The notes under the pieces: model-generated
The model's input: the letters and a program-made list of their open reading frames with translations, nothing else
Told to the model about the DNA's origin: nothing
Databases searched by the model: none
Origin: Orbicella franksi
Taxonomy: Eukaryota
Length of the DNA stretch: 64,000 nt
Assembly (NCBI GenBank): GCA_964199315.1
Contig: OZ116700.1
Location: 4,154,001-4,218,000, forward strand
Reading direction: 5' to 3'
Program-made: the position numbers and the translations under genes
In this document: one piece after another, positions 1-64,000 of the stretch
Layout of the letters: every line of letters begins with the position of its first letter
Position numbering within the stretch: the first letter of the stretch is position 1

Positions 1-1812
1 CGGCATCAAAACTGTGTAGAGAATTATCCTTCAGACCATAGGAACTCTGACGCACAACTCTTTCCGCACCCAACTCAAGGAGAAGAGCTTTCGCGGACGT
101 TTGGCAAGTGTCGGAGATGGTGCAAAATACTCTGTGTCCTAGTGTTCTTGCAAGGACAACTGCTGCTGGCCCAGGGCCACGATTGGCTTCATGTATCAGT
201 AATTTCAGGCTTTCGTGTTTTCCTGATTCAACTCTTTGAAGAGCATGAGAAGCTATAGCTAGGCACGCAGGGATGTAAGCTGCTTGTTCCTCCGTCACGC
301 TGGTTGGTTTTACAAAAACGTTGTTGGTTTGGATGGAAAGAGAGGGAGAGACCCGTCCAGAAGCGATGACACCACACACCTCATCTCCAATCTGTAGCTG
401 AGTGTTTTCGCTGTTTTCTGGTAGACCAGTCACCTTTCCAACGACGAAGACACATCCTCTTGGTCTGGATACATCTATCAGTGATTGAGAGGGTGTCCAG
501 CAATATAGCAGGTCTATCTTGAGCTCAGAATCGGATGTCTTTGAATGACTGTTTTCGCGCAGGCAGAGTGTTCTTGATGATGGAATAGATGATAAGTACA
601 TGGACCTCTTCTTCTTCAGTTCACTTCTAATTGCTTTTGGTTGCTCTGGGGAAATTGTTGTTCTCACTACACGATTTATGAAACGTTTGCCATCCCGAAA
701 GGCCACTTCTTCTTCAATGCTGTCGCCCAGAATCTCATCAATCAAGGACCCGGCTTCACGTATATCTCTTTTGTTGTTCAGGTCAACAGCTGTTACCCTG
801 AAATTGAATTCTTCGAGGTTTGCTGTTCGTCGAAGACCCCAGACTGTAGAAGCCCACGGGATTGTATCAGTCCTAGGAGACTTGTCACAGGCGTCTAACA
901 GCTGTGTACGTTCGGTGATGAGGAACAGTCGAGTATCGAACCACTCCTTCTCAATCACCAGCTTAAGCAAGAAGACAGAGCTGCTTAAGGCGAGACGTTG
1001 GGCTTGATCAATCACATCGAAGCTATTCGGTAGGAGAGTCGTTTCTACCGGCCACATGTTGATGACCTTTAGGTTGGATGAATGGCTAGGTGGTACATTG
1101 GAAAAAGCTGCGCTGATTGCTTCTTCTGCCTTGGAGTTGAAGCATCCGGCATTTGGCGGCTCAACTGTGATGACATTGACTTGAGCTTCCTGAAGTCTTG
1201 TGACTAACAAATCGGAGAAATCGGTGGATTCTCTCAGCACTAGGCAAGTCACGTTTGGTGAGGCTTTGCTCTGTTCGTGTAACTCATCCTCCATCCACTG
1301 AATTTCATAGCCAAGGCCATCAAGGAGAAATCGTCGTGGTGTGCTAGTCAATTCTGTGATGCGAAACTCACTCATGGTAAGTAAGACATTTCCGGACGGA
1401 CTCATGAGGGAAACATCAAATTTTCCAAACTCAGTCGCATCCGCCGTGACGTGGCAGTACAGCTGTTTGGTACAGGGCATGTTGCACAGAGAAATTCTCT
1501 TGAAACCCACTGGCACAACGGAGGTGTCTTCAGTTTCTGAGTTCCCAAGTGGAACAAAGCAAGATTGAAGACAGGTGTCTAAAATGGAAGGATGGATCAC
1601 ATAATCAGCAGCTTCTTTTTGAATGACCGGCGATCCACTGATGTCAACTAAGCAAAGTCCCTCGTTATCACCCCGCCATATTTGCTTGATGATCCAGAAA
1701 TTAGGCCCATAGTTGAAGCCATACCTCTCCGTTATTTCTTTGAAATGTTCCATCGGCATAGTCGTCATATTTGTGATGAGTTCCTTTACGGCTGGTCCAA
1801 CGTCATTGGAAG
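1..1812 (-). CDS. PKS-A exon: second DH hotdog, pseudoKR, ER-like domain (truncated by window edge)
   Basis: ctcgcag|CT acceptor continues phase 1; reads ...ITERYGFNYGP...VIHPSILDTCLQS...[22 protein letters not shown]; homologous to ORF 32893-35370. Confidence 0.92.
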
Positions 1813-4800
1813 CTGCGAGAAAACAAAAAAGAAACAATTGAACGTTTACCTTCCATATTATGGATTGTTGACCAAGCTTGGTAGATAATCAATATTAGTA
1901 CAATTTCCAGAGGTGAATATAAGAATTGGACATTCTGATTCGTCGAAAAACTCGGCTTATGACGCTTTATAGTGAATATAACATTTCCGAGCTTGGTTAC
2001 TAAGCTCACCACCTTTGGTATCTTGGCAAGTAAACATGGCGGACAGCTGCTGACTGAAATTTCTTATTTACTGGAAAGACATCACTCCAAGACCAGGATA
2101 TTTGATCGCCAGTAGGCATAGGCTACTTATTTTTAGACGATGATGACAACTGTAAATGAAGTCAACAACAATAAAACAAGGGTACCGGCTGGATTTAATT
2201 TTCGTAATGTTTCGCTTGTTCGTTTCCCTGTCGAACCCGATGTCTAAATTAATTCACAATCAATGTACACCTTAGCTTATTATTAAAACTACGGCTGCAT
2301 ACGTGTAAGGAAACGAGCAACTGCGTCTGTACTTTTATGTTTTGGTCCGTTATTTTGTAGTTCTTGATATTCACCTCTGAAAATTATACTAAAACAATTA
2401 TTCGCCGAAGGTGAAGTGAAGATTGGTGAATATTCACCAATTTTCACTGCGCCTAGGCGAATAATTGTTAAACACTAATGGCGGGTTATTGGTCACAGGA
2501 CAGAATTTGGTAGACCTTACCCGTTGGCAGAGCCAACCATGAAAAACTAGCTAGCTATTTCTAGGAAGCTTTGAGAATATCTCGGAGAGTAAAATATTGC
2601 AAAGAATTTATAAACGAATGAAGGCGTGAAGAAAATAACACAACAACAACAAAGCCTCTAAGGGGTAAACTACCTTCTTCCTCAAAGTGCTCTTGCTTGT
2701 GTAATAGATCCACGGAGATTTTACCGCTACTCAGGTTAATTTCGGACCGGTCGCCCTGAACGCTTGTTATGTAGAACTGAGCTTCGTCAATTCTGTTGCT
2801 CTTCAGGAGACGTAGTCGTAGGGAACGAACCTAAAGTGCAAAAACAAAAAGAAAGAAGTTATTTGCTCTAAGTGCTTTTATCAAACTCTCTTTTTGTTTA
2901 GTAAAATGAGTTTTGTTTACCTGTGTTTCTGGCAGTGTGAGAAGACTTGAAAGCTTCACATCACTTAGTTCCAAGCCAGCGACGTCTACGAACTTGTCCA
3001 TGACCATTGCAAAGGCCATTTCTAGGTAAGCAGATCCGGGCATCACAGTACCTCCTTGAATAAGGGCGTGATCCTTCAGAGTTGGAAAGCGGTGTAGGTC
3101 AATCTCGGTCTCCCAGCAATGCAGGCCTGATTTCAGGTCAGTCATCTTCACCTGTCCTAGAAATGGATGTGTTTGCTTGATGGTTTGCTCAGCTCCAATA
3201 GGCGAGATTATGGTTTCGGGTGGATGTTCCCTATACCAAAAGCTCTTCTCCATCCATGGATAGCTGAGCGAACGGACAAACTTAGCCGATGGATTTGGCT
3301 GTACGCAAGCCCAGTCTATGGGAAATCCCATTGTATACAATTTACATACTGTATTTTGAAGAAAACTCTTGTGCTGGTCTTGCACAGGTACCCTTTTGCG
3401 CGGGAGAGTTGCCACGACAACTGGCATTTCTTGATTTTTCAGATTGTTTTGAAGAGCAATCTGTTTGACGTAGTGGGCTAAAATAGGCTGCGTACTTATC
3501 TCAATAATCTGCTTGTAACCATCTTTCAGCAGATGCTTTACAGCTGGATTAAATTGGACTGGACAACGAATATTTCGCCACCAGTAGACGCCGTCAAACC
3601 GCTGACCCGAGATAACCTCACCCTCGACTGTAGAATACATAGGTATTTTCGCCAGTTGAGGGTTAACATTGATGTGCTTCATAGCTGCTTGAAAAAGCTT
3701 CTTAATGGGTTCCATGTGTGTGCTGTGAAATGCGCGTTTTGTTCCTAAAACTCGCCAGAAAGTGTCTCTTGCGTGAATCGCTAGATGTTGACCCAGTGCC
3801 TCGATTGATTGGGCTTCTCCAGACACTGTCACGCTCCTCGCGTCATTAACTGCGGCGACGTCAAGCGTGGCACTTAACTTAAGTTTTAGCAGTAATGTCC
3901 TGGCGTTTTCTTCAGACAAACCTAGAGCGGCCATACCGCCATTATTGGGGCATTTCTCTTGAAGAGTGGCGCGAGCCAGCACCAGTTGAACGGCTTCCCT
4001 AACCGTTATGATTCCAGCAACACAGGCAGCTGCAAACTCTCCAAGACTGTGACCGATGACGGCGGAAGGATGGATTTTCCAGGACATCAGCAACTGTGCA
4101 GTCGCGTATTGGATAGCAAAAGTGGCCGGCTGAGCGAAGAAATTCTCCGAAATCCTTGAAACGTCTTCTGGTGCAATTAACTCGTCCATGAGCGACCATG
4201 CCACACCCAGATCTTTAAGTAGGTTGGTCACCGTCAAAACAGCTTCTCTAAAAACAGCTTCACACTCAATTAACTGTCTTCCCATGGCATACCACTGAGA
4301 TCCCTGGCCACCAAACATGAAGACAAGTTTTCCACCATTGGAGGTCACTTCTGCGTATGAAACTAACTTATCCCATCCCATGGAGTCATCAGAGTAGTCT
4401 GCAAGAGACTTGGATGCTTCCGCAGTGGATCCAAAGGCAAGTGCTAAGCGGTGTGGAAGTTGGCTGCGGCGTTCGTTTAAAGAGTAGCATAAGTTTTCCA
4501 CAAAAGTCTTATCCATAGCTTCGATGTTAATTCTAATCCATTCGGAGTAGAGTCCTGCCATCTTCTGTAGAGCTTCTTTTGAACGCGCTGACAGGGTGAG
4601 AATATTGTTTGCACGTTCAGTGATTTCTTCCTCTAAACCTTGTTTGGGTGTAACTTCACGAAGCAGCAGGTGTACATTTGAACCACCAAAACCAAAGGCG
4701 TTTACGGCTGCTATTCGTGGTTTTCCTCTTGTTTCTAGCCAGGGCTCACTGGTTTGTTGTACAACAAGCTCTTTTTCTTCCAGCTTTAGTTTAGGATTAA

Positions 4801-7800
4801 GCACGCGTATGTTTACGGTTGGTACATATTTCTTCTTTTTGATCATCAGAGCGACTTTGATAAGCCCAGCAAGACCTGAGGTTGATTCGGTGTGATTAAG
4901 GTTCGACTTGACCGAACCGACTCTTAGCTTTCGTGTGGGCTTTCCACGCCCTCTGGTGTAGGTCTCAGCTATCGAATTCGCTTCTACCACATCTCCAATT
5001 GCCGTACCAGTGCCATGCGCTTCGAAATAATCCACGTCTTCCGGATTCACTCCCGACTGTTCTAGAACCCTTCTGGATAGTTCAGCTTGCATCTTTGCAC
5101 TCGGTGCCGTGATTGGTACGGCATTTTGTCCATCGCTGTTCATCCCACAGGCAATTATCTCGCAATATTGGTCATCTTTGTCACTCAAAGCTGCATTTGA
5201 TAGCTTTAAAATTACCGCTGCAAAACCTTCTCCGCGTCCATAGCCATCACCAGATGCATTAAAACTTTTACAACGTCCATCTGGCGCCAGGAGCCCGGCT
5301 AAGCTGGATACCATCTGCATAGCCGGATTAAGGACAATGTTAGGTGCGCAAACGATGGCTATCTCGCAATCTTCATTATGCAGGTTATCACAGGCTAGTT
5401 TAAGCGCGGTTAGGGATGACGAGCATGCTGTATCAACGGCCAGGCTTGGCCCCGTTAGGTTAAGACAGAACGACACTCTGTTGGCGAGAATAGCCATTGA
5501 GCCTCCTGTAGAGGAAAACTGGTCGATATTGCTGTAATTTGACTTGTCGGTCACAAGTGCTCCATAATCCAGATTCATCACGCCCACAAATACCCCTGTT
5601 CTACACTTTTGAAGATCTTCAAGTCGCATTCCAGCATCTTCAATGGCCTCATACACCACCTGCAACAAAATTCGCTGCTGGGGATCCATGCCACGGGCTT
5701 CTTGATTGGAAATGCCGAAAAACCGGTGGTCAAAATGCGTTATTTCTTCCAAGTAGGATCCATTCACTGCAGAAAGGCGTCCACTTACAAAGCGTCTTGG
5801 ATTATATAGCTCATGGAACGTTTTATGTTGTTCAGTTCTGTTGTTGGGGAATGGACCATTTGCACACTTCCCATGTTCAAGGAAGTACCAAAACTGATCC
5901 TTGCTGCTAGCACCAGGAAATCTGCAGCTGATGCCAACGATGGAAATTCCGGGGCGTTTGGGCTTAAGCTGTTGTAAGTTCCCATCTCGTACTTGTAACG
6001 ACAGCCCGTCGTGTTGTTCCTTGAAGGTTGGTCCTACATCTACGTCACTTTGAGAATCAAAACTGTGCTTGACCTCGAGGAAAAATACGATTATCGGCGG
6101 GAAAATGACGAGAGCGTGCGTCATTCCTAGAACAAGCACAAGTGGGACAAGTTGATGAAAAATTCCTGCTAGACTTGGATAAATGAGCCCTAGTGAGACT
6201 GACCCAGATATAGTTATTAACGCTGCAGTTATCACAGACCATCCAACAGAGATTAGGGCCTCACTCATGCGAGCTCGTATTTTTTGCTTTGCCGAGAATA
6301 CAAATGAATGGGCAACCTGAATACTAAAATTCAGGGACACGATAATCGCCACAAAGAGGGAGAGAAAGGTAATATGATTCAGATGAATTTTCCACGCTTC
6401 CATTATAGCTGCTGCCTCTAACACGAGAAAATCAAATGTCATAGCTAGAAAGATGCTCATCCCGAAACTTGTGCTTGAGAACAGAGAGAATATAAACACC
6501 ACTGCTGTGGCAGTTACGAAGACTGCGAAGACTGCTTCCCGCTCCAACAGATAGAGGTCATCAAGATCGAAAAATTTATCAGAGACTGGAACAGCTTCCA
6601 GGGAAGACTGTTCGAGCAAGTCTTTTCTCAGTTTCTGTAATGATCCCCTGTCTTCTCGAAATTGGTTCTGTAGTTCCATCTTCAGATGAATTCGAGATGC
6701 CAGAATAATACGTCGAGAATTCGTATCTTTAAAGCGCAAGTCTTGTCGAAACGGGCCGTTGTGGGATTGATTAAGAAAACGCTCTAAACACTGATAGAAA
6801 GCTGAGTTCAAGCAGGTCTTGTTTTGGTTTTGCTTCCAGTGTTGAAAGGCTAATATCCAGCAGAACGATTTTCCTTCGCTGTAGGAAGCCTTTTCCAGTT
6901 TTGTACACATGTTTGTTATTCCATTTTGTACGTGCTCCTGTGAATAGTCAAGTTTCTCAGAGAAAACAATACTTGTATCAGTTTCTTTGCCAAAAAAGTT
7001 TTGTTGTGCGTCACTAAACTGCCTAAACTTTTCACTTTGGTAAAGCGACTCGCTCGTACTCGTTCTCTCATCTGTTTCCAAGGCAGACAACACACATAAA
7101 ACGATGATGCCGACGAGGACAAGAAATGCTAGAATTCTTCCACCAAGTGACGTCATTATCCATGTAAGGCTTTTTAGAGCGCGTTTCAGTTTAACTTTTC
7201 GGCATTCCACAAGTCCTTGGTCGAAGCTTCCAAAGTCAGTTGTTGATGATTTTCTTCTACAGGATCGTAGACAAGGATTGTCCAGTTTCTTCAGCCTTCT
7301 TTCAAAATACATCAACAGTATGACTGTTACTATAAAGGATGCTGCCGAATTAACTGCATATGTGACGAGTGTCGCTAAGAAAAATTCTGAAATCACGTCA
7401 AACGAAGATTTGATGGCAATTCCAGAAAGAATTGTTCCATATACGGCCGACAACACAGCGAGGAATCCTGCTTTCGCAACACAGCTACTGACACGATGTT
7501 CAAGTGATGGCACCTTCTTCTGCCGTTCCCATTCCACCAGGAGGAGTACTACGTCTGAGGTTGCTTTTCCCAAAAGCAAAAAGGGAATAAACAGTGTAGT
7601 TGGGAAAAGGGATGTGTTTGTCATTGAGATGATACCCGCAGAACAGGTCATGGGAAACAGTATAGATGAGACCATCAGTAAGACTGTCGTGAGGCTGCTG
7701 AGATTATCAGAGGAAAAGTGCAAGACAATGAAGACAACAACAGCCATTGCCAAAGGTGAAAAATAAAGAGGCCAAAGCTTTGGCTTCAAGACGTCTTCTA

Positions 7801-9874
7801 AAGCATCATTTGCTGTTTTGCCTGTCTTGAAGGAGAGTTCTGCACACTCCAGGCGACGACCCAATGACGAAAGGAGACTTTCAAAAGAGGTTTCAAAGTT
7901 AAGAACTGCTTGGGTTTCTTCAGTGTTGGTCTTTTTAATGAAGTAACTAACTCGAAGAGCGTCCGCTCGAGCAGTCGGTGGATCTGCGTCATGTTGAACT
8001 TGAAAATTACCCAACATTTGCCTGAAGGAGGAGTTGAAGGTTTGTCCAGTGGATAAAACGAGTGTCGAGTTCGTCAACTCGCGAACGAGAATGGAGGAAA
8101 GGTTTTTCAAATCTTCAAATTGAGTACCAGCTAATTCGAGAGGACTGCTGATGATACAGCCACGTTTGGATGGTTTTTGTTGGGTGTTTGGAAGTAATTG
8201 GCGGGAGCATATTTCACTATAACCACTGATGTTTACTATGGTCTGGTGGACAAGAAGCGCTTCTTTCAAGCAATCTTCACTGAGAATATTCTGGCCACGT
8301 TTAGGTACAATGATGATCTGTTCTTGGCGTGCTTCAAGAAGAGGAAAGAATTGTGCTGCATGATGCAAGTCTTTCCTGGATTGGCTGTCAGTTGCGGTGA
8401 AACGTTCAACGGCAGGACGCCCCACATGCAGGCGAATAAATCCCAGGCAGCTTGCTGTAACAACTATAAGCGATACCACAAATACAGCCAATGATTTTCG
8501 AGCAATAAACAGTCCCAGTTTCTCAAACGCTTTCTGATAAGCAGCAAGGATGGCATAAGACAAGGCGCCTCGTCCACAACTGATGGCACCACATCCAAAG
8601 CGACGCTTTTTATGGGTCGTGTGACACTCGTAAGACCTAGACGCGAGAATGCGATTTTGTTAAGCGATTGGGATTTTTCAGAGAAATAGTATCGTGGTAT
8701 AGCTAACATGAACCACGAACGCAATGAATAGATCAACCTTGTACATATTCTTTACAAAATAAAGTGGTTCTCTTTACCTGGAAGCAGTCTCGTAGATTTG
8801 GCAGACATGCGCTGCAAACACTATTATAAAATACTTGATAAAAACCCCACAGTAGAAACAACTGGCGTCAAAGCCTGGAAAGTCAACTCTGCCGATACTT
8901 ATACAGAATGGAAAAACCAATTTTCTTTTATATATCAATCAACAAGAGACAACAAGTTAAGACAGTTCTCTTTTAGATTATTGCATAGAATTATAGTAAC
9001 CAAAAAAGAACTGCTCAAATTTCGATTAACCGATGACGCAACCTGTACCTTTTGCCCTAGCTCAGACTCAATAGAGCATACTTTTCTAGATTGCTCTGAG
9101 ATAAAATCATTCTATTCTGAAGCGTTAGTGTGGTTTAACCGCGTAAACGATACTGAAATTAATCTTTCTAACGAGCAAATTACCTTCAATGAAATACCTG
9201 ACTTTCATCAAATATCCGAATACCCAAGACGCAGACTACACTTATTTATTATTCTTTTGAATTAATATGTCCACAGTTGTAAGTTTCTTAAGAAAAAACC
9301 GATCTAGGAAGAATTCCAAACTAAAATGTTGATGCAATGGCAAATAGAGAAATGTGCTCTTTACTAATTCTGTTCCTCCCTTTCGTAAAATCAATACTTT
9401 AAAAAGGAGGTAAAGACTCGAAGCGATACATTTACAGTTATATTTAGTTCTATTTATCACTACACGTAAGCACTACTGTATTGAAAGTAGATTGCAGGTA
9501 ATTCTTAGGTGCCTTGCAATTTATATCTTGTAATTTATTTTTTGTTCCTTATTCTTTTCTGTTATTCCTTTATTCAGTGTTGTTCTTTTCCCCTAGCTGT
9601 ATTACGTCTTTTGTATTAGCCAATGTAATGTAAATTGTATATGTAAGTGGTGTGTATTAAATTAAAAAAAAAAAAATAGTGATTCTCTTTACGTAATAAA
9701 AATGAGCATTGGTAAACGTTGTTTTTCCATTCTATATTCCTGGTATACATCGCCAAAATGTCCACTATATTTTTTTCCCGGTAACGAATTTCGAATTGCT
9801 GGTCTGCTGACATAGGCAACACTGAAATCTGACTCAGATTGTTCATGTCCACAGAACTGAACCCCTTCATTCAT
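1..9874 (-). CDS. PKS-A: Patched/SSD-fused type I polyketide synthase (SSD 12TM-KS-AT-DH-pseudoKR-ER...), spliced, 3' part runs off window start
   Basis: Exons 9874-9693, 8636-2921, 2830-2674, 1812-<1 join in frame with GT-AG boundaries. KS triad DTACSSS/EAHGTGT/NLNHTES, AT GHSLGE + [20 protein letters not shown] + HPSILD, ER-like [11 protein letters not shown]-terminal ~850 aa has 12 hydrophobic segments in Patched/NPC1 arrangement. Colinear with paralog at 25140-41695. Confidence 0.92.
2393..2469. mobile_element. Small palindromic MITE-like repeat in PKS-A intron
   Basis: Perfect 14-bp inverted ends aacaattattcgcc/ggcgaataattgtt and an internal 20-bp palindrome attggtgaatattcaccaat. Confidence 0.6.
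2674..2830 (-). CDS. PKS-A DH exon (VRSLRLRLLKSNRIDEAQFYITSVQG...)
   Basis: tttag|GTT acceptor, GAAG|gtag donor, 157 nt; same length and homologous peptide as PKS-B exon 35845-35689. Confidence 0.9.
2921..8636 (-). CDS. PKS-A giant exon: Patched/SSD membrane domain + KS + AT + N-terminal DH
   Basis: 5716-nt stop-free frame; acceptor gcgtctag|G conserved with PKS-B; donor ETQ|gtaaac at 2920. Confidence 0.93.
8778..9677 (+). mobile_element. 5'-truncated non-LTR retrotransposon (L1/Tx1-type ORF2 C-terminus with zf-RVT CCHC), poly(A) tail
   Basis: ORF 8798-9265 with KLRQFSFRLLHR...CTFC...SIEHTFLDC; A-tail 9664-9676; 15-bp TSD agtg(g/a)ttctctttac at 8763-8777 and 9678-9692. Confidence 0.88.
9693..9874 (-). 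CDS. Probable first coding exon of PKS-A (MNEGVQFCG...PMLIFIT)
   Basis: ATG at 9874; 182 nt ending AC|gtaaag, a phase-2 donor matching the phase-2 acceptor at 8636. The ORF-track start at 8563 is TTG, not ATG, so an upstream exon is needed. Segment RNSLP..SGH has a look-alike upstream of PKS-B (~42265-42300). Confidence 0.65.
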
Positions 9875-12800
9875 GTAACCTTTTTGTTTTGCTTGTTGAA
9901 CGCAGCAGCTTGTAAAGTTTACCTAGCATGAAGCGTAACGAACCGTTTGTTGCATGTTTCATTCAAGTGTCGCTAACCCTCCCCCGCTTCTTCCCTTTTC
10001 ATTGGGTGTTACGTTTAACCCAGTCTACACTCGAATTTCGCGTGTCTGAGTTGGGAATTTTAGGTCTCGCGCTAACTCAGAGAAGGAGCTTATCGATTTA
10101 GGTTTCTATAACTGCTTTCTAAAGGAAGTCGATCTCCTCGAGGACATCATCAAGTCCAAGGAAGGTGCAAGTCTAACGATTTACTAGTGAGCAAATGGTT
10201 GTATATTTACCTGGTTTGTAAGCTGCAGACCACGCGGCGAAGATATGCTGCGGATATGTGGTCATGGATTATTCACTCATGGGCTCAGAACTCTTTTAAC
10301 TTCATTTGATTGGGTCACTTAACGTGTCTTATCAACATTCAACTGAATTATAGAATTTGCATCGAGTTTATAAGTGAGCCAGTTGTGAATCGTTTTGGCC
10401 GTGAATTTTGCTCTCGTCGAAAGTTTTACTGCTACTTTTGAAAATGTCCCCATCACCATGTACTCAATTGTGCTATGTCGTTTTACGACGTGATAAGCTG
10501 CAGTATTATGCGATACAATTTACGCTAGACGAGCTCATCAAAAGAGTATTTTTCTATATTTTTTTTTTAGTCCATCAATTCTTAGAATCCCAAACAAAAT
10601 TCCCAGAAAATCAGTCTCGTGCCCTTTGACCGTCTGGAAGGAAGTTAAATTTGATTGCTTTCAATGTCCAGCAATACGCTCTAGGACTTGATCACGTACA
10701 CACCGGAGACTCCCGTACTTCCTCTAGAGTTTTGCTTCTGATAACAGTCAGTCGGTAACGTTTTATGTATTTCGGTATTTTGTTTGTCGTGGCGTGATTC
10801 CTTTATTTTTTTCTGATTTATTCTTGGTGACCGTATATAAAAGGTAGTAGTAGTACGGTGGCTCGACGGTGGGTTTTAAGATTATAATTATGTATGAAAA
10901 TATCTGCCATCAAATTTTGATGCGATCCATCTGCTCTGTTTATTCAATTTCACTGGATAGTTTTTACCTACTCAGTCACGTTCTTATGGGCCGTCACGCA
11001 ATCTTTGTTTCGTTGGGGAGGTTTCAGCAATCACCACAAGGAAGCTCGAACTAATTGCTTAGCAACACGCCGTGTCATTAGGAACGCACATTGAGGGATT
11101 GAGGACTGAGCTGACCGGCTATGAAGAGCCTTGCAAAGATAAGAAATGCTTTTGTATTCTAATAGTTTAATTCATATAAGTGCATTAGCAAAGCACAACT
11201 TAAAATCATGCACATAAAATTGTAATTGCTATAATACCTATATGATAATTCACATAAACATACAGGTTAAGCCAACGGCCTTGAGGATAAAAATTGGTTA
11301 CACACTGGCTCGACATCGTATTCGGGGTGCTTTATACTCTATAGTATGCAGATTCCAGTAAACGAGCGATACAGCTTTGAAGGTATTGCATTTTGTACAC
11401 GCTAAGCCAAAACTCAAAACAGCTTCTTCCACTATATTTGCGCAGCACTGTTCTGTACGCCAACAAAGACTGACGGAAAACTTGATATTCCTTGTTTACT
11501 TAAAGCAAGAAAATTAAGAACACTTTTAAAGAGTAAAACCAAGAACAAACGATTAATAGTCTAAACTGTCATAAGGAGAAAGACTGTTACTTTTTAACTG
11601 AGCCATATTTAAATAAATTAGATTATCTCAGTGATTCGACGTTACAAAGGTCCCGGTTTGTTTGCCACTTGGTTTCGATAATTCAGGAGAAAACCTGCTT
11701 ATCTGCACGTGCTAAACCAAGGAAGTCAAAATACACCACGCGACTCACGCGACCAGCAACAATTGCGCGCGAGCAACGCGTAATTTGTATTCAGTATTCA
11801 GAGGAAATGATCAGCGGCGGACTGCGCAAATAAAGACCAATAAGATGAATTATGTAAATCGGGCACGTCTAAAGAACCTTATTACTATCAACCAAAAAAA
11901 AACATTCACGGCCAAAGATCGAGGAGAATAGTTTCGTTTCAGTGACACTTAATTTGAGTCAATAAATCCCAGTTTTAAATGAACACTGAAATGCTTTGGA
12001 GTCAGGGTTCAAATATAAAAAGTAGCGCCAACTGGGAGCAAATGTTTAAAAATGCTTTACTAACAATACCATTTCGTTTTCCTTGTATTGACGAATGTTT
12101 GTAGAAAACACTTTCACACTGTGTTAACCTATTGTTTTGCTATAATTTGCAAGTGAACTATGTACACCGTTTCAAGTGCCGTGTGCAGCACTCTCTTGAA
12201 CATTTGTTTGTAAGTATCGAGTGAATGTAAAATGTTTGGGATAATCTGGGATCATAACATGAAAACGTAAGTCGACTTGTTTTTTCTTGTAGTTTTGGAA
12301 ATTTTTATCTCTGGTCTGTTAACTCGTGATGTGGAACGCGCTACTGAGTAATTGCTAACAGTGGCTAATAGTAAATAAAATAAATATGGAATTATCCAGA
12401 GAAATTTTGGAGAGAACATCCTGTGGCGTAGACGAATGTGCGACATACTGTAGTGGATTAGTCTGACTAGCGTGACGCAGGCTATGTCACGCAACAAGGA
12501 ATAGTTGGGTTTACGAGAACAGCACCTTGAGACTGACGAATTTTAGTACAGAAGATTGATTGAATTTGGAACTTACGGAGATCTTACAAGTGTAAATGAC
12601 GGATCGTGAAGAAACGCAAGGAAACAGAAAGATACACTTCTCTTGATTGTTAAACGAACGGAATGCGGAAATTTTCCATAATATTCCTTCATTTGTCACG
12701 TCCTATGCAAAATGCGGAAATATAATGCTAAACCACTCACTCCTTACTACATCCGTTGCTGCTGAACTCTGAAATAAATATGTTCCTTGTTACAATTCAA

Positions 12801-13808
12801 CCGCAGTGTTATTTTCTTCACTTCCCGAGGGTCTCGTTTAGTGTAGCATGTAAAGAGTCCAAACAATTTTTTGTGACACTACAGCCGCAAGATTTATTCG
12901 CGTTCTGTCATGGAAAACGATTCAAGACAACCAGGGTATGTACAATTTCTGTCATGATGATTTCTAAGTATGAAACTTCAAACATTCCTAAAGAAACTTT
13001 CGCTCCCTTTGATGGAGGAGTAACACATTCGCTAAAAGAGTTCCTCTTTATTGATCACATTGCCAATAAGGTCAAAAACCAATATATTAAAAAGCCAATT
13101 TGCTCCAGTTTTTTGCCGTTTAAAAATAATCACTGTTTCAATTTCACTTCGGATTTCCTTTCGCTGCAGATCTAAGCTGTATATTTCAAGGAACACCTTC
13201 GTGAAGTTGTACTGGGATTTTTTTTTTGTAACAAGAATTTCGATCTAACTATCGACAGTACCACATTTTAATGGATATTTTTCTCAGTCCTGGGTTGCAT
13301 CATGCGGTGAAGAAATCACTGATTTGTTTCAAAGTTTATTCACGTTCCAGCCCTCAGAATTTCTAACTTGATTTGAATGGGTCTCTTAACTCGTCTTAAT
13401 TAATATTTTACTGAAATACAAAAGTGACATTTGCTTCTGCAGTAGAAAGGTTGAGATTCGTTTAGCAAATGAAATCTCCAGTCGTCAAACGTTTCACTGA
13501 TATTTGCGACTTGAAACTTCCTCCATCACCATTAGTTTCAGTACATGACAAAGTCATTATTATGTTGTATAGCTTTATTCTAGAAAAAAGCCGCTCAATT
13601 CTTAGAATCCCACACAAAATTCTCGGAAAATGGCCTTGCGGCCTTTGACCGTCTGGCTGCAGGCATATCAAATCATGTCAAATATAAAGGGGGAAATTTT
13701 GATTGGTTTCTTTGGCTTTTTTAAGAAACGCTCTAGGGCTTGATCATATGTGCACTCGATCATGTGCACACTGGAGACCGATCACGTGCTTCCTTTAGCC
13801 TGTTTACG

Positions 13809-14066
13809 GGTGGACCAATAGACTTTTGAGAAGGGGGAGGGGTAATTTGTACACACACACGCAAAAAAAAAAATACGCACAGGACTACTGCGAAAAATAT
13901 TAACATTTACGCACGCTCAGTGAGCCGAAAAATAATCTTACATATCATGCATACTGACACGTCCCGGGAGAAAAAAAAACATTCTTAGTGCATGAAAGGG
14001 TTAAAACAAATATTCGTTTCTGTACCAAATCACCCACCCCCTCTCAAAAGTCAAATAGTCCATACC
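13809..14066. mobile_element. MITE
   Basis: Imperfect ~30-bp TIRs (ggaccaatagacttttgagaaggggg / ccccctctcaaaagtcaaatagtcc); it interrupts a block that is uninterrupted at 10690-10790. Confidence 0.6.
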
Positions 14067-15508
14067 CTTAGCTTCTGATAGGCAGTCAGTCAGTAACGCT
14101 TATATATTCTCTTATTTTGTTTATCTTTCCTAGGCCAGGCCATGGGTGATTTTATACAAGGTGACCACAAAAAGTAAGGAAGCTGAGATTAAAATTTATT
14201 TATCGCAACAAAAGGACTTTTTATTAATATTTGCCTTCAAATTTTGATATCAGCTATCTGCTCTCTTTGATCAATTTCACTGAATTGCTGTCGATTAACT
14301 TTTACCTACTCATTTTTTGTGTATTGCTCAATTTTCATTCAATGCCAGTAACTGTTCGCGCAACTTGTTTCTGCGCATCCTGCCTGAGCATGCTACGCCA
14401 CAACCATCGCGCGCGTAAATTGAGGAATAAAATGAACAAAAGTGCTAATGAGGATGTTTAGTGACCCCCGTTTTCGTTTTGATCGTGATCACTTTCGATT
14501 CTCTACCGTTGTTCTACGTTTTGCGTAAAAATGAAATTGAACCGAAGATTTTGACAATTTTGCCCCACGCGCCATTGACATTCGCTCTTTTGAGCTCTTT
14601 ATTTATCGACACGACGGTTTCAACTGTCTCTTTACGGGTTGATTTATATAGAAATGATTGCAACATCTGGATTTATGAACGCCAAAGAACCACTTAGAAA
14701 AAATACAGTTAACAGGTTTTGCCTCCTTCAACTCAACGTCAATCTTGTTAAATAGCCCTGTGGGCTAACATTTCAAGATCAGGGTACTTTTTCACTCCTA
14801 AAATTCTGCACTACCTAAAAAAGTAACACGATCTGTCATTGAAGAAAAATATATATATCAGAGGATTTTCGCGCGAACGTCCCAAGAACCGCCTTCTATC
14901 GCGAGGCAGGAATGGTCAATAAAAACTCCGATATTTGCAATTGTATATGGGACCGTTATTTCAAAAACTCTGCGGTTTAATTTCACACCTATATACGAGT
15001 TCAGGAACATGCTATCATTCAAAAGGCATATTTCGTCTTCAAGCTATTCGGGAATTTTTAGAGCGGGGAAGAGTATTCGGAACGAACTTCGCATTTACTA
15101 TAAAATGATATTACTACGGTGCAGTTACACGTGGCAAGGGTATTTATTTGCAGAAAAATTAACAAAACTACTTACCGTCTTCTCGGCTGCCTGGAATGGC
15201 GAGTTAATTCGGCGGGAGCTTCTAGCTCGGCCATCGCAGAACACGAGTTGTTCCAGAAAAAGCCAGAACCTTTTTCAACTAGAGGCTATCAACTCGCGAT
15301 GTTCACTGTAAACCGATTCCTAGCTCATTCTGATGGGTGGATCATCTTTCGTCAACTTTATACCTGGCCCTAACAACACTGTTTTGTGTGGTTTCAGCAC
15401 TCCAGGAAGAATAATATTACCGTTTCAGCACAGAGGAACACATACTTTGGGTACCCAGATATTATCAAGTAATTCCTAAACGCTAGAAACTGTCAATAAA
15501 CTGTCAAT

Positions 15509-15741
15509 AGAGGGCTTAAGCATGACGGTTACAGTAAATGGCAAACCGCAAAAATGAAACTTTTGCAGTCTCTCTTCAGCTGTGTATACAATAGAGTAAA
15601 AATTATTTGTATTTGCAATGAATAGTAAGAGACGTTATTCCATTTTTGTGTGCTTTATTTACGGATTAGAAGAAAAAACTCAAAATCAGAAGTTATCTTT
15701 GCCGTTTGCGGTCTGCCGTTAACGTCATGCTTAACCTCTCT
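15509..15741. mobile_element. MITE with 3-bp AAT TSD (PHIS-type)
   Basis: TIRs agagggcttaagcatgacg / cgtcatgcttaacctctct; flanked by AAT on both sides. Confidence 0.7.
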
Positions 15742-16288
15742 AATGTTTTTGCCGTGACGACTGAGGGTTAGCCGAGTGTATAGTAAAAACTGAACAAGAA
15801 CCGTTCCAACTGGTAATGTGAAAAACAACTTATTTAATTTGTTCATCTAATAGGCAAAACATCGTGGGAAATTGTACGCTAACCTTGGGCCATTTATGGA
15901 TTCCGGCGCTTAATTTAACAATAGAGCTCATTGCCGCGTAAAACCAAAATAACTGAAAGAAATAAATTATCTTCAGCATCGTCCGCATTCTTTGGTTTTA
16001 CTCGTGACTTTTTGTCGCAGTCGCGACGATATTGGACCAACAAATACGTCTGTTTTCGTTATCATTCTATAACTTCTACTAATCTGCTCATTTCTTTGCT
16101 TTTCTAGCATAAAGTATTACTACATGTTATGTTATATTATATGATGTTTCTGCGCTGAAGAGAGAAACTATTTTATTCCTTACATCCCTCATAATTCAGG
16201 CCCATGCAATTTCAAGTGAACACTGTCGCAGCATCAGCCGATCTCGCAAGGGTCAGCCGACCGGTATCTGAACATTTTACTAAGCCTC

Positions 16289-16660
16289 GGCCCCTTCCAC
16301 ACTAAGCAGGAAAAATTTGAAAGCGTAACGGAGTTTTCACTTTGAAAACGCATCAAATATTTTCAGTCCACACTACGCCAGAGAAATTTGAAACGCAACA
16401 ATCACCATTCGTTTTGGATTTGTGTTTGATTAAAGCTCAGTCAGGGAAATCACATGATTATCGTGACGTCATCGTCTTCGGAAAACTCTGTCTCCTAAAT
16501 GTCAGTTTCCGTTCACGCTAAAATGCAAAGCCAGCGTTGTCAAATTCCTCCGGTTTGAAGAGCGTTTTCGAAAAACTCCGTTTACGTGACGGGTTAGTGT
16601 GGACGGCAGGCCTAACCGTAGAAATTAGGCTGTGTTTTTAAGTTTCTCCGGCGTAGTGCG
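16289..16660. mobile_element. Harbinger-like MITE, right end truncated
   Basis: Left end ggcccc.tccacact...aaattt, internal ccacactacgccagagaaattt, right end tttctccggcgtagtg (inverted copy). Confidence 0.55.
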
Positions 16661-16929
16661 TAATTAAATTTCTATAACACAAAAAATCGATGTCAGTTCA
16701 CGGAAGCAGAGAGTAGTGTTAGAAATGGTGAAGACAAAGCCCTTCTCCTTGAGGGTGAGATACAGTATTTGTGAATTAAATTGTTTATATCCTGGTTTTC
16801 GCGTTTATGTATCAGTTAACTAGAGAGAGAACGTGGTATAAGGCAAAAAAGTAGCTTTGCTTATTACTGTTAGTTATGCAGACTCCAGGCTTTGAAGGTA
16901 TCGCTTTCCACACGTCAAGGCAAGAGAAT

Positions 16930-17298
16930 GGGAGCTTAAGCAATGACGACGGCGACGCCAAGGACGACGGCTGGAAAAAAAGGAACTTAAATTTTACCTT
17001 TAAATTTCGCAATTATCTAAAACTGTTTATTAAGCCGAGAGGTCTAAAACCCTACTCAAACTAAAGATGTAACGCAACTATCAATTCCAATCGAAAATAT
17101 GAAAAAAAAAAAAAAATCGTCGTGGCTCACGTTCTTCATAATACGCAAACTTGGTCATTTCACGTTGTTGTGTTTAACAGAGGACGGCAAAGAAGTGCAC
17201 AAACATTCATAACTAGCGTGTACAGTCATTGCTCTGCTCATCAAACCTTCTTCTTTGGTTCTTGTTGCCGCTGCCGTCGTGGTTTGCTCAAGTTCCCT
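16930..17298. mobile_element. MITE of the AGGGA(G)CTTAAGCA...GACGGCGACG family
   Basis: TIRs gggagcttaagcaatgacgacggcgacg / gccgtcgtggtttgctcaagttccct; ends related to those of 21220-22227. Confidence 0.7.
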
Positions 17299-17794
17299 AT
17301 TTGTCTCAAAACAACGCCTTCGTGACATTCATCACGTTAAACTAAGCGTAACAACCTCAAAACATCGTGTTCACCTTAATTATTTCCCTCATTTGGCAGA
17401 CATATTACCGTCCTTTATTCCAAGAAACACGGGAAACTTGCTTTTCCTTGTTTAGTGAACACCAGGAAGTTAAAAAAAGTTTTAACAAGTATAGCCGAGT
17501 ACAAAAATAAACCGCTTAAACCATGATAAGGTGAGACTGTTACTTCATTTGAGCCATTTCTTACTTGTCCCGTTATTTTATATTTTTGTTAATTGGTTGG
17601 CTGCGATGATATTTCAGATAGCGCAGGCTGAACCTGACTGACAGATTAAAAAAAATCAGCTGACTCCTTTTAAGAACCTTATAAAGTTAAGAGGTGTTTT
17701 TGTTCACCACAAGTCTAAACCATGCAACCACAGAGAATTGAACTTGCTATAACCTGAAAACACGAAAGTTCGAGAGAAGTTTTGGAAATGTTCA

Positions 17795-18019
17795 AGGTTC
17801 TTGAAGGTCCCGAAAAGTGTTCGCACCCGGAAAGCCATAGCAAAGTCTCAAACCTCATGATTAAAGAGCTGTTTATATTCTTAATATGAACAGAGGTTTA
17901 ATTTCCTCCAAACAAGAAGTTTCAGGTGTATGCACTTCTCTGTGTTTAGATACAGACTAACTAAAAATGCCTTTGCGGGCCCGTAAAGTTTCCGAGGCTT
18001 TCGAGAAACGGGCCTCAGG
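17795..18019. mobile_element. MITE copy (GGGCCCGTTTCTCGAA family), inverted relative to the copy at 51755-51988
   Basis: Colinear similarity over ~220 nt with the reverse complement of 51755-51988. Confidence 0.7.
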
Positions 18020-18903
18020 CCTTACACCTTAAGAGTAAAATGCCATTTGTGGAAATTGCCATACATTGGCTCTGCAATGTTTTCGCGTTTTCAGGCTCCA
18101 AAGTAACAGTGTGGTCTCCGGATGACGAGCGATAAGGCTTTGAAAGTATCACATTGTACGTGTTTACGTGATGGCAAGTGATCGCACGATAATCTCAAAA
18201 CAGTGTCTTGATTGCATTCATCAAATTAATTAACCCAAGGGTTAACCACACAACTGCGCCTTTGTCTTTATTTGCGTCATTTGGCAGACGTCCTGTGTGC
18301 CAAAAAAAAAAAAAAAAAAAAAAAAAGATGGAAAACGTGCTCTTCCTTGTTTATTCAACACAGGGAAGTTGAAAACAGTGACAACGAGTACTTACCAAGT
18401 ACAAAAATAAAATCGTCTAAACCTTGAGACTGTTACTCCAGTTGAGCTATTTCTTACTGTTCACGGTTTATATTTTTGTTTGTTGGCCACAATGATAGTT
18501 TAGATAACGCAGGAGAAAACTTGCTTATCTGCACGTCCTGAAACACGGAAGTCAAACTACACCCGGCAGCGAAAGTCACGCGACCAAGAGACGGGCTGTC
18601 ATAACACAACATAACATCTCATTTGTGTCAATGACACAGAAGGTGGCTTCCAAGTCTTCTTCCGAGCCAAAGGCTCATGGTAAGAAGGCAAAGGCTCTAT
18701 CATGGTTACGAGCAACGCATTAAGTTTCGTTCAGTTCTAAAAGATTCTGTATTCAGTCGAAATTATCCGAGACTGCAGCTTTTGACACAAATGAAGCCGA
18801 TTAATCTAACCTATCCAAAAACACTAATCGGTCCTAATTTGTCAAAGAGTGAAGAGCTGAAATCTTTCACTTCAGTGACACTTCATTCGTGTATTTGTGT
18901 AAT

Positions 18904-19400
18904 TACATTTTTTTTTTTATAAGAACCCTTTCTATAAGAACGTTAAGGCTGAGATTAACCAAAATTTTAGGAACGGATTAAGAACATTCCTCAGGCTGAG
19001 AGTCGATTAATAACGTTTTTAATTTGCATACTGGTATATTATATGACAAGCATAAAATAAAGGTAACAAAAAATGTAAATTAATCCGAATACTTCAGGGC
19101 ATTAATACAATGAAATCAACCTTTGCTGTAAAACCATCCTGTGAAATCCACCTATTATAGCCTACTAAAGAGGTAGATCTCTCAAAGACATGCTCGTAAG
19201 AGCCAAATTATGAGAGACACATATAATCAAATCACATCTATCATGCAGGGAGTCCGTGCTGGCCTGTCTTCATTATTTTCATACCATATGTAAATTTAAG
19301 AACATCTTAAGAACGTTTTCAGCCTCAAATCGAAAAAAATATATAAGAGCGTTCAGCCTCAGCTCAAAAATTAGACGTTCTTATATAATAAAAGAGTGTA
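18904..19400. mobile_element. MITE with TACAC/TTTT..ATAAGAAC ends
   Basis: Inverted ends tacattttttttttataagaac / gttcttatataataaaagagtgta, with internal inverted aagaacgtt..aggctgag motifs. Confidence 0.6.
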
Positions 19401-19584
19401 AATCGCAATGATGCTCTAGCCTGTTCGAATGTAAACAGTAGCGCGAGCCGAAAGCAAATAGTGAATGTTTTTCTAACAATACTACTTCGTTCTCCCACTG
19501 TTAGCGAATGTTTGTAGAAAACTATTTCCCGCTAAATTTGTTTGCTGAAATTTTGTACTGTGCAAACTTAATACTTCTACTATA

Positions 19585-20020
19585 ACAGAGGCGGCGGAGC
19601 GTTTTGAAACATGAGGGGACACATCGTTAAGCCAATCGCATATCTCTACTCGATATTTTCCAAAGTATGTCTTGCGTTGTTCGTTCGCACAAACAAACTT
19701 TTTTGCGATGTCTACAGTGTTCAATGTGTCTGTTATAGACTTATGACAATGCAGGAGGAGGTAGTTGTTAAGGCGATCCTTCTTCATGGTGCTTCTAAGG
19801 AACACAGGTTGGAGCTGTTCAAAAAAACCCTCAAAATATTATTTCGCCAAGCGCGAGCATGATGAAACGATTTGTGAAAAGATCACGGAACGGAATATTT
19901 TGTCGTACTAATTTTAAGCTGCGCTAGCGATATTTTTGGCACCGAAAGGTCGGGGGGAGGGGGGGAGAGGGGACTGAGCCCTCACAAATTTTCATTTGGG
20001 GGGCTACAGGTACAGGCCCC
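19585..20020 (-). mobile_element. hAT-family transposon remnant (C-terminal dimerisation region)
   Basis: Minus-strand LRSTMKKDRLNNYLLLHCHK...IAKKFV..NEQRKTYFG matches the hAT/ZMYM1-type C-terminal motif LRSTM..ERL..L.LLH; G-rich terminal segment. Confidence 0.65.
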
Positions 20021-21219
20021 CGTGACTATGAATAATTTGTAAGTCAGCTACGCGAAACAGCAGTCTCTCATACATCATTTACTGTGCGTACATGTACTGA
20101 GTTAATGGCTGTATTTGTCAATGAAAACGAATAAAACGTCTATGACGAATAATGCATTCAAGAATTACCATGTGTCTGGGGTAACAAGGAAAATAAAACG
20201 CCTTAAGCGTTGTGCGAACTTAAACAAACAGACGTATTACACGTCTCAGCCATATAATGCCTCCAGGTAAATACGAGACGCAATGCTCAGACTTATGATA
20301 AAATTTGTAACCAAGCGACAACAGTTCAAAAATAACGACCAGTTAAAGCTCAGGAAATTCTGAAAATATTCCATTGAGTAGCTAACATACTCGCCTTCAT
20401 AAAGTGCTCCGATAAATTCACGTAAATCTCTTACCTGGCTTCAAGATTAAAGTTTTGGTCCTTTGTAGTGATCCTTGAAACCTAGGTAGCATTAAAACTG
20501 CCAGCTTTTCCTTCCAGCTGTAGGTTTGTATACAAGGTACATTTGTACGTTCCTCATCTGTGTCGAGCGTGACGGACACATACTTCGATGTTCTTTGTAT
20601 TACTGACCATTGTTTTCCTCGAAGCCGGTTTAGCCATGTAGAGTCCTCTTGAAAGGTTTGTAGAAGCACTCTTTTGGACAAAGCTCGGCACACATACATG
20701 TATGAACCGTAAACGGTGAACTGGGGATCCAAGGAAGGATTGAGCAATGCCACGGCCATTTTGTGTTACAACAGGTGTTTAGTTCCCAATCTTCCTGTGG
20801 GTTTCACGGCAATCAATGATGTGATACTCGCTGGAAGATTGGGAACTAAAACGCCTGTTTGTAAACACAGAATGGCCGTGGCATTTATCAATCCTTCCTT
20901 CAGTTCCTTGGATCCTCGGATCACCGTTTACTGTTCATACATGTATGTGTGTAGCCTGCGAACGCAGACGTATTTCCGGCTGTCGCTCGTCTTCGCCGAA
21001 AAATAACGTCTGCGAACCCGAGCCAGGAAACGATTTCTCTGACGTAGGAATTTTAAGCCAATCACAGTTTAGCTCAAGCAGCCCCAGAACTACTGCGCGA
21101 GGTATTCGCTGCGAGGAGCACTCGAGTTTCATTTTATCATGGAATCTGATTGGCCAAGGAGAAACAAAAGTCATTACGTCACAGAAATTGTTTCCTGGCT
21201 CGGGTTCGCAAAAGTTATT

Positions 21220-22227
21220 AGGGACTTTAAGCAGCGGGAACGCGGACGGCGACGGGGACGCCGAAACCTGTGAGAAGGCTGGGGAGAGAACGCCGTTGTG
21301 GCGGGAATTCACAAACAATAAGCAGCACCGTCGGAAACCGCGGTTTCCGCACTGTCAAGCTTATTGACATTATCGATATTCCTCCTCTGTTTATCAGGAT
21401 GAACTAGGATCACTTCATTGAAAGAAGTTCGCAATCAACTCTTGATAATCCACGATGAAGGTGTGTTAAACGATCACGAACTTCTACTCTTGTACGATTT
21501 AAACCGATCGAATGATCTCGATCAACCTTATGATTCCTTCCTGATTTTAACTTCGATGGTTTGAAGACGACGAGTGCCGGTCCGAATTTCGCTTCCACAA
21601 ACGCAACTTGCCCCTTCTCGCTGAGTTGTACAATGAAGTAAACGAACTTATTATCAGCAGATGTTTAATCAGACTGGCGCGACAAATCAGCATGCCGACT
21701 GATAAAGATCTAAGTAAACCATTGATCTTACGACTGAAAATGCAGACAGCTACGCAAGTTTTAATGGTGTCTACCCTTTTAAATGTGTTGGAATTTCACC
21801 ATGATGAGCCATTTGACATTTGAGTACTTCTCGAAAGGAAAATTTCGATTGAAATTCGTGTAAGTTGTCTTTATTTACATTAGCTTTCAAAAAGATATTT
21901 CACGGTACTCACATGTTCGCCGACTGGCTTGAGTTCGCTTCAGATTTCTCGACGTTTCTTTAAAATGAAATATCTCACGTAACAAGAGAAAACAAGCATT
22001 AAAGTTCCTCGAAATTAGTAACACGGGTTATTTAGCGTTGACACAGCAGAGGAAACGAAAGCGAAAACTCACGTTTTCAGACAACGCGAAATGAGCTTCA
22101 CTCACGTCGGGCCCGAAGGCAGAACGTCAACTTGTTTCCCGCCAGTCATGCGCAGTGGACCTTTTGGCTTTTCCCCGATCTTATGGCGTTCCCGTCGCCG
22201 TCCGCGTTGTCTTTGCTTAAAGTCCCT
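21220..22227. mobile_element. PHIS (Harbinger/ISL2EU-related) non-autonomous element with ATT TSD
   Basis: TIRs agggactttaagca...acgcggacggcgacggg.acgcc at both ends; ATT on both flanks; removing it restores the host MITE's TIR symmetry. Confidence 0.8.
21409..21628 (+). pseudogene. Frameshifted N-terminal fragment of a Harbinger-like (DDE_Tnp_4-type) transposase
   Basis: SLKEVRNQLLIIHDEGVLNDHELLLLYDLNRS...FDGL[fs]EDDECRSEFRFHKRNLPLLAEL resembles the DDEC..EFRF.K..LP.LA N-terminus I recall from cnidarian Harbinger-like transposases. Confidence 0.55.
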
Positions 22228-24857
22228 ATTTTTTGGCGGAGACGAGCGACAGCCGGAAATACGTCTGCGTTCGCAGGCTAGTATGTGTGCCGAGAGTTGT
22301 TCAAAAGAGTGCTTCTACAAACCTTTCAAGAGGACTCTACATGACTAAACCGGCTTCGAGGAAAACAATGGTCAGTAATACAAAGAACATCGAAGTATGT
22401 GTCCGTCACGCTCGACACAGATGAGAAATGTATAAATGTACCTTGTATACAAACCTACATCTGGAAGGGAAAGCTAGCAGTTTTTAATGCTACCTAGGTT
22501 TCAAAGATCGCTACAAAGGACCAAAACTTTAATCTTGAAGCCAGGTAAGATTTACGTGAATTTATCGGAGCACTTTACGAAGGCGAGTATGTTACCTACT
22601 CAGTGGAATATTTTCAGAATTTCCTGAACTTTAAGCTGTCGTTAGTTTTGAAAACCTAGTGGGCAGACAAATTTTATTATTTTTTTAAATTAAGGGCCAT
22701 TTATACTTTCTATTCATGTAGTTCAGCAGTTTCAAACAGGTGCCACACTTTTAGAACGTGACTTCAAAGTAGAGCTAGTTTCGTGTTTGGTTCAAAACTC
22801 GATTTAACGGTTAGAAAATCTTCTTTTAACCGTTGAAGAAACAACATTGAATTATAATTGCAACATGGCTAAACAAACTGCTATGATGTATCTATAGTTG
22901 AATAAAAGAATTGGGACTTTTGAGCGAATATCAATTTTTTAGAGCGCCGGCAATATGTGCCATTTTTCCAGTTTCGGCAGGCACGCAATTTGTGTCGAGT
23001 GGACCGAACTTCAATCAATCCTAGAAAAATTCAATTAGAATTTTTTATCAAATAAAACTCATTTTAGTGATTCACTAGGTAAGGGCTTCGAAATCCCAGC
23101 TTATGAGAAAAATCGAATTTTAAAAGTAAAATCAGTGCTCGGTTTTTACAGAGACAGCCTCTTAAATCTTTCGATATATGGCTTTGAACATACCAGTAAA
23201 TCGATCAATAAAATTAAATTCTCGGTTACTACTTGCACGTAAGGTGAACGGAAAACGCGCGGCCACGTTCAAACATTACAGGAGCGTATCTGAGGAGTGA
23301 AGTTTGCCTTTTTGGTGTATGCGTTCCATCACGAAATGTTTGGTGCTAATTACACCTGATCGTATTTTCTCAGTACGCTTTCGCGGCATATCAGGAGAGT
23401 TTGGTCCAACCATGGCTCGTATTTTTGCGAGATGGAGTCGAGCCGAAATACTAAAGACGAGAGCCATCAGGCCGGATATACTGCCGAAGCGTACCAGAAA
23501 GACACAATTAAGTATTTACCATATCCAAGTTCGCCCCAAAGTTTGGCTATGTCAGGTTAGCAACTTGATATCACAGCACAGTAGATAGAGCTTCTTATTG
23601 GCTAATAGCTAATTTTAGGTGTATAAATGCAGTTATTTAAATGCAGTACGTGTTTGCATATTCCAACGAGTCTTTGGGCAAACATGACCCAGCTAGATAC
23701 AGGTTTCATAAAAGACACCTTGATATGCATAAATTTCTTGACGGAAAAAAAAAATTAACAACTCTGCAGTATGTCGAGTTTCGCAAGAATGGCTTTATTA
23801 AAGATAATGAAACCGCTAAGTCCCTTAAAAGTCGCATAACTCTATAAAAGTGATCCCCAATAAAGTAAATTTAATCAACAAAAAATCAACAACACGCAAC
23901 CAGGAACGGATTAGTCTAAATATAGTTAACCATATTATAACTTGCTTACAAACGGGTAAAGTGGTTTGGTCCCGCGAATTCTCAATTCTCAATCATTATT
24001 AGAAATACGAATTAATTTTCTGGACAACTGATGCACACTTCTATTCAGGTCTGTTTTAAGAATCTGCTAATATGTCAAGACAGTGTTTCCTGGAATGAGC
24101 AGAATTACCGTCACTGTTTAGTAAAGAGACAATTTTTGTTCCTAAATGATGAATAGAAAAAGTCGAGTGAGTCATCAAAATTCAAAGGAGAAAAAACTAG
24201 ATATAACACCCAGTTCAAGGGAACAGGCATTAAAGACTCTGTCCCATAGCGTGTGTTCACACATACTATGCGAAACTAAAAAACTACAATGTTCCAAGAA
24301 GTAAACTATGCTAAAACTCGGCGAAAATCTGTTCGAAAATTAAGGGCCACAAAAAAGGTAACTAAAATAGTGTGGAGGGCGAGACAACAGTGACCCGTAG
24401 AAACTCATGCTAATATACAACTAGTTTGAAAGTAAGCGTTTCCTTAAAGTTATAAAGTGGAGAGGAATCAAACATTCTTATCTAGCGCTGACTTTGGATA
24501 AACTAACATAATTGGTGGATGTGAAGCAATCTATACTGATCCATTATTTTCGTCAAAGTAAATTAGGTCTCTATATTTACGAATGACAGCGATTTCACAG
24601 CAATTTTACGTAGACTTTTAGTTTCTGGGTAAAAGAACTAAGTTGTGTCTGAAAGGTGAAATCTAAACTTACCTAGCTACAATCACTTACTTCTTAAAGC
24701 TACAGAAAGCGAGTTCCTTTTTGTTAAAAATTAGACCATAAAAAAACTACAGGCAAATTTCTTGCAAAAATAGTCAAATGTCACAGAAACAGACTGGTGA
24801 AAATGGCTGCTTTCGATATAACAAAGAAAACCTGCAAGTTGTAATTAATCACGCACG

Positions 24858-24863
24858 TTTATT
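24858..24863 (-). promoter_or_regulatory. Candidate polyadenylation signal of PKS-B
   Basis: AATAAA on the minus strand ~280 nt after the stop. The hexamer is common in AT-rich DNA. Confidence 0.25.
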
Positions 24864-25139
24864 AATTAATTGTAAATAAGTTTATACTTGGGTAAGAAAA
24901 GGCTACTTGCTAAGCTTTTGCAACTAACAGTGAAATCTAACAGAAGCATCGGGGTAAATCGCTCCATGGCTCTGTCATTTTGACTGAATAACAAGGATCA
25001 GTAAAGTTGCAACTAAGCAAGTTTGTTGTAAATATATTTCATGACAGGCTTGTGTCAAAAAGTACGAACTGAATTCGAACAACAAATGGTCAAAATGTTA
25101 TAGCTAGAAAAATTAACACACGTGTTTGCCACTACAATT

Positions 25140-25360
25140 CTAACTGGTTAACAAAGTCACAGCAAATACAGCTTCTATCATGTTGTAAAATGCTTTTAGA
25201 TCGGAATAATCAGTGAATTCCAAGTTGTAAACTCGTCGGCCTGTTATGACGGATGCAACTTGTCCCAGGTTCCCACTTTGATGAGCTCCAACTCTTCGCT
25301 TGCGCCAGGCATACTTCTGGGCACTGGAGACAAGTCGTCCTGGCTGCACCATGCGGAGGC
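25140..25360 (-). CDS. PKS-B terminal exon, PH-like part 2 (GLRMVQPGR...[13 protein letters not shown]...IEAVF...*)
   Basis: Strong acceptor tcttttctttcag|GC, phase 1, ends at TAG 25140. Confidence 0.75.
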
Positions 25361-28300
25361 CTGAAAGAAAAGATTCTTGTGAGAAAATGCTTTCTAAAAG
25401 AGGTAACTTATCGATATATAAACAAATCTGAAGACACCCTGTTTGAAAACAGCACGTACATGTACTTAAAGAAGACGTAATTGACGGGCGTTTTGCACAG
25501 GCCGGGTTATGTAAACACGAGTTAGTGGTATGTTTGGATTTTAGTGTTGGATTTATTTTGGCATATCTTTATTTATGCTGGCCGTTCTTGTCTGCAAAGT
25601 CTCGTGAATTGACATTTTTCCAATCGATCATTGCATCAAGCTATGTGAACATGCGCTATTTTATATTCAGTCTTGAAATAGAGTTCATAAGGGAAAAGCA
25701 AGGGGGAAAAAGATCAAAAACATTACGTAAAATTGAACAGACCGTTGCTTAGCATAAATAACAGCTTTACTTGTTTTGTTACCTTCCAGGTCAATTATCT
25801 TTTTGGTTTTCTCATTCTCCTCTGTTCCTCCTTCCTCAATTATTGACCTCAATTCAAGTTTGTGAGCATCCTCGGTGAAGAAAAGTTCTCCAAAGTGTGG
25901 CCATTTGTTGCCTAAAATGGAAGGGGGTTAAATGTGTAATAAATAACACAGGATCAATAAATATATGCTATCTGCGATTTTCAAAGGCTGAAATAATCGT
26001 AGAAAACGTTCTCTTTGTTTAAGGATTTATATACTTATGAAAAACAGGGTTGAAAGAGAGATGAAAAACCTCATAGTCTTTTTGCACTTTAAATTGTCGA
26101 ACTGAAAAGAGCATTGCTCGACGATCCAAATATGGCAGTAAGTATATACCACATGTTCCAACAAGAAAGATGGAAACATTTGAGTTACACTGGTAAACGT
26201 GACCCTCACGTTCCTAAATCTGTCGATAATACAACCCACATCCATTTCTAGTGCAATACTGTAGGAGTTTCTTTAAGGTGGCCGAACACAGTTTTCGCGC
26301 GCGCTTTTGCTGATGCAATTCAGCGCGCGCACAAGGATTGAAAAACAAACATTGTTTCAATAGAGCGATCATTTTATTTACTCAACACCCGCACAAAATG
26401 CGCTATTTTTCTCCATTATTGAACGCAGTGTATTGATGCCTTTAGTCTTTTATTACAAAGCTATGTTAGAAAAGGTAACGACGCAAAGAACCCAGCAATT
26501 CTCAGCTTTTTCTTTGTTACCGAAAGAACCCAGTTAAATGCAGCGCATGCGCAGTTGCTCGAAAAATTGAGACCGATTACTTTTGCAGAAACTTGCCGAT
26601 TTCTAACGATCCAGTTGTTAGAATTTCAAGAAATTTGGCAAAATAATAATTCAGAAACCACGTAAATGATCTATCGCAAAAAATCTGAATTTTGACATAA
26701 GGAATTTTTAATAATACAGAACATGCAGTGAAAACGATTTACGGCGAATTACGAAAGTCGCCTACGTCAAAATTTTATTAGAACAGTGTTGACAGAAGGG
26801 ATTTAATGTCAATTCATAGTGGGCAAATGATGAAAAAAATCCAACGACTGAATTTTTTTAAATAAACAAAAACCATTTTTTAAGCCGTGTTTTCAACCAG
26901 CCCCGTTGCCATGGCAACAGCACTCACCTTAGCCAAAATGTGAGAATACACCCTTCTGTGGTTAACCTTGACTCTTACAAAAAACGGGCGCCAAAGCATA
27001 AATAGCTTTAAAATAATGGTGAATTAGGCAGAGGCTCTTGAAAACTGTGTTCGGCCACCTTAACTTAGGTTGCCCTCGGTGTGTAAAAATTCAGTGCATC
27101 TTCATTTAAGTCCCTCTCAAATGATACGAGGGAATTTTTGGAAGTGGAGTAAAAACCATCAGCTAACTGACGCTGTCGCAGCAAATTACCTTTCTTTGAG
27201 TGAAGGAATACTTTTACTCCGCTGCAAAACTTTTCCACGGCTCGTCTTTGATGGAATGTTCTTGTAAGTCTGGGGAATTCGGGGAACAACATCCGGTAGT
27301 TGAATGCGAGTGCTGATGCTAGGATACTGCCTGTCACGTGAGCATGGGGTAACTCACTCAAGGAGTAATGGTCGCCAGGGCAAACGAGCATGGTTGTGCC
27401 TCCATCTACCAGCTGGCCCCATACTTCCTCAGCGCCATATACCGAAGAAATCTCGCCCATGAAGCGGTCGCTTTGGGCTTTGAGGTAGGTGAGAGCACCA
27501 CGATAGCGGACCTAAAGATCGAAAGAAGAGGTTACGTATGATTTGACATGCTACCCGTCCAAGAAATGCTATTTCTACCATATGGTTAGCTCAGTTGGTA
27601 GAGCGCTAGCGCCAGACTGCTGTGCGGAAGGTCGAGGGTTCGAATTCCAGACCGGACCAAAACTCAGGGTCTTAAATAACTGACGAGAATGTGCTACCTT
27701 TGTAATTACATCTGCAAATTGATAGACATTCAAGTCTTCTCGGATAAGGACTATAAACTGAAGGCCACGTCTCCTGCCTCTTAAGCGTTACGTGGTTAGC
27801 AGGGGACGTTAAAGAACCCACGCACTTATCGCAAAGAGTAAGTCACGGAGTTCCCGGTGTTGTGGTCTGGCCTTTTCTCACGGGTTGGTGCTTCACATAG
27901 GGTTAGCCGCATTGCGTCTTTTCCCCGTGGACAGAATTGTCCAAGAAAAATGGTTACGTCTATGTCTTACACTGTTGGAAGTTCTGCGTCAAGGCGTTAA
28001 TTGGATTAGTTGTTCCTTACACGACTCCGTTATATTGGGTTGAATCAATACAAATCAATTGTCCCATACCTCAGCAGGCTGCCATTCTTTGAATGTTCTA
28101 AAAGAAACGATCTGGTTTTTTAGAAGAGCTTCCCTGAGTGCCCTCAAATTGTAGTTAGCGAAACCCTTCTCAACGCTTCGTCTCTGCAGTTCATCTATGA
28201 CCCAGTCTTGAGTGTGCATCTCCCTCAAGGTTTTGAATTCGTCAGCCTCCATCTTTAAAGAATCTACGGCCAGTTTTGTCAGAAAGTTCTCAAAAGAAAG

Positions 28301-31300
28301 CTGTCAGGAAAACAACAAATCTATTAATTTTTATTTGCTCATCGATTATTGGCATATATGCAAACATTTTTATTAACCTTAAACAATAGGAAATAGCGCT
28401 AGCTTACTGGATGACGTGGTGAATGTATATAAGACACATGTGAACTGCGGTTGATACATAAAACGAAAAGGTTTGGTGGATTCGAAACACCGGCGCGTTG
28501 CTCTACCCAACTGAGGTACGAAGCGTTGATAATGCGCACAAGGTAACAAGGCTTCACAGCTCAGTTGCTACCCGGAAGTACGCGCCGGTATTGCAGGGAT
28601 CATGGGTTCCGTAACCTTCAGACGGTACCTATGAACTTTCTTACCATTTATGTATAACCATACAACTATTTTTCTCTTTTTTATTCTAACGCATTATTAC
28701 CAGCAACCTAAGAGGAAGTGTTCAATTTTGTTACTCAGTTGGATTTTGTTCTTCGATAAGTTAGTTTCCCTTACAGGATAATATTGAATTAGCCAGGTAA
28801 TCACTATCTTAGTTTTGCTATGAGCACTTTCCCACGAACCTGAACCTGTCGACGTTGAAATTGTTGATCAGCAACCATGGAAACCAGTCTATTGCTGACA
28901 GTCCGCGAGCGCGGATACCAAGGAAATGTGTCAATCATGGCTACAAACTCCACCCTCTGGTTCTGCTCTGTCAACAACGACGCCATTTCGTAGGCAACAA
29001 GCCCCCCGTAGGAATATCCGCCAAGAAAGTACGGTCCATGACGCTGCTCCTCGCTGATCAGTTGAACGTAATGTGCAGCAAGTTCACGGACTCCACCCCA
29101 GTCCTTACTCACTGCTGTTGGGTCAGTATAGCCCAGTGCATAGAAGGATACCAAATCCTAATATGGGGTAAGGAAAAATGTCCATTTAACAAATTTACGT
29201 CAGTTTTTCATGCGTCTGTCCTGTTATTGATCATGAATTTCGCATTAACATTGTTAAAATAGCTGTGGATCCACGACGCGATAGCCGACTGGATCCGCAG
29301 GCTACTTTGACAATATTATGACGAAATTCATTGTCAATAACAGGGCAGACGATTGAAAAACTGATGTCAATTTGTTTTTTACAATAAAAAATTCGTCAAA
29401 TTGTCCGCTCTCGCTCGTCGCGTCAACATCTCATAAATTATAAATTCACGAGTCGTCCTTCTTATCCACAATGAAAAATAGCCAATGAGCACGCGCGAAT
29501 TTCTGCAGTTATTGTAAAAATTACACTCACACACATAAAACAAGCGGCCCCATGCCCCACTGGGGGCAATGAGTATTGGTGATGACACATAAAACAAATA
29601 GCTGAACGTGACACTGTCGGGTTAACTGAAATCACCCTTTGGCCAATTTCTTCCAAAGTGTAGTCCACTTTGCACCAAATCATTTTTATTGGCTGCTTTC
29701 AGGTAGCTAAAACGTGTATCACATGTGGGCCAATTGCAATTCGTTATTTGAAGAGCCGATGAGTGCAGCGTTTGCCTGGCAAGTTACAATGGTATAAAAC
29801 TAACCTTCACTGTCAGTCAACATACCTCACTTAGAAGTGGCTGTTAGGGTTAATACCCTTTTAAATACTTAAGAATTGATTAAATAAGGTTGCACACCAT
29901 GTACGTCATTCGAGTGTTAAAACGAACGTTTTATTGGTAGACCGAGTATTGAGTGGAAAAAATGGAACAGGAAGCTGGCGCTTTTCTTGTGCGGAAACAA
30001 AGTACAATGTACAAGAGCCAACTACGTAGGGGGTATCGCTGCTTTCGGTATATACGAGATGTAGGGAGACAAGTAGAAGTAGAATGATGAATATGAGACT
30101 TAAATAACGTCAATACATATTAGCTGGGAGTCACCTGGCCTTCAAATCCCGTAGAAATCGCTGCCAGATTTAACGCATAATGGTGTGACGGATGTACACA
30201 GAAGAACTTGATAGCTGCGCCCGCAGGAGTGTACAGCGGTACAACTTGAATCTGACTCTCTGACATGACAGCAGATGGGGATGCGTCGGTCAGCGCAGGC
30301 TGTGTTTGCGCAGGCTCATTTTCTAGGTTGACGTTATTTTGAAGTTGTTCACCAGGTGCTTCTCCGCCAAGCTTGGCCATGACGTCTTTTGCAATTTTAA
30401 GTACGGTCGTATCAGGCTGCATAAAGTAGAAAATCTGAAACAAGAGCACCGTTTGTATCTCGTCAATTTGTGCAAAAAAGGTTAGTACGAAAATTCCGAA
30501 GGTGAATTGGAAGTGGTTATTCTGCTAATGGCAACTCAGATAGGTAAACCCGAGAACTGAAGTCCTCCTTAAACCAATCAACTGGTAAGTTGATATATTT
30601 TCCCACGCCTCACTGATCATATAGCGGAAATATAGACATTAATCATCCAGTGAGTGTTATTGCAACACACCTCAAAAGAAAATTGCAAATTGGCTTCAAA
30701 CTGCATTTTCAAGGTCAGTGCCCCAGCTGAGTCGAGACCATAGTTGTACAAGCTCTTGTTGAGATCTACCTCAGAACCCGAAGGCATTCCTGCCCATTTA
30801 GTCATTAGTACGCCTACGTATTCCATGACCAGTTCGCGTCTTTTTTCTTCATCTTTCTCTAGCGTGATGTTTTGCGCCAGGGAATCTGACGAATGCGTCT
30901 GAATGTCAGAATCCTTAATTTCAGCTTTGATCAGCGACATTCTGGGCGTCTTCTTTAGCCCGACAAGACTTCTCATGCAGCGAGGCCAGTCCACACCACA
31001 CAGGGTAATTTGAAAGCGGCTCGGTTCCTCAGTAAGAACTTTGGCCATGTGTTTGACTCCTGTGTAAATATTTCAGAATTTAGAAGGTACAACTTTAATA
31101 TAACGTATACGGTTTGAACACCAAACTAGAAGTCCTTGTAGTGGGATTGAGTGAAAGTATTCTTGAGAAAGACGTACGCTCCGACAACCCGAGTAATAAT
31201 AGCCATCTTGAAAATAAGAAAAAGAATGGTGACTTAGTCTGAATACGACTGCCTTTCTTACTATCGTTCATGTTATGAAAATGCCAGACTTTGAGAACAG

Positions 31301-34300
31301 TCTTTTGCATGACTGCGCTAATCAGACAATCACTCTGGGGCAAAAACGTGTGGTAATGTAGGTTGCAACGACGCTTTGCTGCCAAACAGTTTTAAAAGCA
31401 ATCCATAGCACGCTTTTCGTCCTTCAGTATTTAGCGGAGTTCTCATACCCGCTAATGCTCAGAAGACGAGAACAACAGGGCCGTGCAATTAAGACAACCC
31501 GTCTAGCGACAGCTTCGGCTATTAATTTTTGTATTTGAAATTTTGATCCGAATACAGATAAACGGAAGGTTAACCCTTTTTGCAGCCCGTTTGAGAATAT
31601 TGAGATATCGTGATAATGTTTATTAGGTCTTAGTGAAGAAATATCGTACCATCTCTGGCATGGATAAAGCCAAGTCCCCCTATGCTCATCAATTTGGCCA
31701 CTTTGGAATCTCGTTCCATCACACCAGCTCCACTGATTGGTCCCCAGTTTATCGCCAATCCGGGTAGACCGAGCACCTGTCTTCGGTACTGGGCAAGAGA
31801 ATCTTGAAAAGCATTGCAAGCCGAGTAAGAGCATTGCCTCGCGTTACCGAAGACCGAGGCCATGGATGAAAACATGATGAAGAAATCCAGATCCATTTCC
31901 AAGCTCATTTGGTGAAGTAAGAAGGAACCTTGCAACAAATCGAAAACTGTTACCATAATGATTCTAGTAGTCCCCGCTGCATAACGTAACTTTTAAGAGC
32001 TCAACAAAAGGCGCTCACTAAGAATGTGGCGCATTTTGAAAAACGTATGTCGAGGCTCTAAAAGGACTCATTAAGGACATCCAGTAGGCATACCTCAATG
32101 AAACGTTCTTGTTTACTTGTAAAGGGCACCCAAAATAGTTTGAAAACGGACTTGTTAAGCGGTGAGCCTAACCAACCACTCACGAACTTGATGACTGCTT
32201 ATTAGAGTAGAAAGGTGGACGCTAATAGAGATATAAGAGAACACAGTAACTCATTATGGAATCTTACCTTTTATCTTAGGACCCATGGAATCAGTGAAGC
32301 CCTCAAACGTGAAATCTTTGACATACTCATCTCTTAGAACCATGGCAGTGATCACGATGCCAGCCACACTTGGAAGAGATTGAAGGCGCTCTTTAAGGGA
32401 CGCCATTTGCTCTTGGTTGGAAATGTCAATCTGTTAGAAACAAAAATATAAAACACTGTTTGGAATTTCATCACCTTGCGTGAAGGTGTCTAAGTTTTAC
32501 ACCTGGGTTTATTCAAGTCACATTGCCTGTGATTCAACAAAGCAGCTTGCCTTTCGCTAACATTCAAACTTGTTAGCCTCGTTTTGCGCGTGGTGAACGT
32601 CTAACAAATAAAGGTTTTTGGGTGTGATAATGAAATACTGATTAAATAAAAAATAAATTAACTTTGTTTAACGAGGGTAACACACAACAGTTTTAACGAC
32701 TGACAAAGCCGTGGCCCTCGAATTACCGATCGAATTGGAATTTAGAAATGTTGATTCTTGTGGAGGGGGGAAAACCAGAGAACCCGGAGAAAAAAACAAG
32801 AGCAAGAACGAGAACCAACAACAAACTCAACCCACTAATGACATCGGGTCCAGGATTTGAACCCGAGTCACATTGGTGGGAGGCAAGCGCTCTCACCACT
32901 GCGCCACCCCTGCTCCCCAGGTTACCTGGAACATATGTATCTTTGCGCCGGTCCTCCTCTCTATCTTTCTTACTTCTTCACATTTGGCATCGGAGGGCTT
33001 TGAACGGCCAAGAAGTCCAATAGACTTTGCTCCATTCTCCACCATCCAGCAGGCCACTTCAAATCCATATCCTCGAATCCCCCCTGCCACCAAGTACGTT
33101 CTGTCATCTTTCAGGCCACATTCATCTAAACCACACGGAAGAACAGGAATCTTGTCTAGATCACTACTTTCTCCAGACGATGGAAACGCGTGAATTTGAA
33201 AGGAAATACTTGAGGAGGCTTTTATTTCATGTTGTGGAGATGATTGTTTGTCGAGGGAAGTGTTTACGACTTTAATTGCTGTTGCCAAGTCTATAGAAAC
33301 TATCTGCACTGCTAGAAGCTTTTCCAGGACTTCGTTGCCTTCCAACAAATCAAGACTTGCTAAACTGAGCTTTTCGTAAACCTGAGGAGACTTGAGAATG
33401 TCTGTCATGTCTTCTCTCTCATATCTGACATTTGTAGCTGCTGTAAATACGAGATCGCCAGTAAACTCGGAACTCAAAATTAGAACTTTTCCTCCTCGTT
33501 TGAGAGAACGACAACTTTCTTGAAGAGCATTTGGAGCAGGTGGGTAAAAAAATAAAACGGCGTCGAAGCTTTGAAAAGAATCATCATCGAAGCCAGAGGA
33601 ACCTTGATGAACCACACTTTCCGCACCCAACTCAAGAAGAAGGGCTTTTGTAGACGTTTGGCAAGTGTCAGGAACGGTGCAAAATGCTCTGTGTCCGAGT
33701 GTTTTTGCAAGGGCAACTGCGGCTGGCCCAGGGCCACGGTTGGCTTCATGTATCAGTAGTGACTGATTTTCTTCTCCTGATGCTACTCTTTGAAGAGCAT
33801 AGGAAGCTATGGCTAGGCACGCTGGGATGTAAGCTGCTTGTTCCTTTGTCAGGCCGGTTGGTTTTACGAACATGTTATTGACTTGAATGGTAAGGGAAGA
33901 GGAAACCCGTCCAGAGGCGACGACACCACACACCTCGTCTCCAATCTGTACATGAGACTTCCTGCCCTCCCCAGTGAGGTCAGTCACCTTTCCAACAACG
34001 AAGACACATCCTTTTGGTTTGGCTACATCAATCAGTGATTCCGAGGGTGTCCAGCAATATAGGAGATCTACTGTAAGCTCAGAGTTGGATGGCTTCGACA
34101 GACTCTTCTCGCGCAGGCAGAGCGTTGTTGACGAAGGGATACATGATAAGTACAATGAACCCTTCTTCTTGCTTTCCATTTTCTGGTTTGTCGGTTTCTC
34201 TGGAGAAAGTTTTGTCCTGACCATGCGATTTATAAAACGTTTTCCATCTCGAAAGGCCACCTCTTCTTCAATGCTCTCACCCAGTATCTCCTCAGCCAAT

Positions 34301-37300
34301 GAATCTACCTCGAGCATATCCACTTTGTTACTGAGGTCAACAGATATCATCCTGATGTCAAACTCTTCCAGGCGTGCTGTTCGTCGAAAACCCCAGACTG
34401 TAGAACTCCACGGGATAGTACTGGCAGACGTCGGACAGGCGTTCAAGAGCTGTGTACGTTCGGTGACGAAGAAAAGTCGAGAACGCAACCACTCCTTCTC
34501 CATCAGAAGTTTGAGCAAGAAGACAGAACTGCCCAGGGCAAGGCGTTGAGATTGATCGATCACGTCCAAGTTCTCCGGCAGAAGGTTCGTTTCCACAGGC
34601 CACGTGTTCACGACCCTAAGGTTGGATAATTGGTCAGGTGGTATGCCCGCAAAGGCCGCTGTAATTGCTTCCTCTGCTTCGATGTTGAAACATCGAGCAT
34701 TTGGCAGATCAACTGTGACGAAATTGACTTTAGCTGCCTGAAGTCTTGTGATTAAGGCATCTGAGAGGACAGAGGAATCTTTCAGCACAATGCAAGTCGG
34801 ATTTTGGGTGGTTTCCTTCTTCCTTGGTAAAACAACCTCCATCCACTCTTCTTCATAGGCAAGGTCATCAAAGGAAAATGGACGTTCTGTGCTAGTCAAC
34901 TCTGTAGCACGAAAGTCACTTATTTTAAGTAACACTTTTCCGGATGGACTCATGAGGGTAACATCAAATTTTCCAAACGTGGTGATATCTGCAGTCACGT
35001 GGCAGTACAACTGTTTGGTAGATGGCACGTCCCTCAGCGTAATGCTCTTGAAACCCACTGGCACCAAGGACGTATCTTCAGTTAACAAGTTTCCAATGGG
35101 AATAAAAGAGGATTGAAGGCAGGCGTCTAAAATGCAGGGATGGACAACATAACTTTCAGCTTCTGCTTGAATAGCTGGTAGTTCACTGATGTCAATCAAG
35201 CAGAGTCCCTCGTTATCGCGCTGCCATATTTCTTTAATGAGGGAGAAAGTTGGTCCATAGTTAAATCCCAGCTTTTTGGATGTTTCGCTGAAGCGCTGTG
35301 TTGTCATTTTTGTCATACTTGTCAACCGCTCCTCTAAAGCTGGACCAATCTCGTCGAAAGCTATGTACATTGAAAAAGACTAAAAGATTCAATATATGAC
35401 TAGACTAATGAGAGATACCTTGAACACTTTGAGCAGTTTTCAATTTATGGTGATTATCCTGTCAAGTGGTGTAAATATATAAATGGGTTTTAACAGGTTT
35501 TCATTTTCCAACAGTATATTTAACTACAAAATTACACTGGACAACAATTATGACACCATTTTAATAACACATAAAAGATACCAACAATAATAAAACAACA
35601 AAGACAACAGCAATATATAGCAATATATAAGCACAATTTTTAGGTTGGTTTACCAAGGTGTTCGAAAAAGTTTCAACTATAGTAATACCTTTGCCTTCAT
35701 AATGTTCGCGTCTGTGCAGCAGATCCAAAGAAATGTTCCCGCTGCTCAGAGTAATCTCTGACTGGTCATCCTGTAAGCTTGTAATGTAGAACTGAGCCTT
35801 ATCAATTTTGTCCTCCTTTTGGAAACGTAATCGTAACCGTCTAACCTAAAAAAAACATGGAGAGAATTTAGCCAATTGTGGTATATCATTTGCAGTATTT
35901 ATATTTTGCGAGAAAAATATTTAAATTCGACACACTCTTTCCATTTTGCGCACTTAATGCTATCTACCTGCGTTTCGGGCAAGGTGAGAAGATTCAAAAG
36001 CTTCACATCAGTAAGTTCAATGCAAGCAACATCTACGAACTTGTCCTTCGCCATAGCAAAGGCCATTTCCAGGTAAGCAGCTCCAGGCATCACAGCACCT
36101 CCCTGAATAAGAGCATGATCCTTTAAAGTAGGAAAACGATAGAGGTCAATCTCAGTCTCCCAGCAATGTAGGCCTGAATACAGTTCGGTCATTTTCACTT
36201 GTGCTAGAAAAGGATGGGCTCGCTTCTCTGTGGTTTCCTTAGCACCAATTGGGGTAATTATGGTTTGAAGCGGAATTTCCCTGTACCAAAATTTCTTTTC
36301 TAGCCATGGGTAGTTAACGGAACGGACAAACCTGGCTGAAGGATTCTTCTGTACATAAGACCAATCTATGGGTAATCCCATTGTATACAGTCTACAAACT
36401 GTGTTCTGAAGAAAGCACCGGTGTTGGCCTTTGACAGGTACTCTCTTGCGAGGAAGAGTTGCAACGACAACTGGAGTTTCTTGCTTATTAAGATTCTCTT
36501 GACTAGCAATCTGTTTCACATAGTGGGCTAAAATAGGCTGCGTGCTAATCTCAATAATCTGCTTGAAACCATCGTGTATCAGGTGCTTCATTGCTTGATA
36601 GAATTGGACTGGACAGCGAATATTGCGCCACCAATAATCGCCGTTAAACTTCTGACCTGAGAGAACGTCACCCTCAACGGTAGAGTAAACAGGAATTTTC
36701 GACAATTGCGGGTTTAGCTTGACACGTTTCATGGTTGCTTGAAAAGGCTTTCTGATGGTTTCCATATGTGCACTGTGGAAAGCACGCTTTGTTCCAAGAA
36801 CGCGCCAGAAAGTATCTTTGGCGTGGATTTTAAGGTGTTGACCCAATGCTTCGATTGATTGGGCTTCCCCAGACACTGTGACGCTCTTTGCATCATTTAC
36901 TGCGGCGATGTCAAGTGTAGCACTTAACTTCAGTTCGATAAGTAATGCCGTGGCGTCTTCCTCGGACATACCCAGAGCCGCCATACCACCATTATTGGGA
37001 GATTTTTCTTGCACAGTTGAGCGGGCCAGCACCAATTGAACAGCTTCCTCGACTGTTATGATCCCAGCAACACAGGCCGCTGCAATCTCTCCTAAACTGT
37101 GACCAATGACGGCGGATGGATGGATTTTCCAGGACATAAGCAGACTTGCTGTTGCGTACTGGACAGCAAAAGTGGCTGGTTGTGCAATGTAATTCTCCGA
37201 AATTCTTGAAATGTCCTCTGGCGCCATCAGCTCCTCCATCAGCGACCACTTTACACCAAGCTCATTGAGTAAATTACTCACCGTCAAAACAGCTTCTCTG

Positions 37301-40300
37301 AAGACAGCTTCACATTCAATTAACTGTCTTCCCATCGCATACCACTGAGAGCCCTGACCACCAAACATGAAAACGAGCTTTCCATCATTGGATTTCACTT
37401 CTGCGTAGGAAACCAACTTATCCCACCCCACGGAGTCATCGGCGTAGTCTGCTAGAGACTTGGATGCTTCCACAGTAGAGCCAAAAGCAAGGGCCAAGCG
37501 ATGTGGGAATTGACTGCGCCGTTCATTCAAAGAATAGCATAGGCTTTCCACAAAACGCTCATCAGTATCTTCTACATTATTCTTGATCCATTCTGAGTAT
37601 GTTCGTGCCATCTTGTGTAGAGCTTCTTTTGAACGTGCTGACAAAGTGAGGACATTATTTAAGCGATTAACGCCCATTTCCTTTGAGCAGTGTTTTGACG
37701 TTACCTCGCGAAGGATGAGGTGCACGTTTGATCCGCCAAAACCAAACGAGTTTAAGGCTGCTATTCGGGGTTTTCCTTTTTCCGTTATCCATGGTTCAGT
37801 GGCTTGTTGGACTACAAACTCGTTTTCTTCTAGCTTAAGTTTGGGATTCAGCACGTTTATGTTAACAGTTGGCACATATTTTTTCTCTTTGATCATCAGA
37901 GCGACCTTGATCAGTCCAGCAAGACCGGAAGTAGATTCTGTATGATTGAGGTTTGACTTAACAGAACCAATCCTTAACTTACGTTTAGACGTTGCCGTTC
38001 GCCTGCTGTAGGTATCAGCTATCGAGTCAATCTCTACCACGTCTCCAATTGCGGTACCAGTGCCATGCGCCTCAAAGAAATCCACGTCTTCTGGATCCAC
38101 TCCTGACCGTTCTAGAACCCTTCTAGATAGTTCAGCTTGCATCTTTGAACTCGGAGCAGTCATCGGTACAGCGTTTTGCCCATCGCTATTCATTCCGCAG
38201 GCAACGATCTCGCAATATTCGTCATCTTTGTCATTCAAAGCCGCATGCGACAGCTTCAAAATAACTGCTGCAAAACCTTCTCCTCTTCCATAGCCATCTC
38301 CTGAAGCATCAAAACTTTTACTGCGTCCGTCAGGGGCAAGGAGTCCACCTAAGCTGGCCGAAATCTGAAACATCTCACTGAGAATAATGTTAGGCGCGCA
38401 AACGATGGCTATGTCGCAATCGTCGTTGTGCAGGTTGTCACAGGCTATTTTGAGTGCAGTTAAGGATGAAGAGCATGCCGTGTCTACGACCAAGCTTGGA
38501 CCCGTTAGGTTAAGACAGAACGACAACCTGTTGGCGATAATAGACAATGTGCTTCCTGTCGAGGCAAACGGGTCCATGATGCTGTAATTTGATGGATCTG
38601 AAGTGAGCTTGGAGTAATCCAGATTCATCACGCCGACAAACACCCCAGTTCTGCACTTTTGAAGATCGTCAAGTCGCATTCCAGCATCTTCAATGGCCTC
38701 ATACACCACTTGTAGCAGAATACGTTGCTGAGGATCCATTCCACGGGCTTCCTGATTGGATATACCGAAGAACGCGTTGTCAAAGTATTTTATTTCTTCT
38801 AAGTAGGAACCATTGAGAACAGAATGGCGTCCTGTAACAAACCGCTTAGGATTGTAGTACTCAAAGAAGGCCTTACGTTGCTCGGGTCTGTTCTCGGGGT
38901 ACGCAGTAATCGAACTCTTTCCTTGTTCAAGTAAATGCCAAAACTGGTCTTTGCTCTTTGCTCCTGGAAATCTGCAGCTGATGCCAACGAGTGAAATTCC
39001 AGGGCGTTTAGACCTAACCTGATGTATATCGCCATTTCGTACTTGCAACGATACTTCGTCGTTTTGTTCCCTGGGGTTTGGTTTTATATTTATGTCACTT
39101 TGTGAATGAAAACTGTGCACCAACTGGAGGAACAGAGTGATTATTGCCGGGAAAATAACGAGAGCGTGAGTCATCCCCAGAATAAGGACCAGCGGGACAA
39201 GACGATGGAAAATTTCAGATAGACTTGGGTAAATAAACCCCAGTGAAACTGATCCAGATATTGTTACTAATGCTTCAGTGATCACAGACCACCCAACTGA
39301 GCAGAGGGCCTCGACCATCTGACTTCGTATTTTTAACTTTGCTGAAAATACGAATGAATTAGCCACCAGATTGCTAAAATTCAGGGATAGCACCATTGTC
39401 ATAAAAAGTGATAAAAAGGAGATGTGATTCAGATGAATTCCCCACGCTTGCATTATAGCTGCTGCCTCTAACACCAGAATATCAAATGTTGCTGCCAGGA
39501 GGAGACTTATCCCGAAACTTGTGTTTGAGAATAGAGAAAACATGAACACTACTACCGTGGCAGTTACGAAAACTGTGATGACTCCTTCTCGTTCCAACAG
39601 GAAAAGGTCGTCAAGATCAAAAAATTTCTCGGAGACTGGTACTGCTTCCAAAGAAGACTGTTCCAGCAAATATTTTCTAAGTTTCTCTATTGATCGTAAG
39701 TCGTCTCGAAATCGGTTATGTAGTTCTGTCTTGAGATGAATTCGAGATGCCAGAATTCTAGCTTGAGACTTCGTACTCTCGAAACGTAGGTCTTGTCGAA
39801 ACGGGCCGTTGTGGGTTTGATCAAGGAAACGTTCCAAGCACCGGTAGAATTCTGAGTTTGAGCAGGTCATGTTTTGACGTTGTTTCCATTGCCGAAAGGC
39901 TGCCATCCAACAGAATGATTTCCCCTCGTTGAAGGAAGCTTCTTGCAGTTCCACACAAAGGTTTATTATTTGATTCTGTACAGTGTTCTGTGAATAGTCA
40001 ATTTCCTCCGAGAATATGATGCTTGTATCGGTTTCTTTACCAAAGTACTTTCGTTGTGCCTCACTAAAGTGTTTGAAATGATCAAGTTGGTTAAGTGATT
40101 CGGTGGTGCTCGTTCGCTCATCAGGTTTTAAAGCAGACAACACACACAAACTTAAGATACAGGCAAGAATGAAAAGTGACAAAATCTTTCCACCAAGCGA
40201 CGTTGTTATCCGTATAAGGCCTTTTACGATGCGTCGAAGTTTCGATTTTGGGCATTGCACGAGTCCTTGTTCTAAGCTTCCAACGCTAGTAATTGAAGAT

Positions 40301-41695
40301 CTTCTTCTACTGGATCTGGATTGCAGACAAGGAGTGTTCAATTTCTTCAACCTTTCTTCAAAATACATCAACACAATGACTGTTACCGCAAAGGATGCCA
40401 GTGAAACTAATACATAAGATACTAGTGTTGCCACGAAAAATTCGGAAATCACATCAAAAGAAGATTTGATCGCAATTCCGAAAAGAACAGTTCCACATAG
40501 CCCCGAAAATGCAGTGACGAGCCCCGCTCTAGTAAAGCAGCAGCTGACTCGATGTTCAAGTGATGGTACTTTCTTTTGCCGCTCCCATTCCACAAGAAAC
40601 AGTATTGTGTCTGAGGCTGCTTTTCCAAAAAGCAAAAAGGGAATAAACAAGGTAGTTGGGAAAAGAGACATGTTGGTCATTGAGATGATACCCACAGAAC
40701 AGGTCATAGGAAATACATAAGATGAGATCATCAGTAACACTGTTGCTAGGCAACTGAGATTATCAGAGGAAAGGAATATGAAAGTAAAGACAAGAGCAGC
40801 CATTACCACAGGTGTAACGTAAAGTGGCCATAGCTCCATTCTCAAGACGCTTTCCAATGCATCGTTTCTTGTTTTCCCAGTCTTGAAGTCGAGTTCTACA
40901 CATTTCAGGTGACGTGCCAACGACGAGAGGAGACTCTCAAAAGATGTTTCAAAGATGATAACTGCTTGGTCTTCTTCTTTTGTGGTTGTCTTTTTGAGAA
41001 AGTAAATAAGTTGAAGAGCGTCGGCCCGAGAAGTCGGTGGATCTGTATTCCGTTGAACTTGAAAATTACTCAACAATCGTTTGATGGAAGAATTGAAAGT
41101 TTGACCAGAGGAGAGAACGACTGTGGAGTTTGCCAATTCGCCAACCAGAATGGAAGAAAGGTTCCTCAAATTTTCAAACTGAGAGCCAGCTAATTCGAGA
41201 GGACTGCTAATGATACAGTCATGTTCAGCTGGTTTGCGTTGGGTGTTTGGAAGCAATTGCCTGGAGCATATTTCACTGTAGCCACTAATGTTTACTACGG
41301 TCTGGTGGACGAGAACGGCGTCTTTTAAACAATCTTCACTCAGGATATCTTGACCATGTTTAGGGACCATGATGATCTGTTCTTGGCGTGCTTGAAGAAG
41401 AGGAAAGAACTGTGCTGCATGATGGAAGTCTCTCCTGGATTGGCTGTCAGTCGCAGTGAAGCGCTCAACGGAGGGAAGCTCGACACGAAAGCGAATGAAT
41501 CCTAGACAGCTTAAAGTGATAACCATAAGCGACAGAAGAAGGACAACCCATGGTTTACGAGCTAGAAAAAATCCCAGTTTCTCGAACGTTTTCTCGTAGG
41601 CAAGGAGGGGGCCATAAGATAGTTGTCTTTGTCTTGTTAAGATGTCCCCACAACCAAAACGACGCGTTTTACGGGTCGGATGAATGTGGTACGAC
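25140..41695 (-). CDS. PKS-B: Patched/SSD-KS-AT-DH-pseudoKR-ER(degenerate)-KR-ACP-TE-PH-like megasynthase, 12 exons reconstructed (~3,556 aa, N-terminal exon unresolved)
   Basis: Exons 41695-35968, 35845-35689, 35360-32926, 32430-32268, 31928-31650, 31059-30671, 30434-30135, 29157-28840, 28300-28070, 27511-27190, 25911-25783, 25360-25140. All GT-AG and phase-compatible; total 10672 nt closes in frame on TAG at 25140. Motifs: KS C/H/H, AT GHSLG, DH H/D, KR GGIRGYG + SS..Y...N, ACP GLDS, TE GYSYG/D/GDH. Confidence 0.9.
25783..25911 (-). CDS. PKS-B PH-like exon 1 ([20 protein letters not shown]...KKIIDLE)
   Basis: ccattttag|GC...GAAG|gtaac, 129 nt, phase 1/1, stop-free; not in the ORF track. 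Confidence 0.75.
26277..27059. mobile_element. Kolobok-type non-autonomous DNA transposon in PKS-B intron
   Basis: Perfect 20-bp TIR GGTGGCCGAACACAGTTTTC, TTAA on both sides (26273-26276, 27060-27063), RR...YY termini. Confidence 0.85.
27190..27511 (-). CDS. PKS-B TE C-terminus (GDHY) and start of PH-like extension
   Basis: tttag|GTC ([12 protein letters not shown]...CPGDHYSL); donor KKG|gtaatt at 27189. Confidence 0.83.
27580..28058 (+). mobile_element. tRNA-derived SINE with Nin-like central domain, antisense in PKS-B intron
   Basis: A box TAGCTCAGTTGG (27587), B box GGTTCGAATTCC, central ggggacgttaaagaacccacgcactt...gttcccggtgttgtggtctg, short aatc-type tail. Confidence 0.75.
28070..28300 (-). 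CDS. PKS-B TE lid-region exon
   Basis: gacag|CTT...GAG|gtatgg, 231 nt, phase 0/0, helical peptide between the TE Asp and His segments. Confidence 0.8.
28420..28640. repeat. Degraded repeat with two oppositely oriented tRNA-like A-box units
   Basis: ccggcgcgttgctctacccaactgag (minus-strand A box) facing agctcagttg...gcgccggtattgcagggatcatgggttc. Confidence 0.5.
28840..29157 (-). CDS. PKS-B thioesterase exon
   Basis: attag|GAT; [19 protein letters not shown] (GxSxG nucleophile) and AMIDT (Asp). Two tandem phase-0 donors (28845, 28839); 28839 fits consensus better. Confidence 0.85.
30135..30434 (-). CDS. PKS-B ACP end, linker and TE start exon
   Basis: ttcag|ATT...CAG|gtgact; PDTTVLKIA (ACP last helix), P/A/Q-rich linker, FFCVHPS (thioesterase first strand). 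Confidence 0.85.
30671..31059 (-). CDS. PKS-B KR end + ACP exon
   Basis: GVDWPR linker, YGLDSAGAL phosphopantetheine serine motif; acag|GA...GAG|gtgtgt. Confidence 0.88.
31650..31928 (-). CDS. PKS-B KR catalytic exon
   Basis: GSFLLHQ...[24 protein letters not shown]...LAINWG; phase 1 to phase 1, 279 nt. Confidence 0.9.
32268..32430 (-). CDS. PKS-B KR exon (IDISNQEQ...TAMVLRDE...GPKIK)
   Basis: taacag|ATT...AAAG|gtaaga; typical KR segment (D-I-S, G-I-V-x-x-A-x-V-L-R-D, PKI). Not in the ORF track. Confidence 0.88.
32650..32917 (-). mobile_element. tRNA-derived SINE in PKS-B intron, starting about 8 nt after the 5' splice site
   Basis: Minus strand GGGAGCAGGGGTGGCGCAGTGGTGAGAGCG (A box)...GGTTCAAATCC (B box)...ttctccgggttctctggttttccccc core. 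Confidence 0.8.
32926..35360 (-). CDS. PKS-B exon: DH2, pseudoKR, ER-like, start of KR
   Basis: catag|CT acceptor; [27 protein letters not shown]; donor FQ|gtaacc. Confidence 0.92.
35689..35845 (-). CDS. PKS-B DH exon
   Basis: tttag|GTT...AAAG|gtat; [36 protein letters not shown]; paralogous to 2830-2674. Confidence 0.9.
35968..41695 (-). CDS. PKS-B giant exon: Patched/SSD membrane domain + KS + AT + N-terminal DH
   Basis: 5728 nt. Frame is open 56 codons upstream of ORF-track ATG 41526 ([16 protein letters not shown]...[10 protein letters not shown]), matching PKS-A (KKRRFGCG...AYQKAFEKLG). Donor ETQ|gtagat. Confidence 0.92.
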
Positions 41696-43382
41696 CTAGA
41701 CGCAAATATGCGATTTGGTTTAAGTATTTTTTTTTTTTTTTTAATTGAAAACTCTTAAATTGCCCCTTTTTGTTAGTGACTGTCCTAGTCAACTATTCAG
41801 AATCACAAACTCTTTTACCCTATTATCTATTATCAAATCAGTAAGAGTTCAAGAATAAGTCATTCATTTTTGTGGCTACTGCCTAGCTTAGTAGGCAGGC
41901 AGCCACTGTGTTATCGGTCATGCAAGAGCGTTAGAAGTTATGCAATTTTATATAACTATTGGGTCTTGTGACTGATGATCTAACAGAAATCGGTACAACG
42001 TTCGGAATCGCAAAATGTTCTGTCAGTTTTGCACGACTAATAATCGGGATAAACCGGGTTCATCTCGGATTTACCCAATAGTGCGGAACGAGGAAATTCT
42101 ACTTCTCTCGCCATTGTTCTGCTGTATTAATATCGACTGCAACCACGGACATTTTGAGGACAACTTTTTGGTTTTTCCATGTGATCTTGAGTTGTGAAGC
42201 AAGATACTCTTCACTTATGATGTTTTCATGCTATTCTCGACAACCAATCAGGCACAACATTCAAACAACGTGTCCACTGTTTTTTGGTAAAGAGTTTCTC
42301 TGTTTTTTCGTGAACGCGTAAATATAATTTTCATTAGAAAACCAAAAACGTTCCCGAAATCGCCAAGATCTATGAAATACAGCAAGATGGCCGTGTGATT
42401 GGAGCAGCTCAGCACTTTGAAATGCTCCATGTATAGGATCTGGCAATTCATACCGCTTTCGTTCAGTAAAAGATGCTCTCAATGTAAAAAAGAGTCAAAC
42501 AATATATCTTAGGGCAGTTTTCTCGAGAGTGTCGAGAAGTAATTGGTTTTGCGTTATTAAGCTTCGCGACGGGCTTAAAAAATTCGCGCTACTTTTCTGT
42601 CCAATCAGAAGTAAGATCAACTCCAACACGTTTTCTCACGTTTAGCGACAGCTCAATGTATTTACTTCGATTTTTGATTGGTTCACTGGATTTGAATGTC
42701 CCATGTGATTGACTAGACTGATTACTTTTGTTTTGGTTTTAGCGCGGTTTTCAATTTAGTGTCGAAAGTAATAAGTAAGTAACCTTTATTTAAACATGAT
42801 AAGTAATTAAGCTTGTAGCTTGTGGGGTCGCGTGTAAATAAACAGTAAAGGATAATTACAAAATAAGAATTAAAAAATTTACAATGTAAGATATAATCTA
42901 GTTTAAATAAAAATTTGCAGCTAATAATAATTAACCTAATTATTGACATTATGTGACTAATAAACGTATACCAATGGAATACACCAAACGTAATCAGGTA
43001 ATTACTTTGGTTTTGGTTGTGGTTTTTACTTTGGTTTGAGATTGGCTGAATGGTCTAACTGGTAAGTAAATGGTTTGGTTTTGAGTCTATATATATTACT
43101 AGGATAATAACACCAATTTTGTTTGTCAAGATCTTTTGAAAACTGAACGAATCATTTTGAGCGATACATGCTTTAATGACGGTCTACAGAGCTTTCTTAA
43201 GAGTTCCAAACTTGAGCCATAACTTTGTGACATCGATCAGTTTAAATTAACTAAAGAAGCTTATCCTGTAGGGTGGATCATAAAAGATGCATAGAGAAAA
43301 AGCTGTACGACGAATAGAGTACACCTATTTCAATTACTTTTTTCTCATTTAAATATCTGTTCAGCTGTTGTTCTGCAATTAG

Positions 43383-44747
43383 GGTTACCGTATACCTTTA
43401 GATCGGCAATTTTCTTCAAATTTGAATTTTTGGGTCAAACTAATGGTCGAAGAGTAATCTCTAATTTCTGAAAAAAAAATTGAAAAAAACTAAATATTGG
43501 CGGAGAAATGGAGGTTTTACATCATGGCCGGAAGTAAAAGTTCCCTCTGGATTGACAGCTCTATAACGCGTATGCAATCAACCGAGACGACTTTCGCGGG
43601 AATATTACCTATATGGATACGACGAATTGGCTGGCTATTCACCTCTACTCAGTTGAACAGCATTGCTAATCCAAACATTTTTCGTATTAGGTGTAATTCT
43701 ATTAAGTTATAAATAAACAGCGAAGAACGAATGAAAATATATCTCGGAGTGAAGAAGCGAAAATTGGCCTCGCGGATGAAGCTAAGGTTATCGTATCAAG
43801 GGGGCAAAAAGATCGAGTCAAGAGAAGAGAAAGGTTCTGTAAAAAATTGGGAACTTGACAGCGATAACAGCGATTTTTACAGTGACTCTTCTGTTGAGTC
43901 CGATACCGATGAATCGCCTGACTCATTGAGATCCATTGGAATATTATCCAAGTACATTTGCTCCGCCGCGCTTTCTCTTGTTTGTTTTCTTCGGCCAGCC
44001 ACTCTAGCGTTCGTATCCTTTTTCGTCTTCCCCATTTTGCCAAACCAGCTTTGAGCGCATTGCGAAACACAGGGGTGTTTTAGAGATTCACGCGTAAATT
44101 TCACCGCGAGAAAAAACTTTCCAAACGCTGATTGGCGTAGTGATCTGAGAACCCAGTTGAAGGCGTTTGTGCGCGGAGTTCGTTTGAGAAGTAAGAGATT
44201 TTTCTTAGCGCTGTTTTCTCGTATAAATTTTTTCGCTTGAAGCAGACACTTTAAAGAGTTACAACTCAAAGGGAATTTCTTCGATTGCCCTCAAATTTGG
44301 ACAGTAGCTAGATTAACATATAATAAACAAATACGTGTCTCCGAATTGTTTATTTCGAAATATTTTTTCTCTGAGAGCAATTTTTATATGATCACTTCAC
44401 ATTTTTTAAATCCTATTTCGAAAATGTTCTGTAACTTTTTACTGCAATTGAATATGGCAAAACGCAGACAAGCCCTTTTAGCGCTTTTTGTCCTTAAACC
44501 GGGGAAAAAAATAAATTGGCGAAAAACAAAATTCGCTTTGACTTGTAGCTTCCAAAAGGTGATTAGGGCGCTTGCATTTAGTGGTCCTGAAAAAAACGGC
44601 AATTCATTTCATTTCAAAATTCTTGGTATAGTTTGATAGCCAGCTCTATAAGCTTTTAGTTTGATATGGTGGTTTAGGTATATATCGCTTAAACCGGACG
44701 CGCTACATCGCTTGGACGCGAGGCACCCCTGAAGGTATACGGTAACC
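43383..44747. mobile_element. Kolobok-like non-autonomous DNA transposon
   Basis: TIR GGTTACCGTATACCTT(T/C)AG at both ends; flanks TTAG (left) and TTAA (right). Confidence 0.7.
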
Positions 44748-47700
44748 TTAAATTAGCTTTTCTTTCAGAACAAATCATCTTAATACATACGCATGTGTAG
44801 AGTATATAGTGTATATTGAAGGCCCCTGAGAGTATATATAGATAGCATATTTATTGCATGAAGTGGAACGGACAACATGGCGCATTGCAATTTTATATGA
44901 TAATTTGCGGACTTCATGCTTCGTCGAGCGGAAATCAAAACACGCCCGCGCATATGAGGGAAAAATATGCGCGGAGACTCGAGGTTTCAAAAAGTTTAAT
45001 TGAAAATCTAAAGACCATTTAACTTGTCTGCAAGTTGATTCTTGAATTTAGACCCTGCTCAATATCGGTGAGTTTGATGATGCCGTCCGCGAAATTAAGG
45101 TGTGTGAAAAATCCACCGTGTTTCCAAGGCTTAACCATACGTTAAAGAAAATATATTTTCTAGGCACAAGACTGCTCTTCAATTCCTGTCATTACAAGAA
45201 TTTCAAATATAATATCTTTAACGAGATTTCTCACGGTCCCAAAGTGGGGTTTCGTGGGGCCCTTGAGCCCGGAGCCCAATCATTTCATTGCCTGGAGCCC
45301 TGATCTTTTTCAGCTGCGGAGCCCGGGGACCCTGAAAGCTTTGTTGTGGAGCCCGGAGCCTAAAGTAATAAACGTCAATCTGGAAGTGTAACGCTTGCAT
45401 TCTGTTTACTTTGAAGCTTTGAAGCAGTACACGAATTTCCCGGAACGTATTCTCGCTGACTGGTTTTCGATTCCTCTGATATCAGCATCATTTCAATCCA
45501 TGAAATAAAGTAACAAACAAGAGATTTTATAAGCAAATTGGCTTAAATACAGAGCCGCGTAAACGGTTCTGAAATGGAGGGCATGGAATTCTTAACTGAC
45601 AATCTGTTTTATGAAACCATTTTGATAAAGGGTGGTAAATACTGAAGTTCCAAAAAACTAAATGCAACCCTGACAAAGAAAATTCTAGGGATCACAATGA
45701 GGCGATTAAAAATTATCATATATAGCGCACTTTCTGAGAGTAAGCAAACAGGAATGAATCAGAAACAACACAGTTCAGCGACTTCCCACTGGAAAAATGT
45801 ATTCGATATCACCATAAGGGCCGGCTAAAGGAGCAATTTTCCAAAATGGCGGATATTCGTAACATGGAAGTGCCTGAATCTTCTTCCTCAACTGTTACTA
45901 CTACAATAAAAGTTTGAAAATTTTGGCCTAAGTGATTCAAAATGTTTTTTTTTTACGACAAAAAAAGAGATTAATTCACAGTGTTTCCGAGATATTAAGA
46001 AAAATTGCTGTGATATTTAGCAGATTTTTTGAGAATTTCTGGAAAGATTTTTAGGCGATTTTACGTGATATTCGAGAAAAGGCCTAGGGAATGGCCATGG
46101 AAACATTATTTTACGCCATTTGTTACATTTTCTGTTTATTGCGTTTTCTAGATCTGTTTAGCCTTTGCTTGTAAATAAATTTACTTGTAGAAATAAATTC
46201 GGTCTCGCGCTTGTCGCCTGATCGATTAATCGATTGGGTCACGAGATGTGATTTTCAAAGAGTGATAATTTTTAAGACAATTACAAAAAAAATGTAGCAA
46301 TAAGCGCACGCAAACGACAGGTTTCAGAATGATCAGCTGATAAAACAGGATAAGTCCTTCAAAGCTTGCCTAATTTAGCGCTGTCACACTGGGCCAGAAA
46401 CACACGCGTTGCACATACGAGAGTAGACTGAAAAAATAAAGAGAGCCTTAATCTTCCCACTATTGAGACTCTCTGTGTAAAATTATCACTATCCTTGATG
46501 TACTAGTGAAAAAATGTTCATTGCTCATTCACAAAGGCGATTCAAAGGCCAACAAAGCGACAAAAGAACGCGGAAGAAAAAAAAAATTACGAAGAGAGAA
46601 AACCTCAAAAGTTTGCTTTCTGGGCAAGCTCAACCGAAATAACACTGACACATCTCAAAAGTGTGAAAGGAAACGTTATTGCACAAGTTCAAACGAGTTT
46701 TTCAAGACTCTTGTTTGACAATATCTCAAGATAATAGCTAGAAAAAGACATCTCTGGCATTTTTACTGAAATACAGTTAATATTGCGTCTTTTTTCCGCC
46801 TGAAGGGTTGAAAATCAAGTCCGCTAGTTCAATTTTCATTTCTGCTCCTTTTATGTCATTTTCATTCAGTTACATTTTTCAGTCTTAACGCACCTCACTG
46901 TCTTTATAGCAACAAAGCTTCCCTTTTTCAGGGAGGATGTTAATGCCAGAAAAGACAAGATTATCGATTGAAGCTTCGACATTCGCGACTCCATATAGGA
47001 CCGTTACTTACACAATTCTAGGGTTTAATTAATTCCTTGAGGAGTTGATGCTGGATCATTTAAATGAAATGTTTCTTTTTTACCAAATTCAGAATCCTTT
47101 TTGGCCGGAAAGACTAGTTGGTCTGAACTCTGCATTTCATAACGATTAAACACCTTTTGCAACGTACAGTGATATTAAACTATGGCAAGGGGAATTATTG
47201 ACTGGAAAAGAAACGAGAAAAAAGCATTAACCGGCCTCTTGCTTTGCTTGAATCTTGATTCAACTTGGCAGCCGCCTCTAACTCGGCCATGACAAGACTC
47301 GAGTTATCCCAGCGAATACCAGTATTGAGCTTTGTTGACTGGAAGATTTCAATTCGAGAAGTACTCTGTAAAACGACACTCCACTCTAATGGGCGTCACT
47401 CCGTGGCGGGTAATTTTATACCCAAACTAATTACATTGTTTGTCTACAGGTTGTCAGCACTCCAGGAAAAGAACATACAGTATTCCGTTTCAGCAGTTGA
47501 GGAACATGTACTTATGGCGAAAGAGTTTCCGATACAGTTTTGCAGTTTCTGCATATATTGAAAGCTATTTTATTTGTTGACACAATCGTCAAGGAACTGA
47601 AAAACCTTCCTTGTTAGCGTTATCAGCGCGTCATCACGTTGGTGTCCATTTATAGGTATCCAGTTACAACTGTTTGTAATTGGATACCTACGATACTGGC

Positions 47701-47822
47701 ACGTCAATTGCGCGCGCTTTAATGGCTTCCTTCTTAACGTTCCCCACATTTTTTAAACCTTGTGGAAAGCACTTCTGACTTTTTTTAGAGACTTTTGCCT
47801 CTCCAAGTTTGTCAATAATTCT

Positions 47823-47976
47823 ATTAACTAGTAATTGGCCGTCGTGTTGCACAATTTAGAGAATAATCAAGTTCCTAAGTTGGCTTCTTGCTAGACGCTC
47901 GTCCGATTTTGAAATCACTCAGTCGCGCAGTTAATCCCTGAATTTTACTCCAGTCATTCCAATTACTATTACTAAT
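47823..47976. mobile_element. Short MITE
   Basis: Inverted ends attaactagtaattgg / ccaattactattactaat. Confidence 0.5.
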
Positions 47977-48224
47977 CAGATGCTGTATTGTCTCTTTAGA
48001 AACTTGCTTCCTTATTATTTCCAGCCAACGCCATCTATAAATATAAAATAAGGCACTATTATACGAGCATAATCCGTTAGACCAAAGCCCGCAGGAAGCA
48101 GTATTTCTATAGTTTTCTGGACGTATTGAGTCAATGGAAAATAATTTCCATTATACCATAAGTTCAAAGAGAAAATAAGTCAGTCTTAAGAAATTATCGA
48201 CGCTTCGATATTCAAGACTGTGTT

Positions 48225-50570
48225 CACTGGGCCGTTACTTAAACAATTGCGGGTCATTTATCTCTCCCAAATGCAGCATCATTTAGAAGCAGTATTCCTT
48301 GAGCAAAATAATATTTTTGGGCGGGGAGAAGAACTTGGACTGGAATTTACACCGAAGACAAAACACTATCTCATCTTACTATAAGGCTTCAGCTCAGGGG
48401 AATTGTTAAGAGAACGAAAAGTGCACTAAACAGCCTCACGTCTCGCTTCAACCGCTTCCAACTCAGTCGACCATGATAAGACTTATGTTATTTCGGGAAG
48501 TACCAAAACTTTGCCGACCAAGGGATACAAATTCAGGACGTTAAGAAAACAGTTAAGGAAACAGCAGCACACGTTAACATTGTAGTACAATCTAACACAG
48601 CAGCACACGCAAAGAGACGTAAGAACTCATCATTGCTTCACTTTGCCGTTACAAGAGGAAAGACTACGTTTCAGCAATCAATGAACACATACTCATGATA
48701 AATACGAGCCATTAAACTAAATTCAAAGTTCTCGCTTATGTTTTTCTCAAGATTGACAAGAAAAGATGAAACGAGGCAGGTGGCTTTAGAATTTGAATCA
48801 TTTGCGTGTAAACGAATAAACCGTTATCGCAACTGCCACTTACTACCCAATAAACACAACGTACTTATAGATGAAACATCCCTGAAAATGAAAACGTTCA
48901 AATCACAAGCTATTTCAGCTTCGATAGCGTCTTCAACCCTCAGGAGCACAGGACGAAGAAATTTGACCAAAAATTATGGAATGCTGTTGTTTTGTTTTCC
49001 TATAAAATTTAAAACAGCGGCAAAATCAAATAAGCTTTTGGAGCGCCACTTCCCGATGTAAAGACCGCTATCTTGAAAAATTGTCAAAACCAATGCACCG
49101 CGGTCGAAGGCCGCACACCACTTATCGACTCAAGTGCAATCTCAAACAGCAGCCAACGTAAATGGGCGCACTCGATGTTTTACTCAACGTTTAATTTACC
49201 GCCAAATGTTTTGGTTCCAGTGACGGCTATGTCTAAAAGGTATAAATTACCAAAACTTCTATATTCACGACCGTGTACATAGGACCGTAACTTACACTGT
49301 GAACAAGTGCGGGTCAATTATCTCTCCCGGCCCAAATGCGGGACAATTTAGAAACAATATTCTTTAAGCAAAAGGAGTTTTATGGTGGGGAGAAGAACTT
49401 GCACGGACTTTGCATTGAAGAAAAAACACAGTTTCACCTTACTGTAAGACTTCAGCAGAGGGGAACCATTAAGAGAACAAAAAATGCACAAAACAGCCTT
49501 GCGTCTCGCTTGAAATGTGATCAGTTTAGCAACCGTTGTAACTCAGTCAACCATTATAATACTTATGTTTTTTCGGAAAATACCAAGACTTTGTCGACCA
49601 AGGAAGTGGATTCTAACACAGCAGCGCGCGCAAAGAGACGTACGATCTCAGGATTGCCTTACTATGCGGTCACAAGAGAAAACTTTCCGTTTCAGCACTC
49701 AATGCACACATACTCGTGGTAATAAGGAGCCACTAAAATAAATTCAAAGTTTTTGCATATATTTGTTAACAAGATCGTCAAAAAACGATGAAACGAGGAA
49801 AGTGGCTTTAGCATTTGAATCATTTGTGTATATGTAAACGAATAAACCGTTATCACAATTGCCACTCATTACTATAAACACAACGTACTAATTGCTGGTT
49901 TTCACTGTCACGCCATAAAAAATAAAAATCGTTTCCATTCAATAAATTAAGTCAAGAATCTGGTATGTGATAAATGAGTGATATATAAACAACCTCTCCA
50001 GGATTAAGGCCTGCGCGGTTTTTCATTCACGCGTTATTCGGAGAAGTGTTTGGAGACGCCATGATGGTGCTCCTGAAGGGCACCAACATAGCGGCCGCAA
50101 AGTAACAGAACCGTCTGTCATTTGACGAAACTAAAACTTCAGAAATGCTAGTAATTCAACGTCACATAAAACCCGGCAATACATGTAGGTAAAAATCCCT
50201 GAAAATGAAAACGTTCAAATCACAAGCTATTTCAGCTTCAGTAGTGTCTTCATTCCTCAAGAGCACAGGACGAGGAAAACTGAGTAAAATTCTTGGAATG
50301 CTAATGTTTTGTTTTTGCATAACATTTAAAACAGCGACAAAATTAATTTAGCTCTTGAAACGTCCGTAACGATGTAAAAAACCGCCATCTTGAAAATTTT
50401 GTCAAAATCATTGCACCGCGGTCGTAGGCCGCACACCACTTATCGATTCAAGAAGTGAAATTCAAAACAGCAGCCAACGTAAATGGGCGTAACATCCCAG
50501 CATTATTTTACTCAGCGATTAAAAAAGAAATATTTCCGTTTCAGCACTCAATGCAAACATACTCATGGTA
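48225..50570 (+). repeat. Diverged direct tandem duplication (~1-kb units 48225-49190 and 49280-50495; partial third at ~50530)
   Basis: Colinear blocks (gggagaagaactt, ttaagagaac.aaaa.tgcac, tgaaaatgaaaacgttcaaatcacaagctatttcagcttc, gcaccgcggtcg.aggccgcacaccacttatcga); unit 2 has a ~290-bp TIR-bounded insert at ~49891-50180. Confidence 0.85.
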
Positions 50571-51754
50571 ATTAAGAGCTTTTGGTAATACCTTCGAAGT
50601 ATCCGCATTGCTGAGGTTATCGAGAAGACACGAAATGAGACTTAGCATTTTATCATTTCTATATAAATAAATGAACACGGTGACAAACCGTGAGTGGCAA
50701 TAAGAAGAAATCCAGCGTTTATCCTGACGAGAAGGTAAAACATACCTGGAACTGACTGATCGGTGCACTATTTCCTGGTTATTGCCGATTTTCATGTGAC
50801 GTCATTATTTTCGAAAATTAAAAATCGCTAACCCTTCTGAAGTTTTATGTAAGACCCTCTAATAACTTGACGTTCTTCATTTCGTTATAGAGCCCGACGC
50901 GTGACATTAAAATGGCGACCCGAGAAGGCTCTCGCTTAGGTCCAAAGATGATTTATCGATCAAGTTTTTGCTAACTGAACAGTTCGTGCTCTAGAGGAAG
51001 TATTAATTTCAATGTGTCGGAGCCCTAGAGTAATGACTTTTCGTTTTAATAGCAAAACTCAAAGAGAGATGTTTCTGTTATTTTATGGCTACCATGCCGA
51101 ATTGACGCCCATCCGAGGGGCAAGAAGAATTTCGTTACAGCGCTTGATTAATCTCAGATAAGTCCACCGAGGCGCCCAACAGTTGCTTTAGAAACCAATC
51201 TCTTTGACACTTGTTTTCGAGTCAATGTCTAATAAAGCAAGTTTCCCTGTCGGAAATCATATGAATGCGAGAGCAATTCTGGATTTACATTTCGAATGTG
51301 CGTCTAAGACATGTACTCCGTTCTAGTAAATACGAGACGCATGAAACAGACAAAACTTATTTGGACTGTGAATCCGCTCATCTGAGACACCTTATTCGTT
51401 TTCTAAGGTAAACAAGGCCGATGGAAAATGCTTGGAATCATACTACAAGGTTAAAGACGAAAGAAATTGATCGACTTTTCCGAAAATACTGGAAGGAAAT
51501 ATGTCCCGGCCAATATCACTTTCAGGTACTTCTGTCACGTTCATTGTGACATGTCCAATGTGTCACGATACGTGCGTCACGCGGGGTTATTTGGGGCGTA
51601 AAGGGATTGACTGCCACGCACAAATTTCTTGGTGACATGCTCATTGACCTTTTTTTAGCTACCACACGATTAATGACTATTTTATGTGACGGCTCACATG
51701 AAATAGTCATGATTGCAAAACTTTAGACAAATTTCCTGATGCCTTTGGTGATAC

Positions 51755-51988
51755 CTGGGGCCAGTTTCTCGAAAGCCCCGGAAACTTTTCGGGCCCGCAA
51801 AGCCATTTTCAGTTAATCTGTATCTAAAAACCGAGATGTGTATACGCGTGAAACTTCTTGTATGAAGAGAACCTCTGTTCATATTACGAATACATGAATA
51901 AAAGAGCGCTGTAATCAGAAGGTTTGAGATTTTGCTACGGCTTTCCGGGTGCGAAAAGTTTTCGGGACCTTCGAGAAACGGGCCCCTG
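51755..51988. mobile_element. MITE (GGGCCCGTTTCTCGAA family)
   Basis: ~35-bp TIRs ctggggccagtttctcgaaagccccggaaactttt / aaaagttttcgggaccttcgagaaacgggcccctg. Confidence 0.75.
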
Positions 51989-54900
51989 ATATGTACTGTA
52001 CCTTCGATTCCGTGAAAATTTTTACTCTCTGTCAACAAAAAAAAAAAAAAAAAAAAAAAAATTGCTCGGCGAGTCTGGTACACAAACCTTCCAGACCTTC
52101 CAGCGTTGTGTTTTTTTTCTAGTAAGTAGTTGAGGCTTTTCGGGTCTGCTAATTTTGTAATTTGTCTTTTCATGTATTTTAACGAGTTAAAACTCTTTAA
52201 TAAATGAATAATAATTCGTTTTTAGAATGCGGAAACGAAATGCTATTTTATTCCTCAGTTACAACTTCCCTTGCGTCTGAAATGCCCCCGTTTAAGCCAA
52301 CACGTATCAAGTGTTTTGTGGGAAGTACTTAAACGAGAAAACAATGGAAAGCGAGCACATAAATGACCCGTAATGAGAGAATTGGCACAACAGTGTCTTT
52401 CTTCATAGCACTGAAGTAAAGAGTGTAGATTTACTCGCGTTCTGTCATGGCCAAGTTGAAAGGAACAACCGAACAAGAGGATTCAAGCCAACCAGGGTAT
52501 GTACAATTCTTGTCATGATAATTTCTAAGAATTCAAAGTTCAGTTTTAACCGTCTCCCAAAGAAACTTTCAGCCTCCTTTTCAAGGAAGAGGAATCCATT
52601 CGCTATGAGAGTTCCACTGCTAGTGATCACAGAGGTCAATATGCTCCGTTATTTTCCTGTCGTAGAATAAACACTGCTCCAGTAAGACGCAATTTTCCGT
52701 TTTGAGTTTTTACTAATGACTTTCTTCAGTAAAGAAATTAAAAACAGAACGTTATCTAACTATTAGCTAAAAACTTCCTCATAACCTATAAGGGAAATAG
52801 GCCAACAATTACCGTCAAAAGCGCTCTCTAAACGAGCTTACTGTAGAGTTAAACAATTAAGCGGCACTACTTAACGCGGAAACAGCTGACTTTCCGAATA
52901 TACACATCGTTTACTTGCAATTATGTAGCATATCTATTGTGAACCAACTCTCTTTAGGATTACGTCATCTTGGTGTCAGTTCCAATTCCTCACTGAACAC
53001 CGGCCAAAACGTAACGTTTTATCATTTCGGTTATACAGTTTATTTCGGTAGCCTTGTTCAAACCGGTTGACATTATTCTCGCCAAAATCATCGACTTGAA
53101 AAATTCGCAATGTCATGCCCGTATTCCTGCCGTATTGTGTTCTTCCGGAGCAAGTCAAAAGCCAAGAACCAATCAAACCATACCAAAACTACAGCACTTC
53201 ATGGTTGAATAATAAAGCAGCTACACTCATTGGGTAGCTGAATGCATCACATCTCCCCTTGGTTTTGAACATGGAGAGATAACCGACTAAATTAGATTAC
53301 ATGAACTTTCCCGAGCTAAACTAGCTTTCCGTTAAGCTTAAATAAGGTTGACTCATGAAATAATTGTGAAAACTGCGAAATAATTGTTGTGACGTATAAC
53401 CGGCAAAGCGACAAACTCTGTGGACGTGTTGTTAATTGTCACCCTAAGCTTTATCTTTCGAAACAGCAAAATAAGAAGTAGCTGTAGTAGCACAACTATC
53501 TTGGTTTGCTTCTTTAATACATTTTTGGCCTTCACAGTCACGTCATCAAAACCAAACCTGAATTAATTATAAAGTATACAAACAATGGCAGAAATTATTC
53601 CAGAGTTGGACGAACGCGAACTTGAGCCTCGTGTGATAATTCGATCAAACAGACGGATCATCCGTCCAGGCGAACAACTGTAGTTCTTCTGTCATGGAAA
53701 ATTATAAATCTGGACGGATCATCCGTCCCTATGCTCGTATTTAAACACCGATGAATTATCAGACGCCCTTTGTATAAAATTCGTTCATGAATAACCTGAA
53801 CACTTCAATCAGTAAAATGGGAAATAACTGAAGGTTAGCTTACCCAGATCAGCGAAAGTTATCTTCTTATTTAACGAATAGATTCGTTGAGGATGCAGCA
53901 TCCCTGTACTGACCTTAGAAAAGCGATAAATAGTCAATTCATAGCTTGGTGGATCTACAATTAGATACTGAGTTGTCCAAGTCGCGTTTATATTGCGTGA
54001 CCTACGTCAAACAAATGGCCAAATGTCCAAAATCGGAATAAGGATTACGGAACAGAGAACGGGGAACGAAGAACGGGGAATCTTTATGACAAGAATCTTT
54101 AAATGCGGGAAAATTAAGAGCAAAATCACCAAAAGACTGGAAAAATTTCAGCAGTATTGGGCTACTGAGAAAATCCCTCATATACAGCTTTTTTAGATTC
54201 CCCGGACTTGCAGTTGTGCAATTTCGTTCGCGTTAATGCAGAGTTAGTTAGGTGGTAACTAGGCTCGAGTTCGGGGAGGAACAGATCGGACGCCAGAGAG
54301 TGGCGGAAATCGAGCCTAGATGGTAACTAATATCAACTGTCGGAAAATCATTCCTTTCAAAATGGGAAGACGATTGACCTTTCATACATGGTGACTGCGC
54401 TATTCCCAAACAATTTTCCTGTTTTGACACAGCTATCATTACACAAATATGTAAAGAACGACAGACCTAGACTTGGTTTTCCCAGCTGTCTCAAGTTTTC
54501 CCAATCCTTCTCCTGTGCTAAGCTGAATTAAGGAAAGGAAGTTATTTATATTTTCCCCATAATTGTCGTTGTTAGTGTTGTTCTCTTTAAACTGCGAATT
54601 GCCCTTTATTGTGCTGGAAACAGTAAATAATCCAACCGAAAATGAACACATACATAATACAATAATCGGCCGACTGTAAACACGTGCAGTACAAAAACAT
54701 ATGTCAATCGATGACGTCTTTCTCTCGATTACATAACGTGACACACTCGATTACATAACGCCACATTACCGATCATAGCGCTGGAAATGTTACCTTGAAT
54801 TAAACCGGATTGTGTTAAAAAAAAAAAAAAGAAAAAGAAAAAAACACAGTTATTCACGAAGATGGCTTCAATACTATCGATCAGAGTATAGTTCTTTGGC

Positions 54901-56162
54901 TCCATATGCAGATAAAAAATATATAAATTGATAAACAAATAAATAAATAACAACAAAACAATATATTTTCGTTGCCTGTAAGAAAATCCTGTTTAAAATT
55001 GCTCTTATGCTTGCTTTCTTAAGAATGGCAGTTCCTGGTCAGTGAAGAACGTAATTTGATCAAATGAAAACGTGTCGCAAGGTGAAGGTGAAGCACGGGA
55101 GTTCCATGTGCGTGTTATGACACCGTGACGTTATGTGTAGCGTGATTGATGCGAAGCGTGACTGTTCCACTTCGTTTGTACGCATCTTCTCTTTGGCACT
55201 TCCTATACGTTTGAAAAAAACATTTACGTATTGTTTAGGCCATTTGATTAACTTTTCACTGATTGAAATAAAATCTACATTTTCTTGGTTTTCATTTATA
55301 TAGCTAGATCTAAAATGCTAATAAAAGAAACTCTCAAACAGTTTTCATTTTCTCTTTAACTTGATGGTAACGACCATATAAAGGAGATTTCTGATTTTCA
55401 TGCCTTTTGTAAAATCAGTCTAATTTGGTAAAGGAAAAGGAAAGAATGTCAGATATCCAGAGGGCGCCATCCGTTTTTGCGATGCGACAGCGGAGGTCCT
55501 GACAATAAATAGCTTTGTGATAAATAGCCGTCTGATGCTAAGGCGTTGAAGAACGAACATAATGAATTTAGGTTCGGCGAGGTCATTTTCCTTACTTATT
55601 TTATTACACCGCGAAATTTTGTATGGAGGTTTCAGAACCAGTCTGTTGTGGTATTCAAGTCAGGAAGCATGTGTTGTCTTGTTTTGTTTCTACGAAGGCT
55701 GGCCCGAGCGGCTTGTAACTTGGGGCTGTTATTATTTTAGTTGTTATTGAAATGTTCTAGGTCAGCTTTTTTAAACAATAATCAAGTGAAAGTAAGGCTG
55801 TCAATGCATTTGATGAAACTGTGTTCATTCCACTGTACTTCTAACGATTTTAAGGCTATTTTATTATTCCCACCTTTCGTGTTCACGTTGAAATTTTGAA
55901 CTGCCCTTTGAGTGATATCTTTTGGCTGTGTAAATTATACATTTTCTTCATCCTTACCATTCAATAACAACAGCTTATTTGAATAGCTTATGTTACGGCT
56001 TAAATTATTCGCATCACGTCCGATGCACCACGTGTGCTATTTAGATGTTAAAACTTCCTCGTTTTCGGTTTAAAACTAGGCATCACGTCATGGCTTTCGG
56101 AATCCAGCTGTCGGACTTCTTAAGCCAAAAGTGTCTTAGCATCAGTACTGGCCGTTTTCTCG

Positions 56163-56248
56163 ATGGCTGCAAGAAGCGAGGAAATTATCTGCTCTACCTC
56201 CGACGATTTCGCGACCACGCGAAAAATTGACTTTAGCGACTCACAAAG
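56163..56248 (+). CDS. Candidate alternative first exon 1a of the Patched-domain gene (MAARSEEIICSTSDDFATTRKIDFSDSQ)
   Basis: ATG...AG|gtatct phase-2 donor, compatible with acceptor ttgcag|T at 60107; paralogous to 58356-58432. Confidence 0.6.
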
Positions 56249-59200
56249 GTATCTGTGAATTGTACATTTTCATATTGTACTCCCTTTTATGGTTCACTAA
56301 CTTTGTTTCATGCAGACCGAAACATTTGCCTAACGACAGCCAAAAAAGTGAACTTCTTTTGAGTGGAAGAAACATATACTTTCCTGAAATGTCGGTGTTT
56401 TGAAATTTGGCTCTCGAAAGGGGTAGCGCGCGAGCCGATCATCTCTTTCGAACTCCTTCTGGATCGTAGAGTTAAATGCGAGAGAAGAAAAGATTTTCCT
56501 CGTGGCTAGTGCATCTATACGTCCATAGTGCAGTGTTTTGACGGAAGTGAGAGACTCGAGCGAGGACGAAACGTAAACGGACAGCGACGTTCGGGAGTTT
56601 TAAAGGCTTTTGACTGAAGGTTTATATACAAGGAAGCGAAGTGTTATGATGGTAATAGGGCACAATACGAATGAAATGCTGCGCCATGCATCACTGAAAT
56701 TCGAAACTAGAAAGTTATAGTTTTGTTTTGATGAACGCGGAAGTAGAGCCGAAGGACGTTGCTAAGAGACCGTTCAAACTGACGTCTCATCCCATGAGAT
56801 CTTTATCAGGAAAAAAAAAATAAAACGAAACGAGGAAATTTGTCTTGCCATTTGTTTGTTTCAGTTGGAGTGGCATGACTGAGAATTACCTGTAGGCGCT
56901 CTCTATGTCACGCAACGCTACGTAGCGTACCACTTCTAACGTTCAACATTTTTAGACTACACGTGGGAACCACACGCGCGGACTGTCAGACTCAACAAGA
57001 CAAGACACATATAGCGATGCTTCTTGTTTATACACATTGACGTCATTCTTAGATATGCGCACTTTAGTGGTTGGCAAAACGCCGGCTTCGTTTTGTTTTC
57101 ATGGCTTCCCAAGTGCGATTCCGAGTGCGTAAAAAGTCTCGATCCTGTCTCATGATCGCGATATCATTTTAAATTAAGCTACAACAAAGGTGCAAGTAGC
57201 CTTCCCGACCCCCACAATTTGAAAGGGTGGACAAATAATCCCATTTCTTGGCCAGACTTAACATCTGGGGATCTGTACACGTATTTAATCGAAACGCCAG
57301 GAATTTACACGAAGGAGAGTCTAAAATCCTTCAAGTCGCTTGAAGCGTGTCAGTTTGTCATCAGTGGCCAAGTTAAACCATTGTGGTGTCATTCAGTTGG
57401 AGACAATATCCCTTACTGCTTCATTAAAGGGAAAGTAATTCTCTCCCAGAGAATTAACGATCAGCCGCACGATGCGGACTAGTGAGGACTCGGACGGCGT
57501 CCAATCCTTCCTACGAACTGCATTGATCCAAGCGGTCCGCTTTGGTTCACTTTCAAGAAATCTAAAAAAAATTTATTCCCGATGCATTTGTGAACCGATT
57601 TGTACAATTTATCACGCAGTAGCTCACCGGCATTCTCTCCACAAACCCTTTTCTTAGGCAGTAAATTTACAAGGAAACATCAAGCCACGTCGTGTTTTTG
57701 CCAACCACAGAAATAAACAACCCCACGTGACCTAGGCATCACGTCGCGGGAAACATCGCCACAAGCGAAGCGAATTTGACTCTTACAAAACAAGGTCTCT
57801 TTAGTAATCAATTAGTCAAATCTCGAGTCGCTCCGCGGCTTATACCCGGTTTCATTTTAAAGAGATCTAAAGTTCCAAACTTACAAGTACACAAAAATCA
57901 TTTGAAAATATCAAAACATTGTAAACCAACATCCCCATACGCAAGTGCAACTCAAAAGCTGTCACTTGACACTGGTCACGTATTGGAACTCTCTTTACAT
58001 GTAGTTGTCAGTTAAAATTAAGGCTTTCATTGTACTGTCGGTTTCAAGCCATGATTACTATCCAATAAGAAACGGTTTCTAAAGCAATTAGCAATTCAAT
58101 CGAGTTGATGCTTAGAATATTCAGAACATCCAAACAATCATATATAGACTCGTGAATGACGTTAAACCTTCTAACTTACAGTTTCCAAAAGCTGTTCGAC
58201 TTCCTAGTTTTTGGTTTGTAAAAGTCGATTATGATCTGCATGCAATAGGTTAGCCAAGAGTTTTGAAATGAGCTGGCCGTCGAACTGCGATGAAAGAGAC
58301 TTATCAGTTCGTGGGTTTGTTAAGCTAACAACATTGGGGTAGCAACGATTTCTCGATGGCTTCAAGAAACGAAGAAATTATTTGCTGTGCATCAGACGAG
58401 ATAACTACAACGAATAACCAAAACTTGAAGAGGTACCTATGTATAATATATTTTTATCATCGATCTCCTGAAACCAAAAAAATATTTTTAAACCGAAAGA
58501 TTTTCATTTTTTTATGGATATCGTCATGCAAAACAAACGTGCACACTGATTAATCTATGTTAAAGTTATTACGCAGTGATTGAAATTCATCAGTCAGTAT
58601 TTGGCTCGCAGATTAGTTTATAGTAACCTTCATTTTAATTAGGATGTGGACGCAAAAACGAAAAACGAACGACGAAAAGTCGCCCTGCCGCTAGCCTTCG
58701 TCCAATCGCGTTCAACAGTCGTTTTGTGCTGACGGACAGCAATCAGGGTAAATCGAACAGAAAAAAACCCTCACTTTGTACCTGCAAGCGTGATTGCTAA
58801 ACAATGATACAGAAATTTTGTTTATCACCATCTTAAATAATTGAAAACGGTCGTAATATTTAGAAATCCGAGAAGAAAAAGTTATAAAAGCGTCAAATGC
58901 AAACTTTTCTTAGGGGTGTTTAAGACAAGGAAGTAAACTAATTTGAAGAAAAGGTGAATGCGGAAGCGTAGCACAGAGCTGTTGCTAGGGACCTTGGTTG
59001 CCAAGGTTACCATTGTTTTTCTTACTATTTTTCAAGACATCAAACGTCAACCACAGAATAAGGAAAAAGACAATGCATTTTTGCCACTTTGTACATGTGG
59101 ATTCCAGACTCTGAAGGGGCATGCATACGGTGGCGATGTCATTTTGAAAATTCTGGTTGATGAATAGCTTCGTTCCAAAGAAATTTGACTTCCAGTAGAG

Positions 59201-62200
59201 TTAAATTAGCCAGCAGGTAATACAAAATATCGTTGTTTCAAATCATGGCTTCGACGCTTTTTCGAAATTGTTGAATTATTACTAGCCTGCAGGACAGGCA
59301 GATTAGCGGGGCAGAGAGCGAAACGCGATACACGAGCGTGGAGCGCGACCACGAGCGCGAAGCGCGAGACGGAAAAAAAACTCGTGCTTCGCGCTCGTGT
59401 ATCGCGTTTCGCTCTCTGCCCCACAAATCCGCCTGTTCTGCAGGCTAAATTATTACCAATCACAGAAATGTTGAGATGATATTAAGTTGAAGTCATTACC
59501 TGTTGAACCCACCAGAAAGGGGCCAAATTCCTAACATGCGAATTTAACAAAAAAACAGTATAATTAGAAATTGCAGCGCTACATGAAAGTGTTGCTAAAT
59601 CACTTTTACTTCAGTAGCCAAGACTTATGTTTTATTTACGCTCTTAAATTGTTTGAACATCCTTGCACAGCTTGATAGATAGTTCCACATGGAGGCTTGT
59701 TCACTAGGATTTCATCAACATCTTCATGTTCAGGCAGTTCACTTTAGACAGAGCAATAGCAGTACCACATGAAAGTACTGTTATAAATCTTCCATGTAAA
59801 GGCCTGACACTAAGTTTAATCCACAAACTCGCAAGTTGAAACCACCTTGTACAGCATAAAAGTGCTAATAAATAGTAAATAGTTTCAGTAAAGTACTAAA
59901 GTACTGCTTAATAGAAACAGTATAGTAAAGGACGCCACAAAATAGTACTCTGTAGCAATCAACTGCATGTCGGCCACACATTTAGGTCTTAGTCACAGGT
60001 TTTACTGGGATCGATAAGGTTTAAGGCTTCATTCGCATATTTATTTGTAGTTGATGACAAATCCAGTAGGCGTTTTCTGATATTAGTATTATTTTTGAAA
60101 TTGCAGTTGCTGCTTTCCACGCCAATTTAATCCATGTCGCCTGTGGTCGTCGTTCTGTAGCTGGTATTTGCGTCTTGTGGAGCGCTTCTTCGCTTGGTAT
60201 GGTGGAGGAATTGCAAAGCATCCACTGATAACAATCCAAATATGTATCGTATTTGTCAGTGTCTGTTCCGTGGGATTCATTTGGTTCCAAACAGAAAACA
60301 GAACTGTAAATCTGTTCATCCCTCAAACCAGCCAGGCATTAGATGACTTAGACACAGCCGAAAAATACTTCCGAGTGAAAATTCGAGAGGAAATCGTCAT
60401 GTTGGAGGCATCCTCTGATCGTGCCAATGTTCTTGATCCTGAGTGTCTCAAGCAGGCCTTCAGGGTCCACAACGCAGTTATGGAAGTGGAATCTTATCTC
60501 GAATTCTGCGTCACGCTGTCAGGGAACAAATCCAAATCACAAGACGATTGCATGATGGTCAGCCCGCTGGAATTTGTGCAGTTCAATGAAAGTAAGCTAG
60601 ACGGTAAAAACCTAAATGAGATTCGACAGGACCTAGACAAAGCGTTAAGCGGCACTGCTCTCATGCGCAATGGACGTCCCTTCCGGTTCAGCTTCAACCG
60701 CATGTTTGGCAGTGTCAAACGAGAGCGTGGAAACATAGCCAGCGCTAAAGCATTACAGATGGTGTATTCCATGCGTGACCCAAGTGACGAAGACGAGAAC
60801 GAAAAAGTTCTGAAATGGGAGAAGAATTTCATCGACAAAATGGCATCGTTAGAGGACGAACTCTCTTGCTTCAAAGTCCACTACTCAAGTGAGAGAAGCC
60901 TGGACGATGCTATTGCCGAAAGCAGCGGATCTGACATTACACTGGTTTCAATCACTTTCACTCTCATGATCAGCTTTGCTAGTTTCATGCTTGGAAAGTT
61001 CTTGAATCCGCTGACCGGTCACTCCTTGCTCGCTAACGCAGGAGTGTTTGCAGTGGCCCTGGGTATTCTAGCTGGGTTTGGTGTCGCCATGTGGTTTCGG
61101 GTACCATTCGTCAGTATCGTTGGAGTCTTGCCGTTCTTGGTTCTGGGAATCGGCATCGATGACATGTTTATCATGGTGGATGAGCTTGATCGACAGCCAC
61201 GTGAAATGACAATGATCCAAACTATTAAAACCGTTATGAAGCATGCAGGAGCAACTGTTACCATGACGACAATGACAGATTTGGTGGCGTTTGCAGTTAG
61301 CACTTCTACATCATTTCCAGCGATAAAGTAAGACAATAAATTTGTTGTTTGATTAAATCGCTTTTGTTATTTGTCCAAATAAATCGATTGCTTTTATCGG
61401 CGAAACAAAATATCAACATTCAATTCTCCTAATCATTTTCCATACATTTCCTCTAAAGTAGTTGGGACAATTTGTTTAATCAATCAATGTCAAGGTATCT
61501 TCTCCTCGGTACATAACAGTTTCTCTCGTGGCTGTTTGCAAATAATAAACAGAAAAATTTCACTGGCCTTGACAAGGTGTGGGATATCCCACACAAAAAT
61601 GTGAACCGTTCTAAAATCTAAAATGAACACATGGTACAAGACATGGCACACAAAAAACGCAAAAGTCATGTGTAATGCTCGTTTGTGGATGCGTTACCCC
61701 AAAATCTTAAAGTTAATCAGAGGTACAGTTTCATCGAGTTTTATAATTAACTTTGAATGAACACTTCCTTCAATTTAGGTATTTCTGTATCTACGCTGCG
61801 CTGACAGTGACCTTCTCCTTCCTTATGATTGTCACATACTTCGTGGCCATTATGTCATTTGACGTGAAGAGAATAAAGTCAGGCCGCAGAGATTGCTTAC
61901 CATTCTGCCTTGCGCCTCGGCCGAAAGAGGGAGGGCCAGAATGGGATGAACCTGTTCCACAGACGTCAAATCGGGCCATGAAGTTGTGGGGTACATTGTT
62001 GACAAACCCAGTAACAAAAGTTGTGGTTATATTCTTGTCGCTGGCGTTGCTTAGTGCTGGGATATACGGGGTCACCCAAGTGGATGAATCGTTTGACAGA
62101 CGAATCCTGGCAAAAGATGATTCTTACTTGAGACGATTTTTGTCCGCGGAAGAAAAGCATTTTGTGCTGTCCATCCAAGTGAGCATCGTGGAGAGTGGTG

Positions 62201-64000
62201 AAGTAGATTATGAGCAGGACCCCATCCAGAAACAGATCAGAGAGCTGACAAACATTATCACAGAAAATAAACATTACCTTAACCGATCCCTCTCCTGGAT
62301 AGACATATTTTCCCAGTATGCCAAAAGCTCTGGGAAAAACATCACCGGTCAAGGCTTTTTACCTGAATTGAAAGCATTCCTCAGCATTCCCGATTATGCT
62401 TATTTCAATCAAGACTTGAAGTTCTCCGAGGATGGCAACAAACTGGTAGCTTCTCGCGTCCTGGGTTTCATGAAGAATGACGGCAGCTCCACCTTCCAGA
62501 AAAACGCCATGCTCACTCTCCGAGATGACATCGCAGAAAAAACCGAACTCGATGCCTTCCCAATTACTCGATTTTTTATTTTCTTTGAACAGTACGCTAT
62601 AACATCAAGGGAAACCTTAAGGAACCTGATAATTGCGGGCATAGCGGTACTAGTCGTCACAAGTCCCTTCTTGGTGGACTGTACCGTAACGTTCATCGTG
62701 GTCCTCAACTTTGCAGCCCTGATATGTGAGTTGTTTGGACTGATGGTTATCTGGAATGTGTCCCTTAACTCCGTGTCCATGATCAACCTTGTAATGGCTA
62801 TTGGGTTCGCAGTCGATTACAGCGCGCACATTGCACATGCTTACATAACGTCAAGCATGGTTACAGCCAATGACCGAGTAGTGGATGCATTGAGCACACT
62901 GGGAGCGAGTGTCTTCATGGGAGGTAAGTGCGATGGTGTGTGGATTAAGTATTGAAATGTTAGTGAGTATAACCGGCAAATAAATCAGAATTTTAACAGA
63001 AAGGGCTTGCACCAGAATATAAACAACCAACACACAGAAAACACCGGGGGTTCTTACTTTTGCACCCCTTACTACGTTCAGAAACTAGTAACATCAATGG
63101 AGAACTTTAAGCTATGAACAAGTTTTTTCTCTTTTTACGATCGGTTTCTGTGGCTTGCCTTTTGAATGGTATTTCTTCAAAGGCTACCTTCTGCGGGTTT
63201 TGTCAAATGTCCTAACCAATTTCTCGGTGCATATTCAGTTGTGCAGCTCTGGGTCGATTGAATGATTCAGAGTAAGCATATTGTGTATTTCGGCAAAATC
63301 AAGAGCCAGGAGGGATGAACATATCTCGAAATCAGTTAAAATATCTCAAAGAAGTTTCTTTGATTGCTGAACATCTGGATAGCCCAAAGAATTACAAACA
63401 AAGCATAGCTTTCTTCTTTTTATTAATAGTTAGCCTGGTTTAGTGAAGGGAACTAAAGCATACCGTGGTAACCTTCTTGTGTCATTTTGCTTAAGGTATC
63501 AACGTGTCTGTCTTCTTCTTTTTGCTTGTTTTCAGGATTCAGTACGTTCCTTGGCATGGTCGTTCTGGCGTTCGCCTCTTCGGAGATCTTCCGAATATTC
63601 TTCCGAATGTTCTTTGGAATTGTAGTGCTTGGCCTTCTTCACGGCCTGTGTATTATGCCAGTTCACCTGTCGTTCCTGTGCTGGAGACCCGCTATCGCCC
63701 GACCCCCCTCGGTAGGAGACAGTACTGAGAAACGGAACAGCACTGGCAAGAAAGATCGACACAGCAAAGCAGCTGACAGAAGCCTCCGGATGGTACCAAT
63801 TGGAAGTGAAGACACTGAAGATTTCACTGAAGTATTCAGTAAGCGAAGCAACGATGATCATACCCGCCAGAAAGACGGAGCAGACGGCGCTCAGCAGGGA
63901 GTGACTAGTGATAATGTCAAGTTAGGAATTCAGAACAAGGGAATTGAACTTGATGAAGAGCTCAAGGAGGCAAAAGAAGGTGACAAGAAAAAGGAAAACT
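56163..64000 (+). CDS. Patched-domain-containing protein (PTCHD3/NPC1-like RND/SSD family), spliced, 3' end beyond window
   Basis: Exons (56163-56248 or 58356-58432), 60107-61327, 61779-62923, 63536->64000. Canonical LPFLVLGIGIDDMFIM, FPAIK|YFC, MAIGFAVDYSAHI and GLLHGL motifs. Confidence 0.92.
57050..57745. mobile_element. Internally deleted ISL2EU-type (PHIS) transposon with convergent THAP-transposase and SWIM/YqaJ-gene 5' remnants
   Basis: Plus strand: PDP..LKGW...WPDLTSGDLYTYLIETPGIYTKESLKSFKSLEA...SQRINDQPH. Minus strand: MPVSYCVINCTNR...F[fs]RF...KRTAWINAVRRKDWTPS (THAP). Inverted gtggttggcaaaa motif near both ends; ends approximate. Confidence 0.65.
58356..58432 (+). CDS. Candidate alternative first exon 1b of the Patched-domain gene (MASRNEEIICCASDEITTTNNQNLK)
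   Basis: ATG...AG|gtacct phase-2 donor; several differences from exon 1a are synonymous. Confidence 0.6.
59283..59447. mobile_element. Mutator-like MITE (TAGCCTGC ends, 9-bp TSD) in the first intron of the Patched-domain gene
   Basis: ~55-bp TIRs; exact TSD aattattac at 59274-59282 and 59448-59456. Confidence 0.85.
60107..61327 (+). CDS. Patched-domain gene exon: TM1, luminal loop 1, SSD TM2-5
   Basis: ORF-track start 60168 is TTG; the frame is open back to the acceptor at 60107 (an alternative phase-2 acceptor exists at 60161); donor AA|gtaaga. Confidence 0.88.
61779..62923 (+). CDS. Patched-domain gene exon: TM6-TM11
   Basis: tttag|G TAT TTC; donor GGAG|gtaagt. Confidence 0.92.
63536..64000 (+). 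CDS. Patched-domain gene exon: TM11 end, TM12, charged cytosolic tail (open at window end)
   Basis: ttttcag|GA; GFSTFLGMVVLAFASSEIFRIFFRMFFGIVVLGLLHGLCIMP. Missed by the ORF track because no stop lies in the window. Confidence 0.92.

Follow-up and report, generated by a model that had tools for sequence, protein, structure and literature searches.

In the coral Orbicella franksi, the type I PKS gene PKS-B does not end with its thioesterase (TE). Within the window, which is the whole 64,000-nucleotide stretch of contig OZ116700.1 that was analysed, exons 25911-25783 and 25360-25140 on the reverse strand are constitutive coding exons of PKS-B. Together with the end of the last TE exon, they encode a module of about 140 residues that is predicted to comprise an N-terminal helix, a seven-strand PH-type sandwich and a capping C-terminal helix. 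We consider, with moderate confidence, that this PH-like module is probably a peripheral membrane-binding or targeting tail. The preceding domains of PKS-B are, in order, a SSD/Patched-like membrane domain, KS, AT, DH, ER-like, KR, ACP and TE, and the N-terminal SSD already embeds the enzyme in the membrane.

The coordinates of the 3′ end of PKS-B are given in Table 1. The TE exon with the nucleophile motif is collinear with residues 3169-3265 of the Oculina model P0170, and the thioesterase assignment is further carried by the PF00975 match to P0170 (7.8e-21) and by the GYSYG and PGDHYS motifs visible in the translations. The last TE exon contains the GDH catalytic-His motif and the last TE helix. 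The PH-like module begins in this exon: its N-terminal helix and strand beta1, which are helix 13-24 and strand 26-31 of the structural model, come from the final ~35 codons (about 27190-27295). The exon end at 27190 was set by an RNA joint, and the boundary sequence is ...AAAGAAAG/GTAATT at 27190/27189. Exon 2, flanked by ...ttttag/ and /GTAACA, encodes the end of the beta1-beta2 loop, beta2, beta3, the acidic beta3-beta4 loop and beta4. Exon 3, entered through ...tttcag/, encodes beta5, a basic/aromatic beta5-beta6 insert, beta6, beta7 and the C-terminal helix. Once spliced, the three pieces form an open C-terminus of 206 aa. The original prediction had the donor at 27189 and both phase-compatible exons right to the base, and the stop at 27065 that it expected for an unspliced read-through is indeed present (27067-27065). 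It also located the stop codon of the spliced protein correctly, but the chain does not finish in ...EAVF as it had proposed; seven more residues (AVTLLTS) follow. Intron 1 is longer in PKS-B than in its paralogs because of a 791-bp MITE-like insertion, whose perfect 24-nt terminal inverted repeats begin with TTAA; reads from other copies stop exactly at 26271-26273 and 27063.

Table 1. Features of the 3′ end of PKS-B, in order of transcription (positions in the window)
Feature	Position	Strand	Basis
TE exon with GxSxG nucleophile motif (GYSYG)	28867..29157	-	Pfam PF00975, 1.9e-16 on exon 28804-29154
Last TE exon	27190..27511	-	tblastn of P0170 residues 3352-3460; upstream limit approximate
Intron 1, phase 1, GT..AG, 1278 nt	25912..27189	-	RNA joint skips exactly these bases
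MITE-like transposon inside intron 1, 791 bp	26273..27063	.	Repeat search
Exon 2, 129 nt, 42 full codons plus split codons	25783..25911	-	RNA joints on both sides
Intron 2, phase 1, GT..AG, 422 nt	25361..25782	-	RNA joint
Exon 3, coding part, 72 codons plus stop TAG (25142-25140)	25140..25360	-	Sequence, RNA, conservation
3′ UTR, at least this far	24300..25139	-	X1 contig depth 2,200-9,650 across 24300-25134 versus 43-131 in introns

The exons are genuine spliced coding exons, as indicated by their GT-AG introns, by RNA junctions and by a reading frame under purifying selection. RNA evidence came from contigs of a polyA coral library (run X1) and from two raw-read runs (X21 and X23). In X1, a joint skipping 25361-25782 (CT..AC on the forward strand, equivalent to GT..AG on the reverse strand) is present at a depth of 7413, and one raw X23 read has the same joint. 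An unspliced intron 2 contig has a depth of just 43, which puts the spliced form ahead by about 170:1. The joint skipping 25912-27189 is present in two X1 contigs at a depth of 535, and in three more contigs the sequence up to 25913 is joined to the TE exon end in reverse complement. These are the two junctions, 27190/25911 and 25783/25360, that had been predicted. Because the junction flanks are common to at least one paralog, the reads establish the splice at the level of the family rather than for the PKS-B copy alone, and the junction contigs fit PKS-B or a near-identical paralog alike. Coverage gives the same picture: X1 depth is 34,000-110,000 in exon bins (109,689 in the exon 2 bin) versus 43-131 in intron bins, a contrast of 100-1000x, and exons 2 and 3 are on par with the TE exons. 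The raw-read runs were sparse, with only 19 reads from X21 and with X23 covering mainly the intronic transposon and exon 3 at 95-99% identity.

Every PKS gene of the family in this genome (5/5) has the exon pair downstream of its TE, with the same sizes, phases and GT/AG sites. One of the five is a 35%-identical paralog on another contig (C12), in which exon 2 retains its size and phase. Across six loci, splice sites and phases are kept while the introns vary: intron 1 measures 1278, 572, 779 and 735 nt and intron 2 measures 422, 435, 454, 222 and 152 nt among the copies, and the intron 1 donor (G/GTAA) and acceptor (AG/G) are retained in four paralogs. Identity among copies is 47-76% in introns versus 83-98% in exon 3, and dN/dS is 0.08-0.26. 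At the protein level, exon 3 is 97-99% identical among four paralogs (pN 0.006-0.027 versus pS 0.08-0.23), compared with 80-92% for the TE exons. Conservation of the exon pair after the TE exons is far beyond chance. It also reaches outside the genus, given that NCBI models of Oculina, Stylophora, Desmophyllum, Actinia and Nematostella finish in the same post-TE domain, with 129/150 residues identical between Oculina P0170 and the spliced PKS-B C-terminus. The PH-like domain has been joined to the TE since before the split of corals and sea anemones. Separately, we observed the exon pair once as an orphan, at C3:4222422-4223046, where no PKS exon lies less than 17 kb away.

The fold of the module was examined in an AlphaFold2 model built on the 86%-identical Oculina ortholog and not on the PKS-B peptide itself. 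In this model (pLDDT 85.1, pTM 0.81), the seven strands of a sandwich (26-31, 40-47, 52-57, 71-75, 79-84, 112-117 and 121-126) are followed by a C-terminal helix (129-143), which gives the seven-stranded antiparallel beta-sandwich closed by a C-terminal alpha-helix that defines the PH-like superfamily. The beta5-beta6 loop additionally carries a short helix and a basic/aromatic insert. In a Foldseek search of the PDB, the top 50 matches are all of the PH superfold (best E 2e-5), and the top 50 PDB matches of a second, independent aligner agree. VIA-align scores PLC-gamma1 at Z 13.1, PLC-delta1 at Z 13.0 with 116/119 residues aligned, and ISP1 at Z 12.2. Matches among Swiss-Prot models are ApsA, Mcp5, PLC-gamma and PLC-eta, shape matches in the Atlas are Mcp5_PH, PI-PLC and ELMO, and every named top match by language-model features belongs to the PH clan. 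Since the top structural matches are all PH domains, a PH fold for the last ~125 residues, and even its PLC/Num1 flavour, is supported. Both had been proposed from the nucleotide sequence, and the nearest structures include the PH domains of PLC gamma, delta, epsilon, eta and beta as well as those of ApsA and Mcp5.

Sequence comparison, by contrast, is silent on this relationship. Pfam finds no PH-clan match in the PKS-B exons, PF00169 and PF12814 included, and none in five orthologous C-termini even at E<=10. The best match in a PDB profile search is the SBF1 PH domain at only E 0.48, and identity to all PH structures is 9-16%. The module is a new, divergent PH-like sequence family that Pfam misses, restricted to anthozoans and placed in a novel PKS architecture.

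Three groups of known PH domains come closest. The N-terminal PH domains of PLC-delta1 and PLC-gamma1 (PDB 1mai, 9qb7) are the best matches, with Z 13.0-13.1 and rmsd 3.0-3.3 over 116-121 residues, and share with the coral domain the seven-strand sandwich, the C-terminal helix, an extra N-terminal helix, a beta5-beta6 helical element and attachment to a lipid-handling enzyme. However, the coral domain is 12% identical, has no Pfam PH match and is C-terminal on a PKS, whereas the PLC domain is N-terminal on a phospholipase. In addition, the coral domain retains neither the beta2 Arg residues nor the beta3-beta4 ligands of the IP3 pocket, and it has Phe in place of the helix Trp. Num1-type PH domains (PF12814) of A. 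nidulans ApsA and S. pombe Mcp5 are the top Swiss-Prot matches (E 5.8e-6 and 1.6e-5) and are likewise C-terminal on very large proteins. They differ in that they give no profile match and that their hosts are coiled-coil dynein anchors rather than enzymes, and their PI(4,5)P2 specificity is not transferable to the coral domain by inference. Toxoplasma ISP1 and ISP3 (PDB 4chm, 4chj) give the best Foldseek E-values (2e-5 to 4e-5), and ISP3_C is the top language-model cluster. These too are divergent PH folds without the standard sequence signatures, but they are small, stand-alone, acylation-anchored proteins that work via protein contacts, and at 13-15% identity there is no sign of common descent with the coral domain.

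Phosphoinositide-binding PH domains carry the signature K-Xn-(K/R)-X-R from the end of beta1 to the start of beta2. In the coral module, beta1 still ends in a conserved Lys-Lys/Arg-Gly, but (K/R)-X-R is replaced: the residues before beta2 are K-W-P-H in PKS-B and K-(K/H/M)-P-H in other corals, and the last signature position is His in corals and Lys only in sea anemones. The beta3-beta4 loop lines the canonical pocket and is a source of ligands in PLC-delta1; in corals it has an acidic charge (-1 to -3), it is not conserved, and its modelling confidence is low (pLDDT 54). The invariant helix Trp of classical PH domains is absent, as had been anticipated, and nearly all members from corals to Nematostella have Phe in its place. 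The beta1-beta2 loop carries a net charge of +2 to +4 and the beta5-beta6 insert one of +3 to +7, and this holds for all orthologs, from coral through to Nematostella. The insert also contains aromatics (W, Y). Peripheral membrane contact via these conserved basic segments is plausible. In this mechanism, the PH-like module would hold the product-releasing TE end against the bilayer that embeds the N-terminal SSD domain. Contact would be made through the electropositive beta1-beta2 loop and beta5-beta6 insert, by electrostatic or atypical-site binding of anionic lipids, and a canonical stereospecific phosphoinositide pocket would not be expected.

Most PH domains do not bind lipid specifically. 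The PH fold could instead be a protein-interaction or intramolecular docking module without a lipid role, for which candidate partners may be the TE, the ACP, the cytosolic face of the SSD, the partner subunit of a PKS dimer or a Patched/NPC1-like protein encoded nearby. Consistent with docking, ISP1 and ISP3 lead the Foldseek matches and the PH domains of ELMO1, PLC-beta and PLC-gamma are also close, all of them known for protein contacts (for ISP1, and for the PLC-gamma1 PH domain with tubulin, PMC7327484). The incomplete phosphoinositide signature and acidic beta3-beta4 loop point the same way, and the stronger conservation of exon 3 than of the TE exons fits a tightly co-evolving protein interface. 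Nevertheless, conserved Lys/Arg clusters with aromatics in the loops are typical of membrane-facing surfaces, and we regard a purely docking role as somewhat unlikely. At the other extreme, and in the direction of the phosphoinositide-type contact originally proposed, the module might be a true high-affinity PI(4,5)P2-type sensor like the PLC-delta1 or Num1 PH domain. It would then direct the synthase to a membrane marked by phosphoinositides, for example the plasma membrane. In favour of this, PLC-delta1, PLC-gamma1 and Num1-type PH domains are nearest in fold by Z-score and E-value, with the extra N-terminal helix and beta5-beta6 loop helix in common, and the Lys-Lys/Arg-Gly of beta1 is conserved. 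Such a sensor is nonetheless improbable given the absent beta2 arginines, the acidic and variable beta3-beta4 loop, the failure of the Pfam PH and Mcp5_PH profiles to match even at E 10, and the low identity to PH structures. That exons 2 and 3 lie outside the functional protein, as rare alternative exons or a fossil duplicated segment, is very improbable: the orphan pair indicates that the segment can be copied by itself and the X21 and X23 raw reads hardly cover the gene, but it is opposed by TE-like exon depth, the excess of spliced intron 2, purifying selection, the conservation of phase, and full-length models of orthologs as distant as those of sea anemones.

The putative membrane-binding tail bears on how these enzymes are viewed. 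In the literature that we searched, type I PKS and FAS appear as soluble megasynthases ending in a TE or reductase. PKS-B belongs to a highly expressed, tandemly amplified family of anthozoan SSD-fused type I PKS with a Patched/sterol-sensing domain at one end and a PH fold at the other. This family includes the Acropora digitifera 'other-KS-AT-DH-KR-ACP-TE' PKS, whose architecture as published ends at the TE (PMC4604110), and the NCBI 'mycocerosic acid synthase-like' models P0170-P0175; 12 exon matches place PKS-B in collinear order with Oculina P0170, and homologues that are 55-91% identical are found in many coral assemblies. If the PH tail binds membrane, the assembly line would be pinned to the bilayer at both ends, which would offer a concrete model, open to testing, of the way in which a lipid-like polyketide is produced and exported by an animal. 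SSD/AcrB-like-PKS fusions are also known from Chromera velia (Cvel_8275 and Cvel_22311; PMC7464705; P0176). These share the N-terminal Patched/SSD and a single PKS module to TE, and have a post-TE extension of ~300 residues, but identity in the ACP-TE region is only 26%. The Chromera extension may or may not be a homologous PH domain: hhalign gave a probability of 2.3%, the Atlas a value of 0.78 and single-sequence AF2 a pLDDT of 34.6. It is doubtful, but conceivable, that SSD-PKS-TE-PH is a membrane 'make-and-hand-over' machine, in which PH would clamp the TE beside the Patched-like domain so that hydrophobic polyketide is released straight into that conduit, and that this whole architecture is common to the coral-associated alveolate Chromera through ancient origin or gene transfer.

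For annotation, the practical rule is that a coral PKS model is truncated if it stops within the TE or shortly beyond it, as P0140 and ORF-style calls do. The domain had originally been called hidden, which is true in part: it is present in deposited anthozoan models but neither described nor named as a domain, and both prokaryote-style ORF calls and P0140 lack these post-TE residues. Because full-length NCBI models of five anthozoans do contain them, the domain is missed only by ORF-style reading. Database searches behave accordingly. An exon 3 profile run against 1.84 billion representatives gave 23 matches, nearly all short ORFs, with no spliced product, and those inspected were genomic ORFs entering from the intron. 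When the open frame surrounding exon 3 served as the query of a word search, 28 matches resulted, again with no spliced product, and the inspected ones were intron read-throughs. The full-length models surfaced only in a search with the C-terminal region of P0140.

The type I PKS gene PKS-B continues past its thioesterase (TE) domain, and the two small post-TE exons of the original prediction are confirmed. The window (C3:4154001-4218000, C3 being the contig that holds it) belongs to an intron-bearing genome of ~497 Mb and carries PKS-A and PKS-B, a pair of large type I PKS paralogs, both on the minus strand. A tblastn search of the window with the full-length Oculina patagonica ortholog (P0170, 3574 aa) placed 12 collinear blocks between 41697 and 25143, of which the final two fall on the small exons. 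The last TE exon of PKS-B terminates in AAAGAAAG at 27190, directly followed by GTAATT. Exons 2 and 3 are bounded by polypyrimidine-AG acceptors and G/GTAA donors, both introns are phase 1, and the spliced coding sequence is open to a TAG at 25142-25140. As anticipated, the unspliced frame stops, at 27067-27065, a codon that a MITE-like element adjoins. The sole slip in the proposed exon model was the protein end, given as '...EAVF'; the product is seven residues longer.

Features of the PKS-B region and of related loci (window coordinates unless a contig is named)
Feature	Position	Strand	Description
PKS-B giant exon	41526-35899	-	SSD/Patched-like domain, then KS, AT, start of DH
PKS-B later exons		-	DH, ER-like region, KR, ACP, TE
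PKS-B exon 2	25911-25783	-	post-TE
PKS-B exon 3	25360-25140	-	post-TE
MITE-like element	26273-27063		791 bp; perfect 24-nt terminal inverted repeats starting TTAA; inside PKS-B intron 1
SSD-PKS loci	C3:3.40 Mb, 4.11 Mb, 4.15 Mb (PKS-A), 4.18 Mb (PKS-B); C12:22.58-22.593 Mb		L012-L014, L016, L019, L006
Extra exon 2 + exon 3 pair	C3:4222422-4223046		L015:2057-2547 corresponds to C3:4222556-4223046
Patched/NPC1-like gene	60168-62955	+	stand-alone

Public runs matching the window are coral holobiont libraries, among them X1, a polyA RNA library stored as contigs. In X1, a joint skipping exactly 25361-25782 reaches a depth of 7413, and the same joint occurs in one raw read of a second run, X23; a joint skipping exactly 25912-27189 is present in two X1 contigs. 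Both have GT..AG ends on the PKS-B strand. In three further X1 contigs, the beginning of exon 2 continues into the reverse complement of the final 17 bases of the TE exon. On the TE exons and on exons 2 and 3, contigs have depths of 34,000-110,000 versus 43-131 on intronic bins, a contrast that controls internally for DNA carry-over, and at the exon 3 acceptor the one unspliced contig reaches a depth of 43 against 7413 for the spliced joint. Variant joints with one letter changed match PKS-A-type sequence, indicating that the paralogs are spliced alike. Because at least one paralog shares exactly the bases that flank the junctions, splicing is established for the PKS family and not PKS-B alone, and it is at this level that the predicted junctions 27190/25911 and 25783/25360 were both recovered. 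The PKS-B 3′ UTR reaches at least 24300. Across 24300-29300, summed X1 contig depth on PKS exons is in the tens of thousands, which suggests that the strongly expressed host genes of this sample include this family, although these depths sum paralogs and are no proper expression measure.

This family has five SSD-PKS genes (SSD, sterol-sensing domain) in the genome, all with identical terminal exon structure: three form a tandem array of ~75 kb that takes in the window, one lies 0.7 Mb away, and a divergent copy (about 50% identity) is on a second contig, C12. The exon 2 and exon 3 peptides each match five C3 loci, and the exon 3 peptide also matches one C12 locus (35% identity); collinear PKS/TE exons lie upstream at four of the C3 loci and at the C12 locus. 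Reciprocally, a search with the TE exon found five family TE exons, 5/5 followed by the exon pair, the PKS-A 3′ end included. Acceptors, donors and phases are kept among copies, and in the C12 paralog, too, exon 2 comprises exactly 42 full codons, with identical split codons. Intron lengths vary (1278/572/779/735 nt for intron 1; 422/435/454/222/152 nt for intron 2), the 1278 nt of PKS-B versus 572-779 nt in the paralogs being due to the MITE-like insertion. RNA reads from other, diverged copies of this element stop exactly at its borders, indicating that the MITE-like family is transcribed elsewhere. DNA identity among gene copies is 83-98% in exon 3 versus 47-76% in intron 2, with exon 3 pN of 0.006-0.027 versus pS of 0.08-0.23 and a combined dN/dS of 0.08-0.26; protein identity is higher in exon 3 (97-99%) than in the TE exons (80-92%). 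An extra exon pair about 4.5 kb past the window's right end (64-86% protein identity) has intact splice sites and an intron of only 152 nt; the 17 kb upstream of it are free of PKS and TE exons. The pair is apparently an orphaned partial duplicate, unless another gene has recruited it.

When exon 3 was the sole query, the matches inspected were all prokaryote-style ORF calls on coral contigs that enter from the intron. Querying with the C-terminal part of a Stylophora model retrieved full-length NCBI models from Oculina, Stylophora, Desmophyllum, Actinia tenebrosa and Nematostella vectensis. The same domain closes seven of these models, with 5/5 species represented, and the spliced PKS-B C-terminus matches the last 150 residues of P0170 at 129/150 positions. 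The domain is already in public gene models, unannotated, and its presence in corals and anemones makes the extension at least as old as their split. The Stylophora pistillata model P0140 (LOC111328543, 2955 aa) ends inside the TE, without the last TE exons and PH-like tail that a second Stylophora model, P0172, contains, and exemplifies how the domain is lost through annotation. The published Acropora architecture, 'other-KS-AT-DH-KR-ACP-TE', likewise has no post-TE domain (PMC4604110).

A Pfam search of the post-TE domain gave no match even at E 10, and the best match in a profile search of PDB sequences, the SBF1 PH domain, was non-significant (E 0.48). We aligned seven full C-termini together with exon fragments of paralogs and of metagenomic relatives. 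The AlphaFold2 model of P0170 residues 3425-3574 (pLDDT 85.1, pTM 0.81; 4/5 models agree) has a helix (13-24), five strands (26-31, 40-47, 52-57, 71-75, 79-84), a short helix (89-94) with a small hairpin, two strands (112-117, 121-126) and a terminal helix (129-143). All of the best 50 Foldseek matches in the PDB are of the PH superfold (ISP1 at 2e-5, PLC-gamma, ELMO1, SBF1, PLC-delta1), as are 50/50 rows from the Foldseek-independent VIA-align (PLC-gamma1, Z 13.1; PLC-delta1, Z 13.0, 116/119 of its residues, rmsd 3.3; ISP1, 12.2; PLC-epsilon, 11.9). Among Swiss-Prot models, the Num1 homologues ApsA and Mcp5 rank first, then the N-terminal PH domains of PLC-gamma and PLC-eta. An ESM Atlas shape search gave Mcp5_PH, PI-PLC and ELMO clusters, AFDB clusters were PH proteins with no PKS among them, and language-model features also pointed to the PH clan, below the tool's trust level. 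The PH fold and its PLC-delta/Num1-type flavour, both proposed from sequence, are thus upheld by modelling, and the helix Trp noted as missing is replaced by Phe.

The signature of lipid-specific PH domains is K-Xn-(K/R)-X-R spanning β1-β2, and such domains also make use of the β3-β4 loop. In the post-TE domain, Lys-Lys/Arg-Gly is conserved at the end of β1, and β2 starts with K-W-P-H in the window gene and K-x-P-H in other corals, with Lys at the last position only in anemones. The β3-β4 loop, poorly modelled (pLDDT 54), is acidic in corals (charge of -1 to -3) and basic in Actinia (+4). Positive charge is conserved from coral to Nematostella in the β1-β2 loop (+2 to +4) and the β5-β6 insert (+3 to +7, with W/Y), and in some PH domains these two loops flank an 'atypical' lipid site. 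With the canonical signature incomplete and positive charge conserved in both loops, we favour a putative electrostatic, peripheral membrane contact. Its main rival is a protein-docking module, with a genuine PI(4,5)P2 sensor less likely than either. A peripheral contact of this kind would draw the TE to the bilayer that holds the SSD. The earlier interpretation is partly supported: the predicted PH fold is borne out, and a phosphoinositide-type membrane contact is putative.

The fold is known, and Pfam has no entry for the sequence family. It has only 23 matches in a library of 1.84 billion proteins, almost every one a short genomic ORF of the kind that coral contigs yield, and no account of a PH domain following a PKS thioesterase turned up in our literature search. 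SSD-PKS fusions are known from Chromera velia (PMC7464705). One of them, P0176 (4523 aa), also joins an SSD/Patched region to a PKS and has a ~300-residue post-TE extension (residues ~4224-4523) whose strand/helix pattern resembles the coral tail by eye, a candidate likeness only; the two may share a fold, with either answer compatible with hhalign, Atlas features and single-sequence AF2. Adjoining the PKS cluster is a stand-alone Patched/NPC1-like gene (Pfam Patched SSD 1e-24, Sterol-sensing 2e-20, NPC1 middle luminal domain 3e-8), which shares 22-25% identity with the membrane domain at the PKS N-terminus; the fused SSD may derive from this gene or be related to it.
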